A stretch of DNA of 64,000 bases from Candidatus Poseidoniaceae archaeon (GCA_964228815.1 CAXRAL010000009.1:5377-69376); one strand, 5' to 3'. Positions 1-64,000 are shown, counted from the stretch's first letter. Translations and numbers: made by a program. Notes: generated by a model not told the origin, from the sequence alone.

Positions 1-2564
1 CCTTTGCCGACCACGTTGACGTGGCCATCCTTTCGGACACTTCGACGCGTACCACGGCCATCAAGCAAGACTTGGCGATCCTCGGAATGACCTACACCCA
101 GTATGAAATCAACGACTGGAGCACCTACTTCGACGCTGGTTGGTTCACGCACTACGACAAGATTGTGCTGCCATGGCAGGACGTGTTGGTGGCCAAGGAC
201 ACCCAATTTGGTGGCGATGGCTACTACCAGTACCTCGGTGAGCCCGCTCGCCGCACCGTGCTTGAGAATTTCATGTCCGCAGGTGGTACCGTGCAGGCCC
301 ATCTTGGCCCGCTCGGTAGCCAAATTTACGGTCTCGACCAAGGCTTGGCCGGTCGCTTGCCGTTCGGCCTTGACATCCAAAGCCGAGACACGGCCAGTAC
401 CCAGGTCACCTACAGCACCATGGACCTCGCAGACCCCTACCATCCGGTCATGGACAACATCGACGTCAATGCCTTCCAGGGCTTTGACGCCAACTCCGGT
501 GTTGCACAGGCTGTGTTGAACACCAAGTCGGTCAGCACCAACAACGTGCCAGAAACGTGCAACGGCTACATGGAAGACGGTGGCTACTTCCAGCGCCTTA
601 TCCGCTCAACTGAGGACATCCAAGACACCGTTCTTGGTGTCTGTAGCTACTTCTCCGGCGGGATGATTATCTCGACCATTGACGTGGCAACGCACTCCGA
701 GCGCGCTGACAGCTCCACCTTCCCGCTGATGGGCAACCTCCTCCAGTACCAAGTTAACCCCTACCCCGATGGTTTCGGCACGCTTGGCAACGGTCTGGAT
801 CTGACCATCAACGGCGAAGTCCCCGGCATCGACCCCAGCACCGGCAAGTACGCCCTCCGCTACATGAAGAGCGATGCGACCTTGACCTTCGGCTACACGA
901 CCTCGACCACCGAAACCCTGCAAGCCGACTGGATCATCGACGGCCCCACCAACTGGGACGGCAGCACCCTCGCAGCAGGCGTCACCGGCCACTCCACCGA
1001 GATGTCGCCCGTGATGTCCTTCTGTAAGGCTGACCTTGCATCGCAAACCGGCTGTGCTCAGGGCGAGCAGTGGCACATCACGCTGATGCTCCACGACGAC
1101 AACGGGCACGCTCGAACCATTGACGTGGTCGTTGAGACCAACGACGTCTATGCTGACGAGTTCCGACCAGAGGCCGACGCTGTCATCGACATGCGAACGG
1201 ACTACGAAGACAACGTTGAGTTCATGGGAACCAAGACGGTTTCCAACGTGGAATGGGACGTCCATCGTCTCATCCTGCAAGGCGAAGGCGAGGATGCTGA
1301 ACTCATCATCCACTTCGACGCCAGCGAATCCATGGACATGGATGCCCTCGACGGCAACGGTATTGAGACCTACGAATGGAAGGTCCTCTTCGACGCTCCG
1401 TACGGTGATGATTCGTTTGATTTGGACGGCCACACCTTCACGCAAACCGCTGCAAGCGGCGGCCAGTGGTCCTACAAGTTCCAGAACGTGACCGTTGACT
1501 CAACTGGCACCACCGAGAACCAGATTCGTATCGAATTGGTCGTGTACGACAGTGCAGGCAAGTTCTCTGAGAAGCACCGAATGTACTTCGTCGTCGTGCC
1601 GGAAGGATTTGGCGATGAAGAGCCGGACGTTCAGTGGAATCAGGCCAACCTTGACGGGACCCAGTTCACCGACGACACCATCACCCTCACGGGTCAGGTC
1701 CTTTCGGGTTCCGAGACCGGCGAGGTGTACGTTGAGGTGGCGTTCTTCCAGGACAACCTGAGCGCTTCTGCGGCCATCAAGTACCAGTTGGGCCAGCAGG
1801 ATCTCTGGGCCAAGAGTGACAACCTCAGCGACGGCGACGAATTCTCGTTGACGTTGGACTTGAGCAGCTTCTACACGCTGAACCCAGCGTCCCGTCAAGT
1901 TCACCTCAAGTATTACGAGGGCACCTACCCGAACGAGCGCTGGGTCACCTACAAGTCGATCACGCTCAAGTTGCCAGCCTGTCAAGGCCTCGAGGCAGAT
2001 CAGCGAGCCATCGATGCTGGTGGCGAGTTTGTTCTCGATGCCAACGGCGACTGTCAATGGGAGGGTGCATGGTCCTACGACCCGCTGACCGGTGAGTGGA
2101 CGGACAACACCCAAACCACCACCGACGGTGAGGACACCGCAGGCGGTCTCGACCCTATGATACTCGTCATTGGCGGTGTTGTGTTGCTCCTGATCATCGG
2201 TGGTTCGTTGATGTTTATGCGCAAGGGCGCCGACAAGGAAGACGCCTTCGGCGGCATGGAAGGCGCCTTCGGCGCTGATGCGCTCGACCCCACTGAGCAG
2301 TACGTGCAGCAACTCATCGCTCAGGGCTACCCTGAGGAAACAGCGAGGGCCTTTGCAGCGCAGTACGTTGGTGGTGCGGCACAGCCCGCCGCAGCGGCGC
2401 AGCCCGCAGCAGCCCAGCCAGCAGCGCAACCCGCTGCCGCAGGCTACGACCAGGCGGTGTACGAGCAATACTACCAGCAGTTCGTGGCGCAGGGCTACGA
2501 TGCAGCGACAGCCGCAGCTTACGCGCAGCAGTACGCAGTTCAGTACGCTCAATCGCAACAGTGA
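1..2564 (+). CDS. Large extracellular/cell-surface protein (5' end runs off the window) with a single C-terminal TM anchor and a low-complexity cytoplasmic tail
   Basis: The frame is open from base 3 to the stop at 2562-2564 (ORF track 21..2564). There is no signal peptide at the internal start, so the N-terminus is probably missing. The ectodomain is acidic and D/T/G-rich. The hydrophobic helix MILVIGGVVLLLIIGGSLMFM is followed by an AQP-type repeat and two QQ[LF][IV]AQGY..A[AQ]QY motifs. Confidence 0.6.
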   Translation, partial: FADHVDVAILSDTSTRTTAIKQDLAILGMTYTQYEINDWSTYFDAGWFTHYDKIVLPWQDVLVAKDTQFGGDGYYQYLGEPARRTVLENFMSAGGTVQAHLGPLGSQIYGLDQGLAGRLPFGLDIQSRDTASTQVTYSTMDLADPYHPVMDNIDVNAFQGFDANSGVAQAVLNTKSVSTNNVPETCNGYMEDGGYFQRLIRSTEDIQDTVLGVCSYFSGGMIISTIDVATHSERADSSTFPLMGNLLQYQVNPYPDGFGTLGNGLDLTINGEVPGIDPSTGKYALRYMKSDATLTFGYTTSTTETLQADWIIDGPTNWDGSTLAAGVTGHSTEMSPVMSFCKADLASQTGCAQGEQWHITLMLHDDNGHARTIDVVVETNDVYADEFRPEADAVIDMRTDYEDNVEFMGTKTVSNVEWDVHRLILQGEGEDAELIIHFDASESMDMDALDGNGIETYEWKVLFDAPYGDDSFDLDGHTFTQTAASGGQWSYKFQNVTVDSTGTTENQIRIELVVYDSAGKFSEKHRMYFVVVPEGFGDEEPDVQWNQANLDGTQFTDDTITLTGQVLSGSETGEVYVEVAFFQDNLSASAAIKYQLGQQDLWAKSDNLSDGDEFSLTLDLSSFYTLNPASRQVHLKYYEGTYPNERWVTYKSITLKLPACQGLEADQRAIDAGGEFVLDANGDCQWEGAWSYDPLTGEWTDNTQTTTDGEDTAGGLDPMILVIGGVVLLLIIGGSLMFMRKGADKEDAFGGMEGAFGADALDPTEQYVQQLIAQGYPEETARAFAAQYVGGAAQPAAAAQPAAAQPAAQPAAAGYDQAVYEQYYQQFVAQGYDAATAAAYAQQYAVQYAQSQQ

Positions 2565-2589
2565 GACCCGAGGGCGGGGAGTTTCTCCC

Positions 2590-2871
2590 ATGTCCGAGGA
2601 CTTGGAGCGACTAGGCCGTCAGGCTCGCATCGCAAAGTGGATGGGCATCATCGGAATCCCTCTCGGCCCCATCATGGGCCTCGGTTTGCTGATGGGCCTT
2701 CTTGGGTTTGCTTTGAACCATCACGTGTGGGAGCAGGGCCCAGCCCTGCCTGACCACCCGCTGCACGCGGAGGTTCGACGTGGGTTTGGATGGTGCACAG
2801 CAGCGGTGGTCCTGCCCATGCTGATGATGATTGCAGGGGGCGTCGTCTACGTGGTTCGAACTTCGTTGTGA
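2590..2871 (+). CDS. Small membrane protein (2 predicted TM helices), hypothetical
   Basis: ATG at 2590 is preceded by GGGGAG. It lies in frame inside ORF 2278..2871, whose upstream part overlaps the preceding gene. Hydrophobic stretches are WMGIIGIPLGPIMGLGLLMGLLGFAL and AAVVLPMLMMIAGGVVYVV. Confidence 0.5.
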   Translation: MSEDLERLGRQARIAKWMGIIGIPLGPIMGLGLLMGLLGFALNHHVWEQGPALPDHPLHAEVRRGFGWCTAAVVLPMLMMIAGGVVYVVRTSL

Positions 2872-2943
2872 ATCATGACGGTGCATCGCTCAGAGGGCAC
2901 ATTCACCAAACCAACCCTTGTGGCGTACCCCGGCTGAGCAGCC

Positions 2944-3984
2944 TCACTCTTCTTCGTAGGCTTTGAGCAGTGGTCCTTCCTCAATGGGGATGCGGCCTTC
3001 TGAATCCACATGGGATTCAAAATCAGGCATGCGCAACCGCCAGTTGTTGGGCAGTGGGGTGCCCTTGTCGATGATTTTCAGCATACGCTCTTGCCAAGAC
3101 AGGGGTTTTCGCTGCATGATGTACATGTAAAGCACGGAGGTGCGAATCTCTTCGTCCATGACGGTGTAGCCGGTAGCGGCTTCGAAGTTCATCGCTCTGA
3201 GCAGGTTAAACGCCGGTCGGTTGATGATCTGGAACCAACGTTTGGCATTGCGAGCACATACCAGAATGACGATGAGGATAGCAAGGGTGTTGAAACACAA
3301 GGTGACGATGTTGAAACTCTCCGGGCGCATTCCCTGGAGGAGAATCATGAGGATGAGCAGGATGGGTAAGGTCGTGATGAGGAAAATGAAGTTCTGCGAC
3401 ATCGGTGGCTTGACCATCTTATTGCGAATGGCAATCCAACCGTCATGATGGCGCTCATAGGGCTTGAAGATGTCTTGCGGCTGTTGGGTGGCTGCGGAGC
3501 GCACCAGTTGGAGCAGGCTGTTGATTTTCCTGAATTGTGTCATGCCCACGTCCATGTTGTCGTCCAGAATGGACTGGAGGCGCTCTTGAGCCAGGCTGTA
3601 TTCGCCCATGTCGGCCAGGATGGACGCCATCTCCACGACAGGGGTCACCTCATCCGGGGCCACGTCTCTGCAGGATTGCCACCAATGAAGCGCATCGTGG
3701 AGCATGCCCAAGTCGTCGGCCATCAACCGTCCACCTCGAACCCACATGTCCATTCGACTTGGGTCAGCGGCGACGATTTTCTTCACCGCAGAGAGCGCTT
3801 GAGCCGCTTGGGCTATCGTCGGTGGCGTCGGGGCTGGAGGAAGGCACGCTTCAACATAGACCGACCAGGCTTCGAGGTGTTCGGGGTCGAGCGACGTCGC
3901 CTTTTTCGCTTCGGTCTTTGCACGGTCCCTGTCGCCTTCATCGAAGGCTTCGAGCGCATTGAGGTAATGCGATTCGGCGCTCAT
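2944..3984 (-). CDS. Membrane protein with an N-terminal TPR-like helical domain, hypothetical
   Basis: 346-aa ORF. The N-terminal helical repeat region reads LNALEAFDEGDRDRAKTEAKKATSLDPEHLEAW. Two hydrophobic helices are FIFLITTLPILLILMILL and IVTLCFNTLAILIVILVCA. The gene begins 14 nt downstream of the Gar1-like gene on the same strand. Confidence 0.55.
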   Translation of the reverse strand: MSAESHYLNALEAFDEGDRDRAKTEAKKATSLDPEHLEAWSVYVEACLPPAPTPPTIAQAAQALSAVKKIVAADPSRMDMWVRGGRLMADDLGMLHDALHWWQSCRDVAPDEVTPVVEMASILADMGEYSLAQERLQSILDDNMDVGMTQFRKINSLLQLVRSAATQQPQDIFKPYERHHDGWIAIRNKMVKPPMSQNFIFLITTLPILLILMILLQGMRPESFNIVTLCFNTLAILIVILVCARNAKRWFQIINRPAFNLLRAMNFEAATGYTVMDEEIRTSVLYMYIMQRKPLSWQERMLKIIDKGTPLPNNWRLRMPDFESHVDSEGRIPIEEGPLLKAYEEE

Positions 3985-3998
3985 GGTATCACGTCCGT

Positions 3999-5156
3999 TC
4001 AGTCTTCTTTTCGTTCAAAGGAACGAGGCGCTCTGAAATCACGTGGTGGACGGTTATGGGCATGGCCGGAGCGCTTGCCTTTGGCCCTTCGGAAGCTTCC
4101 ATCGGAGGAGTCACGGCGTTGTGGACCTCGTCCTCCGCGCGGGCCATCGCTTCGGCCGCCCTGAGTCCGACCTTGTCCTCGGTCACCGCCGTCTCGCCGT
4201 CCGCCATCTCGGAACCCTCGGTTTCCTCCGCTACGCTGGCCGCCGTAGGAGGAGCGTCGGTCACCGCCTCGGTCACCACGATCGTTTCGGTACCCGCCAC
4301 CTTGACGTCGGTCGTTGCGTTGGCCGCCGTAAGAAGAGCGGCCTCCACTTCGATGCCCACCGCCACCGGCGCCACCCGGTCGGGGGGCTTCGCACCGGTT
4401 GCAGGCGTTTCGGAACGAGAAGTTGGAGTTGTTGCACTGCGGGCAGGTCCAATCGTTGTCGTTGAACGTGCCTCGCTGGGATCGGCCGTTATCTCGACCG
4501 CCTCGGTTGTCACGACCTCCCTGCCGATCATTGAAGCGTCGATCTCCACCACGGTCGTTTCTGAATCCGCGATTGTCACGGCCACCACGGTCGTTTCTGA
4601 ATCCCCGGTTGTCCCGTCCACCACGGTCGCTGCGCTGGCCGCCACCGCCAGGCCGGGGCTCTTCGCAGCGGTTACAGACCGTGCGGCGGGCAAAGTTGGA
4701 ATTGTTGCATTTCGGGCAGGTCCAATCGTCGTAGGTTGGCGGGCCCCTGCCGCCTTGACGGTCGTTGTAGCGTCGGTCCCCACCTCGGTCGTTTCGGTAA
4801 CCGCGATTGTCACGTCCGCCCTGGCGGTCGTTGTAGCGTCGGTCTCCACCTCGGTCGTTTCGAGACCCTCGGTCGTCGCGCCCGTCTTGACGTCGATCTT
4901 GGCGCTGTTCGGTGGGCTTTTTCTTGGCTCGAACGGACACCGAGACGCCGATCAGAGCGTCCATGTCCAGTGAGCGGTCGATGTGAGCCACGTGAGCGAG
5001 GGGCCGGTCGGTGCTGCCGATGACGCCGTCCACCTTCCCGATGTAGGTGCCGTCGTCGGCCCGGATCATGATGGCGTTCAAGGCCGGCGAAGAACCGTCA
5101 AAATGCACGAGCAGGCCACCTTCGTGGCTTTTTGCTTCAACCGTGCCTGTGAACAT
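3999..5156 (-). CDS. Gar1-like (H/ACA RNP) N-terminal barrel fused to RGG/RDN repeats and two RanBP2-type zinc fingers
   Basis: The N-terminal 80 aa (GTVEAKSHEGGLLVHFDGSSPALNAIMIRADDGTYIGKVDGVIGSTDRPLAHVAHI...LIGVSVSV) follow the archaeal Gar1 pattern G.V....G.L.V....LN......IGKV.DV.GP...P...V. Two exact W-x-C-x2-C-x3-N-x6-C-x2-C motifs are present: DWTCPKCNNSNFARRTVCNRC (nt 4665-4724) and DWTCPQCNNSNFSFRNACNRC (nt 4395-4451). The remainder is R/G/D/N repeats. Confidence 0.65.
   Translation of the reverse strand: MFTGTVEAKSHEGGLLVHFDGSSPALNAIMIRADDGTYIGKVDGVIGSTDRPLAHVAHIDRSLDMDALIGVSVSVRAKKKPTEQRQDRRQDGRDDRGSRNDRGGDRRYNDRQGGRDNRGYRNDRGGDRRYNDRQGGRGPPTYDDWTCPKCNNSNFARRTVCNRCEEPRPGGGGQRSDRGGRDNRGFRNDRGGRDNRGFRNDRGGDRRFNDRQGGRDNRGGRDNGRSQRGTFNDNDWTCPQCNNSNFSFRNACNRCEAPRPGGAGGGGHRSGGRSSYGGQRNDRRQGGGYRNDRGDRGGDRRSSYGGQRSGGNRGFRDGGRRDGGDRGQGRTQGGRSDGPRGGRGPQRRDSSDGSFRRAKGKRSGHAHNRPPRDFRAPRSFERKED
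4546..4630. repeat. In-frame 36-bp tandem coding repeat (RDNRGFRNDRGG units) inside the Gar1-like gene
   Basis: Unit 4546-4581 (ccaccacggtcgtttctgaatccgcgattgtcacgg) is followed by the near-identical unit 4582-4617. A third, partial copy starts at 4618. More diverged copies occur throughout about 4000-4900. Confidence 0.8.
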
Positions 5157-5205
5157 CTCAAGACCTGCTCAACCCTGCGGCCAAGTACTTTTGGTGTTGT
5201 CGGTA

Positions 5206-7191
5206 TCACTCAGGCTTCCGTCGCTGAAGCAACAGGGCAGCGCCGAGCATCGAGAGCGTGGCCAGGAAGGAGAGGGACGGTAGCGCACCGTTCTCGTCGT
5301 CAACCAGTGGTGGTGCCACAGCCGGGGGCTCCTCGGAAACGGGGCTGGGAATGCTCACGGCGAGTTGGGTGCTGGCACCGGATTCGTCCACGGCGGTGAT
5401 GAGAATATCGTAGTTGGTCAGTCCGTTGGCCAGACAAATGGCGGTCGAGACTTCGACGACCCAGTTGATGCCGTCAATGTTGAAGCCTTGGTATTCCGCA
5501 CCGCAGATGGTGAGGCTCATCGTCACGGCTTCGAGGTCGGGGTCGGAGACCAAGCCGTACATCTCAAACTTGAGTTGGCTGTCGTCCCACGTGGCGTTCT
5601 CTCCATCAAAGTTCACAGCGACCGAGACCACGGGCGGTGAGTTGGGTTTGGTAAGGCCGAGGGCGAGGACAGCCTCGTGGTCCAGCATGCTGGATGCTTC
5701 GGCCATCACGGCAAAGGAGAACGCGCCCGGGCGAATGGCCTGCAGGGAAACAGCTGTCACCGTCGGGCTACTTGCTACGGTCACCGTTTCTCCGATGGCG
5801 CCCATCTGGCCGTTTTGGGTGGCTCGGGCCGAGAACAGGAACTCGTTGACCAAGCCGGAGGAGGTGATGGTCAACCGAGCGTTCTTTCCGTCGTCGTCCA
5901 CGGTGGCTGTGGCCGTGTAGAGGGTACCGAAGGTCCAGGTTCGCGTGTCGTTCTCATCGCTATATCCCAAGGGGTCGACCGGTGTGCAGGTGGCGGTGGC
6001 CTGGGCTGAATCAGCGGGCTGCGTGATGAAGAAGTCGCCGAGCACGTTGGTGGACACGCTCCAGCCCGCTTCATCAAAGGAACACTGCAGCGACCAACCG
6101 TTTTCGTCGGTCGCCCATCCATTGCCAACGTCGGCCGAGGCGAACGGCCACGTACCGGTGCCGGAGGTGGGAACGATGGTACCGTTGGCAGGCGCTTCAC
6201 CTGTCCAAGCCGGTATGTCATTCATCGCAGGCTCTTGCGTGGTGAAATCCATGAACATATCACAGTACAAATCCCACTGGGTTCGATCGAAACTAACGAG
6301 TTGCGTCACTTGAAGAGCGCCGTCGGGAAGGTAGGTGAAGGATGGTTCACCGATGTGATCGCAGGTTTGGCCGCTGGCGGGCTGGTTGTCCATCACGCGG
6401 AAGTCGTACATGCGAAGGCCCTGAAGCACAGGGAAGGTGACCACCAAAGCGGCGTTGCTCATGTTGCTGATGTTCATCGCCAGTGTGAAGTTGGACACAC
6501 CGCTGTTGGGCAGTTGGTCCCAGCGCACGTTGTGGTTCTGACCGTCGGCCACTGAGAGGCTGATCTCCATGTCATCGGTGGTCGAAGTGGGCACTTCCTT
6601 GCAGTCGGCTGCTGCACCAAAGTTGGTGCATGTTCGAGCGTCGGGGTGGCCTTCGGGAACGAGGTTCACCTCGTCAAGGCCGATGCCGTCTTCAACAAAT
6701 TCGAAGTCGTTCCAGTCCACACCACCCGAGTGAGGGATGCCTTCTCGCATGCCAAGTCGGGTCTCCATGTCGGCGATGCACTTGGGGCCAATGCTGCGGA
6801 CAGCGTCTCGCTCGTCGGTGCTGATCCAGTCGTTGTCGCCTCCTGGCAGCCCCTCAAAGAGCCCGTCAAGGTTGTCGCGAACGATGGCGGAGTTTGAGCC
6901 GTTGACCCAGGCGTTGGCGTACATGTCGCCGGTGGCCCAGTCGTCAAGCACATTGAGTTCAAACAATGCGAAATCGTACTCGAAGAGGTCTTCAAACGAG
7001 TATCCGGAGCAGTCCACGTCAAGCGTATCTTGACGGCCTTCAGTGGACGAAATTACGGGAGAATCAGCGAAACTGGTCAGGACGGGAGATGACGAGACCC
7101 CCATCAACACGAGGGTGATGAGAACGGTGAGCATCGGTGCGGTCAATCGGCGTGCCATAGCATCCCCTTGACTTTCGCCTTCATGAAGCAT
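5206..7191 (-). CDS. Secreted cell-surface protein with an N-terminal signal/anchor and a C-terminal TM segment
   Basis: 661-aa ORF. The alternative ATG at 7158 gives MARRLTAPMLTVLITLVLMGVSSS, which is signal-peptide-like. The body is acidic and T/D/N-rich. The C-terminal hydrophobic segment plus basic stop-transfer reads LPSLSFLATLSMLGAALLLQRRKPE. The gene begins 12 nt downstream of the ABC-2 permease gene. Confidence 0.6.
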   Translation of the reverse strand: MLHEGESQGDAMARRLTAPMLTVLITLVLMGVSSSPVLTSFADSPVISSTEGRQDTLDVDCSGYSFEDLFEYDFALFELNVLDDWATGDMYANAWVNGSNSAIVRDNLDGLFEGLPGGDNDWISTDERDAVRSIGPKCIADMETRLGMREGIPHSGGVDWNDFEFVEDGIGLDEVNLVPEGHPDARTCTNFGAAADCKEVPTSTTDDMEISLSVADGQNHNVRWDQLPNSGVSNFTLAMNISNMSNAALVVTFPVLQGLRMYDFRVMDNQPASGQTCDHIGEPSFTYLPDGALQVTQLVSFDRTQWDLYCDMFMDFTTQEPAMNDIPAWTGEAPANGTIVPTSGTGTWPFASADVGNGWATDENGWSLQCSFDEAGWSVSTNVLGDFFITQPADSAQATATCTPVDPLGYSDENDTRTWTFGTLYTATATVDDDGKNARLTITSSGLVNEFLFSARATQNGQMGAIGETVTVASSPTVTAVSLQAIRPGAFSFAVMAEASSMLDHEAVLALGLTKPNSPPVVSVAVNFDGENATWDDSQLKFEMYGLVSDPDLEAVTMSLTICGAEYQGFNIDGINWVVEVSTAICLANGLTNYDILITAVDESGASTQLAVSIPSPVSEEPPAVAPPLVDDENGALPSLSFLATLSMLGAALLLQRRKPE

Positions 7192-7203
7192 TGGTTGATT
7201 CCT

Positions 7204-8034
7204 TCAAGGAACAAGTCGTTCCATGCGCCGGTGGAGGACCCACCAAGGCACGATTGTCCACAGCAGGGCAGCCAGCCACGACTGCCATGCAGCGACGCCA
7301 CGGTCAACCGTTGGAAGTTGGGTTTCCAACAGATGGTGGTAGACGCCGTTGGGGGAGAGCAAATCCAGCAGGCCCTCAAGCGCAACCCATGCCGGGTCGT
7401 TGGCTTCCCCCACCGCCACACCGGACGCATAGGCCACCATGGTGGTCACCAGGGCCCAAAGAAAGGTGAAGAAGAACCACACGCCGATACCAAACGCAAT
7501 GGCGGTCCCTTGTTCCCTCGCGGAGGTTGAAGCGAGCAGGGCAAACAGCGTGTACCAGAGCACGATGAGACCGGTCGAAGCGCCGTAGACCAACAGTTCA
7601 CTCGCCGATGGCCATTCACCCATTCGGAGGCGAACCAGCACCACAGCAACCCCCAGCAAAGCATAGACTGGGAAAAGGATGCTCTGTGCGTGGCCGAGGA
7701 TGAGGGCCGTGGCTTGGTGGCGTCGTGGCATGGGTTGAGCCAAACGCACCTCGAGCATGCCGCTGGCTCGGTCCTTGCTCACCCCGTCAAAGGCCATCAG
7801 AACGGCGCACATGGTGGCGCCGAAAACCACGCCGAGTGAAGCATAGAAGAGCACCTCCATGGCGGTGTCGGGGCGATGGCCGCCAGGCAGGACGATGTTG
7901 GGGTCGGAAAAGCCCCACGCCATGCCCGGAAGGAACAGCAAAAGGATGGGCATCATGATCTTGAGGCGAATGCCGGCCAACCGCTCTCTTCGAATTCGCG
8001 AGGCGACATTGAGGATTCGCTGGAGGTCACTCAC
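7204..8034 (-). CDS. ABC-2 type transporter permease
   Basis: 276-aa polytopic hydrophobic protein with about 6 TM helices. It overlaps by 8 nt the stop of the upstream ABC ATPase gene, the typical ATPase-permease arrangement. Confidence 0.65.
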   Translation of the reverse strand: MSDLQRILNVASRIRRERLAGIRLKIMMPILLLFLPGMAWGFSDPNIVLPGGHRPDTAMEVLFYASLGVVFGATMCAVLMAFDGVSKDRASGMLEVRLAQPMPRRHQATALILGHAQSILFPVYALLGVAVVLVRLRMGEWPSASELLVYGASTGLIVLWYTLFALLASTSAREQGTAIAFGIGVWFFFTFLWALVTTMVAYASGVAVGEANDPAWVALEGLLDLLSPNGVYHHLLETQLPTVDRGVAAWQSWLAALLWTIVPWWVLHRRMERLVP

Positions 8035-9079
8035 CTTCTCTCACCTCCAACGACTGCATCGGCAACAGCGCCGAGGATGCGACCTCCAAGGAGATGTCAT
8101 CCACGCTCATGCCGGTGGCCGCACACAACCATTCGACCAAATTCGGGCGAACAGGGGCCCAAGACGTGAGCGCAACGCCGCTGTCATCGGCTGCTTTCAA
8201 CGCTTCAGCCGAAGGGCCGTCCACGGTCAGAATCCAATCGTGTTCACGCTGCTCAAACGCCAGAATGGCCTTCTCGTCCACCAGGGTCTTGGGGTCCACT
8301 TCACCCGTTCCCGTGATGGCGTACCTGCCACTCAAGCCCAACCGCTGTTCGACCTCGCCAAGGGGCCCTTCGTCGAGCAGCTGCCCTCGGTGGAGCAACG
8401 CAATTCGGTCGATCAAACCCTCAAGTTGCGCCACCATGTGCGAGGAGATGACGACGCTCACGCCTTTCGAGGCCAGCGTTCGCACCAGCGCCGCAAAGGC
8501 TTGCGCAGCGACCGGGTCAAGGCCGTTGAACGGTTCATCGAGGAGCAACACCTTAGGCGAACCCAACAGGGCAGCGGCGATGGACAGGCGCTGGCGCATG
8601 CCTTGGCTTAGGTTGTCCAGTGGTTCATCGCGTCGGCTGCGCAATCCTACCAGGGCGAGCAAGCGTTCGATGGTCTTCGTCGACGTGCCGCGCATGTCAC
8701 CGAGTTGCGTCAGGGCGTCAACGACCGTCGACCGCCCCTGCCAGCGAACTTGTTCCGGCATGTGACCAACAAAGGTTCGCAAGTCCCCTGCATCGGTCCA
8801 TGCCTCCCCGTCAAATCTGCTTTTGACCTCACCCGATTGAACCGGCAGAATGCCCGCCATCAACCGGAGCAGCGTCGTTTTCCCCGCACCGTTGGGTCCG
8901 ATGAGGCCCAACACAGCGCCTTCGTGAAGGTCGAGCGAGACTCCGACCACACCGGGCCCCTCGCGTTTGGCCCACGGCTTGGTCAGCCGTGGAGCGGGTA
9001 CGGCATGGCGGTGTTGGACCGACCGGAAGGAAAGCAGGGCCTCCGCCATGGCCAAACCCACGGGAAACCCTTGCATCAA
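8027..9079 (-). CDS. ABC transporter ATP-binding protein (ABC-2 exporter type) with a C-terminal extension
   Basis: Walker A GPNGAGKTT, ABC signature LSQGMRQRL and Walker B VLLLDEPFNGLD are present. About 110 extra C-terminal residues follow. An alternative start lies at 9049. Confidence 0.9.
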   Translation of the reverse strand: MMQGFPVGLAMAEALLSFRSVQHRHAVPAPRLTKPWAKREGPGVVGVSLDLHEGAVLGLIGPNGAGKTTLLRLMAGILPVQSGEVKSRFDGEAWTDAGDLRTFVGHMPEQVRWQGRSTVVDALTQLGDMRGTSTKTIERLLALVGLRSRRDEPLDNLSQGMRQRLSIAAALLGSPKVLLLDEPFNGLDPVAAQAFAALVRTLASKGVSVVISSHMVAQLEGLIDRIALLHRGQLLDEGPLGEVEQRLGLSGRYAITGTGEVDPKTLVDEKAILAFEQREHDWILTVDGPSAEALKAADDSGVALTSWAPVRPNLVEWLCAATGMSVDDISLEVASSALLPMQSLEVREGE

Positions 9080-9138
9080 CCTTGGCGAGAGGCGAACCTC
9101 TATGGCGGGCTTGTGAAGACCTCAGCGCGGTATTGACG

Positions 9139-10026
9139 ATGTGGCAAGGTGTCCTCCAGTCCTTGGCTCCGTTGGTCGGAGGTGGGCTTGCGCTGTACCT
9201 TCATCACCGGCGAACCAACAGCGAGGAAGGGGGGCACTGGACCGATGCCATCGGGGTGGGTGGTGTTCGCATGGCGCTGGCCTTCGCTGTACTCATCTGG
9301 CTTGTTCCAGCAGGTGCACTGTTGGCGGTCCCGGTGTTATTGATGCTGTCTCTCCTCAGTCCGGCCGGTCGTCAGGAATGGTCGGTCCAGCGAACGCCTC
9401 GATTGTTGGCCCTCTGTGTGGCACTCCTTTGTCTGGGAGCCACAGGGTTTCTTCCTGTTTCCCAGCCCGTTTCCCCGGATGATTGGGGTCAACCGCTGTT
9501 TACTGAAAATCCACATGCGCCGGTCTATCCTGCCGGCCAGCAATACACGTGGGTCACCTCGGATGTTGTGGTGCTGCAGTCCCTGAGCATGCGCCTTCCG
9601 CATCAACCGGGGGTCATGGGTGCCGAAACGGTGGCGCTCACCTTGGCGTCGCTCATGAACATGGAAACCGGTCGTTTGCACCAAGCGATTGAGCTCATCG
9701 ATGAGGAGGTTCCCTTCGTTCGCCTCAACCCCGAAGAGATCACCCTGCAACCCGTTCTGGCACCGTCCACCTGGGACATAATCATCGGTAGCTGGGACTC
9801 TGGCGACGTTGAGACCGTGGTGCACAGAGCCTACGACATCAATACCACGGCGTTTGGCTCAGACCCACAAGGAACGAAGGTCGGTGAGGTCTCGATGGTG
9901 GCCAAAGCCTCGTGGGGTGGCCAGTTGGACATCCTGGTCATCGTTCGCCCGCTTCAACCACCCAACGTGGACTACGACGGCCTCGGTGAATCCTGGATTC
10001 GAGATTGGCTCATCGCTCGTGGATGA
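9139..10026 (+). CDS. Membrane protein, hypothetical
   Basis: ATG at 9139 (MWQGVLQSLAPLVGGGLALYL...) lies inside ORF 8989..10026. The upstream part of that ORF overlaps the ABC ATPase gene on the opposite strand. Four hydrophobic helices are followed by a soluble domain. Confidence 0.5.
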   Translation: MWQGVLQSLAPLVGGGLALYLHHRRTNSEEGGHWTDAIGVGGVRMALAFAVLIWLVPAGALLAVPVLLMLSLLSPAGRQEWSVQRTPRLLALCVALLCLGATGFLPVSQPVSPDDWGQPLFTENPHAPVYPAGQQYTWVTSDVVVLQSLSMRLPHQPGVMGAETVALTLASLMNMETGRLHQAIELIDEEVPFVRLNPEEITLQPVLAPSTWDIIIGSWDSGDVETVVHRAYDINTTAFGSDPQGTKVGEVSMVAKASWGGQLDILVIVRPLQPPNVDYDGLGESWIRDWLIARG

Positions 10027-10049
10027 TGGCTGTCATCCCAAATCTTGTG

Positions 10050-10655
10050 TCAAGGGTTTTTTGGGAAATCCCATACGGGTGGCTGTTCCTCTTCGGTCTG
10101 TACTGGTTGTATTTGCCCGAAATGATTCGTCTGCAAGGGCTGTTGCACATACACGACATTGGTCGGTTTACTTTGAGCGCTCATTACGATACCAACGATT
10201 AATCCGATCACAGACAAACAGCACAATCCACCTCCCACAGTGAAAGCACCGCCTCCTTCCGAAACGTAGACCCAATCGTCAATCACCAGGATCTCATGGT
10301 TTGAAGAAACATCCAATGCCCCGTCTTCATCTGACCACAAAACACCGATGGCCCGCCAGCCATCTTCGTCAAACAGGGAATCACATTCCTCATTGAAGTA
10401 CTCATATTCTTCGTTAGAAATTGAAACCGTCGTTTCTGCACAGGTGTATTCATCATTGACAAAAACGGTGTATGTCCCATCTTTGGTCACCTGAAGGGTC
10501 CCGCTGGTACCTCGAAACAAAGCCTCCTCCTCTACATCTATTTCAGAAACATCAACCAGTCCGATTCCAATGAACAAAATGGAAAGCAAAAGCATGGCGA
10601 CTGAACTGATCAGGACGATGATTGGGGTTTTTGACATGGTGGACGGTGGCGACAC
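10050..10655 (-). CDS. Bitopic membrane protein, hypothetical
   Basis: 201-aa ORF. The N-terminal TM is IIVLISSVAMLLLSILFIGIGL. An acidic beta-rich middle region follows. The second TM is GGGLCCLSVIGLIVGIVM, followed by a Q/P-rich tail. The DNA is visibly AT-richer than its neighbours. Confidence 0.5.
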   Translation of the reverse strand: MSPPSTMSKTPIIVLISSVAMLLLSILFIGIGLVDVSEIDVEEEALFRGTSGTLQVTKDGTYTVFVNDEYTCAETTVSISNEEYEYFNEECDSLFDEDGWRAIGVLWSDEDGALDVSSNHEILVIDDWVYVSEGGGAFTVGGGLCCLSVIGLIVGIVMSAQSKPTNVVYVQQPLQTNHFGQIQPVQTEEEQPPVWDFPKNP

Positions 10656-10731
10656 AGTTCCATGGCATTTATGGCTTTCTCAGCAGAAACCGAATGAACC
10701 TGGACCTATTTGGTCTGCTCGAACAGTCAAT

Positions 10732-11499
10732 TCAGTAGCGAACTTTCTGGCGAGTCAACGTGCGCCAGATGCGCTGCAGCGGATCGTAGTAGCGGTCCAC
10801 CACGCGTTCTTTGAGCTGAATGATGGCGTCGTCGGTGATCTGAATGCCGGCGGGACAAACTTCGGTGCAACATCGAGTGATGTTGCAGTATTCAACGCCA
10901 AATTCCTTCTTGATTTCGGGCACGCGGTCTTCGGTGTCAAGCGGGTGCATTTCGTACTGCGCCAAGCGAACGAGGTTGCGGGGGCCTGCGAAATCATCGA
11001 ACAGTTCGTGGTCTCGCAGCACGTGGCAGGTGTTGACGCACAGGAAACACTCGATGCATTCACGGAAATGCTGGACACGGTCGGCCTCCATCTGGTTGAA
11101 CTCCCAATCCATCGATTCGGGGCCGTTGATGGGCGCGATGCGCTGGGCGACCTCGTAGTTCCAACTCACGTCGGTCACCAGGTCCTTGACGTGCGGGAAG
11201 GTCTTCATCGGTCGAATTTCAATCGGCTGACCAGCAGGGGTTTCGGCGACCACGTCGCTCATGCGGGTCATGCACATCAAACGAGGACGACCGTTGATCT
11301 CGGCCGAGCACGAGCCGCACTTGCCGGCTTTGCAATTCCATCGAACCGCCATATCGGGTTCCTGGTCGTGCTGGATGCGGTGCAGGCAGTCGAGAACCAC
11401 CATGCCCTCGTCAAGTTCAAGTTCATAGGCCTGAAGTTTGGCGTCGTCGCCTTCGCCTCGTAAAATGTTGAACGATTGTTTGGTGCCTTTGAGGGACAT
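10732..11499 (-). CDS. sdhB: Succinate dehydrogenase/fumarate reductase iron-sulfur subunit
   Basis: The 2Fe-2S motif CKAGKCGSCSAEINGRPRLMC and the cluster motifs CIECFLCVNTC and CTEVCPAGI are present. The start overlaps the sdhA stop by 1 nt. Confidence 0.93.
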   Translation of the reverse strand: MSLKGTKQSFNILRGEGDDAKLQAYELELDEGMVVLDCLHRIQHDQEPDMAVRWNCKAGKCGSCSAEINGRPRLMCMTRMSDVVAETPAGQPIEIRPMKTFPHVKDLVTDVSWNYEVAQRIAPINGPESMDWEFNQMEADRVQHFRECIECFLCVNTCHVLRDHELFDDFAGPRNLVRLAQYEMHPLDTEDRVPEIKKEFGVEYCNITRCCTEVCPAGIQITDDAIIQLKERVVDRYYDPLQRIWRTLTRQKVRY

Positions 11500-13355
11500 C
11501 AGTTTCCACCTCCTGCTTCTGCTGCGCGCTCAGCGATCATCGCCTTCACCTCGGTGAGGGCGTCCTTGAGGTCGTCGCGTATCTCCTCAACGGGTTCCTG
11601 TCGAATCTTCATCTCGCCGTCTTCCATCCAAATGATGTTCAGGGTCTTGCCCCAGTAGTCGTCTTCCGGTGTCGGGAAGTCGTCTCGGGTGTGGCCGCCT
11701 CGGCTTTCCTCACGGGTGATGGCAGCGAGCGTGGCGGCGTGGGAGACATCGGCCATGTTGATGAGGTCAAGGGCTTGGTGCCATCCGGAGTTGTACTTTC
11801 GCGAGGTGCCTGAGGAACACGCCAGGGCGCGAGCCTTGAACGCCTTGATGTCCTCGAGAGCTTCCTCGAGTTCGCTCTTGGTTCGGATGATGCCGACCTT
11901 GGCCTGCATCATGTCGCGCATCTCATCGTAGATGGCACCGGGGTTTTCCCCGCCGTCCCGCTGGAGCGGCGCTAACATGTCGTCGATGGCTTGGCCGACT
12001 TGGGCCTCATCGATGGAAGGCTGTGCCAGGTCCTTGGCCCGCTTGGCTGCAAATTCACCTGCTCGCTTGCCGAACACGATGAGGTCGGAGAGCGAGTTGC
12101 CTCCGAGGCGGTTGGCGCCGTGGAGGCCCGAGGCCACCTCGCCGCAAGCGAAGAGGCCGGGGACGGTCGTTTCCTGTGATTCTGCATCCACGATGACGCC
12201 ACCCATCACGTAGTGAGCGGTTGGGCCCACTTCCATGGGTTCCTTGCTGATGTCGACGCCAGCGAGTTCCTTGAACTGATGGTGCATCGAAGGTAGCTTC
12301 TTCATGATGGCTTCCTCACCGCGGTGAGAAATATCGAGGAATGCACCGCCGTGAGGGGAACCTCGGCCAGCTTTGACCTCCTCGTTGATGGCCTTCGCCA
12401 CGACGTCTCGGGTCAGCAATTCAGGTGGCCGGCGAACCGTCGCCAGCTTGCCGCTGACGACTTCTTCGACCCACTGGTCAGATTCTTCGATGGTGTCGGC
12501 ATGGTCGCCGGCGAACATCTCTGGAACGTAGTCAAACATGAAGCGGCTGCCTTCGCTGTTGGTGAGGCGTCCACCCTCACCACGAACACCTTCGGTTACG
12601 AGGATGCCGCGAACAGAGGGCGGCCACACCATGCCGGTGGGGTGGAACTGGACGAACTCCATGTCACGAAGTTCAGCCCCGGCCCACAGTGCAAGAGCGT
12701 GCCCGTCCCCGGTGTATTCCCACGAGCCCGAGCACACGGACCAACAGCGGGTGATACCGCCCGTGGCAAGGACCACGGATTTGGCGGAGAAGGCGTGGAA
12801 TTCACCGTCAACACGGGTGTAGGCCACGCAGCCGGTAACACGGTCGCCTTCCTTGAGCAGGGTGCGAACGGTGTATTCCATGAAGATGTCAATGCCTTCG
12901 TGGATGCCGCGCTCCTGGAGTGTACGGATGATCTCGAGGCCTGTAGCGTCGCCAACGTGGGCGAGGCGGGGGAAGGTGTGGCCACCGAAGTTTCGCTGGT
13001 TGATGAGGTTCTTTGGCGTGCGGTCAAACACGGCGCCCCACTGTTCGAGTTCACGAACTCGGTCGGGGGCTTCCTTGGCGTGGAATTCGGCCATTCGCCA
13101 GTTAGCGAGCCACTTGCTGCCCTTCATCGTGTCGTGGAAGTGCACTTTCCAACCATCTCGAGGGTCGGCGTTTTGCAGCGCTGCTGCACAGCCACCCTCG
13201 GCCATGACGGTGTGCGCCTTGCCCAGCAGAGACTTGGTGATGATGGCGGTCTTGGCGCCGCTGCGGGCTGCCTCAATGGCGGCACGGAGACCGGCTCCGC
13301 CAGCACCGATGACAATGACGTCATATTCGTGTTCGGTAATCTTCTCGCTCATCAT
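11499..13355 (-). CDS. sdhA: Succinate dehydrogenase/fumarate reductase flavoprotein subunit
   Basis: The FAD-binding N-terminus is YDVIVIGAGGAGLRAAIEA. Other matches are HTVMAEGG and HPTG, and the C-terminal RGGHTRDDFP catalytic region. Confidence 0.95.
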   Translation of the reverse strand: MMSEKITEHEYDVIVIGAGGAGLRAAIEAARSGAKTAIITKSLLGKAHTVMAEGGCAAALQNADPRDGWKVHFHDTMKGSKWLANWRMAEFHAKEAPDRVRELEQWGAVFDRTPKNLINQRNFGGHTFPRLAHVGDATGLEIIRTLQERGIHEGIDIFMEYTVRTLLKEGDRVTGCVAYTRVDGEFHAFSAKSVVLATGGITRCWSVCSGSWEYTGDGHALALWAGAELRDMEFVQFHPTGMVWPPSVRGILVTEGVRGEGGRLTNSEGSRFMFDYVPEMFAGDHADTIEESDQWVEEVVSGKLATVRRPPELLTRDVVAKAINEEVKAGRGSPHGGAFLDISHRGEEAIMKKLPSMHHQFKELAGVDISKEPMEVGPTAHYVMGGVIVDAESQETTVPGLFACGEVASGLHGANRLGGNSLSDLIVFGKRAGEFAAKRAKDLAQPSIDEAQVGQAIDDMLAPLQRDGGENPGAIYDEMRDMMQAKVGIIRTKSELEEALEDIKAFKARALACSSGTSRKYNSGWHQALDLINMADVSHAATLAAITREESRGGHTRDDFPTPEDDYWGKTLNIIWMEDGEMKIRQEPVEEIRDDLKDALTEVKAMIAERAAEAGGGN

Positions 13356-13361
13356 CTCACC

Positions 13362-14180
13362 TCACACAACAAAGAGCACCATGTCGCTCAAACGTCCTTC
13401 TGCTACCGCCAAAACCCACAGGTCTCCGAGGAACACGAAGGTCAGGGACGTCCAGAACCAGAACCCGTGGGAACGGTTCAGCACGCTGATTTTTCCAAAC
13501 AGAACGCCACGGATTCGGCTGATGCCGGTGGTCCATCGGTCGAGCATGCCGCCGGCCAGGTGGCGCAGGGCGTGGCAGGAGGTGACGTACATCGTGAGCA
13601 GGAAGGCCTCAATGGCCATGACAAATGTGCCAATCGACACGCCGTAGCCGTCGTGGGTGGCAGAGTGGAAGTGCATGGTGTGGGTAACGTCCCACCACTT
13701 GATGACCAGGATGATCATAGCTGCATAGAGGAAGTAGCGGTGAAGGTTGTTGAAGATGAACAGTCGCTTCTCGCCTTGGTAGCCGATGGCCTTGTTGATG
13801 TCGGGTTCATCAACCCAGCAAGCCACGGGGCTGGCGAAGAAGGTGCGATAGTAGACGCGGCGCATGTAGTAGCAGGTACCACGGAAGCCGAACGGAATCC
13901 ACAGCACGAGGATAGCGGCGTTGACCCACTCGGGGTGGTTCCACTCGTTGAGCCCGAACAGGCTCCACTCAAGCACGTTGGGCGAGAAGATGGGCGACAT
14001 GACCGTGCTGCCGTGGAGGGCGTAGGAGATGTCGGCGTCATAGAGGAAGAGGCGCCAGAAGGTGTAGACCAGTGCAGCGGTGAGCCCGATGCCCATGGCC
14101 ATCGGTTGGCTCCACCAATTGTCGATACGGTTGGTACGCCCGAGCCCGTTCAGGACCGGGAGTTTAATCCCTTCACCCAT
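13362..14180 (-). CDS. Putative succinate dehydrogenase membrane anchor / cytochrome b-like subunit (single large subunit)
   Basis: 272-aa polytopic protein with several conserved-looking His residues (NLHRYF, THTMHFH, CHALRH). It lies 6 nt upstream of sdhA in the same operon. No second small anchor gene is present. Confidence 0.55.
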   Translation of the reverse strand: MGEGIKLPVLNGLGRTNRIDNWWSQPMAMGIGLTAALVYTFWRLFLYDADISYALHGSTVMSPIFSPNVLEWSLFGLNEWNHPEWVNAAILVLWIPFGFRGTCYYMRRVYYRTFFASPVACWVDEPDINKAIGYQGEKRLFIFNNLHRYFLYAAMIILVIKWWDVTHTMHFHSATHDGYGVSIGTFVMAIEAFLLTMYVTSCHALRHLAGGMLDRWTTGISRIRGVLFGKISVLNRSHGFWFWTSLTFVFLGDLWVLAVAEGRLSDMVLFVV

Positions 14181-14193
14181 TCAAAATCCCCCT

Positions 14194-14208
14194 GTTCCCT
14201 ATGGGAAC
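14194..14208 (-). promoter_or_regulatory. Perfect 6-bp-stem palindrome GTTCCC-TAT-GGGAAC just upstream of the sdhC-like start
   Basis: Read directly from the sequence. On the minus strand it is followed by AGGGGGATTTTGA and then the ATG at 14180. It lies about 70 nt downstream of the aldehyde dehydrogenase stop. Confidence 0.35.
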
Positions 14209-14276
14209 AATCTATCCGAGCAGGGCAGGGTCTTTGAGGTTCACCATTGAGCCGCAGGCCGTTTTTTGAAAGATTC

Positions 14277-15905
14277 TCAGGCCAATTCCGACCAATTGAC
14301 TTCCGCCTCGACCATTTCGATCTCGTCGACGTCCATTTGAGCAAGTTGGAGTTTGCCCGAAAGTTCGTCGTTCACGGCGTGCCAGTAGGAGTAGGCCTCA
14401 ATGACCCAAATCCCCGATTCTCGGGTGCCGTTTCCAGAACCTTTGACGCCACCGAACGGCAGATGGGCTTCGGCGCCCGTGGTGGAGTTGTTGATGCCCG
14501 TCATGCCGGCCTTGATACCGGTCTTGTAGCGGTAGGCTTCGAGGCGGTCGTTGGTGTAAATGGCGGACGACAGGCCGTAAGGGCTGGCGTTGGCGAGGTG
14601 GAGGGCGTGGTCAAAATCCTTCGCCTTGACCACGGTGACGACGGGTCCGAAAATCTCCTCGTGGAAGCATTCCATGTCTTCCGTCACATCAACGAAGACG
14701 TGGGGCCACATGAACACGCCTTCACTGGCATCGCCGAGGAAGTTCTCGGGGGCGTTGTCGGCCGTGATGGTTCCGTTGCCCCAAATCTGCGTCGCACCGC
14801 TGGCCTTGGCCATTTCAATGCCGGCGAGGAAATCCTTGCCGTACTTTTCGGACAGCATGGGGCCGTAAAGCACATCCTTGTGCACCAGCGAGTTGCCGAT
14901 GCGGGTCGACTTGACTTTGTCCATGAATTTCTCCATGAACTCGTCGTAGATGGACTCGTGGACAATGAGGTTGCCCAGACTTGTGCAGCGCTGGCCGGCG
15001 GTACCGAACGCACCCCAGTAGGCCCCTTCGACGGCGTTGTTCAGGTCGGCCGATGGCATCACGACGAGCGGGTTCTTGCCTCCCAATTCGAGCGAGCAAG
15101 AGACAAGGTTGCGGCCGCAGACCTCGCCGATCATCTTGCCCACGCCGGTGGAACCGGTGAAGGAAATTTTGTTGACGAGTCCTTCATCGACGGCGTCGAC
15201 GAGGTACTGGCCGGCACCACTGCCTTTGCCATGAACGAGGTTGATGACACCATCGGGCAAGCCGGCTTCGTGCATGATACGAGCCAGCGCGAACGAGAGC
15301 AAAGGAGCGTCTTGAGGCGACTTCCACACGCAGGTGTTCCCGCACATGATGGCGGGGATCATCTTCCAGAAAGGCACGGCGGATGGGAAGTTGCAGGCGT
15401 TGATGATGCCGCAGACACCGAGTGGACGGCGGTAGGTGAACAGCTCTTTGTCAGGGAGTTCAGAATTGACGGTCTGGCCGTACAGTCGGCGACCTTCGGA
15501 CTGGAAGAAAAGACAGGTGTCGATGGCTTCTTGGATTTCGCCACCTGATTCCTTGAGGGTCTTGCCAATCTCACGGGTTTCAAGCGCCACCAGCGCATCC
15601 TTGTGCTCCATCAAGAGCCGGCCCATGTTCCCGATGATTTGGCCACGGGTGGGCGCCGGCGTAGCGGCCCATGCGGGGAACGCAGCGTGTGCAGCGTGGA
15701 GGGCTTCACGAACGTCGTCTCGGGTGGAGAGCGGGAATTCACCGAGACAGTCGGCCAAATGGGCAGGGTTGGTTGATGTGAACGTTGCGGCGTCGCTGGC
15801 CGAGGTGAGTTGGCCGTTGATGATGTTGTAGCCACGGACGGCAGGTTTGCCCGTGGGGTTATCGATTTCCATGTATTCCAAGCCGGTTTCAAGAACGTGA
15901 ACCAT
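14277..15905 (-). CDS. NAD(P)-dependent aldehyde dehydrogenase
   Basis: The ALDH catalytic motifs ELGGKNP and GTAGQRCTSLGNLIVHE are present, plus FTGSTGVGKMI. ORF 14277..16169 extends upstream, but that part overlaps the cdc48 start. The ATG at 15905 (MVHVLETGLEYMEIDNP...) gives a normal-length protein of about 540 aa. Confidence 0.88.
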   Translation of the reverse strand: MVHVLETGLEYMEIDNPTGKPAVRGYNIINGQLTSASDAATFTSTNPAHLADCLGEFPLSTRDDVREALHAAHAAFPAWAATPAPTRGQIIGNMGRLLMEHKDALVALETREIGKTLKESGGEIQEAIDTCLFFQSEGRRLYGQTVNSELPDKELFTYRRPLGVCGIINACNFPSAVPFWKMIPAIMCGNTCVWKSPQDAPLLSFALARIMHEAGLPDGVINLVHGKGSGAGQYLVDAVDEGLVNKISFTGSTGVGKMIGEVCGRNLVSCSLELGGKNPLVVMPSADLNNAVEGAYWGAFGTAGQRCTSLGNLIVHESIYDEFMEKFMDKVKSTRIGNSLVHKDVLYGPMLSEKYGKDFLAGIEMAKASGATQIWGNGTITADNAPENFLGDASEGVFMWPHVFVDVTEDMECFHEEIFGPVVTVVKAKDFDHALHLANASPYGLSSAIYTNDRLEAYRYKTGIKAGMTGINNSTTGAEAHLPFGGVKGSGNGTRESGIWVIEAYSYWHAVNDELSGKLQLAQMDVDEIEMVEAEVNWSELA

Positions 15906-16053
15906 GCTTTGTGCCAATTTGACCCGTCTCTTGAATGTGATGGCGTGGTTCTCAGGTATCGGTGTCCGAGGTTCAAAGACCCACGGGCTTGGGTTTATAG
16001 TGGCCCTTCGGGACAAAATCACACCAAGCGGCGAAAAGCCCACTTGAATTTCA

Positions 16054-16060
16054 TTATATA
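16054..16060 (+). promoter_or_regulatory. TATA-like box (TTATATA) upstream of cdc48
   Basis: AT-rich heptamer about 35 nt upstream of the ATG at 16094, in an otherwise GC-rich divergent intergenic region. A purine-rich stretch GCGAAAAG lies upstream (BRE-like). Confidence 0.4.
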
Positions 16061-16093
16061 CCGTGAAATGTTGATTCGGGAAGAGGGAGTAGT

Positions 16094-18322
16094 ATGGCAG
16101 ACAAGAACGACACCATTGAATTGCGCGTATCCAAGGCCATCCCCTCCGACGTCGGATTCGGAAGGGCACGCATCTCCTCTGAAATGGGACTTGACCTCAA
16201 ACCTGGCGATTTCGTAGAAATCAGCGGCGAAGAGCGCTCCACGGCCGCCATTTACTGGCGCAGCCGGCCCGAAGATGCCAAGATGGACATCATACGCATG
16301 GACGGTATCATTCGCAAGAACGCCGGCGTCAGCCTCGGCGACCGTGTCACGGTCCGCAAGGTGGAAGCCAAGACCTGTACGAAACTCACCATCTCGCCCG
16401 TCATGGCGAACAAGCAGAAGGTCAAATTTGGACCCGGCATCGAAGGGTTCGCCAAGCGAGGCCTTGCCAAGCGTCCGGTCGTGGCCGGCGACCGCATCTT
16501 CATCCCCGGCATGACCCTCTTCGCTGAGGCCTTGCCCTTTGCTGTGGTCCAAACCGCCCCCAAGGGCATCGTTGTGGTGACCACCGATACCGAGATCGTC
16601 ATCAAAGACGAAGCCGTTGCCGAGGAAGACGTTGGGCAATCCGAGGGCATCACCTACGAAGATGTCGGCGGTATCGGTCAGCAACTTCAGAAAGTGCGTG
16701 AGATGATCGAGCTGCCGCTCAAGCACCCTGAATTGTTCCGACGCCTCGGCATTGACCCGCCCAAAGGTGTCCTCCTTCACGGGCCCCCCGGTACGGGGAA
16801 GACCATGATCGCCAAGGCAGTGGCTACCGAAGTCAACGCCCACTTCAAGAGCATCAACGGGCCAGAAATCATCTCGAAGTACTACGGTGAGTCCGAGAAA
16901 CAACTTCGTGAGATTTTCGACGAGGCGGCCGACAACGCTCCTGCCATCGTGTTCATTGACGAAATTGATTCCATCTGCCCCAAGCGCGAGGATGTCACGG
17001 GTGAGGTAGAACGGCGCGTGGTCGCTCAGATGTTGACCCTCATGGACGGCATGCAGGGCCGTGACAACGTGGTGGTCATCGGCGCCACCAACCGACGCGA
17101 TGCGCTCGACCCCGCCCTGCGACGCCCAGGCCGCTTTGACCGTGAAATCGAGATTGGCGTGCCCGACCGAGAGGGCCGAAGTGAAATCATGGACGTTCAC
17201 ACCCGCCAGATGCCCATCGCCGACGACTTCGACATAGGCTGGGTCCTTGACAACACCTACGGTTTTGTCGGTGCTGACCTTGCCGCCCTTGTCCGAGAGG
17301 CCGCCATGCGTGCCTTGCGAAGGTACCTGCCCGAAATCGACCTCGACGAGGAGACGCTCCCGCCCGAGGTGCTCGAGAAGATGGAGGTCTGCATGGACGA
17401 CTTCAAAGAAGCCATCCGGGACATTGAGCCGTCGGCCCTGCGTGAGATCTACGTCGAAGTTCCCGAAGTCGGTTGGGACGCCGTCGGTGGCCTGTTGGAG
17501 GTCAAGGACCGTCTGAAGGAATCAGTGGAATGGCCGTTGACCAAGCCTGAATTGTTCGAGCACTTTGGCATCAAGCCCCCTCGAGGCATCGTTCTGTTCG
17601 GGGCGCCGGGTACTGGGAAAACCCTGCTGGCCAAGGCCATCGCCAACGAAGCTCAAGCGAACTTCATCAGCATCAAGGGGCCAGAACTCATCTCCAAGTG
17701 GGTGGGCGAATCAGAACGTGCCATTCGAGAGATTTTCAAGAAGGCCAAGCAGTCCGCGCCGTCCATCATCTTCCTCGATGAATTCGAGTCCATTGCTTCG
17801 ATGCGGAGCGGTGGCAGCGCATCAGAAGGCAGCGATGTCGGCAACCGCGTGGTCAACCAACTGCTGGCCAGCATGGACGGTGTCGAGTCCCTGGACGGCG
17901 TCATCATTGTGGCCGCGACCAACAGGCCGGAGATGATCGACCCCGCCTTGTTGCGCAGCGGTCGCTTCGAGCGCGTGCTTCACGTACCACCGCCCGACGC
18001 TGGAGCGCGTGAATCCATCTTCCGCATCCACAGCGAAGGCATGCCATTGTCCAAGTTCTCGTTTAGGGACATCCTGACGGGCATGGACGGCTTCACCGGT
18101 GCAGACATCGAAGCGGTGTGCCGCGAAGCAGCGCTGATTTGCATGCGTGCCGGCAAGAAGAAGGTCACCAAGGGCCACTTTGAAGAAGCGATTTCTCGTG
18201 TCCGACCGACCGTGACCCCAGACATGCTCGAGTACTACCAGAAGATGGAGACTCGTCTGACTTCGGGCTTGACCAACATCAAGCGAAACCGAGACTTCAG
18301 TCGTGGCATCGAAACGATGTGA
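16094..18322 (+). CDS. cdc48: Cdc48/VCP-like AAA+ ATPase (double AAA domain)
   Basis: The N-domain begins IELRVSKA...[21 protein letters not shown]. Two Walker A motifs ([30 protein letters not shown]) and two Walker B motifs ([18 protein letters not shown]) are present, with SRH regions. Confidence 0.95.
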
Positions 18323-18386
18323 GGGTCGAACACCGACGCATTGATGGGATTCCAGTCCAGACGAATGGCACAGGAGGTCGACACGT

Positions 18387-18626
18387 ATGGCGATTTTCGG
18401 CCGTGAAATCATCGGAAACAACGTGGTGGACCGTACCGGGGCCGTGTTGGGGTCACTTGTGGACCTCAGTTTCGATTTGAACACGGGCGTTATCAGTGAA
18501 CTCCTCGTCCAAGTCGAAGCAACCGTGGATGCCGCTGCGTTGCCGTTTGAGAACACCGGTGCAACCGTTCACATCCCGGGGACGGCCGTGGCTCGGATTG
18601 CTGAAAACATTCACCTCAATGTATGA
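18387..18626 (+). CDS. PRC-barrel domain protein
   Basis: 79 aa. IIGNNVVDRTGAVLGSLVDLSFDLNTGVISELLV ... VHIPGTAVARIAENIHL matches the small archaeal PRC-barrel pattern. AGGAGGT lies about 8 nt upstream of the ATG. Confidence 0.75.
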   Translation: MAIFGREIIGNNVVDRTGAVLGSLVDLSFDLNTGVISELLVQVEATVDAAALPFENTGATVHIPGTAVARIAENIHLNV

Positions 18627-18720
18627 GGCGAAACGAAGTACGCGTGAGCATTTTCTCCACCCGTGTGGACAACCTTCTAAAGTCAGTAGGGGGCGTGTTT
18701 AGGTTGGGAATCCTTCCCTC

Positions 18721-20343
18721 GTGGTTTGCATGCTCGGTCTTCCTGCCAACTTCAATGCACGAAGGCTTGCCCTTCAGGCGTCGTTTTGGGCGGTCATGCT
18801 CATTTTGTTGATGACCATTCTTCTGAATTTCATCAACCTCAGTGCCACGGACCAGTTGTCAGCGTACGACGACGATTGGGACGACATGTCTGCCTTCCGT
18901 GCTGACATCAAATCCATGGGCATCGAAACCCGCTCGCTGGTGAGCAGTCCGTTGCTGCTGGCTGACATTGAGGACCCTCGCAACACCACCTACGTCCTGG
19001 CTGGTGTTGAGCGAGACACCCTTTCACTGCCTCAATTTGATGATGATGGCTTCATCACCATCGCCTCAGGCAACGGCTATTCTCCGTCTGAGATCAACGC
19101 CATCGTTGAGTTTGTCGAAGCCGGTGGCACGGCGATGGTGTTCGAGGATTACGGCTACGCCAACACCATCGCTGAGGCGTTTGGTATTCGCTTTACGGGC
19201 GAGCAGGTGTTTGACACGACCTACGCCACTGAACTGGATTTCAATTACGTCTGGATGTGCGTGCAAAGCAACCCCTGCGGCATGAACGGCACGCAGCTTG
19301 ACCCCTCCACTCTCTCCACTCACGACCGCTGGGCGGATGCTGGTGGGCCGGGCGAACACCCCTGCTCAAAACTCGACGAGCAGACCTTTGTGGTGGGTGA
19401 GGCGCCCCTGTGTGCTCAACACATGATCAACGGTCGCGTGGACTACAACGGCACCTACCAGTTGCTGCTCAACAACATCACCGGGCTCGAAGTCATTCCC
19501 GGTGTGCGTGGGCCGCTCAGCGAGGTGGCCGTTCGGGCGCTGACCAGCAACGAAGCGACGGTCGATGTGAACGGCGACGGCGAGATTTGGGTGGGCAACG
19601 AAATCACGCCTGAAACGCCCGACCGGTGGGGGCAGTTCAACCTCAGCATCGAGGCCTGCGCTCGTGCCAGTTGCTCGCCGTCCGACGGTGGACGAATCGT
19701 GTTCGTCGCTGACGGTTCTGCCCTCATCAACGCGATGTACGATTATGAGGGCTTCAACGAAGGAAAATACGGCCCCACCGACACCCTGATGCCTGCCAAC
19801 GACAATCGAAAGTGGGCTCTGGACTTCATTGCAGAGGCCCTCATGAGCGAACTTATCGACGAAGTCGGTGAGCCGGCCGAGAACGCCATGGTCATCTTCG
19901 ACGAGAGTCGTCACCCCCAAAGTGCACTGGCGGCTGATTCCTACAACACCGTCTACTTCCTTCTCGTCTATTTCACCGGTGAAGGCCTGGCCATGCTGTT
20001 GTTGTTCCTGATCCTGTTCATCACATTTGAAGCGGTGCTCATCAAGAAGCGAGACCCTGAACCATGGCGCCATGTCTTCAGCATCATTTACTACGGCTTT
20101 GGCGACGCCAATCGCTATGCCTACTACTCCAAAGTTGAGAAGATTCGACAGGTGTTCCTGTCCAAGGTCCGCAACCAAAACGGGCTGAACCGAGAAGAAT
20201 TCCAAGCGATGCAGGCCAACGAACTGGTCTCGATGATCAACGACCCGGTGTTGGCCAAATTCGCCGTTGAATCCAGCAACAAGTACACCCTTGAACAGAC
20301 GGTTGCGCTGGTCAAACGCATCAAGGCGTGGGGGCGCCAGTGA
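18721..20343 (+). CDS. DUF4350-like membrane protein (N- and C-proximal TM helices flanking an extracytoplasmic domain)
   Basis: The first TM is FWAVMLILLMTILLNFINL. The ectodomain carries a DUF4350/GldG-like segment (YVLAGVERD...SPSEINAIVEFVEAGGTAMVFEDYGY). The second TM is AMLLLFLILFITFEAVLI, followed by a helical cytoplasmic tail. The gene sits directly upstream of a DUF58 gene, the usual context for this family. Confidence 0.55.
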   Translation: MVCMLGLPANFNARRLALQASFWAVMLILLMTILLNFINLSATDQLSAYDDDWDDMSAFRADIKSMGIETRSLVSSPLLLADIEDPRNTTYVLAGVERDTLSLPQFDDDGFITIASGNGYSPSEINAIVEFVEAGGTAMVFEDYGYANTIAEAFGIRFTGEQVFDTTYATELDFNYVWMCVQSNPCGMNGTQLDPSTLSTHDRWADAGGPGEHPCSKLDEQTFVVGEAPLCAQHMINGRVDYNGTYQLLLNNITGLEVIPGVRGPLSEVAVRALTSNEATVDVNGDGEIWVGNEITPETPDRWGQFNLSIEACARASCSPSDGGRIVFVADGSALINAMYDYEGFNEGKYGPTDTLMPANDNRKWALDFIAEALMSELIDEVGEPAENAMVIFDESRHPQSALAADSYNTVYFLLVYFTGEGLAMLLLFLILFITFEAVLIKKRDPEPWRHVFSIIYYGFGDANRYAYYSKVEKIRQVFLSKVRNQNGLNREEFQAMQANELVSMINDPVLAKFAVESSNKYTLEQTVALVKRIKAWGRQ

Positions 20344-20354
20344 GGTGAAGGGCC

Positions 20355-21608
20355 ATGTGGACGAGAAAGGCAGCCTTCACCTTCACCGGCGGGATTGCGC
20401 TGGTGCTCATCGGGATGATGATATCCAACCAGCAAATGATGATCCTCGGGTTGAGTCTCATCGCCTTCATCGTGGTGAATTCATGGATTTCAGGCCACGG
20501 CGATGTTGAAGTTCAACGCACGCTCTCGGCCGACAACCTGTACAAAGGCGACGACCTGTACGTGGAATTGTTGGTGACCAACCGGAGCAATCGGAAGACG
20601 CAGATGCTGGACATCTACGATAACATTCCTCATGAGATGAAGCTGCGCAGCGGGCTCAACCAGATGCAGCTCAACCTCAAACCCGGCGAGAGCGCCCGCA
20701 TTCGCTACGTCCTCCGATGTCCGCTTCGTGGGCACTACTCCATCGGCCCTGTGTCGCTTCGGGCCCGTAACACGTTCAACCTGGGCGTTGAGGAGATGTA
20801 CGTCGACCATCACAGCGATATCGTCATCTTCCCTCAAATCAAGGATATCGAGGAAGCCTTCCTGCGCAGTCGAACCCCGAAAATGTACACCGGTGCGACC
20901 ACCCTTCGAACACCCGGTCAGGGCTCAGAATTCTACTCTCTCCGAGAATACGTGCCCGGCGACCCGTTCAAGAACATCAACTGGAAAGCCTTCGCTCGCA
21001 CCGGGGAATTGATGGTCAACGAAAAGTGCCGTGACGCCGTCACCGACCTGTACCTCATCCTCGACAGCCGTGATTTGGCTCGCATCGGTACGGTGCTCAA
21101 GAATCCCCTCGAGATGGGCACCGTCTCGGCCGCCAGTCTGGCTGCGTTTTTCCTGAAGCGTCGGGATTCCGTGGCCTTGGCCATTTACGACGAGAAGCTC
21201 GCTTACTTGCCGCCCGACACCGGCGACAAGCAGTACTTCAAGATCCTCAGTGCGCTTGCAGGCGTCCGTCCAAAAGGCGCCATGCCGCTCCAAGCGGTTA
21301 CCAACTCCTTGAGCGGTCGGTTCAGCCGCGGCAGCCCTGTGTTCATCATCTCATCGTGCGAGGGGGACGGTACCGTGCCGGCCGCTGTGCGAGACCTCGT
21401 CGGCCGAGGCCACGAAGTCACCGTGCTCTCGCCGTCCAGCGTTGATTTCGAACGCTTGGTCAGCCGCATCCCCCGAATGTCCTATGAGGTGTTGAAACTG
21501 GAGCGTCAAAACCGCTTGACGACGCTCGCAGGTTCGGGGGCCCAAGTGATTGATTGGATGCCTGACATGGATTTGTCGCAGGCCTTGATGCAGGTGAGGG
21601 GGTACTGA
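20355..21608 (+). CDS. DUF58 domain protein (vWA-like, MoxR-associated family)
   Basis: Two N-terminal TM helices are followed by the DUF58 signature GSEFYSLREYVPGDPFKNINWKAFARTGELMVNE. Confidence 0.8.
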   Translation: MWTRKAAFTFTGGIALVLIGMMISNQQMMILGLSLIAFIVVNSWISGHGDVEVQRTLSADNLYKGDDLYVELLVTNRSNRKTQMLDIYDNIPHEMKLRSGLNQMQLNLKPGESARIRYVLRCPLRGHYSIGPVSLRARNTFNLGVEEMYVDHHSDIVIFPQIKDIEEAFLRSRTPKMYTGATTLRTPGQGSEFYSLREYVPGDPFKNINWKAFARTGELMVNEKCRDAVTDLYLILDSRDLARIGTVLKNPLEMGTVSAASLAAFFLKRRDSVALAIYDEKLAYLPPDTGDKQYFKILSALAGVRPKGAMPLQAVTNSLSGRFSRGSPVFIISSCEGDGTVPAAVRDLVGRGHEVTVLSPSSVDFERLVSRIPRMSYEVLKLERQNRLTTLAGSGAQVIDWMPDMDLSQALMQVRGY

Positions 21609-21609
21609 G

Positions 21610-22827
21610 ATGGCAGGTGAAGTCGGTCTCCAGTCGGATGTCTACCTCGACGGGGCGGCCAAGCCTCGTACGCTTCACCTCAAGACGCTGCGTCGTCAGT
21701 GGCAAATCATCGCCCTGCAAGTCGTGGCCACCATCGCCCTCATCGGTATGTACCTCGAGGTTGTCTCAACCTATGTCGTGGGTTCAATTGACCACACCAT
21801 CCTCTTCGATTCCATTGAGTTGCTCATTTCGGACCAACTTCCGCTGGGCGACTGGCTGACCGGTGAAGGCCGAACAGGCATGGCTCGATTCTTCGTCCCC
21901 CTCGTGTTGGGGTTGGGTCTGGGTGGTGTGATGGCGTTCATTGCCTTCCAATCGCCCAAGGTTCAACAGCGCATCAAACTCGGCTTCATCGTCGGCCTCA
22001 TTGTCCTCTTGATCGGGCGTTTGGTGTTGTCATGGTTCGCTGGCATGTTGTTTTCCTTTGACCTTCGATTCCCTACCAACGACGAGTTGGAGACCCTTCA
22101 GTGGCCGTTGCTGATGATCATGTCCCTGCTCATTCTGTTCATCTATCTCCTTCCCGTCATCATGGGAACACGTGGCATTTGGGGTCTGTCCCGCCGGTCC
22201 ATCGCATGGGCCATCGGGTTCACGCTATTGTTCCTCGGCATTCACGCCATCTTGACCTTCCCGCTCATCAAATCCCAGTTGGGCTCCTACGGTGGGGCCC
22301 TCGCCACACTAGAGAGTCAAACCTCCGACCCCACCATCGGTTTGTTCGGCCTCAATCTCGTCACGCAGGAACAATTCAACCTCATCCTCATCGCCGTGCT
22401 GATCATGGTGTTCCAAGAGGCCAGCTACGGCGTCATTCGCAACCTTGAGTACGCTTTCCGCCTCCCCGAGTCGTGCAAGCGTGACCCCGAATACGTCCGC
22501 CAGATGGACAACGTTCTCAACACCCATCTTCGACACACCTTCCTGTTCCTCGGCCTGACGGGTCTGGCCACCATGGTGGCACTGGGCTTCCACAAGGTCC
22601 TGCTGACCATTGTGTCGGATACCACGGGGAGTCAGTGGGCGGGCCAAGTTTCAGAATCGATTGAGTTGACGCTGACCTACGGATTGGTCATCTCAGCGCT
22701 GTTGTTCTTGAGCATCATGGCTGTGCTTCGATTTTTCATCCCCTGGCAGCGTGTGATCGGGTTCATCCAATCCAAAACCAGCCGAATTCCACCCGAGCCG
22801 GAAACAAAGGATTTCTCACAACTATGA
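21610..22827 (+). CDS. Polytopic membrane protein, hypothetical (third gene of the DUF4350/DUF58 operon)
   Basis: 405-aa ORF starting 1 nt after the DUF58 stop, with about 8-9 hydrophobic helices. Confidence 0.55.
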   Translation: MAGEVGLQSDVYLDGAAKPRTLHLKTLRRQWQIIALQVVATIALIGMYLEVVSTYVVGSIDHTILFDSIELLISDQLPLGDWLTGEGRTGMARFFVPLVLGLGLGGVMAFIAFQSPKVQQRIKLGFIVGLIVLLIGRLVLSWFAGMLFSFDLRFPTNDELETLQWPLLMIMSLLILFIYLLPVIMGTRGIWGLSRRSIAWAIGFTLLFLGIHAILTFPLIKSQLGSYGGALATLESQTSDPTIGLFGLNLVTQEQFNLILIAVLIMVFQEASYGVIRNLEYAFRLPESCKRDPEYVRQMDNVLNTHLRHTFLFLGLTGLATMVALGFHKVLLTIVSDTTGSQWAGQVSESIELTLTYGLVISALLFLSIMAVLRFFIPWQRVIGFIQSKTSRIPPEPETKDFSQL

Positions 22828-23067
22828 GCGCAATGAGGCTTGGAGCGCACGGCCCAAGAATTCCACGCCGGCCAGCAAGATGAGCGGGAAGGCGATGTAC
22901 GTCAGGAGAACGCTCGCCAAAGGCTGAATCACGGTATCGGCGACCGCCGATCGACCGAAGACAAAAACGATGACAGCGCCCAGCAAAAGAAAGCGCTCCA
23001 TCCAAAGCGGGTACCGTTTCCCAACGGTTTCCTCTCTGCCCATGAGCGTCGTGGCGTCGGTCGTCAT
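22822..23067 (-). CDS. Small 2-TM membrane protein, hypothetical
   Basis: 81 aa with helices FLLLGAVIVFVFG and LLTYIAFPLILLAGVEFL. It begins 8 nt downstream of the 1063-aa coiled-coil gene on the same strand. Confidence 0.45.
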   Translation of the reverse strand: MTTDATTLMGREETVGKRYPLWMERFLLLGAVIVFVFGRSAVADTVIQPLASVLLTYIAFPLILLAGVEFLGRALQASLRS

Positions 23068-23075
23068 GTCGATCT

Positions 23076-26000
23076 TCAGAATTCAATGTCGGACAGACGA
23101 GACTCAAGGTCAGCCAGTGCCGTATCAGCACCGCTGCTGGCTGGAGCGGGGGTGTGTGCGATGCGGTGGCTGCGTTCAGCGTCCAAGCGAGCGAGTTCCG
23201 CCTCGAGTTTTGCACGCTCGTCTTCCAACGAATCAATGTGCGTGGACGTTTCGTTGGTTGCCACGACCTCGCTCACGGGGCCATCCTCGTTTGTGGGAGG
23301 TGGGAGCGGAGACCACCCCTCGTCGTCGCCGGTTTCACTGGCATCCGGAGCGACGATCTCCACGGCTTCCGCTTGGATGAGATGAGGCTCCATGTCGTCA
23401 AGCATGGCTTCGTTCACGGGAATGCGCTGCTCAGCAGGAATTGATTCTCGCTCAAACGGAAGCAATCCGTCGCGTTGGAAGGCCCACATCATGCCGCGAG
23501 GTCGTCCGTCGGTCAGGCCTGATGCATCGAGTTGCGTGATGAGTTCCTCGAGAACACGTGCTGTTTCTTCGAGGCCGATGGCCTCGCCGGCATCACGTTG
23601 GTCGGCTTCGAGGTAGATGTCATCGAGCGCAACTTGAATCAGTTTTCGGGTGCCCATGGCCAGACTTGGCAGGGCTTCCGGCCGCTGACAATTGGCCAGC
23701 AGGGCGTGAACTTCATGCGACGGTGCACCGAGTCGCTCCACCTGCTCGAGCACGTTCCGGATACGACGGAGCATGGTGATGGAGCGGTCGAAGTCTTCGA
23801 GCAGATGCTCAAGGTCGACGACGACATGGTTGACGGTTTCACCGAGTTGTTGCTCGAGCCGCTGCTGAACGGACCAGCGGGCCAACCCGCGGACGGCACC
23901 CGCCGTTTGTGGTACCTGGCGTTCCAACAGGGTCATGACTTCCGAGGACAGGAGGTGGCGGGGGGTTGCAGCGACATGATCGACCGTTCCTTGTATCACC
24001 TGCAAGGCTCGTTCGACCGCTCTGTCAAGCATCGTGACCGAGTAGCCGAGGCTCCGAGCGTGTTCGAGACGTTCGAGCACCGGGCCCAAGCCTTGGAAGG
24101 TCGTGTTGTCGTCAAGCAAGGCTTGTGCCAGCGGTTCTTCGGCGAGGCGTGCTCGCAGGCGCTCAGCTTCCTGAATGTCGGCGAGGGCTTCTTCGTGAGC
24201 CTCCGCTAAGGAGGTGGCTTTGTCGACCAAGGTGGACAACTCGGCTTCGGCATGACCGCGACGAGCGCCAAGGTCGCCCAATTCACGCAGTACCTGTCGG
24301 CGTTCGTCCATGAGTTCTCGCAATTCTGCTTGGATGTTGGCACGGCGGGCCTCGTCTTCCGCTCTTCGAAGACGGTCCTCCTCGGTGCGCTGCCGCGCGT
24401 GCTTTTCCTCGGTGCGAACCGACTCGAGTTCAAGGTTGCTGACGTGAACCTGTTCTTGAGCGGCGATGAGGTCGGCTTGGGCTCGGGCGTGTCGTTCACG
24501 GCTGGTGTTGACTTGTTCACTCAACACCCGAAGACGGCGTTCTTCATCCTCGCTCTGCTTTCGAATGGTGCTGAGGCGCTCGCTCCCTTCGGAAAGGTTG
24601 GCTTGAAGTTCGGCTTCTTTCAGCGAGAGTTCCTCAAGCATCGTTTGCAGTTCTGCACTGCTTTCTGCATCGCCGACCGCTTTCGCAAGTTCAGCAGCCC
24701 GCTGACTAACCTGGTGTTCAAGTTCGTTAACTCGCCGCACAAGGCGTTCTGCACGGGATTCCGCTTCTTCCCACTGTGAACGTGCTTGGGCGAGGTCCAC
24801 CTGCATCGTGTTCAGTTGGCGGTTGGCTTCCTCCAACGCCGTGGTGTTTTCTTGGCGTGATTCCGTCGCCTCTCGAGCGACGATTTGCGCGGCATCTTTC
24901 TTCTTCTCCAACGCGTTGACTTGAGAGGTCAGCACAGCCTTTTCCTTGTTGAGTGCATCAACCCGCTGTTCGGCCATTTCGAGTTTGCGGCGCAGCCCAG
25001 CATCGACGGCGCTCACGGCTTGATCTCGCATCACGGGGAGGGCTTCAGCAACATCGGCGCCGCCGGTGTTGAACTTGAGTTTGGAGCGTGCGGCTCGCAG
25101 CGCCTCCAAACTGGCCTCAAAGCCAAGAAGGTCCTCCAACATCGCCTTGAGTGAAGCTTGACGGGCTTCGGAACGCGTGCGGACGGTGGCCAAGGTTTCA
25201 ATGAAACCAGCCAGGGTGAATCCCTCGACGGTTCCTGAGTTGGCTGAAACGATGGTCCCGGCAGGGAAGCGAATGAGTTGCACCTTGCGCTTGGCTTCCG
25301 TGAGGGCGAGCATGGCCTCCTCATTCGTCTCGAACGAAGGGGCCCAAAGGGCGACAGGGACTCCTCGCAACAGGATGAGCGAAACCGATTTGCTTGAGGA
25401 ACCGGATTGAAGGTGGCCTGTCACTTCTTCCTGCATGGCGGCTTTCAACATGGAAAGCACCGCATCGGGGCCACCACGTCCCTCGCGGAGGGCAAAACCT
25501 TCGGGCAGTTTTGAGCCGTGTGCGCCGGCAGCGATGAGGTCGCCTTCGAGTGCGATGGAGGTGGACGAAAGGAGGCGGGCGTGATTGGCGTCTTTCTCCG
25601 TCCATGCTGCGATGGAAATCTCGCCGCTTTGGGCCAGCAGCAAGGCACCGTTTTCGGTGTGGAGCGTCCAGTGGCTTTGGCCGGACATGCCCCATCCTTC
25701 GTGCATGGACTGGTGGCCCATGCCGCTCATCATTTCGTGAAGTTCACTGGCCAAACGTTCCTCTTCACCCAGGCCGGGCAGATCGCCGGCATGATCGATG
25801 AGCATCCCGCTGTCAATGGCCATGGCGCCACGAACCGTCATGTTTTCAGACAGCGTCCTCACAACAGTCGACAGGTCTCGTGCCAAGAGGCGCTCGACGG
25901 CGTTGCTGCTCGACTTGAGTCCTTGCCGGTCCGCTTGGTGAACGAAGGCTTCCGGAACGAGTTCGGCCAGTGCGCCAAGTCTGGCGATGGTGTAGGAGGA

Positions 26001-26267
26001 AGCGACGTGTCGCACTTTTTGTTGTGCTTCGAGGGCTTCGAGGGCTGATTTTGCTTCTGCTCCACCCAACATCACGCCTTTTTTCTCGGCATCACAGAGG
26101 TAGCCAACCACTCGACCCGCGCGAACAAGTCGGTGGCCTTGCGGGGTTTTGCGCCGTCCCGCATAGGTTGAGATGACGCCGTGAGCGAAGGGCTGGAGCA
26201 CGCCCTCTTCAAGCGAGATGGATTCATTGACGGGCTTTCCAATCGGCAGTTCAAACACGGTGATCAC
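23076..26267 (-). CDS. Giant coiled-coil protein with PATAN(DUF4388)-like and Roadblock-like N-terminal modules and an acidic C-terminal tail
   Basis: 1063-aa ORF. By-eye PATAN-like segments are GHRLVRAGRVVGYLCDAEKKGVMLGGAEAKSALEALE and TGHLQSGSSSKSVSLILLRGVPVALWAPSFETNEEAMLALTE. A Roadblock-like segment is VRGAMAIDSGMLIDHAGD...ENGALLLAQSGEISIAAW. About aa 400-720 (nt about 24108-25070) is uninterrupted E/R/A/L/Q heptad-like sequence. The C-terminus is D/E-rich. Confidence 0.6.
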   Translation of the reverse strand: MITVFELPIGKPVNESISLEEGVLQPFAHGVISTYAGRRKTPQGHRLVRAGRVVGYLCDAEKKGVMLGGAEAKSALEALEAQQKVRHVASSYTIARLGALAELVPEAFVHQADRQGLKSSSNAVERLLARDLSTVVRTLSENMTVRGAMAIDSGMLIDHAGDLPGLGEEERLASELHEMMSGMGHQSMHEGWGMSGQSHWTLHTENGALLLAQSGEISIAAWTEKDANHARLLSSTSIALEGDLIAAGAHGSKLPEGFALREGRGGPDAVLSMLKAAMQEEVTGHLQSGSSSKSVSLILLRGVPVALWAPSFETNEEAMLALTEAKRKVQLIRFPAGTIVSANSGTVEGFTLAGFIETLATVRTRSEARQASLKAMLEDLLGFEASLEALRAARSKLKFNTGGADVAEALPVMRDQAVSAVDAGLRRKLEMAEQRVDALNKEKAVLTSQVNALEKKKDAAQIVAREATESRQENTTALEEANRQLNTMQVDLAQARSQWEEAESRAERLVRRVNELEHQVSQRAAELAKAVGDAESSAELQTMLEELSLKEAELQANLSEGSERLSTIRKQSEDEERRLRVLSEQVNTSRERHARAQADLIAAQEQVHVSNLELESVRTEEKHARQRTEEDRLRRAEDEARRANIQAELRELMDERRQVLRELGDLGARRGHAEAELSTLVDKATSLAEAHEEALADIQEAERLRARLAEEPLAQALLDDNTTFQGLGPVLERLEHARSLGYSVTMLDRAVERALQVIQGTVDHVAATPRHLLSSEVMTLLERQVPQTAGAVRGLARWSVQQRLEQQLGETVNHVVVDLEHLLEDFDRSITMLRRIRNVLEQVERLGAPSHEVHALLANCQRPEALPSLAMGTRKLIQVALDDIYLEADQRDAGEAIGLEETARVLEELITQLDASGLTDGRPRGMMWAFQRDGLLPFERESIPAEQRIPVNEAMLDDMEPHLIQAEAVEIVAPDASETGDDEGWSPLPPPTNEDGPVSEVVATNETSTHIDSLEDERAKLEAELARLDAERSHRIAHTPAPASSGADTALADLESRLSDIEF

Positions 26268-26609
26268 CTACAATTCATTGGTTGTGGCCAGTTGTCGACG
26301 CAATCGGTCGACGCTGTGGCGCCAGCGAGCGATGTTTCCTTTGGTTCCTGAGAGCATCAAGATGCGATAGGGGGTGACGATGTCGATGCAGGTCGTGGCT
26401 TCGCCTTCGACCCACACCTCGTGAAGTTCGCCCAATTGGCTTCCTTGTGCTGCGTCCAGGGCCGCCACCGTCAGGTCAACGGCCCGTTGAGTTGAGGGAA
26501 GTTGACCCTCTGCTCCGACGCTGGAGAGCAACCGTCCGCGGTCGTCAATGGCGGTGGCCTGCTCTACGCCGTCAACGTTCAGGAATTCCCCCAACAAGCG
26601 CTGCAGCAT
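26268..26609 (-). CDS. Roadblock/LC7 (MglB-like) domain protein
   Basis: 113 aa. LLGEFLNVDGVEQATAIDDRGRLLSSVG...LGELHEVWVEGEATTCIDIV..ILMLSGTKGNI fits the Roadblock/LC7 profile pattern (V.GV..A.L.D.dG..L.S ... LG....v.ve.e ... L.vl....N.G). Its stop codon directly abuts the start of the 1063-aa gene. Confidence 0.7.
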   Translation of the reverse strand: MLQRLLGEFLNVDGVEQATAIDDRGRLLSSVGAEGQLPSTQRAVDLTVAALDAAQGSQLGELHEVWVEGEATTCIDIVTPYRILMLSGTKGNIARWRHSVDRLRRQLATTNEL

Positions 26610-26799
26610 GGTTGCTCAATCCCACGGACAGCGCTGTGGCCTTCAAGAAGTTTTGCGCCTGAACGGCGAATTTTGCAGGTTTGAGCACCCTTTCTCATTT
26701 TCCAACTGGAAATGCAGATTTGTTGTCTCCGGCGCGGTGCACTTCAATCGCCTTCAGTGCGCGGAATTTGGGTCCGAAGCAACATGACAACAAAGAGAA

Positions 26800-26870
26800 T
26801 GCGACTCGTGAATATATCTTAATTTCTAGTTGAAAATTTGAATATTCAATTGATAAATTCAGACAACAAA
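26800..26870. promoter_or_regulatory. AT-rich core of the 335-nt divergent intergenic region (multiple TATA-like elements plus the 12-bp palindrome TTGAATATTCAA at 26838-26849)
   Basis: The sequence gaatatatcttaatttctagttgaaaatttgaatattcaattgataaattc stands out against the GC-rich flanks. It lies between the Roadblock operon (minus strand) and the ttuA/ncsA-like gene (plus strand). Confidence 0.45.
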
Positions 26871-26944
26871 AAGGCGGATTTGGTGTCGTTCAACCGCCCG
26901 CCTGTTTCCGTTGAGTTCAAACCTCACACCCTGCAGGCCGACAC

Positions 26945-27955
26945 ATGGGGGAATCAACGGGCGCGTTGTTTACAGTGCCACGTTGCGATGCCTGTGACAA
27001 ACCCGCCGTGGTCGAACAGGCCTACTCGGGGAGAATTCTCTGCGGGAAACACCTCGCTAAGTCCGTGAGAAAGAAGATCAGCAAGGAGCTCCGCCTCCAA
27101 CTCCCGCTGGTAAAAGGAGAGCACACGACCATCCTCGTGGCCGTTTCCGGCGGCAAGGACTCCGCCGTTCTCCTCGACGCCATCGTCGATTTGGTCGGCA
27201 AGCGACGAGACGTGACCATCGTCGCCGGCACCGTTGATGAAGGCATTGAAGGCTACCGCCCTCCTTCCATCGAGTGCGCTGCCTCGTTGTGCGAACGGCT
27301 GGGTGTTGAACATCACGTGGTCAACTATCCCGAATTGTCGTTTATCGAGATGGACGAGGTCGTGAAACGCCTACCGATGGTGATGGCCAAGGACAACGAT
27401 GCCCCACGCATGGCTTGCTCGTATTGCGGTGTCTTTCGTCGACAGGGCATCAATCACCTTGCGGCCAAGGTCGGGGCCGATGTCATCGCTTTGGGCCACA
27501 ATTTGGATGACATGGCTCAAACTGTTCTGATGAACATGGCCAACGCTGACATTGAGCGGACGCTCCGTCTTGCCCCGCACACCGCCACTCCTGTTGACGG
27601 ACTTGCGCCGAGGATTGTTCCACTGCGCTGGGTTCCAGAACAGGAAATCCACCTCTACGCGCTGCACAAATCCCTCCCCATGCACCACGAAGAGTGCCCC
27701 AATGCACGTGGAGCGCTTCGGTGGCGCCACCGAGAAATGGTGGCGCACATGGAAGCAGATGTGCCCGGCACTCGTCATGGTTTGGTGCGAATGGCCGACC
27801 AGATCAAGGGACTGCGGGACCAAATTGTTGCGTTGGGTGGCGATGAAGGACGACCTGCTCCACCGACGCCCTGTCCACGTTGCGGAAGCCCAACATCAGC
27901 GGCTCAATGCAAGGCCTGCGATATGCGGGATTTGCTCGGGGTGGCCGACGATTAG
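26945..27955 (+). CDS. PP-loop ATPase of the TtuA/NcsA/Ctu1 family (tRNA 2-thiolation)
   Basis: An N-terminal Zn-ribbon (CDACDKP...CGKH) is followed by the PP-loop SGGKDS, the Fe-S ligand motif CSYCGVFRR, GHNLDD, and a C-terminal CPRCGSP...CKAC zinc ribbon. Confidence 0.85.
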   Translation: MGESTGALFTVPRCDACDKPAVVEQAYSGRILCGKHLAKSVRKKISKELRLQLPLVKGEHTTILVAVSGGKDSAVLLDAIVDLVGKRRDVTIVAGTVDEGIEGYRPPSIECAASLCERLGVEHHVVNYPELSFIEMDEVVKRLPMVMAKDNDAPRMACSYCGVFRRQGINHLAAKVGADVIALGHNLDDMAQTVLMNMANADIERTLRLAPHTATPVDGLAPRIVPLRWVPEQEIHLYALHKSLPMHHEECPNARGALRWRHREMVAHMEADVPGTRHGLVRMADQIKGLRDQIVALGGDEGRPAPPTPCPRCGSPTSAAQCKACDMRDLLGVADD

Positions 27956-28428
27956 AGGACGTTGTGAACCAATTCGTCCAGGTCCTGCGGTCGACCGCAA
28001 TAGTGGCAACGCAGTTCCAGCGGTGAACGCGCAACAACCTTGAGTCGGTGCGCCAAAGGTTCCCGTGGGTTGGTCGTGATGCAATTGGAAAAGGTGCAAC
28101 GAACCACGTTGGTGATTTCATCACCCAATTCAATGGTCAACTTCTCAGCGACGCTGTAGGCACGGATGATGGCAACGTGTGCATCAGGGGCCACCAAGGC
28201 GAGTCGGTTCAGCTCGTCCTGGTTGAGTTCGCGGTCCTCGACTTTGATGATGTCCTTCGTTCCTTTCTTCTTTGAGGGGACGTTCATTACCAGCGACACG
28301 GGAACGGAGGTGCCTCTGTTGATGCCCAACATTTCCAAGACGCGCATGGCTTGGCCGGCGGGAATGTGGTCGATGACGGTGCCGTTTCGGATGGCGGTTA
28401 CACGGCGCATGTTGTGTTCTTGGGACAT
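27952..28428 (-). CDS. pyrI: Aspartate carbamoyltransferase regulatory subunit
   Basis: VTAIRNGTVIDHIPAGQAMRVLEMLGI is followed by the C-terminal zinc domain CTFSNCITTN...LRCHYCGR. The start overlaps the pyrB stop by 1 nt. Confidence 0.93.
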   Translation of the reverse strand: MSQEHNMRRVTAIRNGTVIDHIPAGQAMRVLEMLGINRGTSVPVSLVMNVPSKKKGTKDIIKVEDRELNQDELNRLALVAPDAHVAIIRAYSVAEKLTIELGDEITNVVRCTFSNCITTNPREPLAHRLKVVARSPLELRCHYCGRPQDLDELVHNVL

Positions 28429-29369
28429 CAGACATCACCTCCAATGGTGGCGGGAACCTCGATGTTTAACAGCCTGCAAAGGAGGGCCATCCGAGCGACA
28501 ACACCGTTGAACGCCTGTTCGAAATAGCGTGCGTGACGGGTAGCATCAACGGAGGGGTGAATCTCGTCCACGCGCGGCAGTGGATGCATGATGATCATGT
28601 TCTCCTTCGCTCCCTCGAGGTTTGAGGCATGGAGTTTGTAGGCTCCTGCTACCTTGGTGTATTCGTCTTCATCAGCGAAACGTTCCTTCTGGATGCGGGT
28701 CATGTAGACCACATCGGCCGACGCAATGGAGCCCAGCAGGTCATCGGTTTCGGTGACGTTCGCACCGTGAGCAGTGAGGTCCGAAACGATTTCTCGTGGC
28801 ATCTTGAGCAATTCAGGACTGGCGAAGATGAGTTCACATCCAAATCGCGTCAAGGCGTGGCTCAGGGAGTGGACGGTTCGTCCATAGCGCAAATCGCCGG
28901 CGAGGATGACTTTGAGGCCGTCAAGACGACCGTGGGCTTGTCGAATGGTGAACAGGTCAAGCATGGTTTGCGTGGGGTGGTGCCCAGCGCCGTCGCCGCC
29001 GTTGAGAATCGGGACACGTGCGGCGTCTTGTGCATACTGTGCAGCACCTTGCCGTGGGTGGCGCATCGCAATGATGTCGGTGTAGCCGTCCACCATCTGG
29101 ATGGTATCAAACAGGGTTTCGCCTTTGACCACGGAGGATGTCTTGACATCGCCCAAGTTCACGACATCGCCGCCCAAGCGCTTCATGGCCGTTTCAAACG
29201 ACATACGAGTTCGGGTGCTGGGTTCAAAGAACAGGTTCCCGAGGATTTTCCCTTGGAGCAGCGGGAGGTAATGGTTGCCTTTGGCCACGGGCAACAGGCG
29301 CTCTGCATCGTCAAGGATGCTCAAGATGTCTTCGTTGGACAAGTCGTCCATGGTAATGAGTCCCGGCAT
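28428..29369 (-). CDS. pyrB: Aspartate carbamoyltransferase catalytic subunit
   Basis: The motifs FFEPSTRTRMSFE, HPTQ and HPLPRVDEI are present. The ATG at 29369 (MPGLITMDDL...) is preferred over the ORF-track start at 29405. Confidence 0.95.
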   Translation of the reverse strand: MPGLITMDDLSNEDILSILDDAERLLPVAKGNHYLPLLQGKILGNLFFEPSTRTRMSFETAMKRLGGDVVNLGDVKTSSVVKGETLFDTIQMVDGYTDIIAMRHPRQGAAQYAQDAARVPILNGGDGAGHHPTQTMLDLFTIRQAHGRLDGLKVILAGDLRYGRTVHSLSHALTRFGCELIFASPELLKMPREIVSDLTAHGANVTETDDLLGSIASADVVYMTRIQKERFADEDEYTKVAGAYKLHASNLEGAKENMIIMHPLPRVDEIHPSVDATRHARYFEQAFNGVVARMALLCRLLNIEVPATIGGDV

Positions 29370-29497
29370 GGTGTTCCCTCGGTTGAGAATACAACCCGAT
29401 AACACCCTTGAACCTTGCCGCTGGTTTGCTTTGAGGTTGGCCTGCGAGCGGACAGGTTATCGGAGTGATTATGGGGGAATCACGATGAGGACTCCGC

Positions 29498-31255
29498 ATG
29501 GTAACCTGGGCGGATGCGGATGCAGCCGTTGAAGCCGAGCGGGCTGTTCGCATCAAGCGAGTGGAAAATGCCACCCTTGTGTCTGCTCTCACCTTGTTGC
29601 TTTGTGCCGTGTGGCTGGCCTGGCCATCCATTCGCGGATTGAGCAACGGCGACGGCGTCGTCCTCGCAAGTTTTGGTGCACCGCTCCTCGTGCTCATCTG
29701 GGGTATTTTCGTTCAAGATTTGACCCTCGACGACGGCGCAGCCCGGTCCCGAGTCGCTTCGGCGACCTCGGTTGCGTGGCCGCTGCTGATGTGCCTCGGC
29801 GCCCTTGGATTCGAGGGGGATGTTCCTGCGATGGCCGGCAGTGGGTTGGTGCTCCTCTCCGGTGTTATGTGCAGGCAACTCTCTCATCGGACGATGCGTG
29901 GAAATTTCGGCGTCCTCCGCTACCGAGCCATTTTGACCGGCATTGGTACACTGTCTGCGCTGGCCCTCACGCTCACCGCTGGCGAAACGCTGACTGAGCC
30001 GCCGATGATGCTGGCGCTTGGCATATCTGCGTTTGCGATGGCCGACACCGCCTACACGTGGACGGTAGGGGACGACCAGAAGGCTGAACGAAAGCGTTTC
30101 AGACAACGCCTCGACCGATTGGAAACGCGATTGTTGGAACTCAAGGCTCAAGGAGCCGCTGTCGCCCAGGCAGCCAGCCTGTTAACCACGGCCAAGGAAG
30201 AGGGTCATCTGGATCCGGATTACGGCATGCGTCTCCTCGACGAAAGCGAGGAGGACATGGAACGCGCCCTTTCCTTCGCAGACGATGTGGAAATCATCCG
30301 TCAAGACGCCTTGACCGCGGTTGAACAGGCCGAGTCGATTGCACCCACGGTCAAACGCCCCCGGAAAGCCTACGAGATGGGTGAGCGCGAGGTCAAACTC
30401 GGCTCGCTACGAGAAGGAGAACAACTCTACCGTCAGGCCAAGAAGCGTGCCTCTGAGACCGTCACGTGGTGGGCAAAAGCCGAGGAAGCCATCCTTGAAG
30501 CAACCCGGGCATTGGACGGAAAAGACGGTGCTGGTGCCAACCAACTTCGCGAAGTGTTGTCCGAGGCGAAGGCTCAACTTGCAAGAGAGCAACCGAAGGA
30601 GGCGTACGAAATCGCCATTGTGATTCTGCCTCAATTGGACGCCGATGCGGATGCTATCGTACGTGCTGAACAATCGGTTGAGGAGGCCGTTCGTAGCGTT
30701 GCGCAGAGTGATGGCCTCGACACATCGGAGATGGAAGCTCGGTTGGAACAGGCGTCGGAAGCCTTGGCAAGCGGCAACGCCAGCCAAGCCATCGGGTTGG
30801 CTGACGGCGTGGTTCGTACGCTCGAGCGGGAGCGCGCTGCGATGGATGATGTCTTGCGTGCGCTGAAGCAGAAAAAGAAACTCAAGCAACGATACGAGGG
30901 CCGCGAGGATAAGGACCGTTGGGAGGCGATGCTGAGCGACATCGTCGCCGCCGCCGACGATAGGATTTGGAGCCATGCTGCGATGTTGCTGGAGCAGATG
31001 ACGACGGCCTTGGACCGGGACGGCCATGCGCTTGAAGAGGCCAGGGAACTCTACGATTTCGTAGCCCAGCAATGGGCCGTGCTTCGCAATCAGTGCGAGG
31101 CTGCTCACATCAAGGCCACGGACGAAGATCGTCGGGCGGTCGAGGAAGCGGTGGCCAAGGCTGAGGCACACCTCGACGTGGCTCGCCTTGAGGATGCCTT
31201 GGATGCCTTGGGTGTCGCTGACGGTGCAATGGAACGCCTACGTCGTCGCATTTGA
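29498..31255 (+). CDS. Membrane protein with about 6 N-terminal TM helices and a long Ala/Glu/Arg-rich helical-repeat C-terminal domain, hypothetical
   Basis: 585-aa ORF. The N-terminal third is hydrophobic. The C-terminal roughly 380 aa are made of recurring helical units of about 45-60 aa (for example EEAILEATRALDG, LSEAKAQLAREQPKEAYEIA, LEQASEALASGNASQAIGLA, VEEAVAKAEAHLDVARLEDALDAL). Confidence 0.55.
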   Translation: MVTWADADAAVEAERAVRIKRVENATLVSALTLLLCAVWLAWPSIRGLSNGDGVVLASFGAPLLVLIWGIFVQDLTLDDGAARSRVASATSVAWPLLMCLGALGFEGDVPAMAGSGLVLLSGVMCRQLSHRTMRGNFGVLRYRAILTGIGTLSALALTLTAGETLTEPPMMLALGISAFAMADTAYTWTVGDDQKAERKRFRQRLDRLETRLLELKAQGAAVAQAASLLTTAKEEGHLDPDYGMRLLDESEEDMERALSFADDVEIIRQDALTAVEQAESIAPTVKRPRKAYEMGEREVKLGSLREGEQLYRQAKKRASETVTWWAKAEEAILEATRALDGKDGAGANQLREVLSEAKAQLAREQPKEAYEIAIVILPQLDADADAIVRAEQSVEEAVRSVAQSDGLDTSEMEARLEQASEALASGNASQAIGLADGVVRTLERERAAMDDVLRALKQKKKLKQRYEGREDKDRWEAMLSDIVAAADDRIWSHAAMLLEQMTTALDRDGHALEEARELYDFVAQQWAVLRNQCEAAHIKATDEDRRAVEEAVAKAEAHLDVARLEDALDALGVADGAMERLRRRI

Positions 31256-33784
31256 TCATGCATCGAGCAGCCCGAGTTTTTTCGCTGCACCGATATCAAT
31301 GTTGGACGGGAGGCCGAGGTCGACCGGCATACCGGAGATGGTGATGGTGAGGCCACAGAGGTGGGTGTACAAACCGAGCGGCACCTCGTCGGGTAGTTGC
31401 TTGTAGGCCTTCTTTCCGGCGGGCTTGCTCACGCCATGTTCACCGAGTAAAAGGGACCAGGCGTTCGCCTTGAGGGCGTGTTGCTTGAGTTCTTGCGTGT
31501 CGAGAACGGGTGCCACAGCAACGTTGTGCAAGGGCCAAGCGTGTTTCCAATCGGTCTCACGTTCAATGACCCAATGGATCTTGGTGGGCTCGGAGGGTGG
31601 ATGCGTGGCCTTTCCAAGCAAGGCCAGTTGATGAAGCACGGCCCTGACATGCGGGTGGCGAGGATAGTCCTTGGCGAGTTCTTTCACGGTGTTGATGGCC
31701 GTTAACGAGCGTCCGTCGTCAAAATTCAACAAGGCTTGAACCAGTCTTCCCTGAACCCACGTGGATTCATCCATCGTGCTCATCGTTCGCTCAAGGTGAT
31801 TGAGCGCTTCTTCGCTTCGTCTCATCATGCGTAATCGGGCGATTTCAGCCAGGTACATGGCGCGTTGGGCGGGTTGACGAACATGACCGCTTCGAAGGGT
31901 GGTCCCCCCTTGCTCGAATTCCTTGAGCATCCGAATGTTGTCCTTGCGGAGCGGATCGACGCTCAGCATGGATTGACCGTCTCGGTCAAGGTGTTGCTTG
32001 CCTGTGAGAAGACTGGCCACCCAGCGTAATCGGACCGCTTCCACGTCGTCGTTGTTCAGGAGGGCCAACCGAGGAACGGCTTCCTGATAGTCTCGTTGAG
32101 CCAAACTGGCAGCACAGAGCACGAGTCGGGCAGTTTGCGCGTCCCGTCCGCCCTGGAGTGCGAGAAGGTCCACCGCCATCTCTTCGGCTTCGTCCCATCG
32201 ACCCAAACCGACGTGCAGCAACATCTTGGCTTGGGTTGACCGAATCATGTCCAAGCCCACGAGCATGGCTTCTTGGCCTTGCGTCGAAGCCTCAAACCGT
32301 TCAATCGCCGTGTTCCAGTTGTCGTTGCCGAGTAGTTCTGCCGTCGGGCGTTGTTTGAGGTAAATCATGTCGCTCATGCCTCGCAGGCGGGTCCGGTCTT
32401 CATCCATTGAGGCGTCAAAGGTGATTTCGTCGAGTTGGGTGGACCGGCTGCGGGACAGACCCCACACCACCAAGAACGCAACTTGACCGGCCGATGCCAA
32501 CATCCACGTCAACTGCTCGAGCATGTCTTTTTCAAAGACCGCACAGACATCGGCCTCCCATTCACCGCACTGTGCGCCTTGGGGCAGGAAACTGGAGTCC
32601 CAGAAGGTGATCATCGCCAACGCTAGCAGCAGCATGGATTGGCCCGCAAAACCGGTGAAACAGAAATTCAGCACGTGGGCTTGCTGGATGGGCTCGGCGC
32701 GCAGTAAACGACTGTCTGCCAGCCGGATACCGCCCCGTCCGGAAACATCCTGAATGTCAAGGAACAGGATGCGGGCCACTTCGTACACGAAAAGGAAGCC
32801 TATGGCGGCGACGTTGAGCAAAAGGAACAGCAACAGGGTCGTGACGATGGGCACGCGAATCCCCGCCTGGGGGATGTGGGAAAACAGCTCAATGAGGCCG
32901 AACCCGAGCAGCCCCCCTTCTTCCATGTAGGTTGATTGAAGACGGTATTCCGGGAGGTTGAGCACGCGGTCCGAATGCACAAACATGTCCGGGTTGTAGG
33001 CCAGAAGGATCAACGAGAGGAGGGTGTTGGCGGCGACAAACGGCATCACCACCAAGTTGAGATGTACCACCTGAGCGACAAATTGCTGCCGTGCGTTCGG
33101 GAGATGGTTGTGGAACGGCGAAGCCCGCCCCTTGGCAATTTGTTCGGACGACTGTTTCAGGGCGTGCCACGACGAACCGAGCACCCTGCCGTAGGCGAGG
33201 ATGGCGGGGCTGAACGCAACGAGCGCCACGGTGCTGTAGAGAGTCGTAGACGAAACATCGCGTGTCATCAATACCGCTCCAATCCCCATGGCGAGCAGCA
33301 ACCATGCCACGGTGAGCGCGAAGTACGAGGCGTTTCGAAGGGTGGAATTGCTTTGAAGCGAGGCCCTGCTTACACCGTGGGGTTTGATGATTTGAGCGCC
33401 CAGCGACGTCCCGCTTGAAACAACAGCGGGGATGACGATGAGCACCAGGGCAAAGGCGACGGAAGGCGCGTGGTACCCCGCTGAATTCCCTGCTCGGAAA
33501 TTGAGGAACTCAAACAACAACACGAGCGAGCCGGTCAAGGCCATCAAGTAGGAGGCAACACCGAGCCGTGTGCCTCGTCGTGCCAGCAATTTGCGTACGT
33601 CCTCCACCGTGGAGGTCACTTGATGGACTTCGTAGGTGCGAGGTCCGGTGGGAAACGCGACCTGCAGCCCTTTCAGTTGGCGTGGAACCACGTTGTGCCA
33701 GAAGAACGCTGCCGTCAGGATGGCCAAGAACAGGGGCGCAATCATATCACCCTCGTAGGCGTGGACGATGGACGGGGATGTCAT
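31256..33784 (-). CDS. Large polytopic membrane protein with a C-terminal TPR-like domain, hypothetical
   Basis: 842-aa ORF. About 10-12 hydrophobic helices occupy the first roughly 470 aa. Helical-repeat sequence follows (LLHVGLGRWDEAEEMAVDLLAL, LAQRDYQEAVPRLALL, MRRSEEALNHLERT). Its stop is immediately adjacent to the stop of the convergent gene 29498..31255. Confidence 0.55.
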   Translation of the reverse strand: MTSPSIVHAYEGDMIAPLFLAILTAAFFWHNVVPRQLKGLQVAFPTGPRTYEVHQVTSTVEDVRKLLARRGTRLGVASYLMALTGSLVLLFEFLNFRAGNSAGYHAPSVAFALVLIVIPAVVSSGTSLGAQIIKPHGVSRASLQSNSTLRNASYFALTVAWLLLAMGIGAVLMTRDVSSTTLYSTVALVAFSPAILAYGRVLGSSWHALKQSSEQIAKGRASPFHNHLPNARQQFVAQVVHLNLVVMPFVAANTLLSLILLAYNPDMFVHSDRVLNLPEYRLQSTYMEEGGLLGFGLIELFSHIPQAGIRVPIVTTLLLFLLLNVAAIGFLFVYEVARILFLDIQDVSGRGGIRLADSRLLRAEPIQQAHVLNFCFTGFAGQSMLLLALAMITFWDSSFLPQGAQCGEWEADVCAVFEKDMLEQLTWMLASAGQVAFLVVWGLSRSRSTQLDEITFDASMDEDRTRLRGMSDMIYLKQRPTAELLGNDNWNTAIERFEASTQGQEAMLVGLDMIRSTQAKMLLHVGLGRWDEAEEMAVDLLALQGGRDAQTARLVLCAASLAQRDYQEAVPRLALLNNDDVEAVRLRWVASLLTGKQHLDRDGQSMLSVDPLRKDNIRMLKEFEQGGTTLRSGHVRQPAQRAMYLAEIARLRMMRRSEEALNHLERTMSTMDESTWVQGRLVQALLNFDDGRSLTAINTVKELAKDYPRHPHVRAVLHQLALLGKATHPPSEPTKIHWVIERETDWKHAWPLHNVAVAPVLDTQELKQHALKANAWSLLLGEHGVSKPAGKKAYKQLPDEVPLGLYTHLCGLTITISGMPVDLGLPSNIDIGAAKKLGLLDA

Positions 33785-33790
33785 GCTGCT

Positions 33791-35815
33791 TCACTCGGAT
33801 GACGGGGGAACAAGGGAGGGTTGAGGTGTTTTTTCGCTGATTTCGCGAGCGATGTCGTCAATGAAGGTTGCCAACGGAATGCCGGCGACTTGATCGCCGT
33901 TTCGGGCTCGGAGACTGACCGTCTCGTTCTGCACCTCCTCATCACCGAGAATGATGAGGTAGGCGGGCTGGAGTTTGCGGTGGTTCCTGATTTTCTTCAT
34001 GATGTTGTTGTCGGAGTCATCGAGTTCAACGCGAACACCTGCCTCACGCAAGCCTTCAGCAACCCTACCGGCGTAGTCGGCGTGCTCCTCACGGATGGTG
34101 ATGACGTGACATTGTGTTGGTGTGAGCCACGTTGGGAAGCGCCCGGCAAAGTGTTCGATAAGCACGCCGCAAAATCGCTCCATGGAGCCGAACGGGGCGC
34201 GATGGATCATCACTGGCCGGTGGAGCTCACCATCTCGGCCTTTGTAGGTCAGGTCAAACCGCTCGGGAAGGTTGTAATCCACCTGAACGGTGCCAAGTTG
34301 CCATTCTCTGCCGATCACGTCTTTGACCACGAAGTCGATTTTTGGACCGTAGAACGCTGCTTCACCTTCTTCTTCAGACCATGCCACACCGAGTGACTGT
34401 GCAGCCGCCCTGCAGGCTTCTTCGGCTTTGTCCCAGCGCTTGGGGTCGCCGACGTACTTGGAGGAGTCCGGGTCCCGCAGACCCACTCGAACACGGTAGT
34501 CTTCCATGCCGAGTTTGTCGAAGATGATCTGCACGAGTTCGATGCACCCAAGCACTTCCTCGGCCAATTGGTCTTCGGTGACGAACAAATGTGCGTCGTC
34601 TTGGGTAAATCCACGCACTCGAGTCATTCCGGAAATCTCCCCGGATTGCTCCCACCTGTAGACGGTGCCGAATTCAGCCAAGCGCAACGGGAGGTTACGG
34701 TACGAGCGTGCTTGGCTGGCGTAAATCTTCACGTGATGAGGGCAGTTCATCGGTTTGAGCATGTAGCCATCAATTTCACCGGCTTTCATCATGTTGGATA
34801 ATTCGCCGCACGTGCAGCCTTCGTCAGCCAGTTTTTTCATGAGGTCGCGCTCGACGAGCGGCGGGTACTGCGAATCTTGGTAGTACGGGAAATGACCAGA
34901 GGTTCGGTAGAGATCCAACTTTCCAATGTGCGGTGTGAAGACCTGCGAATAGCCTTGTCTTCGGAGGTGGTGGGAAATGAAATCCTGCAGTTCTTGACGG
35001 ACGATGGCGCCACGAGGCGTCCAAAGGATGAGGCCCTGACCGACCTCTTCGTCGATGTGGAAGAGTTGCAGGTCCTTGCCCAGCTTTCGGTGGTCTCGCT
35101 TTTTGGCCTCCTCAAGTCGCGTCATCGTTGCCTTGAGGGCCTCTTTGGTCGGCTCAACCATGCCGTAGATACGGACCAATTGCTCACGGTCTTGGTCGCC
35201 TCGCCAGTACGCCGTGGACACGGAGGTCAATCGCACAAACATCAGTTTGGCCGTGCTTGGCACGTGGGGGCCGAGGCACAGGTCGTACCATTCGCCTTGC
35301 TTGTAAATGGTTGAACCGTCACCGGCTTCCAGTTTGTCGTCAATGATTTCGAGTTTGTATGGATTTGATTCAAAGTGTTCACGAAGCGTTGTTTGGTCGA
35401 GGTCGACCCGCTCAACCGTCAGGTTCCGTCGAGCGATTTCGTGCATTTTCTTCTCGATGGCTTTCAAGTCGCCCTGGGTAATGGGTTCCATCGCGAAGTC
35501 GTAGTAGAAGCCTCGGTCAATGGCCGGGCCAATCGTGGGCAAGGCGCCAGGGTACAGCGCCATCACCGCTTGAGCGAGCAAGTGGGCGGCCGAGTGACGA
35601 AGGATGTGCATGCCTTCATCCGACTCGGAGAGGATCCCTTCTACGGAGCAATTGTCGTCCAACGTCGTGGACAGGTCGCACTCTTGACCGTCCACTTTGG
35701 CAGCGAGGCAACCGTGTTTTTTCCCGAGTGCATCGGTGATGACCTCGCCACAGGTGATTCCGGCGGCGTATTCGTTCACCGTACCATCGGGCAGCGTGAT
35801 GTGAATCATCGTCAT
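33791..35815 (-). CDS. thrS: Threonyl-tRNA synthetase (full-length, TGS + second additional domain + class II core + anticodon-binding)
   Basis: The TGS N-terminus is MIHITLPDGTVNEYAAGITCGEV. HSAAHLLAQAV is present, as are the class II motifs (FGTVYRWEQSG, GFTQDDAHLF). Candidate starts are 35815 (MTMIHI) and 35809 (MIHI). Confidence 0.93.
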   Translation of the reverse strand: MTMIHITLPDGTVNEYAAGITCGEVITDALGKKHGCLAAKVDGQECDLSTTLDDNCSVEGILSESDEGMHILRHSAAHLLAQAVMALYPGALPTIGPAIDRGFYYDFAMEPITQGDLKAIEKKMHEIARRNLTVERVDLDQTTLREHFESNPYKLEIIDDKLEAGDGSTIYKQGEWYDLCLGPHVPSTAKLMFVRLTSVSTAYWRGDQDREQLVRIYGMVEPTKEALKATMTRLEEAKKRDHRKLGKDLQLFHIDEEVGQGLILWTPRGAIVRQELQDFISHHLRRQGYSQVFTPHIGKLDLYRTSGHFPYYQDSQYPPLVERDLMKKLADEGCTCGELSNMMKAGEIDGYMLKPMNCPHHVKIYASQARSYRNLPLRLAEFGTVYRWEQSGEISGMTRVRGFTQDDAHLFVTEDQLAEEVLGCIELVQIIFDKLGMEDYRVRVGLRDPDSSKYVGDPKRWDKAEEACRAAAQSLGVAWSEEEGEAAFYGPKIDFVVKDVIGREWQLGTVQVDYNLPERFDLTYKGRDGELHRPVMIHRAPFGSMERFCGVLIEHFAGRFPTWLTPTQCHVITIREEHADYAGRVAEGLREAGVRVELDDSDNNIMKKIRNHRKLQPAYLIILGDEEVQNETVSLRARNGDQVAGIPLATFIDDIAREISEKTPQPSLVPPSSE

Positions 35816-35830
35816 GCTGTTCGCGCTCCT

Positions 35831-35847
35831 CAACCCCTACGGGGTTG
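35831..35847 (-). promoter_or_regulatory. Perfect 7-bp-stem palindrome CAACCCC-TAC-GGGGTTG just upstream of the thrS start
   Basis: Read directly from the sequence. On the minus strand it is followed by AGGAGCGCGAACAGC and then the ATG at 35815. It lies about 50 nt downstream of the stop of the small acidic ORF. Confidence 0.35.
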
Positions 35848-35896
35848 CCTCCTCGCTATGAATCCCGCGCTTTGTCCCCTGCCGTTGATGAGCGTT

Positions 35897-36220
35897 CTAC
35901 CAGTCCACGTCTAAGTCGTCGCCAGGTTGAGCACTGGGTGATTTGAGCACCTCAGGTGTTGCGGCCGTCGTGGGCGCCGGGGGATCATCAGCGGATGCTT
36001 TGGTTGGCGGTTTGACCGCGAAGGACGTGCGGTCCTCCACGGCGTTGATGCGTTGGTTGTACACGGTCGGGACCGTTGATTGAACCGCTTTTTCTTCCTT
36101 CATTTCCCCCTCTTTTGGTGGATCAGTTGGCATGAGGTTGGTCTCTCCTACCTTCAATTCGGCGAAATCTCGGGCCAAAATGTCGTCAAGGTTCGGTTCG
36201 TCGGACGGCGCCCTTTTCAT
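35897..36220 (-). CDS. Small acidic, Pro/Ala-rich (probably disordered) protein, hypothetical
   Basis: ATG at 36220 (MKRAPSDEPNLDDIL...) is preceded by GGAGGAGGGAGGA. The ORF track gives 35897..36271. The protein has no TM helix and ends in DDLDVDW. Confidence 0.4.
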   Translation of the reverse strand: MKRAPSDEPNLDDILARDFAELKVGETNLMPTDPPKEGEMKEEKAVQSTVPTVYNQRINAVEDRTSFAVKPPTKASADDPPAPTTAATPEVLKSPSAQPGDDLDVDW

Positions 36221-36318
36221 GATGGACCATCCTCCCTCCTCCTCATGAAGGCTCGGGTGGATTGGACCCAAGAACAGTCAAAGCAGGGCTATTTGAGGGA
36301 GAGTCGCCACGCATTAGC

Positions 36319-37503
36319 ATGCGCATCGGCGTGGTGGTCAATCCCGACGCCGGTCTCGGTGGGAAATTAGGGTTCAAAGGCAGCGACGGTCGTGCAGCAG
36401 AAGCCCGGGCGGCCGGAGCTGAAGACCGTGCTGGCCCCCGCATGAATCAGTGCCTTGTCCACCTCGCCGATCTCGCTTCGTCGTCGCTTAATCGAACGGG
36501 GGTTCAGTTGACCCTTGTGGCTTGGGAGGGCCGCATGGGTGGCACCTGGGTGCCGGGCCTCGGGGATGAGCGCCACGTAGCGTTGACCACCATGGGGTCT
36601 ACTCCTGCCAGCACGGCACCGGAGGACACGGCGAGGTTGGTGAGCGAACTTGTTGAGGCCGGTGTTGAAGCCATCCTCTACGCCGGTGGCGACGGAACAA
36701 CCCGCGACATCGTGAACGCCTTGGAAGCCGCAGGCCCGGAGGCGCAAACCATTGCTCTCATCGGTGTCCCTGGCGGCGTGAAGATGCACTCGGGCTGCTT
36801 CGCCACCACACCAAAGGCTGCTGCAGAGGTGGCTTTGGCCTTCGCACTCGGCGACCTTCGCACGGCCATCACCGAGGTCATGGATCTTGACGAAACGGTC
36901 TACGCCAAGGGGGAATGGAAGGTGCGCATGTACGGTGAGGCGTGGACGCCTTCTTCCCCACGGTTCATGCAGGGCGCCAAGGAGCAGGTGGAGCGTGTGA
37001 GTGAGGAAGATACCATCGAAGGTTTGGCCCACCACGTCAGTACCTTGCTCGAGGACGAGCCCGACCTGATGGTCGTTTGGGGAAGCGGGGGGACCTTGCG
37101 TCGTATGGGCGAACACCTCGACCTTGAATTGACCCTGCTTGGCATTGACATACAGCACGGCGGCACGGTCCACGCTGACTTGAACGAACAGGGGTTGTTG
37201 GAGGTGATCAGCGCTCACACCAACGCCGACGGGCAGCGCCCGCTCCTCCTCTTGCTCTCGCCCATGGGTGGTCAAGGTTTTCTCATCGGACGGGGCAACC
37301 TCCAACTCTCGCCGGATGTGCTCCGCGCCATCGGCCATGGCAACATCTTGGGCGTTGCCACCCCTTCGAAACTCATCGGTTTGGAAGCGGTTCGAATCGA
37401 TACGGGAGACGACGACCTCGATGCCGAGTTCCAAGCCAAGCGATTCATCAAAATCCTCCAGGGCTTCAGGACCACGCGGCTGATCCGTGTGGCTGAACTT
37501 TGA
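36319..37503 (+). CDS. ATP-NAD kinase / diacylglycerol-kinase-fold family protein (AcoX-like)
   Basis: ATG at 36319 gives MRIGVVVNPDAGLGG. The GGDGT motif appears as ILYAGGDGTTRDIVNAL. The length of about 394 aa is typical of the archaeal ATP-NAD kinase-like family. Confidence 0.6.
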   Translation: MRIGVVVNPDAGLGGKLGFKGSDGRAAEARAAGAEDRAGPRMNQCLVHLADLASSSLNRTGVQLTLVAWEGRMGGTWVPGLGDERHVALTTMGSTPASTAPEDTARLVSELVEAGVEAILYAGGDGTTRDIVNALEAAGPEAQTIALIGVPGGVKMHSGCFATTPKAAAEVALAFALGDLRTAITEVMDLDETVYAKGEWKVRMYGEAWTPSSPRFMQGAKEQVERVSEEDTIEGLAHHVSTLLEDEPDLMVVWGSGGTLRRMGEHLDLELTLLGIDIQHGGTVHADLNEQGLLEVISAHTNADGQRPLLLLLSPMGGQGFLIGRGNLQLSPDVLRAIGHGNILGVATPSKLIGLEAVRIDTGDDDLDAEFQAKRFIKILQGFRTTRLIRVAEL

Positions 37504-37589
37504 GGCAGAACTTCGTCCGATTTTGTGAAACATGACTGACATGAATCGTTCTTGTGAATTTCAAATAGCGTCGAGGAGGTCATACCGTT

Positions 37590-38303
37590 ATGCAAGGAAA
37601 ACGTGTTGTGGTGTTGACAGGAGCAGGAATATCGGCAGAATCTGGCATTCGAACATTCCGAGATGACGGTGGACTTTGGGAGAATCATCGGCTGGAAGAC
37701 GTGGCCACACCCGAAGCTTGGCGAGCCGACCCCGGCTTGGTGTGGCGGTTCTATCAAGCGCGCCGACGCCAACTCAACGAGGTGAAACCGAACCCCGCCC
37801 ACGAGGCCCTGTCACAACTGGCGGATGGTTTGGACAACTTCACCCTCATCACACAGAACGTCGACGATCTTCACGAGCGAGGCGGAAGCAGCGGCGTCGT
37901 CCACATGCACGGGCAACTTGTGACGCTACGCTGCGAAGCGAGTGGACGAAGCGAGGTTCGAATAAGCGACAGCGACCTCAGCGATGCGTTCCTTCGCTGC
38001 TCGTGTTGCGTTGAGCCCGCACGTCTTCGCCCCGACATCGTGTGGTTCGGTGAAATGCCCATGCACATGGAGGCCATTTACGAGGCCGTGGATGCCTGTG
38101 AGGTGTTTGTGGTGGTGGGAAGTTCGGGCCATGTTTACCCGGCCGCTGACCTTGTTCACATCGCCAAATCCAACGGGGCGCGCACAGTGCTGGTCAACGC
38201 TGAGGCGCCGCTCAACGTCGAAGCGTTCGATGAGGTTCACCTTGGCAAGGCCGGCGAGTTGCTCCCCGTGCTCGTCGAAAGGTGGCTTTCGGATGACGAA
38301 TGA
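37590..38303 (+). CDS. cobB: NAD-dependent protein deacylase, Sir2 family
   Basis: VVVLTGAGISAESGIRTFRD, ITQNVDDLHERGG, a zinc-binding Cys set (LRCEAS...RCSCC) and VVGSSGHVYPAA are present. GAGGAGGT lies upstream of the ATG. Confidence 0.92.
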   Translation: MQGKRVVVLTGAGISAESGIRTFRDDGGLWENHRLEDVATPEAWRADPGLVWRFYQARRRQLNEVKPNPAHEALSQLADGLDNFTLITQNVDDLHERGGSSGVVHMHGQLVTLRCEASGRSEVRISDSDLSDAFLRCSCCVEPARLRPDIVWFGEMPMHMEAIYEAVDACEVFVVVGSSGHVYPAADLVHIAKSNGARTVLVNAEAPLNVEAFDEVHLGKAGELLPVLVERWLSDDE

Positions 38304-38310
38304 CCGACCG

Positions 38311-39045
38311 TCAATCCATGCCGACCACGAACACTTGTTCGCACTTGGGGCATTGCACCTCGCCTTGATGTTCGATGGGGAAGCGCAAGTTTGCTCCACA
38401 AGCCGGGCAAGGTGACCTCACCATTGGATTGGCGGGTGCTGTTGGTGCAGTCTCGGCAACGAGACCTTGTGCTTCGAGTTGATACTCCATCACCAATTTT
38501 GCGACGGCCGAGATCAAAAACACGACCAGGCCGAGTTTGATGCCAAGGTTCCCGAACTTGATCGATGAAATCAACCATTCAAACTCGTCGTCGCTGCAGT
38601 TGCTTGCTCCACCCATGGCGCAGAAGCTGCCCAGGAGGATGATCAGCAACACTGCCAACACGATGAGGATGCAGGAGGCGGCCATCATTACGCCACCAAT
38701 GCCCATGCCCGACTGTGCGAATTGTGTCTGTTTGATGGTCTCCTCAACCTGTTCAATGCCTGCCGGCAGGTGCATCTTTCCTTCGTTGTCAACCGTTGGG
38801 CTGTGCAGCATGACCTTGGGCTTTCGTCCGTGGGTTGAAATGAACACAAAGACGGCAATCATGAGGGGCGGGAGCGCACAAAGAAATGACATGACGGGCG
38901 TGATGAGTTCCTCGCATTCTTCCGTCTCCGTAGCGGTGGTGTTCATGCCGCAACCGGTGACGAAGGGAAACACCAGGTACCAACCGAGCGTGATAAGAAC
39001 GAACAGGCCGCTGAAGCCACCGATTCGCTTCAGCATGCTTGCCAA
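38311..39045 (-). CDS. Membrane protein with a C-terminal zinc-ribbon, hypothetical
   Basis: 244 aa with four hydrophobic helices. The C-terminal CPACGANLRFP...VQCPKCEQ is a CxxC...CxxC ribbon. Confidence 0.5.
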   Translation of the reverse strand: MASMLKRIGGFSGLFVLITLGWYLVFPFVTGCGMNTTATETEECEELITPVMSFLCALPPLMIAVFVFISTHGRKPKVMLHSPTVDNEGKMHLPAGIEQVEETIKQTQFAQSGMGIGGVMMAASCILIVLAVLLIILLGSFCAMGGASNCSDDEFEWLISSIKFGNLGIKLGLVVFLISAVAKLVMEYQLEAQGLVAETAPTAPANPMVRSPCPACGANLRFPIEHQGEVQCPKCEQVFVVGMD

Positions 39046-39137
39046 TGTTCAGATGAACTTTTGAAATTTCACCCGTGAACAACCGTTTCATGCCTTGTGA
39101 GGGCCGTTGATTCGGTTGGTGAGAGGGAACCAAGGGT

Positions 39138-40769
39138 TCAGTCAAGCTGGCCGGAGGCTGCTTTGAGCAGGCCGAGGAAGGGTGGGCTGGGCCTGCCCGG
39201 GCGGGATTTGAATTCCGGGTGAAACTGCACACCAACGTAGTAAGGGTGGTCGTTGAGTTCGAAAATTTCGCACCGTTGACCCGATTCGTCCTTGCCGACA
39301 AAGACCAGCCCAGCATCTTCGATGCGTTCGATGAGGTCGGGGTTGACCTCGTAGCGGTGTCGGTGGCGCTCGTCCACTGCGTCGCCCCGGCCGTACAGGG
39401 CTCGAATGGTTGAACCGTCATGTTGCCACAGGGTTGGGCGACTGCCTAGTCGCATCGTACCCCCGAGGTGCGTTTTGGAAATTTCAGGCATGAACACAAC
39501 CGCAGCGTGTTCGGGATTGTCCTCAAACTCCGTGGAGTTTGCACCCTTCATGCCCAGGACATTTCTGCAGAATTCGATGGTGGCGATTTGCAAGCCGAGG
39601 CAGATGCCAAGGTAGGGGACGTTTTCGGTTCGTGCGTAATGAGCGGCCTTGATCTTCCCCTCAACGCCGCGGTCGCCAAATCCGCCGGGAACCAAGACGC
39701 CGTCCGCTTCACGAAGCGCCTTCCATGCCGTGTTGTGCTCTTCGCCGTCCCAGCCATCTTCGAGGTGGCTGGCCTCAATCCAGTCGATGACAAGTTTTCG
39801 ATCCACTGCCATGGCGGCGTGCTGCAGGCTCTTGATGACGGAAAGGTAAGCGTCGGAGAGGTCGGTGTACTTCCCGACCATGGCGATGTGAACCTCTTCG
39901 GTCAAGGTATCAAGGTGGTAGGCCATGGCCTTCCATTCGTCCAGCATGCCGGTGGCTGAACAGTCTACGCCGAGAATATCGCACAGGCCCTGCTCCTGAA
40001 GCATCAGCGGAACATGGTAGATGTTGGGGACATCGTGCGTGGACATGACAGCCTCAGGTTTGACGTGGCAAAACGCTGCAAGTTTGTTCCGAGTTTCTTC
40101 GTTCAGCGGTGCAGAGGAACGGCACACCAAGATGTCGGGTGTGATGCCCAATCCACGGAGTTCCTTGACCGTGTGTTGGGTTGGTTTGGTCTTCTGTTCG
40201 CCGACAGGACCCATCACCGGAACAAGGGAAACATGGACGAAGGTGACGTTTTCACGGCCAACACGGAACTGGAATTGGCGAAGGGCCTCGACGTAGGGTG
40301 ATGATTCGATGTCGCCAACGGTACCTCCGAGTTCGATGATGCAGGCATCGGGGGTTTCGTCGCTGCCGTCAGCGGGCCTTGCCGCCACGTCTTCGATCCA
40401 ATCTTGCACGGCGTCGGTGATATGGGGAATCACCTGCACTGTCTTGCCGAGGTAGTCTCCACGGCGCTCTGCTTCGATGACCTTGGCGTAGATTTTCCCG
40501 GTCGTGAGGTTGTTGTCCTTGGACAGGTTGATGTCAAGGAAGCGTTCGTAGTTGCCGAGGTCAAGGTCAACTTCGCCACCGTCGTCGAGGACGAAGACTT
40601 CGCCGTGTTCAAACGGTGACATGGTCCCTGCATCGCTGTTGAGGTAGGGGTCAATCTTGATCGAGGTGACCCGCAGGCCAGCGGCTTTCAGTAGCACGCC
40701 GATGCTGCTGGCGGTGACACCTTTTCCGAGCCCTGAGAGGACTCCCCCGCTGACCACGACGTACTTCAT
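39138..40769 (-). CDS. pyrG: CTP synthase
   Basis: [24 protein letters not shown] is the N-terminus. The glutamine amidotransferase motifs are GICLGLQ and HRHRYEVN. Confidence 0.96.
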
Positions 40770-40902
40770 TGCAACATCAACGGGCTTTTAGGCCGTCGCG
40801 CCTACCTAATCAACATACCGAACCGTCCCGACAATCGCGTTCCAAGACAACGTGAGCGAAGGATGAAAAGGCGTCCGACGAACAATACGGCGAGGGCGGA
40901 CC

Positions 40903-41955
40903 ATGGCATCGATACCTGCAACCATGACGGCATGGACCAAGACCCGTGCCGAGGTTGGTGGCTTCTCCAAGGAAGAACACGCCGTGCCTTCGCCGGCCGC
41001 AGGTGAAGTCCTCATCAAGACTCAATCCACCTCGGTTTGCGGCACGGACATCCACATCTGGAAATGGGACCAATGGAGTCGGGACAACGTGCCGCTTGGC
41101 ACCGTAACCGGACACGAAACCAGCGGGACGGTGGTGGCTGTGGGCGAGGGGGTCTCTTCGCACAAGGTCGGCGACCTCATTGCCGTTGAGTGTCATCTTG
41201 CTTGCTGGAATTGCCCTCGTTGCGAGGAAGGAAACGCTCATGTTTGTGAAAACGGGTCGATTTTCGGCGTCCATGGCAACGGTGCCTTTGCCCCGTACTT
41301 TGTGGTCCCTGCTGTCAACGCTCGCCATGTGCCCAAAGGCCTCGACCCCGGTCATGCCTCCATTCAGGACCCCCTGGGCAATGCCATCCACACCTTGACG
41401 GGTGGTCCCGTAGAGGGAGCGACGGTTGCTGTTCACGGTCTAGGCCCCATCGGGTTGTTCGCCGTGAACGCCGCCAAAGCCATGGGTGCTGCCAAGGTCA
41501 TCGCCGTGGACTGGGACAACACCTACCGCATGGCGCTCGCCGAGGAACTGGGTGCCGACTTGGTGCTCGGGAAAGACCACGACGTGGTCGCCAGCATCCT
41601 CGAGGCAACCGACGGACGCGGCGTGGACAACAGCTGCGAGTTTTCGGGGGCTGCCTCAGCACTCTCCAATGCCATTTATTCCACCCGAATGGGAGGCTAT
41701 GTCAACGTCCTGTCCGTGTACGGTGGGGGTGCCCCAGAGGTACCCATGAACGAGGTCGTGTTCCGTTACTTGCACCTCAAGGGCATCAACGGTCGAAAGA
41801 TGTGGTCAACGTGGGACACCATGCACGACTTGCTGGAGCAAGGCCTCATCGACGTGGACAAAGTCGTCACTCACCGCATGGACATTGACGAATTCGAAGA
41901 AGCCGTTCAGTTGGCCATGGAAGGCAACTGCGGCAAAGTCGTGCTTGACTTCTGA
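40903..41955 (+). CDS. tdh: L-threonine 3-dehydrogenase (zinc-dependent MDR family)
   Basis: SVCGTDIHIWKWDQWSRDNVPLGTVTGHETSGTVVAVGEG is close to the Tdh pattern CGTDxHIxxWDxW. The structural zinc motif is CWNCPRCEEGNAHVC and the Rossmann motif is VHGLGPIG. Confidence 0.85.
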   Translation: MASIPATMTAWTKTRAEVGGFSKEEHAVPSPAAGEVLIKTQSTSVCGTDIHIWKWDQWSRDNVPLGTVTGHETSGTVVAVGEGVSSHKVGDLIAVECHLACWNCPRCEEGNAHVCENGSIFGVHGNGAFAPYFVVPAVNARHVPKGLDPGHASIQDPLGNAIHTLTGGPVEGATVAVHGLGPIGLFAVNAAKAMGAAKVIAVDWDNTYRMALAEELGADLVLGKDHDVVASILEATDGRGVDNSCEFSGAASALSNAIYSTRMGGYVNVLSVYGGGAPEVPMNEVVFRYLHLKGINGRKMWSTWDTMHDLLEQGLIDVDKVVTHRMDIDEFEEAVQLAMEGNCGKVVLDF

Positions 41956-41958
41956 GGT

Positions 41959-43587
41959 TCAAGCCTTGATCCAACGGTAGCGTCGTGCCCCTTCCTCAAC
42001 GCCTTCTTCACCGATGTCAACGAGAGCGAACTCGCCCTTGGGCTCAATCACGCTGTTGTCTTGGGTGCCCTTGTGGAGGTTTTCGTAGGTCACATGGTCG
42101 ATGGCCATGCGTCCTGCGAGTCGCTCAAACAAGCGCCAGGTGGCGACCACTTCTCGCCAGCGGGGGTTGACTTTGCCTTCGAAGACCTTGGCTTTGGCTC
42201 CTGAGCCGTAGCCGCACATGCCGAACAAGGTGTTGTCGAGGTTGCTGTTGTCCTCAAGGTCGGACTCAAACGTCGACATCAATGCAAGGAAGATGGAACC
42301 GGTGTATTGGTTGCCAATCAGGCTGCTCGCACGCTGGCCTTTTTCGATGCGCTCTGCGTGAAACTGCGTGTATTGGGTGGTTTTGGAAATCTTCCGACGG
42401 TAGGCATCCTTTTCTTTCTCCCAAGCCGCCAGCGTCTCCTCATCATCGGAGCCAGGGCGTTCAGGCATGGGACCGATCTCTGCCACCACGTCCTCCCACA
42501 TCGCCGTGTGCTCACGGTCGTGGCGAAACACGTCGGGGAACATCCGCTTGGCTTGGTAGGCGTAGGGCAAGTGCATAATGATGCGAGACCACTGCTGAGT
42601 GAACGGGTCATCCGTCGATGGCTCAATGCGGCCAGCCCGCTCGGCTTTGTTGCTGAAATCAAAGAAGGCTTGGCGAACAGCATTTTGATAGCAGAGGTTG
42701 GAAAATTGCCCGTCGAAAACGGGGTCGTCTCGGTGGACGCTGACCTTTTCTTCACCGTGGGCGAAGATGCCGAGCTTTCTGACAGTGGATTTCGGTAGAT
42801 GGCGGATCATCCGGTCAACGAGGCCTTTCTTGACGGTCTGACCGGCTTCCTGAGCGAGTTGAATGACATTGGAGATAACCGAGCGAATGGACACCTCTCG
42901 TCGGGGCTTGAAGAAATCGTGGACCGGCGTGGTTGAGACGCCGATGCAGTCGGGAATTTCGAGCAATCGCGGGTTGCGTCGAATGAGCAAGGCGCCACCA
43001 CCCGCTCCCTGCGTGTACTCTCCAGAGGATTCCAACGCGTACTTGGCGTTGTCAGAGAAAATCACGATACCTAAGCGCTCGTCCTTTTCACTGGAGCGTG
43101 CTACCCAGTCCAGCGTGGTGTGGAGGGCATCCACAGCGCCGATGCACGCAAAGGTCATGTCGACCACATCGCAGGTGCGGAAGCAGTCCTCACCGAAGCG
43201 TTCGGCGTAGCGCTGGGTCAACATGTCGACGATGTAGGTCGCCGTTGGTTTTGCGCCGTCGAGCGCTGATTCAGTGCCGAGGTACATCCGACCGATGGTC
43301 CTCGGGTCGAGACCGTTTCGGTCGATGAGTTGCATCACGGCCATGGCGCCCATCGTGGCGGTGTCTTCGTGAACATCGGGGATCGCCATGGCTTCAAGCC
43401 CGAGGCCTTTGCTGAGCTTCCCGTAGTCCGCTCCTCGAAGGTCAGCGAAGTCCTTCATGTCCATGTAGAGGCGAGGAAAATGAATCGCAATGTCGTCGAT
43501 GCCGACAGGGGTGTTACTTTCTTCGGGCACCTTTGTTCCTCGGACCTTCAGTATATGAAGGGCAGGTTTCAACCATGGGCCCATCAA
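41959..43587 (-). CDS. Hydroxymethylglutaryl-CoA synthase, long form
   Basis: HMGCS catalytic motifs are present: LGTESALDGAKP (Glu), TFACIGAVDAL (Cys), MHLPYAYQ (His) and GNQYTGSIFLAL. At 542 aa it is much longer than the roughly 350-aa archaeal enzyme. The start overlaps the thermosome stop by 4 nt. Confidence 0.8.
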   Translation of the reverse strand: MMGPWLKPALHILKVRGTKVPEESNTPVGIDDIAIHFPRLYMDMKDFADLRGADYGKLSKGLGLEAMAIPDVHEDTATMGAMAVMQLIDRNGLDPRTIGRMYLGTESALDGAKPTATYIVDMLTQRYAERFGEDCFRTCDVVDMTFACIGAVDALHTTLDWVARSSEKDERLGIVIFSDNAKYALESSGEYTQGAGGGALLIRRNPRLLEIPDCIGVSTTPVHDFFKPRREVSIRSVISNVIQLAQEAGQTVKKGLVDRMIRHLPKSTVRKLGIFAHGEEKVSVHRDDPVFDGQFSNLCYQNAVRQAFFDFSNKAERAGRIEPSTDDPFTQQWSRIIMHLPYAYQAKRMFPDVFRHDREHTAMWEDVVAEIGPMPERPGSDDEETLAAWEKEKDAYRRKISKTTQYTQFHAERIEKGQRASSLIGNQYTGSIFLALMSTFESDLEDNSNLDNTLFGMCGYGSGAKAKVFEGKVNPRWREVVATWRLFERLAGRMAIDHVTYENLHKGTQDNSVIEPKGEFALVDIGEEGVEEGARRYRWIKA

Positions 43588-45179
43588 TCCTCTTCGTCAG
43601 GCATTTCTGGAATCGAAGGGTCTTGCTTAGCCCACAACACGTCGTCGATGCGAAGGACGGAGAGGGCGGCTTCCGTAGCGCCAGCCAACACCTGGCGGGT
43701 GATGCGCAACGGTTCCACGATGCCATCGTCCATCATGCTCGATGGCGTTTTGTTTTCCACGTTCAAACCGATGTGGTGAGCATCAGGGCCTTGGTGTGTG
43801 CTTTGCTTCGCCACCGTTTGGAGCAGTGAATCCAACGGGTCAAGACCGGCGTTTTGAGCGAGGGTTCGTGGAATGATTTCAAGGGCGTCAGCGTAGGCTT
43901 CAATGGCCAGTTGTTCCCGACCGGCGAAGCCTTCGGCGAAGCGTCGCAAATGTCGGGCAAGAGCGATTTGAGTCGCTCCGCCTCCAGCGAGCAGGTATGG
44001 CTCCTCGAGAAGTTGGCACGCCACACCGAGGGCGTCGGCGAAACATCGCTCAACTTCACCGACGGTTTCGTTGGTTGAACCCTTGGCGATGAAGGTCGCT
44101 CCGCCTTCTTCGGTTTCGACGATCCAGTGCATGATGCCGTTCCACCGTTCGTTTCGGCTGGCGATGAACACCCCCAAGTCGGAGGCCGTGAGTCCCTTGA
44201 CATCGTTGTTGAGGGTGGCGTTGGTTCCACGGGCCAGGAGATCGAGGTCGGAACGAGCCACCCGGCGGTAGGCTTGGATACCAGCGTCGGTGAGGGCCGC
44301 GTGAACGTCGTCATCAATCCCTTCTTTGCAGGCGAGCAGCGTGACGCCAAGGTCGACCAGGTGGCTGATTTGGTCCAGCAGCATCGTTTTTTCTTGCTTC
44401 CGGAAACTCTCCAACACACCGGTGCTGGCAACGTTGAGTTTGACGTTGCTCATCATTTCCCGTCGTTCAAGGCCCCCGTCAACCAAGGCAACCTTGCCCG
44501 ATGCCAGCGACTTTGGCATGCGGTCCGTGACTCGCTTTTTGGCCAGCACCAGTCCGGTGACAAGCGAAGAGTCCGTCATGCTCCCACCCGTTTGGGTGAG
44601 GATCTTCACACGGGTTGGGTCGGCAAGGATACCCTCTGGGCGTTCTTCTGCAACCGCTTTTGCTGCCTCAATGGCAAGGCCAGCGAGGTGCTCCTGCATG
44701 GCTCGGTGAATCTTTCCAGAGAGGGAAGTCGTAGCGGCGGCCATCATCTGGTGCTCAGTGGCGTCAATGACCAGTGTCTCGAAGTGTTGCCTGCACGCTT
44801 CTTCGGCCTGACGGTACCCTCGTGCGATGGCCGAGGGGTGAACGCCCTGCAGCACCAACTCCCAAGCGTTCTGCAGCAATTCTGCTGAAAGCAGCACGGC
44901 ACTGGTCGTTCCGTCCCGCGCGATTCGGTCTTGGGTGGTGGAGGCGTTGATGAGCATGCGAGCCACCGGGTGCTCAACCTTGGCCGATTCGAGGACGGTG
45001 ACACCGTCGTTGGTGACCATGGTTCGCCCTTCGTCGTCGATGAGCAACTTGTCCTGGCCCAGCGGGCCCAGTGTGGTCCGCACGGCGCCTGCAAGTGCCA
45101 TGGCGGCCGTGATGTTGTTGCGAAGGGCTTCACGACCGGTGGTTCGCGTCGTCTCCTTGAGAATGGGGACTTCGCTCAT
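43584..45179 (-). CDS. ths: Thermosome subunit (group II chaperonin)
   Basis: AVRTTLGPLGQDKLLIDDEGRTMVTNDGVTVLE, the ATP-binding motif GDGTTS as ARDGTTSAV, and VLAGGGATQIALA are present. The ATG at 45179 (MSEVPILKE) is preferred over the ORF-track start at 45212. Confidence 0.94.
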   Translation of the reverse strand: MSEVPILKETTRTTGREALRNNITAAMALAGAVRTTLGPLGQDKLLIDDEGRTMVTNDGVTVLESAKVEHPVARMLINASTTQDRIARDGTTSAVLLSAELLQNAWELVLQGVHPSAIARGYRQAEEACRQHFETLVIDATEHQMMAAATTSLSGKIHRAMQEHLAGLAIEAAKAVAEERPEGILADPTRVKILTQTGGSMTDSSLVTGLVLAKKRVTDRMPKSLASGKVALVDGGLERREMMSNVKLNVASTGVLESFRKQEKTMLLDQISHLVDLGVTLLACKEGIDDDVHAALTDAGIQAYRRVARSDLDLLARGTNATLNNDVKGLTASDLGVFIASRNERWNGIMHWIVETEEGGATFIAKGSTNETVGEVERCFADALGVACQLLEEPYLLAGGGATQIALARHLRRFAEGFAGREQLAIEAYADALEIIPRTLAQNAGLDPLDSLLQTVAKQSTHQGPDAHHIGLNVENKTPSSMMDDGIVEPLRITRQVLAGATEAALSVLRIDDVLWAKQDPSIPEMPDEED

Positions 45180-45235
45180 ACGCCGTCCACCGACCTCTTC
45201 CCCATAAGCCAAGCGCTTGAGGCTTGAGGTTGGGT

Positions 45236-47119
<1,884 letters not shown>

Positions 47120-47133
47120 TGTGTTCACGTCCT

Positions 47134-47820
47134 TCAAAAGATGGGGATGCCACCGTCGTCATCGTCATCGTCGTCGTCGCCGAGGTCGATGCTCACCTCC
47201 CCCGGGGCAGGGAGGGAATCGTCATCCTTCGTCTCCAACGCCTTTCCTTGTGGCGTCAGTTTCAGGGTGATGTCGAGAATGCCGTTGTTCAGGGTCCAGT
47301 TGACGACATCGTCGCAGGGGTGGGGGAGTTCCACCAATGCCAAGGGCTTGGGTTGGGTGGTGCGCATGATTTCAATTTGCGAACCGTTCTTGATGAGTTC
47401 AATTTCGAGGTGTTCGGATTCAATGTCACCTTTGAGGGCAAAGTCGAGGGTGACCGACATGTTCCAACCGTCGAGGTAGACATCCTCAGCAGGGAGTTTG
47501 ACGGTCTCGTCGTCGTTGTCTTCCAGAGCAGCAGGATCCATTTCGACCGGAGCAGCATCCACGCGGATGTCCATGCCGAGGTTCTTGAACAGGTCCTCCA
47601 CGGAGGTGCCAGCGTTGAACATCTTGGAGATGTCCGATATGTCGAAGTTAAAATTGACCTCACCCTTGGCAATTTTTTCGGGGTTGATCCCGAGGGCATC
47701 GAACTGGTCCTTGAACTGGTTCATGAAGCCCTTGAGTTGTTCTCGATTGATGGGCATGCCCATGTTTCTGAGCATCTCTTCGAGTTTGTCCAACAAGTCG
47801 TCTTCCCAGTCGTCAGCCAT
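47134..47820 (-). CDS. Atypical small heat-shock protein (Hsp20/alpha-crystallin domain) with a long acidic N-terminal region and a poly-Asp + IPIF tail
   Basis: The alpha-crystallin-like core is [41 protein letters not shown]...[25 protein letters not shown], with NG[IV]L.I.L as the hallmark. The C-terminal [14 protein letters not shown] contains an I-x-I motif. The gene sits immediately upstream of dnaK. Confidence 0.6.
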
Positions 47821-47874
47821 TGCCCAACACCACTACTAAACCATCGGTTATGTAATGGCGAGGGTGCAACCCCA

Positions 47875-47882
47875 TATAAATC
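47875..47882 (-). promoter_or_regulatory. TATA-like box (minus strand ATTTATAT) upstream of the hsp20-dnaK genes
   Basis: This is the only strongly AT-rich octamer in the 174-nt intergenic region. It lies about 55-60 nt upstream of the ATG at 47820. Confidence 0.35.
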
Positions 47883-47994
47883 TAATCAAATCGGCCCACT
47901 GAGGCCAACCAGGCCAAAAAGCGGTCGTAGCGTGTTCACGATGAACATCTCAACGTGCGTGGCTACTTCGGGTGGCCCAGCCAATGGGTCAAAC

Positions 47995-49488
47995 TCACTC
48001 GCCGGTAATCAGGCGAACCATGGTACGGACGTGGATGCCGGTGGCGCCGTGGCCGACCATCTTGTTGGTCTTGGCACCCCAGTAGGTTCCTGCGATGTCC
48101 ATGTGAGCCCAGGTGATTTGCTCGGCATCGTCGCCTTCGCCTCGGTTGGGGACGAATTGCTTGAGGAAGGCAGCGGCGGTGTTGGCACCGCCCCATCGGC
48201 CAGCACCGAGGTTGCGGGTGTCGGCGATCTTGGAATCGGTCATCTCCTTCTCGAAGGCGGGCAGGAGTGGCATTGGCCAGGCGAGCTCGCCAACGTCGTT
48301 GCCTGCTTCGTGAATTCGGGTCCGGAAGTCATCGTCGTTGGACCACAAGCCGGTCGCTTCGTGGCCGAGGGCCACGACGCACGCACCGGTCAAGGTCGCA
48401 AAGTCCACGATGTATTCGGGGTCGTAATCGGTGCCGGCCTTCCACAGGCCGTCGGAGAGCACCAAGCGGCCTTCAGCGTCGGTGTTGAGCACCTCAATGG
48501 TCTTGCCAGAGAGGGTGGTGATGACGTCGCCGGGTCGCTGGGCGTTGGCAGCGGGCATGTTCTCTGCCATGCAGGTGATGGCGACCACCTTGCCGGGGTA
48601 GCCGCTGGAAGCGAGGGCTTCCATGGTCCCAAAGACAGTGGCGGAGCCACCCATGTCGTACTTCATTTCGTCCATGTTGGCACCGGGCTTGAGCGAGATG
48701 CCACCCGTGTCAAAGGTGATGCCCTTGCCGACCAGCATGGGGTGTCGGCCTTTCTGGTCGCCGTTGAGGGTGAAGATAACCATGCAAGGCTTACGGGACG
48801 AACCCATGCCGACCGCAACGAGGCCGCCCATGCCGTGTCGCTTGGCGGCTTCGTAGTCGATGACCTCGACCTTGGCGTTGTCGTACTGCTTGGCCCATCG
48901 CTCGGCTTTTTCAGCGAAGGCCATGGGGTACATGTCGTTGGGGGGGCAGTTGCCGAGATCCCGGGAAAGGTGGACGCCGCCCACGATGGAAGCGGCTCGG
49001 TCGATGGCGGCCGACAGGGCCGTAGCATCGCCTTCGTTGCAGTTGATACGAGCGGAGAGGTTCGTCTCTTCCTCATCGTCGTCCTTCTTCTTGTAGACGT
49101 TGTAGGAGTAATCGCGAAGCATCATGCCCTCAGCAAAGGAGGCCATCGAGGTGAGGTCAGCATCGTGGAAGACCACGGTCAATTCGTTGCCGTGGACCTT
49201 CTTGCAGGAAGCCACCACGGTTGCGCCGGCTTCTCGGTAGGCGTGGACATCGGCCTTGTCGGTCTTTCCAAGACCGACGAGCATGGCCTTGCCGCCATCG
49301 GTTCCCACGAGGGTCATGGTGGCGTTGGCCTTGGCCTTGAAGTCGCCATCGCCCAGCACACGGTTGATTTGGGCTTTGAGGCTGGAGGGAATCCCCTCAA
49401 CGATTTCGGGGAGTGCTTCTTCGCCTTCGAAAAGAGGAAGGACGAGGGTTCCGTTGATGTTGTTGCCTGAACTGATGGTCACTTGCAT
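47995..49488 (-). CDS. pepA: Leucyl aminopeptidase (M17 family)
   Basis: The M17 signature NTDAEGRLVLSD is present, along with GKGITFDTGGISLKP. The ATG at 49488 (MQVTISSG...) is preferred over the ORF-track start at 49527. Confidence 0.92.
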   Translation of the reverse strand: MQVTISSGNNINGTLVLPLFEGEEALPEIVEGIPSSLKAQINRVLGDGDFKAKANATMTLVGTDGGKAMLVGLGKTDKADVHAYREAGATVVASCKKVHGNELTVVFHDADLTSMASFAEGMMLRDYSYNVYKKKDDDEEETNLSARINCNEGDATALSAAIDRAASIVGGVHLSRDLGNCPPNDMYPMAFAEKAERWAKQYDNAKVEVIDYEAAKRHGMGGLVAVGMGSSRKPCMVIFTLNGDQKGRHPMLVGKGITFDTGGISLKPGANMDEMKYDMGGSATVFGTMEALASSGYPGKVVAITCMAENMPAANAQRPGDVITTLSGKTIEVLNTDAEGRLVLSDGLWKAGTDYDPEYIVDFATLTGACVVALGHEATGLWSNDDDFRTRIHEAGNDVGELAWPMPLLPAFEKEMTDSKIADTRNLGAGRWGGANTAAAFLKQFVPNRGEGDDAEQITWAHMDIAGTYWGAKTNKMVGHGATGIHVRTMVRLITGE

Positions 49489-49569
49489 GGGTTCACCGGT
49501 ATGCCCCAACGATTTCCTCCACTTCAACCCTCGCAGTCATCGGTCAGCCACGGGATGGCGTCCTTGACC

Positions 49570-50952
49570 TCAAACGAAGTCGTCTTCTCGTCCGTTGAGG
49601 TCACTCCGCTTGAGGGTGCTGACGCCGATGAGGGCAAGCAAGACCGAGACGGGGTTGAACAGGCCGTAGCCGAGCAGGAATCCTTCATCCTCGTCCATCA
49701 CGCTGAACGAGACGTTGCTGTCCACGGTTTCGTTGACCCAGATGGCGGCGTTGATGACGCGCTTCTGGTAGTTCAGATTCCACATGCCGTCCCCTTCCAC
49801 CACATCGTCGTCAACCTCGAAGGTGACTTGGGTGGCATTGCTGGCGTTGACACCAAAGAGCGGTGATGCCCAGAGAACTTCACCCGCAGGGCTGTGGTAC
49901 TCCAAACTGGCGTTGGCGGTTGAAGCGTGGCCGTGGTTCACAATGTCCAAGGTCAGTTCGTCGTCGTCAAGGAGGATGGATTGGACATCGAGTCGGGCAC
50001 GCCAGTACCAGACGTTGTCAATCAAGAAGCGCATGACGTCCATTTCTTCGCCGAGTCGGTCGTTGAGGTTCTCAAAACTGCCCGGCACAAATTGCTCGTC
50101 GTCGGTTTCGAACGTGAACGTTGGGAATCCCATGATGCCGTACCCGTAATCTCGGCTCGTGCCGCAGTTGGGATACAGCCCCTGGTTAGCGTTTTGGATG
50201 GGGATTTCCGAGACGTTCGCTTGAACATCATCACGGATGCGCCAGAACAATTCCCAGTCGGGTGGCTGCTCGGGCCATTTGCCCCACGGGTAAAGCATGA
50301 TCCAGACACCCGTGTGCATGGTAACGTACAGGTCTGCATCGTTGACGAAGGCGTTCATGTAGGCCGAGTTGGCGGCTGTTTCCGATTCACTGAACGCGCT
50401 GCTTCCGGGCTGCGTGGTCGGGCAGGTGTTCCAGTAGTGGTCGTAATTTCGATTCAAGTCAACCTGGTTGATGTTCCATCGGGTGTCGATGTCGTTGCCG
50501 TCAGGATTGAGCATGATGAGGATGTGGAGTTCGGTGTTTTGCAGGACCGTGATGGCCTCTTCGTTCCCTTCGGCCCAGCCGTTGATGTACCATTTTGCCG
50601 AAAGGTAGGCCAGGGCTGTTCCCAAATACTCGTTCCCGTGATGGCCGCCGTCGATGTAGATGATTTCCTTCGCTGAGCCGTTCGGTTTGGTGTCCATCGA
50701 CCAGTCAGACAGGCGAACCACCCAGAGGGTTTTGCCGAGTTCGGATTCACCCGCGCTGGTCAGGTCAACAATTTCCGGGTATTCGTCTGCCCAGTCGTTG
50801 ACATCAAGGGTGAGGGTGGCCCATGTGAGGTGGACGTGGCTGTCGATGGGATCACCCGGCCAAACGGGTGTCTGACTGGGATCGTATTGGGCAGCTGCGG
50901 GCGGCAGTACGGCCAACATCATGCAAACAACCAAGCCGATGGCTACTCGCAT
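49570..50952 (-). CDS. Secreted zinc carboxypeptidase (M14 family) with a C-terminal membrane anchor
   Basis: The zinc motif is IDGGHHGNEYLG. Also present are NPDGNDIDTRWN..DLNRNY and MHTGVWIMLYPWG. The signal peptide is MRVAIGLVVCMMLAVLPPAAA (ATG 50952; the ORF track has a GTG at 51003). The C-terminal helix is PVSVLLALIGVSTL. Confidence 0.85.
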   Translation of the reverse strand: MRVAIGLVVCMMLAVLPPAAAQYDPSQTPVWPGDPIDSHVHLTWATLTLDVNDWADEYPEIVDLTSAGESELGKTLWVVRLSDWSMDTKPNGSAKEIIYIDGGHHGNEYLGTALAYLSAKWYINGWAEGNEEAITVLQNTELHILIMLNPDGNDIDTRWNINQVDLNRNYDHYWNTCPTTQPGSSAFSESETAANSAYMNAFVNDADLYVTMHTGVWIMLYPWGKWPEQPPDWELFWRIRDDVQANVSEIPIQNANQGLYPNCGTSRDYGYGIMGFPTFTFETDDEQFVPGSFENLNDRLGEEMDVMRFLIDNVWYWRARLDVQSILLDDDELTLDIVNHGHASTANASLEYHSPAGEVLWASPLFGVNASNATQVTFEVDDDVVEGDGMWNLNYQKRVINAAIWVNETVDSNVSFSVMDEDEGFLLGYGLFNPVSVLLALIGVSTLKRSDLNGREDDFV

Positions 50953-50999
50953 GGGTGGCCCTTGCGGCGGTAAATGAAAAACGCTTGCCTGAAGCGCGC

Positions 51000-51419
51000 T
51001 CACCAGTCGGAGGTGAAGGCGTTGGGGTTGGCCACCTTTTCACCTTCGCGCGTCCAGATGCTGGGGCCGTCGGTGGCGTAAATGTCGGCGAAGGGATCGA
51101 TTTCTTCCTCTTGCAGGTTGCGTTGCATGTAGGCTTCGACGCGCTCCCGGAGGTCGGGCTTGAACTTCCAGTAGTGGATGCGCCATTCCCGTCCGTCCCA
51201 CAGCGTGGTTTCTTCGGATTCGGTGGTGAGCAAATCGTAGTCCTGGAACATGTAAAACAGGTTGCGGTCGGTTGGTTCGAGGGCGTTGTCGATGATGCGG
51301 TTGTAGAAACCAAAGAACCCGAGCGCGTGTTCGGCCATGCCTTGGGCGACCTCGGCGTCCATGTCGAGGTCAATGTGCTGTTGAATCGCCTTTGTTAGTT
51401 CTGCAAGTGTCATGCCCAT
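51000..51419 (-). CDS. Small cytoplasmic protein, hypothetical
   Basis: 139-aa ORF with normal coding composition, no TM helix, and a FTSDW terminus. It is in an operon-like position upstream of the carboxypeptidase gene. Confidence 0.5.
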   Translation of the reverse strand: MGMTLAELTKAIQQHIDLDMDAEVAQGMAEHALGFFGFYNRIIDNALEPTDRNLFYMFQDYDLLTTESEETTLWDGREWRIHYWKFKPDLRERVEAYMQRNLQEEEIDPFADIYATDGPSIWTREGEKVANPNAFTSDW

Positions 51420-51597
51420 CGTCTCGCCTCCGAACTCGGTAAACCGGGTGTTTTCGGTTCCCGTTGCTATATTTTATTGGTCACCGACCCATATTAAGTG
51501 TTCCATGTCTTTTCATGAAATCGGTCCTTTGAACCCGAAAATCGGGGCCTTGCCCACATCGGCAGGATGATGAAGGTGGCGAGGACTGACTCTAACC

Positions 51598-52614
51598 ATG
51601 TCGGAGGACTTTGAGGAAGGGGCGTTTCTCGGCCTCCCTCGTAGCGATGGTCCGATTGATGTTGCCGTGGTCCCCCTCGCTTACGAGTTGACCACCTCGT
51701 ACGGCACCGGTGCCGTCGATGGGCCGCAGGCCTGCGTTGAGGCCAGCGCCCAGGTCGAGTTGTACGACGATCGATTGGGCGACGACCTCCCGGCCGGTCT
51801 TGTCATCTCGACAGAGCCCGTTTGGGAGGGGACAGCCCCGACATTGCGAGCACAGTTGGACGAACTAGCGGCGCACGCTGCTTCGTTCTACAACGGCGAC
51901 CTGTTCCCCCTGTTCTTGGGAGGTGAGCACGGAATCCTGCCGCCCATCATGCACGCTGCTCGCCATCATCCGTCCGTCAACGGCGACCTTTCGACCCTGA
52001 CCGTGGTGCAACTCGACGCTCACGCCGACCTGAGAAGTTCCCTTGACGACGAGGCGTTCTCCCATGCTTGTGCGGCCTCTCGCAGCCTTGATGTGGGCGT
52101 TGGTCGAGTGCTCCAGGCGGGTATTCGCGCCTACAGTCTAGAGGAAGCCGAGCGAATTCAAAGCGACGAGCGCATCACGACCTTCTTTGCTCGAGACACT
52201 CAACACCCCCACACCGGTGGAGCAGCGTGGCAAGCGTGGCTCGACCAACTTTCGTCCCTGACCGGCCCGGTCCATTTCACCCTTGACATCGACGGACTGG
52301 ACGGTGCTTTGGTGCCAGCCACAGGTACGCCCGTGCCGGGGGGTCTCAGTTATTGGCAAGCGGTGGAAACCATTGAGACGCTGTTCGCCAATCCCAACGT
52401 CGTGGTGATCAGCGCTGACGTCAACGAAATCGTAGCCCAACACGACACGCCGCTCACGCAGTTCACGGCGGCAGGCCTCGCCACCAAGATCGTCGCCAGC
52501 CACGTACTCGCCCGTCGGGAAGGACGCTGGACGGCCTCCTCCATACCATCTCCCCTTCCTCCCGATGAAGCATACTTCCAGCGTTTTGAGCCGAGCGTTC
52601 CTCCGGCACCTTGA
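51598..52614 (+). CDS. speB: Agmatinase / ureohydrolase family protein
   Basis: The arginase-fold metal motifs GGEHGI, LDAHADL and TLDIDGLDGALVPATGTPVPGGLS are present. Confidence 0.85.
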   Translation: MSEDFEEGAFLGLPRSDGPIDVAVVPLAYELTTSYGTGAVDGPQACVEASAQVELYDDRLGDDLPAGLVISTEPVWEGTAPTLRAQLDELAAHAASFYNGDLFPLFLGGEHGILPPIMHAARHHPSVNGDLSTLTVVQLDAHADLRSSLDDEAFSHACAASRSLDVGVGRVLQAGIRAYSLEEAERIQSDERITTFFARDTQHPHTGGAAWQAWLDQLSSLTGPVHFTLDIDGLDGALVPATGTPVPGGLSYWQAVETIETLFANPNVVVISADVNEIVAQHDTPLTQFTAAGLATKIVASHVLARREGRWTASSIPSPLPPDEAYFQRFEPSVPPAP

Positions 52615-52622
52615 AATAGGCC

Positions 52623-53036
52623 ATGGTGAGGCAGGGCGCAGGTGAGTTCATGACGGTCAACCCTCCCCAAGGGGCCCACGTGTTTCTCGATTATGTCAAC
52701 GCCTATTTTGAGGGTGAAGATGACTACCAGTGGCTCTTTTCCACCATGCGAAAAGCGGTCGCTCAAAGTCCTGCCACCGAAGTCCATGCCCATCTCGCTC
52801 CGTTTGATGGAAGCACCTCGCCGCCGGGGTTTGCGGCCGTCGTGCTCATTGACGAGAGCCACATCACGGCCCACTGTTACGCCGATCGGGGCCTGCTGGC
52901 CGTGGATTGCTTCACCTGCGGCGACACCGATCCTGAAATCATCGCATCCTACCTTGACGAGCAACTTACGAAGCGGTTTCCGAACATGCTGCGAACACGG
53001 AAAGACCGCGTGGATCGGTTTCTCACGGGGGATTGA
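52623..53036 (+). CDS. speH: Pyruvoyl-dependent S-adenosylmethionine decarboxylase proenzyme (class 1; arginine decarboxylase activity is possible in archaea)
   Basis: The self-cleavage and active-site region is VLIDESHITAHCYADRGLLAVDCFTCGD (canonical ESH..H.....A.D.FTCG). The protein is 137 aa. Confidence 0.85.
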   Translation: MVRQGAGEFMTVNPPQGAHVFLDYVNAYFEGEDDYQWLFSTMRKAVAQSPATEVHAHLAPFDGSTSPPGFAAVVLIDESHITAHCYADRGLLAVDCFTCGDTDPEIIASYLDEQLTKRFPNMLRTRKDRVDRFLTGD

Positions 53037-53999
53037 GTGATGTCCATTCGTTCCTTCGTTGACGAGCATTACCGCCATTTCAATGCGGGGACGGTCGCTC
53101 GAGCATCGTCCTCCCTCGTGGAGGTTCTCGATGACGGCGAGCGCATTTTCCTAACGCTGGCCGGTGCGATGAGCACGGCGGAAATTGGACGCAGCTTGGC
53201 CGATATGATTCGTGCGGGGCACATCGCAGCCATCTCGTGCACGGGTGCGAACCTCGAAGAGGACGTGTTCAACCTGGTCGCCCATGATGCCTACGTCAAG
53301 GTGGTCAATCACGAGGACCTCTCGCCTCAAGACGAGGCAGCGCTGCTGGAACGCAAGTTGAACCGGGTGACCGATGTGTGCATCCCTGAGGACGCCGCGA
53401 TTCGGGCCATTGAACACCATCTCATGGGTCTGTGGCGGGCTGCACAGGAAGCCAGTGAATCCCTGTTGCCCCACGAATATCTGTATCGCTTGCTGCGCTC
53501 GGGGGTCCTCGAAGACACCTACCAAGCCGAGCCAAACCACTCCTGGTTGTTGGCCGCTGCCGAGGTCAACCTCCCGCTTTTCGTCCCCGGCTGGGAGGAC
53601 TCCACGCTGGGCAACATCTTCGCCGCTCGTTGTTCGGAAGGGCATCTTCATCCTGACGTGGTGCTGAGTGGGACCCACTACATGACGGACCTGATGGCGT
53701 TCTACCGCTCGTGCACCACCCCCCTGGCGTTCCTCCAGTCCGGAGGAGGCATCGCAGGGGATTTTCCCATCTGCGTGGTGCCGCTGCTCCACCAAGATTT
53801 GAGGGAGGAACACGTCCCACTTTGGTCGTGGTTTTGCCAAATCACGGATGCCACCGCTTCATACGGCGGCTACTCCGGGGCACCCCCCAACGAGAAAATC
53901 ACGTGGGGGAAACTGGCCGTGGAGACACCCAAGTTCAACGTCCAAAGCGATGCAACCATCGTGCTGCCGCTCATGTTCGCTTATGTTCTTGACCGATAA
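53037..53999 (+). CDS. dys: Deoxyhypusine synthase
   Basis: LAGAMSTAEIGRSLADMIRAGHIAAISCTGANLEEDVFNL and YGGYSGAPPNEKITWGK (Lys-containing active-site region) are present. The GTG at 53037 and the ATG at 53040 directly follow the speH stop. Confidence 0.9.
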   Translation: MMSIRSFVDEHYRHFNAGTVARASSSLVEVLDDGERIFLTLAGAMSTAEIGRSLADMIRAGHIAAISCTGANLEEDVFNLVAHDAYVKVVNHEDLSPQDEAALLERKLNRVTDVCIPEDAAIRAIEHHLMGLWRAAQEASESLLPHEYLYRLLRSGVLEDTYQAEPNHSWLLAAAEVNLPLFVPGWEDSTLGNIFAARCSEGHLHPDVVLSGTHYMTDLMAFYRSCTTPLAFLQSGGGIAGDFPICVVPLLHQDLREEHVPLWSWFCQITDATASYGGYSGAPPNEKITWGKLAVETPKFNVQSDATIVLPLMFAYVLDR

Positions 54000-54049
54000 G
54001 GGCACATCATCCCCAAAGTCTTGAAGGGGAGCAGCACTACCTTCTCACC

Positions 54050-57000
54050 ATGACGAATCGAGGAGTGAGCCTCTGCCTTGCGGTTCTTTTGGCGATATCG
54101 TTGGTGCCGGCCTCGGTCCAAGCGGACGAGGTTCCATCCGTGCAGATCACCACGCACTGGGTCGGAGACGGGCCCACAACGACCCTTCACGCCTACACCC
54201 TGACCTTCTCGGACAACGGAATTTACAGTGTTGACATCGACATGCTCCAGAACCGTAACGGTACGGCGCTGCCAACCTCATACAACCTTGCGTGGGACAG
54301 CACGGGCGGTGTACGCACAGCGCTCCTTACGTTTGACACGTCCTTGGCGTGGGGTGATGTGATTGATTTGACCGTCACCATCACGGACCACGACGGGACA
54401 TCGGGCCTTGACATCGCAACGCAGCGCACCTTTACTGTCGGGCAGTGGAATCAACCGATGGACGACCATGAAGTCCTCCTTTCGACCTCGTGGGCGATGA
54501 ACCAAAATTACACCACCGAAGCAGGCGAACAAGCGTTTGACCTCTCGTTCACGGGCCAAGGTTGGCAGGAACGTGTCGGCACCACCCTCTCGTCATGGGA
54601 ACTCGGCAACGGCACCTTCCGAACCGTGGAAACCACAGAGGACGGGACAACGGAATTGGACTTGGTACTGACTCAACTGTGGAAGAACGAATCCGTTGTC
54701 GCAGGACTGCTCACCAGCCAAGTCTTTGATGCTCGAGGCTTTGGAAACCTCCAGACCACGGTCATTGACGGCGATATGGTGACGGTGATCGACGCCGATG
54801 TGTCGCAGGCACTTCTCAACCGGTCGGTCATCAACGGTGTGGTTGGCGAACATCTTTCGATTGAGGCTATGGGTTTGCTCAACGTCTCGGAAGATGGTGA
54901 GGAGAACAATTCGCTTTCCATCGATGGCGAACTCGCTGTGTTCTTGTTTGAGTACGTCGACCTCGATGGCGAGCGTTTGCTGCAGCACACGCAGTTTGAA
55001 GCGATGGCCGATTTCATCCTGATTGAAGACGGGTCTCGGCTGGACGTCTCGCTGGACGGTTTTTCCTCCCTTGCTCGGTGGGAAAACGGTGTGCGCACGC
55101 AGCACTTGGAAGAGCTCTACGGAGCCGGCACGTTCGGATTTGCCGACCAGGACGAAAATGCTTCATTGCAGGTGAACGGCACCATCCTCGACCTCCACAC
55201 GAAACTCGAAAACGGCACGACCCTCATTGATGACCTTCACGTTGACGGCACCCTTTCGGGCGACGTGCAGGGCACGTTCGGTGTGGTTCGAACCATCGAA
55301 GACACCGGCATGCAAGCCAACGCTACGGGCGAGCTCTTTCTCGTGAACGTCATCTTCCAGGAATCATGGTTCAACATCACCGGCATCAACGGTGGGAATT
55401 TCTTTGACGGCGCTGGCGTTGGCGCTACGCACAATGAAACATGGGACTACCAAGCCGTCCAATCCGACTGGGACAACCGAACGGTCCGCCTCGTCTGGCG
55501 AGAAACGGGGCCGGATGCCTCGGAGGGAGAGGAATTCCCAGAACGGAGCCCGATTCAGCAAAACGCAACGGCACCGGTGGCTGAAGAAGGTCTTGGCAAC
55601 CTCACGGTAGGTCGAGAAACAGGCCTCATGCCCATCCCGCTGATGAAGGACGACCGTCTTCGTCTTGCAGGTCAGGAAGGCATCACGCTGACGGTGTCGG
55701 CCGGTGACACCCGCATTGATGTCAGGGACGGGCACAACCTCACCGTCATCGAGTGGACGGGCGTCTACGAGGGCGATGGTGAGGCCGGTTTAGCTTCGGG
55801 TGCCATGGTGTCTGCCGGGCCGCTCAAAGGCCTCCTGTCCACCGTCCAGCGAACATTGGCCGTGCCGTTTGGCGAGGACAGCGAAACGGTCGTGCTGGAG
55901 GAAACGCAAACCCTCGAGCGAGTGCTTTCTCCGGAAATCGTCAGCGAGGACGACAACACGGCTCCGTCCATCGGTGAACTTCAGTGGCGAGACGGGCTTG
56001 CCATTGGCGAAGGCGCCATGGTTGCTCATCTCGAAGTGAGCGTCACCGACCAGGAGTGGAACGTCATCGGCGTGACCGCCGACCTGTCGTCCCTTGATTT
56101 GGGCGAAGTGGAACTCAACGACCGCGGCCTCAACGGCGACGCCGCCATCGGTGATGATATCTACACGGCGTCGGTGATCATCACCGGCCTCCAGGTTGGC
56201 GCTCATTCGGTCAGCGTGTCCGCCACGGACAGTTTCGGAGCCACGAGTTCCACCACGGGGGAGCTCGATGTGAGCAATCAGGCCCCGCGAATCATCGATG
56301 TTGAGGTGGTGCCAACCTCCCTGGAGCGAGGTCAATCCGCCGTGATTAACGTTGAGGCCTACGACGGGCACGGCGTCGATCGAGTCCAACTCGATCTTCG
56401 GGAGTACGGTGGCGGAGTCGTGAACATGACCTCCGAGGACAGTCTGGTTTGGGCGGCCATGGTCGAAATGCCCATCGGAATGAATCCGGGTCATCGGTCC
56501 ATGCTGATCGTGGCCACAGACCAACTGGGGGCCACCACGCAGCAGCGGTTCTTCACGCCGGTCGACGAGGTTGGAAGCCCCGTGTATGGGCCTCACCACG
56601 TCGCATCGGTGGTGGAACTGCCAATCGAAATTCACATCCTCAACGACCGGCCCGTGCTGGTCAGCGACTCGGTACGCCTCGACAAAAATCCAGACGAGCA
56701 AGCGGTCTACACGGTCCAAGCCACCGATCCTGACGGCGTGGAACGCGTTCAAATCCGGCTCGGCGTCTTTGCGCCCATCGGTGGTGGCGAATGGGCCATG
56801 ATGCACGACGACGGCGTGAACGGTGGCGATGAAGTGGCGGGCGACGGCACGTACAGCGTCCTCCTATCCGTACGGGGTGGAACACCGCTTGGCACCCATC
56901 AAGTCTCGTTGAGGGCGTTTGACGTCTACGGGGAGTTGAACACGGATTCCGCCGTCATTTCGCTCGCTGAACCCGATACTCCGGGTGTCTCCGAAGGTGG

Positions 57001-57124
57001 CCTCAGCACCATGGTGCTTGGCGCCCTGGGGATGGTGGTCTTCCTCGGTGCCTTGGTGGTCCTTGCGTTGATGCTTCGCCGAGGTGGTGGAGGCGAGGGT
57101 GGCGACCGCTTCGGCATGCAATGA
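54050..57124 (+). CDS. Giant cell-surface protein with a signal peptide, repeated Ig-like modules and a C-terminal TM anchor
   Basis: 1024 aa. The signal peptide is MTNRGVSLCLAVLLAISLVPASVQA. The body is acidic and T/D/G/V-rich. The recurring module ends are LNDRGLNGDAAIGDDIYTASVII..GAHSVSVSATDSFG and MHDDGVNGGDEVAGDGTYSVLLSV..GTHQVSLRAFDVYG. The C-terminal helix is MVLGALGMVVFLGALVVLALML followed by RRGGGGEGG. Confidence 0.65.
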   Translation: MTNRGVSLCLAVLLAISLVPASVQADEVPSVQITTHWVGDGPTTTLHAYTLTFSDNGIYSVDIDMLQNRNGTALPTSYNLAWDSTGGVRTALLTFDTSLAWGDVIDLTVTITDHDGTSGLDIATQRTFTVGQWNQPMDDHEVLLSTSWAMNQNYTTEAGEQAFDLSFTGQGWQERVGTTLSSWELGNGTFRTVETTEDGTTELDLVLTQLWKNESVVAGLLTSQVFDARGFGNLQTTVIDGDMVTVIDADVSQALLNRSVINGVVGEHLSIEAMGLLNVSEDGEENNSLSIDGELAVFLFEYVDLDGERLLQHTQFEAMADFILIEDGSRLDVSLDGFSSLARWENGVRTQHLEELYGAGTFGFADQDENASLQVNGTILDLHTKLENGTTLIDDLHVDGTLSGDVQGTFGVVRTIEDTGMQANATGELFLVNVIFQESWFNITGINGGNFFDGAGVGATHNETWDYQAVQSDWDNRTVRLVWRETGPDASEGEEFPERSPIQQNATAPVAEEGLGNLTVGRETGLMPIPLMKDDRLRLAGQEGITLTVSAGDTRIDVRDGHNLTVIEWTGVYEGDGEAGLASGAMVSAGPLKGLLSTVQRTLAVPFGEDSETVVLEETQTLERVLSPEIVSEDDNTAPSIGELQWRDGLAIGEGAMVAHLEVSVTDQEWNVIGVTADLSSLDLGEVELNDRGLNGDAAIGDDIYTASVIITGLQVGAHSVSVSATDSFGATSSTTGELDVSNQAPRIIDVEVVPTSLERGQSAVINVEAYDGHGVDRVQLDLREYGGGVVNMTSEDSLVWAAMVEMPIGMNPGHRSMLIVATDQLGATTQQRFFTPVDEVGSPVYGPHHVASVVELPIEIHILNDRPVLVSDSVRLDKNPDEQAVYTVQATDPDGVERVQIRLGVFAPIGGGEWAMMHDDGVNGGDEVAGDGTYSVLLSVRGGTPLGTHQVSLRAFDVYGELNTDSAVISLAEPDTPGVSEGGLSTMVLGALGMVVFLGALVVLALMLRRGGGGEGGDRFGMQ

Positions 57125-57174
57125 CATGGCTCGCTCATCGGGCTCTTCTGTCAATCCCTCTTCGCCGACAACCG

Positions 57175-57180
57175 TTTAAA
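57175..57180 (+). promoter_or_regulatory. TATA-like box (TTTAAA) upstream of tRNA-Gly
   Basis: Located 26 nt upstream of the predicted tRNA 5' end (57206), the canonical archaeal spacing. Confidence 0.45.
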
Positions 57181-57205
57181 CTCCTTCAAGGTCGGACGGC
57201 TACCA

Positions 57206-57280
57206 GCGAGCGTAGTGTAGTGGTTATCACCGGGCGTTGCCAACGCCTGAACCCGGGTTCGAGTCCCGGCGCTCGCACCA
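57206..57280 (+). tRNA. tRNA-Gly (anticodon GCC), CCA encoded
   Basis: Manual cloverleaf. The acceptor stem is GCGAGCG/CGCTCGC. The D arm is GTGT-AGTGGTTA-TCAC. The anticodon stem is GGGCG/CGCCT with loop TTGCCAA. The variable region is GAAC. The T arm is CCGGG-TTCGAGT-CCCGG. The discriminator is A, followed by CCA. Confidence 0.9.
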
Positions 57281-57351
57281 CTGCAAGCCAATTGAGGTCA
57301 TTTTCCTCTCAATGTTTATGGGATGAACGCCCCCAACACAAGCCGAGAGCC

Positions 57352-57672
57352 ATGAGCGACCGCAGAGTGATTTTTGTTGGAAAAAAGCCCCTTCATGCCT
57401 ATGTCCGTGCCGTGGTCAAAGCCATGGAGGACGGCGACCGAGAAATTCAGCTGGTGGCCCGTGGCGCCACCATCTCAAGGGCGGTTGACGTGGCTGAAGT
57501 GTGCCGTCGAAGGAACGGCCACATCGCCCAAGGTTTACCAGCATCCGTGAACATTCAGCACCTCTCGTGCGAATCGGAAGAGGTCGAGGGTGAGAACGGT
57601 ATGCGAACGGTGAGCGTGCTTCGCATCGACATGGAAGGCGTGGGCGATGTCCCCGAGCGTCAAGATTCCTGA
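57352..57672 (+). CDS. albA: Alba (Sso10b-family) DNA/RNA-binding chromatin protein
   Basis: VIFVGKKPLHAYVRAVVKAMEDGDREIQLVARGATISRAVDVAEVCRRR aligns with the Alba core (V.IGKKPVMNYV.A.......G..E..I.ARG.AISKAVD..EI.R.R). The ATG at 57352 lies inside ORF 57121..57672. A TTTAT element lies about 35 nt upstream. Confidence 0.88.
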   Translation: MSDRRVIFVGKKPLHAYVRAVVKAMEDGDREIQLVARGATISRAVDVAEVCRRRNGHIAQGLPASVNIQHLSCESEEVEGENGMRTVSVLRIDMEGVGDVPERQDS

Positions 57673-58031
57673 GCGGTCAACAATTCGAGCCTTCGCTGAA
57701 TTTCCGCAGCCGTCGTTTCGTACACTTCGTACGCTTGGCCGACCGGGTCTTCAAGCTCCCAATCCTGGTCGATCTTGATCGCCGGGCAGTGAACGCCACA
57801 CCCCATGGAGATGACCATGTCAAAATCACTCGGATCGAAGTGATCCAAGGATTTGGGCGCCATGCCCTCCGTCGAGATGCCTCGGCCTTCAAGGAGGGTG
57901 ACGGCATGCCTGGCGACCGCTTGGGCAGGATGAGTACCAGCAGAGGCGGCTTCGAACCCCATGGATTTGGCCAACCCTTCGGCCATCTGAGAGCGACAGG
58001 AGTTTCCGACACATACGAACAGGACCTTCAT
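57660..58031 (-). CDS. Low-molecular-weight phosphotyrosine phosphatase / ArsC-type arsenate reductase family protein
   Basis: The ATG at 58031 gives MKVLFVCVGNSCRSQMAEG, the CX5R P-loop. Further Cys residues occur in MGCGVHCP. The upstream 97 codons of ORF 57660..58322 are Arg/Ser/Pro-rich and look non-coding. Confidence 0.85.
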   Translation of the reverse strand: MKVLFVCVGNSCRSQMAEGLAKSMGFEAASAGTHPAQAVARHAVTLLEGRGISTEGMAPKSLDHFDPSDFDMVISMGCGVHCPAIKIDQDWELEDPVGQAYEVYETTAAEIQRRLELLTAQES

Positions 58032-58116
58032 GCAGTCCACAAGCAGACGATGCCATTTAGACTCTCGCTCCATAGAAGGTTGATGCCTTGACATACCACG
58101 GCGTACACGGCCGCTT

Positions 58117-58458
58117 GTGTGGCGAGCACTCGGGCTCAACTTGGGCGTGTTCGGGCTCCTCTTTGGACTCCACATCGTGTTTGCAGCACGCGGCATGGAC
58201 ATCGCTTTTGCAGCGGTGGCTGCCCTCATCACCGTCCAAGTCGTTGCCTTTGGCCCCATTACAGCGTTGCGGGCTTCGCCAGAATCCGGGATTGAGCGTC
58301 GTCGTGCGCTCCGGCGCACCACTCCACTTTCGCTGGCGATGGGGATTGGACTAGCTTGGGCCTACGGCGGCATGGCGTGGTCGCTGCCGGCGCTGGTCGG
58401 CGTGCTCGGGGCCACGTTGGTGGTTCACGGCGCCGCTGACCGTCGATGGTCGGCGTGA
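58117..58458 (+). CDS. Small membrane protein (3-4 TM helices), hypothetical
   Basis: 113-aa ORF with hydrophobic helices LNLGVFGLLFGLHIVFAA, AFAAVAALITVQVVAFGPI and LSLAMGIGLAWAYGGMAWSLPALVGVLGATLVV. The start codon is uncertain. Confidence 0.4.
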   Translation: MWRALGLNLGVFGLLFGLHIVFAARGMDIAFAAVAALITVQVVAFGPITALRASPESGIERRRALRRTTPLSLAMGIGLAWAYGGMAWSLPALVGVLGATLVVHGAADRRWSA

Positions 58459-58517
58459 CGTGCGGTATCATTCCCCCTTGTGGGTGGGTTGAAGTAGGCC
58501 AGTTTGGTGGTCACATC

Positions 58518-59528
58518 ATGGCGGATTCACCCGTGTCCATCAATACCCCGGGCGGCGCAAACGAAGCACCGGCCGGTCCATCTCCCCAAGAGCAGAAGCA
58601 AATGGAACAGGCCTACGCTCAAATGAAGCGAAAGATGGCTATGGAGGAAATCGGTCGCAAGATTAAACACAAAATCATGGTCCTTTCAGGCAAAGGCGGT
58701 GTTGGGAAATCCACCGTCTCCACCGGTCTTGCCCTCTCCCTGGCCCAACAAGGCCACACGGTGGGCATCCTCGACATCGACATCACCGGGCCGAACGTCC
58801 CCAAAATGATGGGCCTTGACGGCCGTCGACTCCATGTCGAAAACAAGCGCATTCATCCCGCTCAAGGCCACCTTGGCGTGAAGGTCATCAGCATGGCCTT
58901 CCTGCTTGAGGACGAAGACACCCCGGTGGTCTGGCGTGGTCCCATCAAGTTGGGCGCTATTCAGCAATTCATCGGCGATGTGGAATGGGGAGAATTGGAC
59001 TACCTCATCATCGATTTCCCACCCGGCACTTCGGACGAACCGTTGACGGTGGCGCAATCCCTTCCCGACATCGACGGCATGGTCATCGTCACAACGCCGC
59101 AGCAAGTGGCGCTGCTCGACAGCCGAAAATCCATCACGTTTTCCGAATCCCTCAAGGTGCCTGTGCTCGGTGTCGTTGAGAACATGAGCGGGTTTACGGT
59201 GAACGGCACGACCTCACCGGGAACCGAGGTCAACATCGCCGCTCCCGGTGGCAAGACGCTGGCCACCACGGCCGACGATGAGGGAAAATTTTCCGTAACG
59301 CTGGACATTTTCAAGGAAGGTGGAGGCAAGGAGACAGCCGAGGAATTCGGTGTTCCCTTCCTCGGTGCCCTGCCCTTTGACCCCGGGTTTGTTCGGGGCG
59401 GTGATGACGGTGTACACCGGATTGTTTCCGAACCCGAAGGCCCCTCTGCAAAGGCCTTCGCCAAGGTCGTGACGGCCATCCAAGACCAACTTTCTGACGG
59501 TGCCGACGGCGGCCTCGAAATCATTTGA
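58518..59528 (+). CDS. Mrp/NBP35/ApbC-family P-loop ATPase, atypical (no cysteines; CxxC region replaced by an insertion)
   Basis: The deviant Walker A is VLSGKGGVGKST. The Mrp-type VVWRGPIK and DYLIIDFPPGTSDE are present. Where Mrp proteins carry ENMSxFxCPxCG, this protein reads VENMSGFTVNGTTSPGTEVNIAAPGGKTLATTADDEGKFSVTLDIF. The ATG at 58518 is preferred. Confidence 0.8.
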   Translation: MADSPVSINTPGGANEAPAGPSPQEQKQMEQAYAQMKRKMAMEEIGRKIKHKIMVLSGKGGVGKSTVSTGLALSLAQQGHTVGILDIDITGPNVPKMMGLDGRRLHVENKRIHPAQGHLGVKVISMAFLLEDEDTPVVWRGPIKLGAIQQFIGDVEWGELDYLIIDFPPGTSDEPLTVAQSLPDIDGMVIVTTPQQVALLDSRKSITFSESLKVPVLGVVENMSGFTVNGTTSPGTEVNIAAPGGKTLATTADDEGKFSVTLDIFKEGGGKETAEEFGVPFLGALPFDPGFVRGGDDGVHRIVSEPEGPSAKAFAKVVTAIQDQLSDGADGGLEII

Positions 59529-59537
59529 GGTGAGCAC

Positions 59538-59891
59538 ATGGCCGAAGTCTTGCCCACGCTCAAGAAGCTTGAACGCCGTGCACAAGACATGGTTCTCACC
59601 TACGACAACGGTTCCGACTACACCGTCACCTACGACGATGTGCGTCATGCCTGCCCCTGTGCCAAGTGCTCACCCATGCGGAACGAGGACGACACCAGCC
59701 GCACGCTACGTCGCCAAATCGAGGCGCTCCCATCGGAGAAACCCACGGTGCGAACGGTTGGAAAGTATGCCTTGGCGTTCGAATGGAAGCAAGGCTGCTC
59801 AAGCGGCATCTACCGATTCGAACGCATTTACGATCTGGCCAACCGTCGCGACCCCGATCGAGGTAAGCCCTACGTCCACGGCGCCTGGTAG
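59538..59891 (+). CDS. DUF971 domain protein (gamma-butyrobetaine hydroxylase-like N-terminal fold)
   Basis: DMVLTYDNGSDYTVTYDDVRHACPCAKC ... VGKYALAFEWKQGCSSGIYRFERI fits the DUF971 pattern (L.W.DG....Y....LR..CPCA.C ... G.YA....W.DGH.SGIY). It starts 9 nt after the Mrp-like gene, the usual partner. Confidence 0.75.
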   Translation: MAEVLPTLKKLERRAQDMVLTYDNGSDYTVTYDDVRHACPCAKCSPMRNEDDTSRTLRRQIEALPSEKPTVRTVGKYALAFEWKQGCSSGIYRFERIYDLANRRDPDRGKPYVHGAW

Positions 59892-59968
59892 ACAGAACGC
59901 CTTCAATGCGGGCTGAATGACGACGCTTTGATGAAGGGACGGCGTGACCCAAAACTGGAGGCCACGCT

Positions 59969-62035
59969 GTGCAGAGTGTCTACTTGACCTGGATGATCAG
60001 CGCCTTGGCCTTGGGCGTCATCCTGCTTCCCGTGTTCAAACCACCTTGGGCGAAGTTATCCCTCCCGCCCTTCGTGGATTTCTTCCGAAGGTATTGGGTC
60101 CACATTCTCATCGTGTTCGCCATCTACAACGCCAAGGACGTGCTCGACCAAGTGGACCGTTTGTTGATGGCGAGCACCGGCCTGGACATGACGCCGTACA
60201 TTTGGGCCATCGAGGGTAACTTGGTGCTGTGGGTTCAGGAGACCTTTGAGACGGATTGGTTGACCACCGCCCTGACGCATTTCTACGTCGCCGGCTTCAT
60301 GTTCATCTGCTACGTTTCGGTGTTCTATTTCGCCTACTTTGATGACCGTTGGCTTGCCGACCGGGTAACCCTGTCCATCGCTTGGGTTTACATTCTGGCC
60401 GTACCGTTTTACCTCTTTTTCAACGTTCGAGTGACGGGCGACACCATTCCCGGAATGGAAACGTTGGCCTACACCCTCACCCCCGAAATCGCTGACTGGT
60501 TCAGGAGGATTGACCCGTTCACGAACGGGATGCCGTCACTTCACATCGGGATCCCGTTTGCCGTGTGGTTGTGCTTGACGCGCTTTGACGACGATCGGCG
60601 ATGGAATCGCTATCGCTACACTGTGTTTGCCTACACCTTGCTCACGGCGTTCACCATCATCTACCTCGGCATTCACTGGTTCCTCGACATCATCGGAGGC
60701 ATGCTCATCGCCGGCGCTGCGGTGTCCATGGCGGACCGTACCTCCAACGGTTGGTGGAAGTTTTTCGACGAGCGGACGATGAACGCTCGCATCGTTACCG
60801 TCCTGACCCGTCCTGGACAAGCCTGGGCGTGGTTCAGTGGTCGAGTCAGTCAAGAATTCAAGCAGTACCGAACACCAACGAGTCGTGAGACTGGGCGAAT
60901 GGCCGTGGCCATTTTGATCGTCGTGGCTGCCGTCATCACCTGGGATTTGACGCATCGTTCCCTCCCTGCAGGTGGGGTGGAAGCCCCTGAGGCAGCCGCC
61001 GTATCCGACGAATGGCTGGCAACGCTGGACAACCAAACCGAAGGGGTCTCCCTGTTGCTCCAGAATTTATCGGCGGCTGACGCTGCCTCCTACAAGGTGG
61101 ATGTTCCCGGGCTGAGTTTGGATTCCACCCATGCCCTCCAGAACGACCTTCTCGTGGTGGCGAACGGCACAGCCCTGTTGATGTACGACGTTCATCAACC
61201 CGAACAGGTGCTCACAACGTTGGCTCTCTCACAACCTGAGCACTTGTTGCTGTGCGAACTTGCCTCCTCAATGGTTCTTGTTTACACCCTCGACGGCGTG
61301 CTGGAGGTCACCGACCTGGAGGGCACACCCGTGCTTGTGTCGGATGAAGCACACGAAGGGATTGAGCAATTGACCTGCTCGGGCTCTGAAATCGCCTATG
61401 TCACCGCCGAGCGACCGATGGAAGTGACCGTTCTGCAACTTGGTGTTCGTGGCGAAGTTGGCTACACCATCAACGCCTCTGCGCCGGTAGAGGAAGATGA
61501 GATTCTGGCGTCGTGGGGCACGCCGGTTGACATGGAAAACGCCACCGTCCAAAGCATGGCTTTTGACCGGGAATACCTCGCTGTGACGGTCAACGTTTCC
61601 GCCACCGACCGTTTGGTGCTCTACAACCGAACCACGGCCGAACAATGGTTGGCCAGCAATCCAAAGTACCACGTGTCCGACATTTCTCTCGACCATGGCA
61701 TCCTTGCGTGGTCGGTGCGCGATCACCTCAACCCGCTCTCGCCTCAGGATAAGTACCTCGACCGAGAAATCTACTTCACAGAACTGGCGACGAACACCTC
61801 GTTTGTGTTGACGTCCGATTACAAAGATCAGTGGGGTCCGCTGGTGCTTGAACACCAACTCGTCTATTTTGAGATGGACGATGATACGATGTCGATGCGG
61901 GTTCATGCATGGGAGCCCGAACTTCGTCTGTACTCCAGCCTCGTGTTGCAGGCCGGGGTTCTTGCAGCCTTCGTGGTTGTCGCTTGGAACATGTGGCAGC
62001 GCCAGAGTGAGCGCCGCCTGAGCCGTCAACCGTGA
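59969..62035 (+). CDS. PAP2-superfamily (IPC-synthase/PAP2_3-like) membrane enzyme fused to a large extracytoplasmic beta-rich domain and a C-terminal TM helix
   Basis: The N-terminal roughly 270 aa have about 6 TM helices and carry the motifs MPSLHIGIPFAV and IHWFLDIIGGMLIA. A further TM helix follows, then about 330 aa of beta-strand-like repeats. The final helix is LVLQAGVLAAFVVVAWNMW. Confidence 0.6.
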   Translation: MQSVYLTWMISALALGVILLPVFKPPWAKLSLPPFVDFFRRYWVHILIVFAIYNAKDVLDQVDRLLMASTGLDMTPYIWAIEGNLVLWVQETFETDWLTTALTHFYVAGFMFICYVSVFYFAYFDDRWLADRVTLSIAWVYILAVPFYLFFNVRVTGDTIPGMETLAYTLTPEIADWFRRIDPFTNGMPSLHIGIPFAVWLCLTRFDDDRRWNRYRYTVFAYTLLTAFTIIYLGIHWFLDIIGGMLIAGAAVSMADRTSNGWWKFFDERTMNARIVTVLTRPGQAWAWFSGRVSQEFKQYRTPTSRETGRMAVAILIVVAAVITWDLTHRSLPAGGVEAPEAAAVSDEWLATLDNQTEGVSLLLQNLSAADAASYKVDVPGLSLDSTHALQNDLLVVANGTALLMYDVHQPEQVLTTLALSQPEHLLLCELASSMVLVYTLDGVLEVTDLEGTPVLVSDEAHEGIEQLTCSGSEIAYVTAERPMEVTVLQLGVRGEVGYTINASAPVEEDEILASWGTPVDMENATVQSMAFDREYLAVTVNVSATDRLVLYNRTTAEQWLASNPKYHVSDISLDHGILAWSVRDHLNPLSPQDKYLDREIYFTELATNTSFVLTSDYKDQWGPLVLEHQLVYFEMDDDTMSMRVHAWEPELRLYSSLVLQAGVLAAFVVVAWNMWQRQSERRLSRQP

Positions 62036-62721
62036 TATCGAACACGGGTGCGAATGTCCTCGAGTCGAGCGTGAACCTCCTTGGCCGATGGGACGGCACC
62101 GCCTTGGAGCACAGGCGCCGGTCCAAGGTCGTCCTCGGCTCCGAGGTAGCCTTCGATTACCCAATCAATGGCACCTTCCCATTGCGGGTGCGATGCTCCG
62201 AGGATCTCGTCGAGGACGTGCAAATCAATACCGAAGCGCTCGACGTCGTACTCCACAGAAGCGAGACCAAAGTCAATCAGGTGAACGGTTTCTCCTTCGA
62301 TGAGGATGTTGTTGCTTGACAGGTCACCGTGTGTGGTGGCCACGCGGTGGAGTCGTCTCACCGATTCGCCGACACGGCGAAGCATCGCTTTGGCCTCATC
62401 ATCGGTGGTTGCTTCGTCGTTGAGCACATCGATCAACGGACGACCACCGAGGTGTTCGATGATGAGCTGGCCGCCTTCGTAATCAAGGTCCCAAACGGAA
62501 GGCACGGAAAGGCCGGCTTTTCGGGTTCGGATCAGCAGGCGGGCTTCGCTGATCATGCGTCGCACTCCGAGGCGGTGGTCCAAATTGGGGTGGCGCCAGG
62601 AGCGCGGCCGTCGTTGCTTTCGTACCGCTGGGCGACCGAACCACTCACCCCTCCAAACCTCGGCCTCTGCACCGAGGTGAAGGCGCTCTGTTGGCTGGAA
62701 GGCCATGGGACGCCTCACCAA
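62026..62721 (-). CDS. bud32: Bud32/PRPK atypical kinase (KEOPS subunit), stand-alone
   Basis: GAEAEVWRGEWFGRPAVRKQR, a catalytic loop HGDLSSNNILI and LIDFGLAS are present. The length of about 230 aa is typical for archaeal Bud32. Confidence 0.85.
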   Translation of the reverse strand: MVRRPMAFQPTERLHLGAEAEVWRGEWFGRPAVRKQRRPRSWRHPNLDHRLGVRRMISEARLLIRTRKAGLSVPSVWDLDYEGGQLIIEHLGGRPLIDVLNDEATTDDEAKAMLRRVGESVRRLHRVATTHGDLSSNNILIEGETVHLIDFGLASVEYDVERFGIDLHVLDEILGASHPQWEGAIDWVIEGYLGAEDDLGPAPVLQGGAVPSAKEVHARLEDIRTRVRYHG

Positions 62722-62828
62722 TGCCTTCTTTTTGAACGTTCATGCCCATCCGTTCCTTCAAAAAGGGTTGAGCGTTGGGGTTGGTGAGAGCCATGACGGT
62801 GACCCTCCCGATGTGTTCTGTCAACTTC

Positions 62829-63947
62829 ATGGACACCACGCTGTCCGTTGAAGAGCAAGCCATTGCCGACCGAATTCAGGAATTGAAAGAGCAGTTGGGC
62901 GATGATTTGCTCATCCTCGGTCATCATTACCAGCGGGACAGCATCGTGATGCACGCCGATTTCCTCGGCGACTCGTTCATGCTCAGCCAAAAAGCGGCCG
63001 AATCGGACGCCAAATACATCGTGTTCTGCGGCGTCCATTTCATGGCTGAATCGGCTGATATTCTCACCTCCGACGACCAGTCCGTGGTCCTCCCCAACCT
63101 GCGGGCGGGATGCTCCATGGCCGACATGGCCACGTTGGCTGAGGTCGAGGTGGCATGGAAGGAGTTGCTCGACCAGTCGGGTCTTTCCGACCCCATCAAC
63201 CGTGAACATCCTGAGGATGTGGCGGGTAAGGGGGAAGCCTACCTTGTGCCCGTTACCTACATGAATTCAAGCGCTGACCTGAAGGATTTCGTGGGGCGTC
63301 ATGGAGGCGTAGTGTGCACCTCGTCCAACGCCGAGGGCGTGTTGAATTGGGCCTTTGAGCGAGCCGGGCCAAAGGGTGCGGTGTTGTTCTTTCCCGACCA
63401 GCACTTGGGCCGAAACACCGGCCTTGCCATGGGTATTTCTACGGACCGAATGCCCACCTGGACGCCGGGGTTCGGCGCCATGGGTTCGCTGGACAACGCC
63501 CGCATCGTGCTGTGGCACGGATTTTGCTCCGTGCACAAGCGTTTCACGCCTCAACAAATCGCTGAATTCCGCGAGCAACACCCCGATGGCATCGTCGTGG
63601 TACATCCCGAATGCCCGAAGGAGACGGTCGAACTCGCAGACGCTTACGGGTCAACCCAATACATTCGCAATTTCGTGAACGAGCAGCCCGCCGGGGCCTC
63701 CATCGCCATTGGGACGGAGATCAACATGGTCGCCAGGTTGGCCCAAGAACACCCCGACAAGCACATCGAGTGCCTGGATGAGGAAATTTGCCCTTGCTCG
63801 ACCATGTACATGATTCACCCGGCGTACCTGATGGACGTGCTGGAACGTTTGGTCGACGGTGAAATTCCCAATCAAATCGTGGTGCCGGAGGAGGTTCAAG
63901 CCGGTTCCTTGTTGGCCTTGAACCGCATGCTGGCCATCTTGAAGTGA
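62829..63947 (+). CDS. nadA: Quinolinate synthase
   Basis: LILGHHYQRDSIVMHADFLGDSFMLSQKAA, FCGVHFMAESADIL, CSMADMA, VHPECPKE and CPCSTMYM are present. Candidate starts are 62829 (MDTTLSVEEQ), 62793 and 62775. Confidence 0.92.
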   Translation: MDTTLSVEEQAIADRIQELKEQLGDDLLILGHHYQRDSIVMHADFLGDSFMLSQKAAESDAKYIVFCGVHFMAESADILTSDDQSVVLPNLRAGCSMADMATLAEVEVAWKELLDQSGLSDPINREHPEDVAGKGEAYLVPVTYMNSSADLKDFVGRHGGVVCTSSNAEGVLNWAFERAGPKGAVLFFPDQHLGRNTGLAMGISTDRMPTWTPGFGAMGSLDNARIVLWHGFCSVHKRFTPQQIAEFREQHPDGIVVVHPECPKETVELADAYGSTQYIRNFVNEQPAGASIAIGTEINMVARLAQEHPDKHIECLDEEICPCSTMYMIHPAYLMDVLERLVDGEIPNQIVVPEEVQAGSLLALNRMLAILK

Positions 63948-64000
63948 GGCTCAAAAGATCGCTTGCCCGCCTTTCCATCCTGCCAGCGCCAACACGGGCC

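Follow-up and report, generated by a model that had tools for sequence, protein, structure and literature searches.

We found that three adjacent minus-strand genes in the window (the whole 64-kb stretch of DNA that was analysed) make up what we infer to be one co-transcribed operon belonging to the core genome of the Poseidoniales (Marine Group II archaea), which are among the most abundant planktonic archaea. The unit encodes a Roadblock/LC7 protein of 113 aa, a large protein of most likely 1060 aa that combines an internal Roadblock domain, as seen in the predicted structure, with a coiled-coil rod, and a protein of 81 aa with two transmembrane segments, and it represents a new architecture made from a known fold. 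In line with the first-pass annotation, whose author knew of no such system, none with this architecture was found in Pfam, NCBIfam, PADLOC, the PDB sequences or the literature searched. We tentatively propose, at slightly less than an even chance, that the three products form a membrane-associated, rod-shaped and lineage-specific scaffold built on the pairing of Roadblock domains.

The 113-aa Roadblock/LC7 gene is the first of the unit (26268..26609, minus strand), the large-protein gene is the second (23076..26258, minus strand) and the 81-aa gene the third (22822..23067, minus strand). The ORF calls agree with the coordinates and sizes given in the first-pass annotation (113, 1063 and 81 aa), in which the large gene was taken as the mechanical ORF (23076-26267, 1063 aa). 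This ORF abuts the stop of the 113-aa gene and opens with GTG, not with ATG as had been read. Because all homologues of the large protein begin with MFELP, a start that here falls on a second GTG (position 26258), and because this codon is preceded by the RBS-like motif GGTGATC, the large protein most likely starts here, 9 nt past the TAG stop of the 113-aa gene, and comprises 1060 aa. The motif (26262..26268, minus strand), read directly in the sequence, is located 3 nt ahead of the probable GTG and overlaps the stop codon of the 113-aa gene by that codon's final base; presumably it matches the 3' end of the 16S rRNA, and it may serve translational coupling. The ATG of the 81-aa gene is found 8 nt beyond the TGA of the large gene, as had been noted before. 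Between the unit and a divergently transcribed TtuA-like gene lies an intergenic region of 335 bp without any ORF (26610..26944, assigned to no strand), which contains an AT-rich stretch at about 26805-26845 and is the presumed promoter region of the unit.

Since dN/dS is low in each of them (113-aa gene 0.13-0.19, large gene 0.04-0.05, 81-aa gene 0.16-0.20, each against three related loci), all three ORFs are real genes under purifying selection. We identified 328 relatives of the large protein, every one of them named hypothetical, and such relatives are encoded in 216 GTDB species-level Poseidoniales genomes from both families of the order. A profile of its N-terminal part retrieved only 71 proteins among 1.84 billion representatives; the full-length matches all fall into one length class, and the nine divergent ones that were aligned have the same domain order. 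The first-pass annotation had suggested examining gene neighbourhoods in related archaea, and there the trio is adjacent in all 80 species-level Poseidoniaceae loci as far as each contig extends, while 7 of 9 lineages with 34-48% identity in the large protein, Thalassarchaeaceae among them, retain all three genes. The trio is held together despite changed neighbours in the divergent loci, where for example a methyltransferase gene or an FG-GAP gene is inserted nearby.

The flanks are syntenic across the order as well, one of them with PyrB, PyrI and the TtuA-like gene, the opposite one with a 405-aa membrane protein, DUF58, DUF4350 and Cdc48. Because the whole neighbourhood keeps its order, adjacency is weaker evidence here than it would be in a shuffled genome. 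The three genes could accordingly be mere neighbours without joint function, and two further observations fit this: in two of the divergent lineages inspected the small Roadblock gene has been lost from beside the large gene, so that it is not obligatory there, and in one lineage an FG-GAP gene parts the large gene from the small membrane gene. However, the spacers of 8-10 nt on the same strand are preserved across lineages, the trio evolves several times faster than its neighbours and yet stays together at 34% large-protein identity, and the small and the large protein share the same dimer-forming fold. We therefore regard a chance neighbourhood as quite improbable.

Regarding the 113-aa protein, we found 70 homologues; none comes from outside the Poseidoniales, and almost every one is 113 aa in length. 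The window's own protein reaches 15 bits against Pfam Robl_LC7 (PF03259), below the cut-off of 23, whereas two orthologues exceed it (26.5 bits in locus L089 and 23.8 bits in locus L090), and 25 of 28 family members match the model at E<=0.1, the best at 7e-6. The family profile also matched solved Roadblock structures (7f8m with E 1.6e-6, 9jue with E 4e-5), the alignment to 9jue covering profile residues 8-111, which is compatible with a full-length Roadblock fold; a further match to CvnB5 (3leq) was weak (E 0.02). These profile matches place the protein in the Roadblock/LC7 family as a true but divergent member, as the first-pass annotation had proposed. A profile comparison between this family and the internal Roadblock domain of the large protein was not significant (E ~0.07).

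The AlphaFold model of the large protein (me934f3df3409, pLDDT 83) contains three N-terminal alpha/beta domains, followed by a last helix beginning at residue 364. Domain A (residues 1-110; 25929..26258, minus strand; pLDDT ~86-92) is modelled with strands at 26-33, 41-46, 49-56 and 62-65, a helix at 66-79, a strand at 82-88 and a helix at 91-100; it gave no reproducible Pfam match and has no known relatives. Domain B (residues 120-236; 25551..25901, minus strand) is predicted to follow the order helix-strand-strand-helix-strand-strand-strand-helix of the Roadblock/LC7 fold. All of the top 50 Foldseek matches of the large-protein model in the PDB are Roadblock-fold proteins (Asgard Roadblocks, LAMTOR2-5, MglB and 3kye; probability 1.00, E 1e-5 to 3e-4, target-normalised TM-score 0.57-0.78), and as these matches come without a report of the aligned residues, they are placed on domain B by its topology and by Pfam; a search of the viral library returned longin and profilin folds. 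Robl_LC7 matched at the position of domain B in 5 of 10 divergent members, best in P0195 (E 8e-5; 22.7 bits, the cut-off being 23; residues 132-215 aligned with positions 4-89 of the 91 in the profile), and did not match the window's own large protein. Taken at the level of predicted structure, the large protein thus has the internal Roadblock domain that had been suspected by eye. Domain C (residues 250-360; 25179..25511, minus strand; pLDDT mostly ~85-93, with one block of 10 residues at 69) is modelled with a strand at 255-261, a helix at 264-276, strands at 281-285, 292-297 and 300-305, a helix at 312-319, a strand at 325-330 and a helix at 349-358, which is the core order of domain A plus one extra helix.

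The first-pass annotation had also described two PATAN/DUF4388-like segments. In the model the two domains that contain them are built alike, and both segments fall on corresponding strand-strand-strand-helix elements, so that the repeat noticed between them is real at the level of predicted secondary-structure elements. A profile comparison of domains A and C was not significant. The assignment to PATAN gained no profile support: DUF4388 (PF14332) gave no match to the large protein of the window at E<=1, to 11 divergent full-length members at E<=0.1, to domains A and C taken alone from five members or to residues 1-250 of ten members (both at E<=10), where HMMER filters may hide very weak matches, and domain C matched no other Pfam family either. 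The PATAN identity of the two segments is therefore without statistical support in any member. Judged by eye, a strand-strand-strand-helix pattern rich in glycine is visible in domains A and C and is like what we take to be the DUF4388 consensus.

No GTPase was identified in the 64-kb window, in which no ORF contains both a Walker A and an NKxD motif; the Walker-A ORFs present encode an ABC ATPase, Cdc48, an Mrp/NBP35-type ATPase and an M14 carboxypeptidase (a chance match to the motif). Likewise, no GTPase gene is adjacent to the unit in the divergent loci inspected, genomic coupling of the MglB type (an MglA-like GTPase within four genes) was found neither in the window nor in these loci, and none of the flanking ORFs scanned against Pfam matched a motility family. 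The first-pass annotation was thus right that a GTPase and motility genes are missing from the vicinity. It had regarded the missing GTPase as noteworthy, but unpaired Roadblock genes are common and the lack is not surprising: in a survey 421 of 749 MglB-family genes were coupled to an adjacent mglA and 328 were not next to a GTPase gene (PMC4316618), and Asgard Roadblock genes are generally located outside operons with GTPase genes (PMC10933270).

The same commonness of unlinked genes leaves room for a module that regulates a small GTPase encoded elsewhere, with the Roadblock pair acting as activator, exchange factor or docking platform and with rod and membrane peptide positioning its activity. 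The regulation of NTPases is the classical association of Roadblock proteins (PMC4316618), the nearest relatives in sequence and fold are Asgard Roadblocks, MglB, LAMTOR proteins and CvnB, and two family members carry the JGI label 'predicted regulator of Ras-like GTPase'. Nevertheless we consider this unlikely, as the window and the adjacent genes of the divergent loci offer no candidate, MglA-type GTPases of archaea (Group 4) occur almost only in methanogenic Euryarchaeota (PMC4316618), and some Roadblock and longin proteins function without GTPases (PMC10933270).

The head is followed by the coiled-coil rod (residues ~364-705; 24144..25169, minus strand). Its approximately 300 helical residues are free of proline (3% Pro+Gly), rich in Ala, Glu, Leu and Arg, and show a raised heptad score. 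Length and composition agree with the coiled coil of about 300 residues described in the first-pass annotation, which is however not uninterrupted: a Gly-rich break, LGDLGARRG, occurs at ~660-668 and is 53-88% identical among divergent members. The only matches of the rod in NCBIfam and PADLOC were to the coiled-coil arms of SMC, Rad50 and JetC, far under the cut-offs. Such weak matches (36 bits for SMC_prok_B) are what would point to a chromosome organiser of the SMC/Rad50/MukB type or to a defence protein like JetC of Wadjet. Yet they are limited to residues ~360-850, nearly all of it coiled coil, and remain at <=36 bits against cut-offs of 300-1087 (567 for SMC_prok_B); the N-terminus is a Roadblock-containing head, and the locus, which lies in a core-genome context in 216 species, has no kleisin-like or nuclease partners. 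Across the whole large protein neither a Walker A motif nor a transmembrane segment was detected, and the missing ATPase heads, the point on which the first-pass annotation had suggested checking for an SMC/Rad50-like fragment, already contradict this interpretation, which we hold to be extremely improbable. Regarding anti-phage defence in general, neither small protein had a match in PADLOC, the large one had none beyond JetC matches at the coiled-coil level, and a defence system was rejected as the locus is core and syntenic and not a variable island.

The C-terminal conserved domain (residues 706-940; 23439..24143, minus strand), probably helical, is the most conserved part of the large protein, with 46-65% identity in lineages whose other domains average ~33%, and is nearly invariant within the Poseidoniaceae. 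Its profile yielded nothing significant against the PDB sequences (best FliS, E 0.02), nor was anything significant found in Pfam or NCBIfam. It is followed by a variable acidic, Pro-rich linker (residues 946-1010; 23229..23423, minus strand), with a net charge of -16 and 17% Pro+Gly, which varies in length and shows 14-25% identity among lineages. The tail (residues 1011-1060; 23079..23228, minus strand) appears from its sequence pattern to form two short acidic amphipathic helices and ends with the motif L..LE..L.D[LI][ED]-hydrophobic-COOH, kept in 11 of 11 divergent members. The acidic tail reported in the first-pass annotation, where it was said to end in another short coiled coil, is recovered herein as the acidic linker and a conserved, predicted C-terminal helix, and the net charge of the whole protein amounts to -58.

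Two segments of the 81-aa protein are hydrophobic, approximately residues 20-45 and 45-72, as expected for the two-TM peptide announced previously. Its gene lies directly downstream of the large gene in 76 of 80 loci, the contig ending first in the other four, and in eight divergent loci the family profile picks out the downstream gene, with strong matches in seven (E 1e-21 to 7e-8) and a weak one in L090 (E 0.0025). The N-terminus conserves the motif TLxGRxE..G..YP...ER, the second segment P..L and the C-terminus E..GR..Q.

A co-encoded membrane link, a long heptad-rich rod and a core-genome status with strong purifying selection are also what a self-assembling coiled-coil cytoskeletal element would show, comparable to crescentin, FilP or DivIVA, in which the large protein would shape or divide the cell and the other two would be accessory. 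This is rather improbable, as the rod makes up only about one third of the protein and, unlike in typical filament formers, ~650 residues are globular, as no sign of polymerisation was seen, and as the strongest constraint is on the C-terminal domain and not on the rod. The membrane-tethered cytoskeletal or polarity scaffold envisaged in the first-pass annotation is compatible with the anatomy described here, but localisation, polymerisation and polarity were overstated.

Roadblock proteins work as dimers that bind helices of partner proteins (PMC10933270). Returning to the proposed membrane-associated scaffold, we infer its physical assembly, Roadblock-to-Roadblock pairing, dimerisation and membrane anchoring as well as any cellular role. 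The large protein would dimerise through its coiled coil of ~300 residues into a rod of roughly 40-45 nm, with an N-terminal head in which a Roadblock domain is held between two related alpha/beta domains. This internal domain may pair with the separately encoded 113-aa Roadblock protein or, in lineages without the small gene, with the same domain of a second chain, giving a platform like those of Ragulator, MglB and dynein LC7, to which partner-protein helices or NTPases bind. The 81-aa protein, both termini on one side of the membrane (presumably the cytoplasm), would tie the assembly to the membrane via its terminal motifs, while at the output end a conserved partner could be contacted by the C-terminal domain, itself strongly conserved, and by the acidic helix motif at the terminus. 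Going further, and with low probability in our estimate, the Poseidoniales might have a cell-organising apparatus of their own lineage, anchored in the membrane and independent of GTPases, in which a Roadblock heterodimer is fused to a ~45-nm rod whose highly conserved and so far unclassifiable C-terminal domain docks a core machine. If so, this machine could serve, for example, division, envelope organisation or chromosome handling, and the apparatus would be a prokaryotic counterpart of the Roadblock adaptors of Ragulator and dynein LC7 that arose outside the line of Asgard archaea and eukaryotes.

Compared with known systems, the unit shares with the arms of SMC, Rad50 and JetC the composition of a long heptad-rich helix, but neither an ATPase head nor a Walker A motif is present in the large protein, and no central symmetric break was seen of the sort that a fold-back hinge needs. 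The secondary-structure order predicted for domains A and C is compatible with PATAN/DUF4388 (PF14332), whereas the unit has neither a profile match nor a receiver domain nor a pilus or motility context. Streptomyces conservons (CvnA-D) are likewise membrane-associated multi-protein units with a Roadblock protein (3leq a weak match, 3kye a fold match), but their sensor kinase, DUF742 protein and GTPase have no counterpart here. The MglB/MglA polarity module of Myxococcus and Thermus and MglC use the Roadblock fold, the fold matches including 6hjm, 6izw and 6h5b, and work through Roadblock dimers; in contrast to the unit, MglB is a single-domain protein usually encoded next to mglA, while here a Roadblock domain is embedded in a rod protein of 1060 aa and the window has no GTPase. 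In dynein, the LC7/Roadblock dimer bound to the intermediate chain acts as an adaptor for helices of a much larger partner and without a GTPase, as may be the case here, although it belongs to a eukaryotic motor complex and the unit has no motor. Asgard Roadblocks (7f8m from Thorarchaeota, 7yh1 and 9jue from Prometheoarchaeum) are the best profile matches of the 113-aa family and also appear with the top fold matches for the large protein's internal domain; these single-domain proteins of ~115-130 aa, generally not in GTPase operons, differ as stand-alone homodimers without a co-encoded coiled-coil protein or membrane peptide. Similar in design is the Ragulator of eukaryotic lysosomes (LAMTOR1-5), a membrane-anchored scaffold of Roadblock-fold pairs that docks other components, of which LAMTOR2, 3, 4 and 5 are strong fold matches to the large-protein model. 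Its anchor is the lipidated, extended LAMTOR1 and not a two-TM protein, a coiled-coil rod is lacking, and Rag GTPases, for which the window holds no counterpart, serve as its clients, so that we regard the resemblance as an analogy of design and not as membership.

The three-gene unit consists of consecutive ORFs on the minus strand of the window, namely the 113-aa Roadblock gene (26268–26609), the large-protein gene (23076–26267, an ORF of 1063 aa) and the 81-aa membrane-protein gene (22822–23067), with 8 nt between the TGA of the large gene and the ATG of the 81-aa gene. The first-pass annotation had described three genes packed without spacers, which agrees with this layout, but the ATG it placed against the preceding stop has to be corrected, as the ORF abutting the TAG of the 113-aa gene starts with GTG. 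Every homologue of the large protein has the N-terminus MFELP; in the window this sequence begins at a second GTG, at 26258, 9 nt past the 113-aa stop codon and preceded by the ribosome-binding-site-like sequence GGTGATC. Because of this shared N-terminus and the upstream GGTGATC we number the large protein as 1060 residues from the second GTG. Between the unit and a divergent TtuA-like PP-loop gene upstream lie 335 bp of intergenic DNA; on its downstream side the unit is bordered by the convergent gene of a 405-aa membrane protein. A promoter and terminator scan yielded chance-level matches only, using bacterial scanner models not applicable to archaea. Compared with related loci, dN/dS was 0.13–0.19 for the 113-aa gene, 0.04–0.05 for the large gene and 0.16–0.20 for the 81-aa gene, with 0.01–0.04 for neighbouring genes; purifying selection acts on all three genes.

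In all 80 loci compared, wherever the contig extends, a homologue of the 113-aa protein is found directly upstream of the large gene (42–99% identity) and a homologue of the 81-aa protein directly downstream (33–90% identity; 76 of the 80, the contig ending first in the other four). Since the wider neighbourhood is also syntenic, we turned to nine lineages whose large protein has just 34–48% identity. A gene of 100–123 aa abuts the start of the large gene in seven of the nine (one truncated by the contig end, one a weak match), and a membrane-protein gene of 72–93 aa follows downstream in eight, the ninth contig being too short to show it. In the remaining two lineages (loci L085 and L086) a Roadblock gene is absent ahead of the large gene (L085 4690–5001; L086 4511–5001) and from flanks of up to 5 kb per side, contig permitting; their large proteins retain the internal Roadblock domain, and one of them has the highest Pfam score of any member (22.7 bits). 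Because two lineages are without the Roadblock gene and the membrane gene is kept in eight of nine, the large gene and the membrane-peptide gene are the most persistent core, with the small Roadblock gene nearly but not fully universal. In one divergent lineage the large and membrane genes are separated by an FG-GAP gene. That the three genes are mere neighbours, a reading to which the syntenic surroundings, the insertion and the two missing Roadblock genes lend themselves and the short spacers kept across lineages do not, appears quite unlikely to us; if the three proteins form no complex, the finding shrinks to three lineage-specific hypothetical genes. The inserted gene (L083 9182–10567, also in L081 and L082, loci of the most divergent lineage) encodes an FG-GAP repeat protein of 448–461 aa with hydrophobic segments at both ends, and overlaps the 3’ end of the large gene.

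A collection of 5.8 billion proteins contains 328 relatives of the large protein, and those named by their source are all labelled hypothetical, with names indicating Candidatus Poseidoniales or Poseidonia. When one genome per GTDB species was scanned, 216 genomes proved to encode a relative. The 80 best of these 216 have identities of 58–98% and are nearly all filed under Poseidoniaceae, Poseidonia or a broader archaeal label; one of the 80 sits in a bin labelled bacterial, probably through a binning error. With a profile of the N-terminal 397 residues, an exhaustive search of 1.84 billion cluster representatives returned 71 proteins, all of this family (full-length members 1020–1089 aa), and no other architecture sharing the N-terminal region occurred among these 71. 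As the divergent clusters include Candidatus Thalassarchaeaceae, the family spans both Poseidoniales families. A homologous locus titled ‘Verrucomicrobiales bacterium ARS100’ (L010, NZEQ01000033.1) carries the three-gene unit and its neighbours at 83–95% identity and is most likely mis-binned archaeal DNA. Two proteins in the cluster of the homologue P0198, P0288 and P0290, bear the JGI/IMG name ‘predicted nucleic acid-binding Zn-ribbon protein/predicted regulator of Ras-like GTPase’, an automatic label reflecting the coiled coil and the internal Roadblock domain; the other full-length members are hypothetical in every source name seen.

Taken alone, the 113-aa protein of the window scores 15 bits against Pfam Robl_LC7, under the cut-off of 23, and Pfam returned only noise for the large and the 81-aa protein; family-wide scans were therefore needed. 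In these, 25 of 28 orthologues of the 113-aa protein match Robl_LC7 at E≤0.1, and two divergent ones lie above the curated cut-off. A profile including divergent orthologues matches the solved Roadblock proteins 7f8m (E 1.6e-6) and 9jue (4e-5), and also CvnB5 and 7yh1. The Roadblock assignment is solid at family level. A G-R-[WLM]-R-H motif close to the C-terminus is the hallmark of the family.

The N-terminal head of the large protein (residues 1–396) was modelled with AlphaFold from 25 sequences including divergent members (pLDDT 83, pTM 0.65); an earlier model from 12 close homologues had been poor (pLDDT 50), and the good one was obtained after divergent members were added. The model shows three domains. 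Domain B (residues 120–236) has the element order helix-strand-strand-helix-strand-strand-strand-helix. At E≤0.001, a Foldseek search of the PDB with the head model listed 77 matches; the first 50 all have the Roadblock fold with probability 1.00 and comprise Asgard Roadblock proteins, LAMTOR2-5, MglB and a Streptomyces Roadblock protein. In five of ten divergent members Robl_LC7 aligns to the residues of domain B, at best (22.7 bits) over nearly the full profile length. According to the model, domain B is an internal Roadblock fold, and the first-pass reading of Roadblock domains in both the 113-aa protein and the large one is borne out. A viral library returned longin and profilin folds only, members of the broad class that also includes Roadblock (PMC10933270), with nothing informative for domains A or C. 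These two alpha/beta domains (A, residues 1–110, with no detected relatives; C, residues 250–360) share the modelled core strand-strand-strand-helix-strand-helix, and the two strings initially taken as PATAN/DUF4388-like fall on equivalent elements of them. This reading is not supported, as DUF4388 gave no match at any threshold used in any family member scanned. The Foldseek list was filled by Roadblock matches, and domains A and C are thus not classed by fold. Profile comparison detected no similarity between A and C, and none of significance between the 113-aa family and domains A, B or C, so that a duplication is demonstrable neither for the two flanking domains nor as the origin of the small Roadblock gene. 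A likeness of the pLDDT-50 model to sliding clamps (Foldseek, E>0.08) was discarded as meaningless, and DUF2226 for domain A (E 0.088 in one member, absent in ten others) as noise.

The head is followed by a rod (about residues 364–705) rich in Ala, Glu, Leu and Arg with 3% Pro+Gly. It had been taken for some 300 residues of uninterrupted coiled coil; the coiled-coil character holds, but the conserved sequence LGDLGARRG breaks it at about residues 660–668. A filament-forming cytoskeletal role, for which the length of the rod would speak and its share of only about one third of the protein would not, seems unlikely. The rod resembles only the arms of SMC, Rad50 and JetC, far under their cut-offs, and we rejected such an identity because the matches reflect coiled-coil composition only. 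The large protein has no Walker A motif and no transmembrane segment, and a net charge of -58; an SMC-like role, resting on this resemblance, is very improbable indeed. The most conserved part is the C-terminal domain (residues 706–940): residues 656–940 are 55–65% identical among lineages, versus about 33% in the other domains, and nothing related to the block turned up in Pfam, NCBIfam or the sequences of the PDB. Two FliS matches, one to this domain in the PDB (E 0.02) and one by Pfam to a different region within the coiled coil of the homologue P0195, were rejected as helical noise. A variable acidic linker (residues 946–1010) leads to the tail (residues 1011–1060) with its conserved helix motif L..LE..L.D[LI][ED]-hydrophobic at the very end. 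This motif, the last 14 residues (window 23079–23120, minus strand), is kept in 11 of 11 divergent members and, by its sequence, looks like a short docking motif. It is loosely similar to MIT-interacting motifs; an ESCRT-III motif of this kind was considered and set aside, since the last position, basic in those motifs, is acidic here.

The 81-aa protein contains two hydrophobic segments. Its family conserves TLxGRxE..G..YP...ER ahead of the first, P..L within the second and E..GR..Q at the C-terminus. Two spans place both ends on one side of the membrane, presumably the cytoplasmic one.

The scanned genes flanking the unit are housekeeping genes or have no family assignment (among them SdhA, aldehyde dehydrogenase, Cdc48, a PRC-barrel ORF, DUF4350, DUF58, a TtuA-like gene, PyrBI and ThrRS). 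As first noted, neither GTPase nor motility genes are adjacent: the 64-kb window holds no GTPase, no motility family matched among the flanking genes scanned, and the unit itself shows no defence-system signature. The surprise attached to the missing GTPase partner was nevertheless unwarranted, since 328 of 749 Roadblock genes have no neighbouring GTPase gene (PMC4316618). The main rival explanation, by which the unit regulates an unlinked GTPase, can appeal to this frequency and to the MglB matches, against a window empty of GTPases; we consider it rather unlikely. The genes for DUF4350, DUF58 and the 405-aa protein (window 18721–22827, plus strand) converge on the unit and adjoin it in every lineage examined; the 405-aa protein is multi-span, has no Pfam match and is 74–100% identical across lineages. 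A 79-aa ORF (MAIFGREIIGNNVVDRTG...) at 18387–18626 (plus strand), between Cdc48 and the DUF4350 gene, probably encodes a PRC-barrel protein, because it shares its position with an 81-aa PRC-barrel gene (PF05239) in L081–L083 and L085. A 585-aa ORF at 29498–31255 (plus strand) without Pfam match starts with a hydrophobic third, and its long Ala/Glu/Arg-rich remainder is probably helical; situated 3 kb from the unit, it is another uncharacterised membrane protein of coiled-coil-like character.

For the function of the unit we tentatively favour a general scaffold model. The three genes would be co-translated and the large protein would dimerise via its rod. To our knowledge the Roadblock fold is dimeric in every characterised case; the internal Roadblock domain would pair with the 113-aa protein or, in lineages lacking that gene, with its twin in the second chain. 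The membrane peptide would anchor the assembly, and the conserved C-terminal domain and tail could contact a conserved partner. Overall, the observations of the first-pass annotation largely stand once the start codon and the PATAN reading are corrected, and its interpretation stands in part.

Archaeal Roadblock proteins are widespread, and they come up in discussions as precursors of the adaptors of eukaryotic membrane traffic and motors. We know of almost nothing on the cell architecture of Marine Group II, on which the unit gives testable hypotheses. It belongs to the core genome of an uncultured archaeal order that is abundant worldwide, and is order-wide and uncharacterised in this ecologically dominant group, with a clear structural hypothesis attached. 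At least one conserved domain of new sequence comes with it, the C-terminal block, and the head domains A and C on either side of domain B may be new as well. No prokaryotic Roadblock protein without GTPase partner had a known function as of a 2014 survey (PMC4316618); the unit is a concrete case, in which a Roadblock protein is tied by gene order and fold to a rod protein and a membrane peptide.

The Roadblock/LC7 fold of the unit is already known. What is new is the architecture, a Roadblock domain between two unclassified domains, joined to a rod and a new conserved C-terminal domain; the co-conserved Roadblock partner and membrane peptide belong to it, and it is restricted to Poseidoniales. 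The initial statement that no system of this architecture is described agrees with our literature search, which found no paper on such a Roadblock/coiled-coil/membrane module. The nearest relatives of the Roadblock parts are Asgard Roadblock proteins, MglB, LAMTOR proteins and CvnB. We rejected membership in the MglB type for want of GTPase coupling, and in the PATAN and SMC families on the feature that defines each. By analogy, and not as a member, the unit most resembles in design two eukaryotic-type assemblies: Ragulator, which combines a membrane anchor with Roadblock pairs, and dynein LC7, where a Roadblock dimer serves as adaptor on a large partner.
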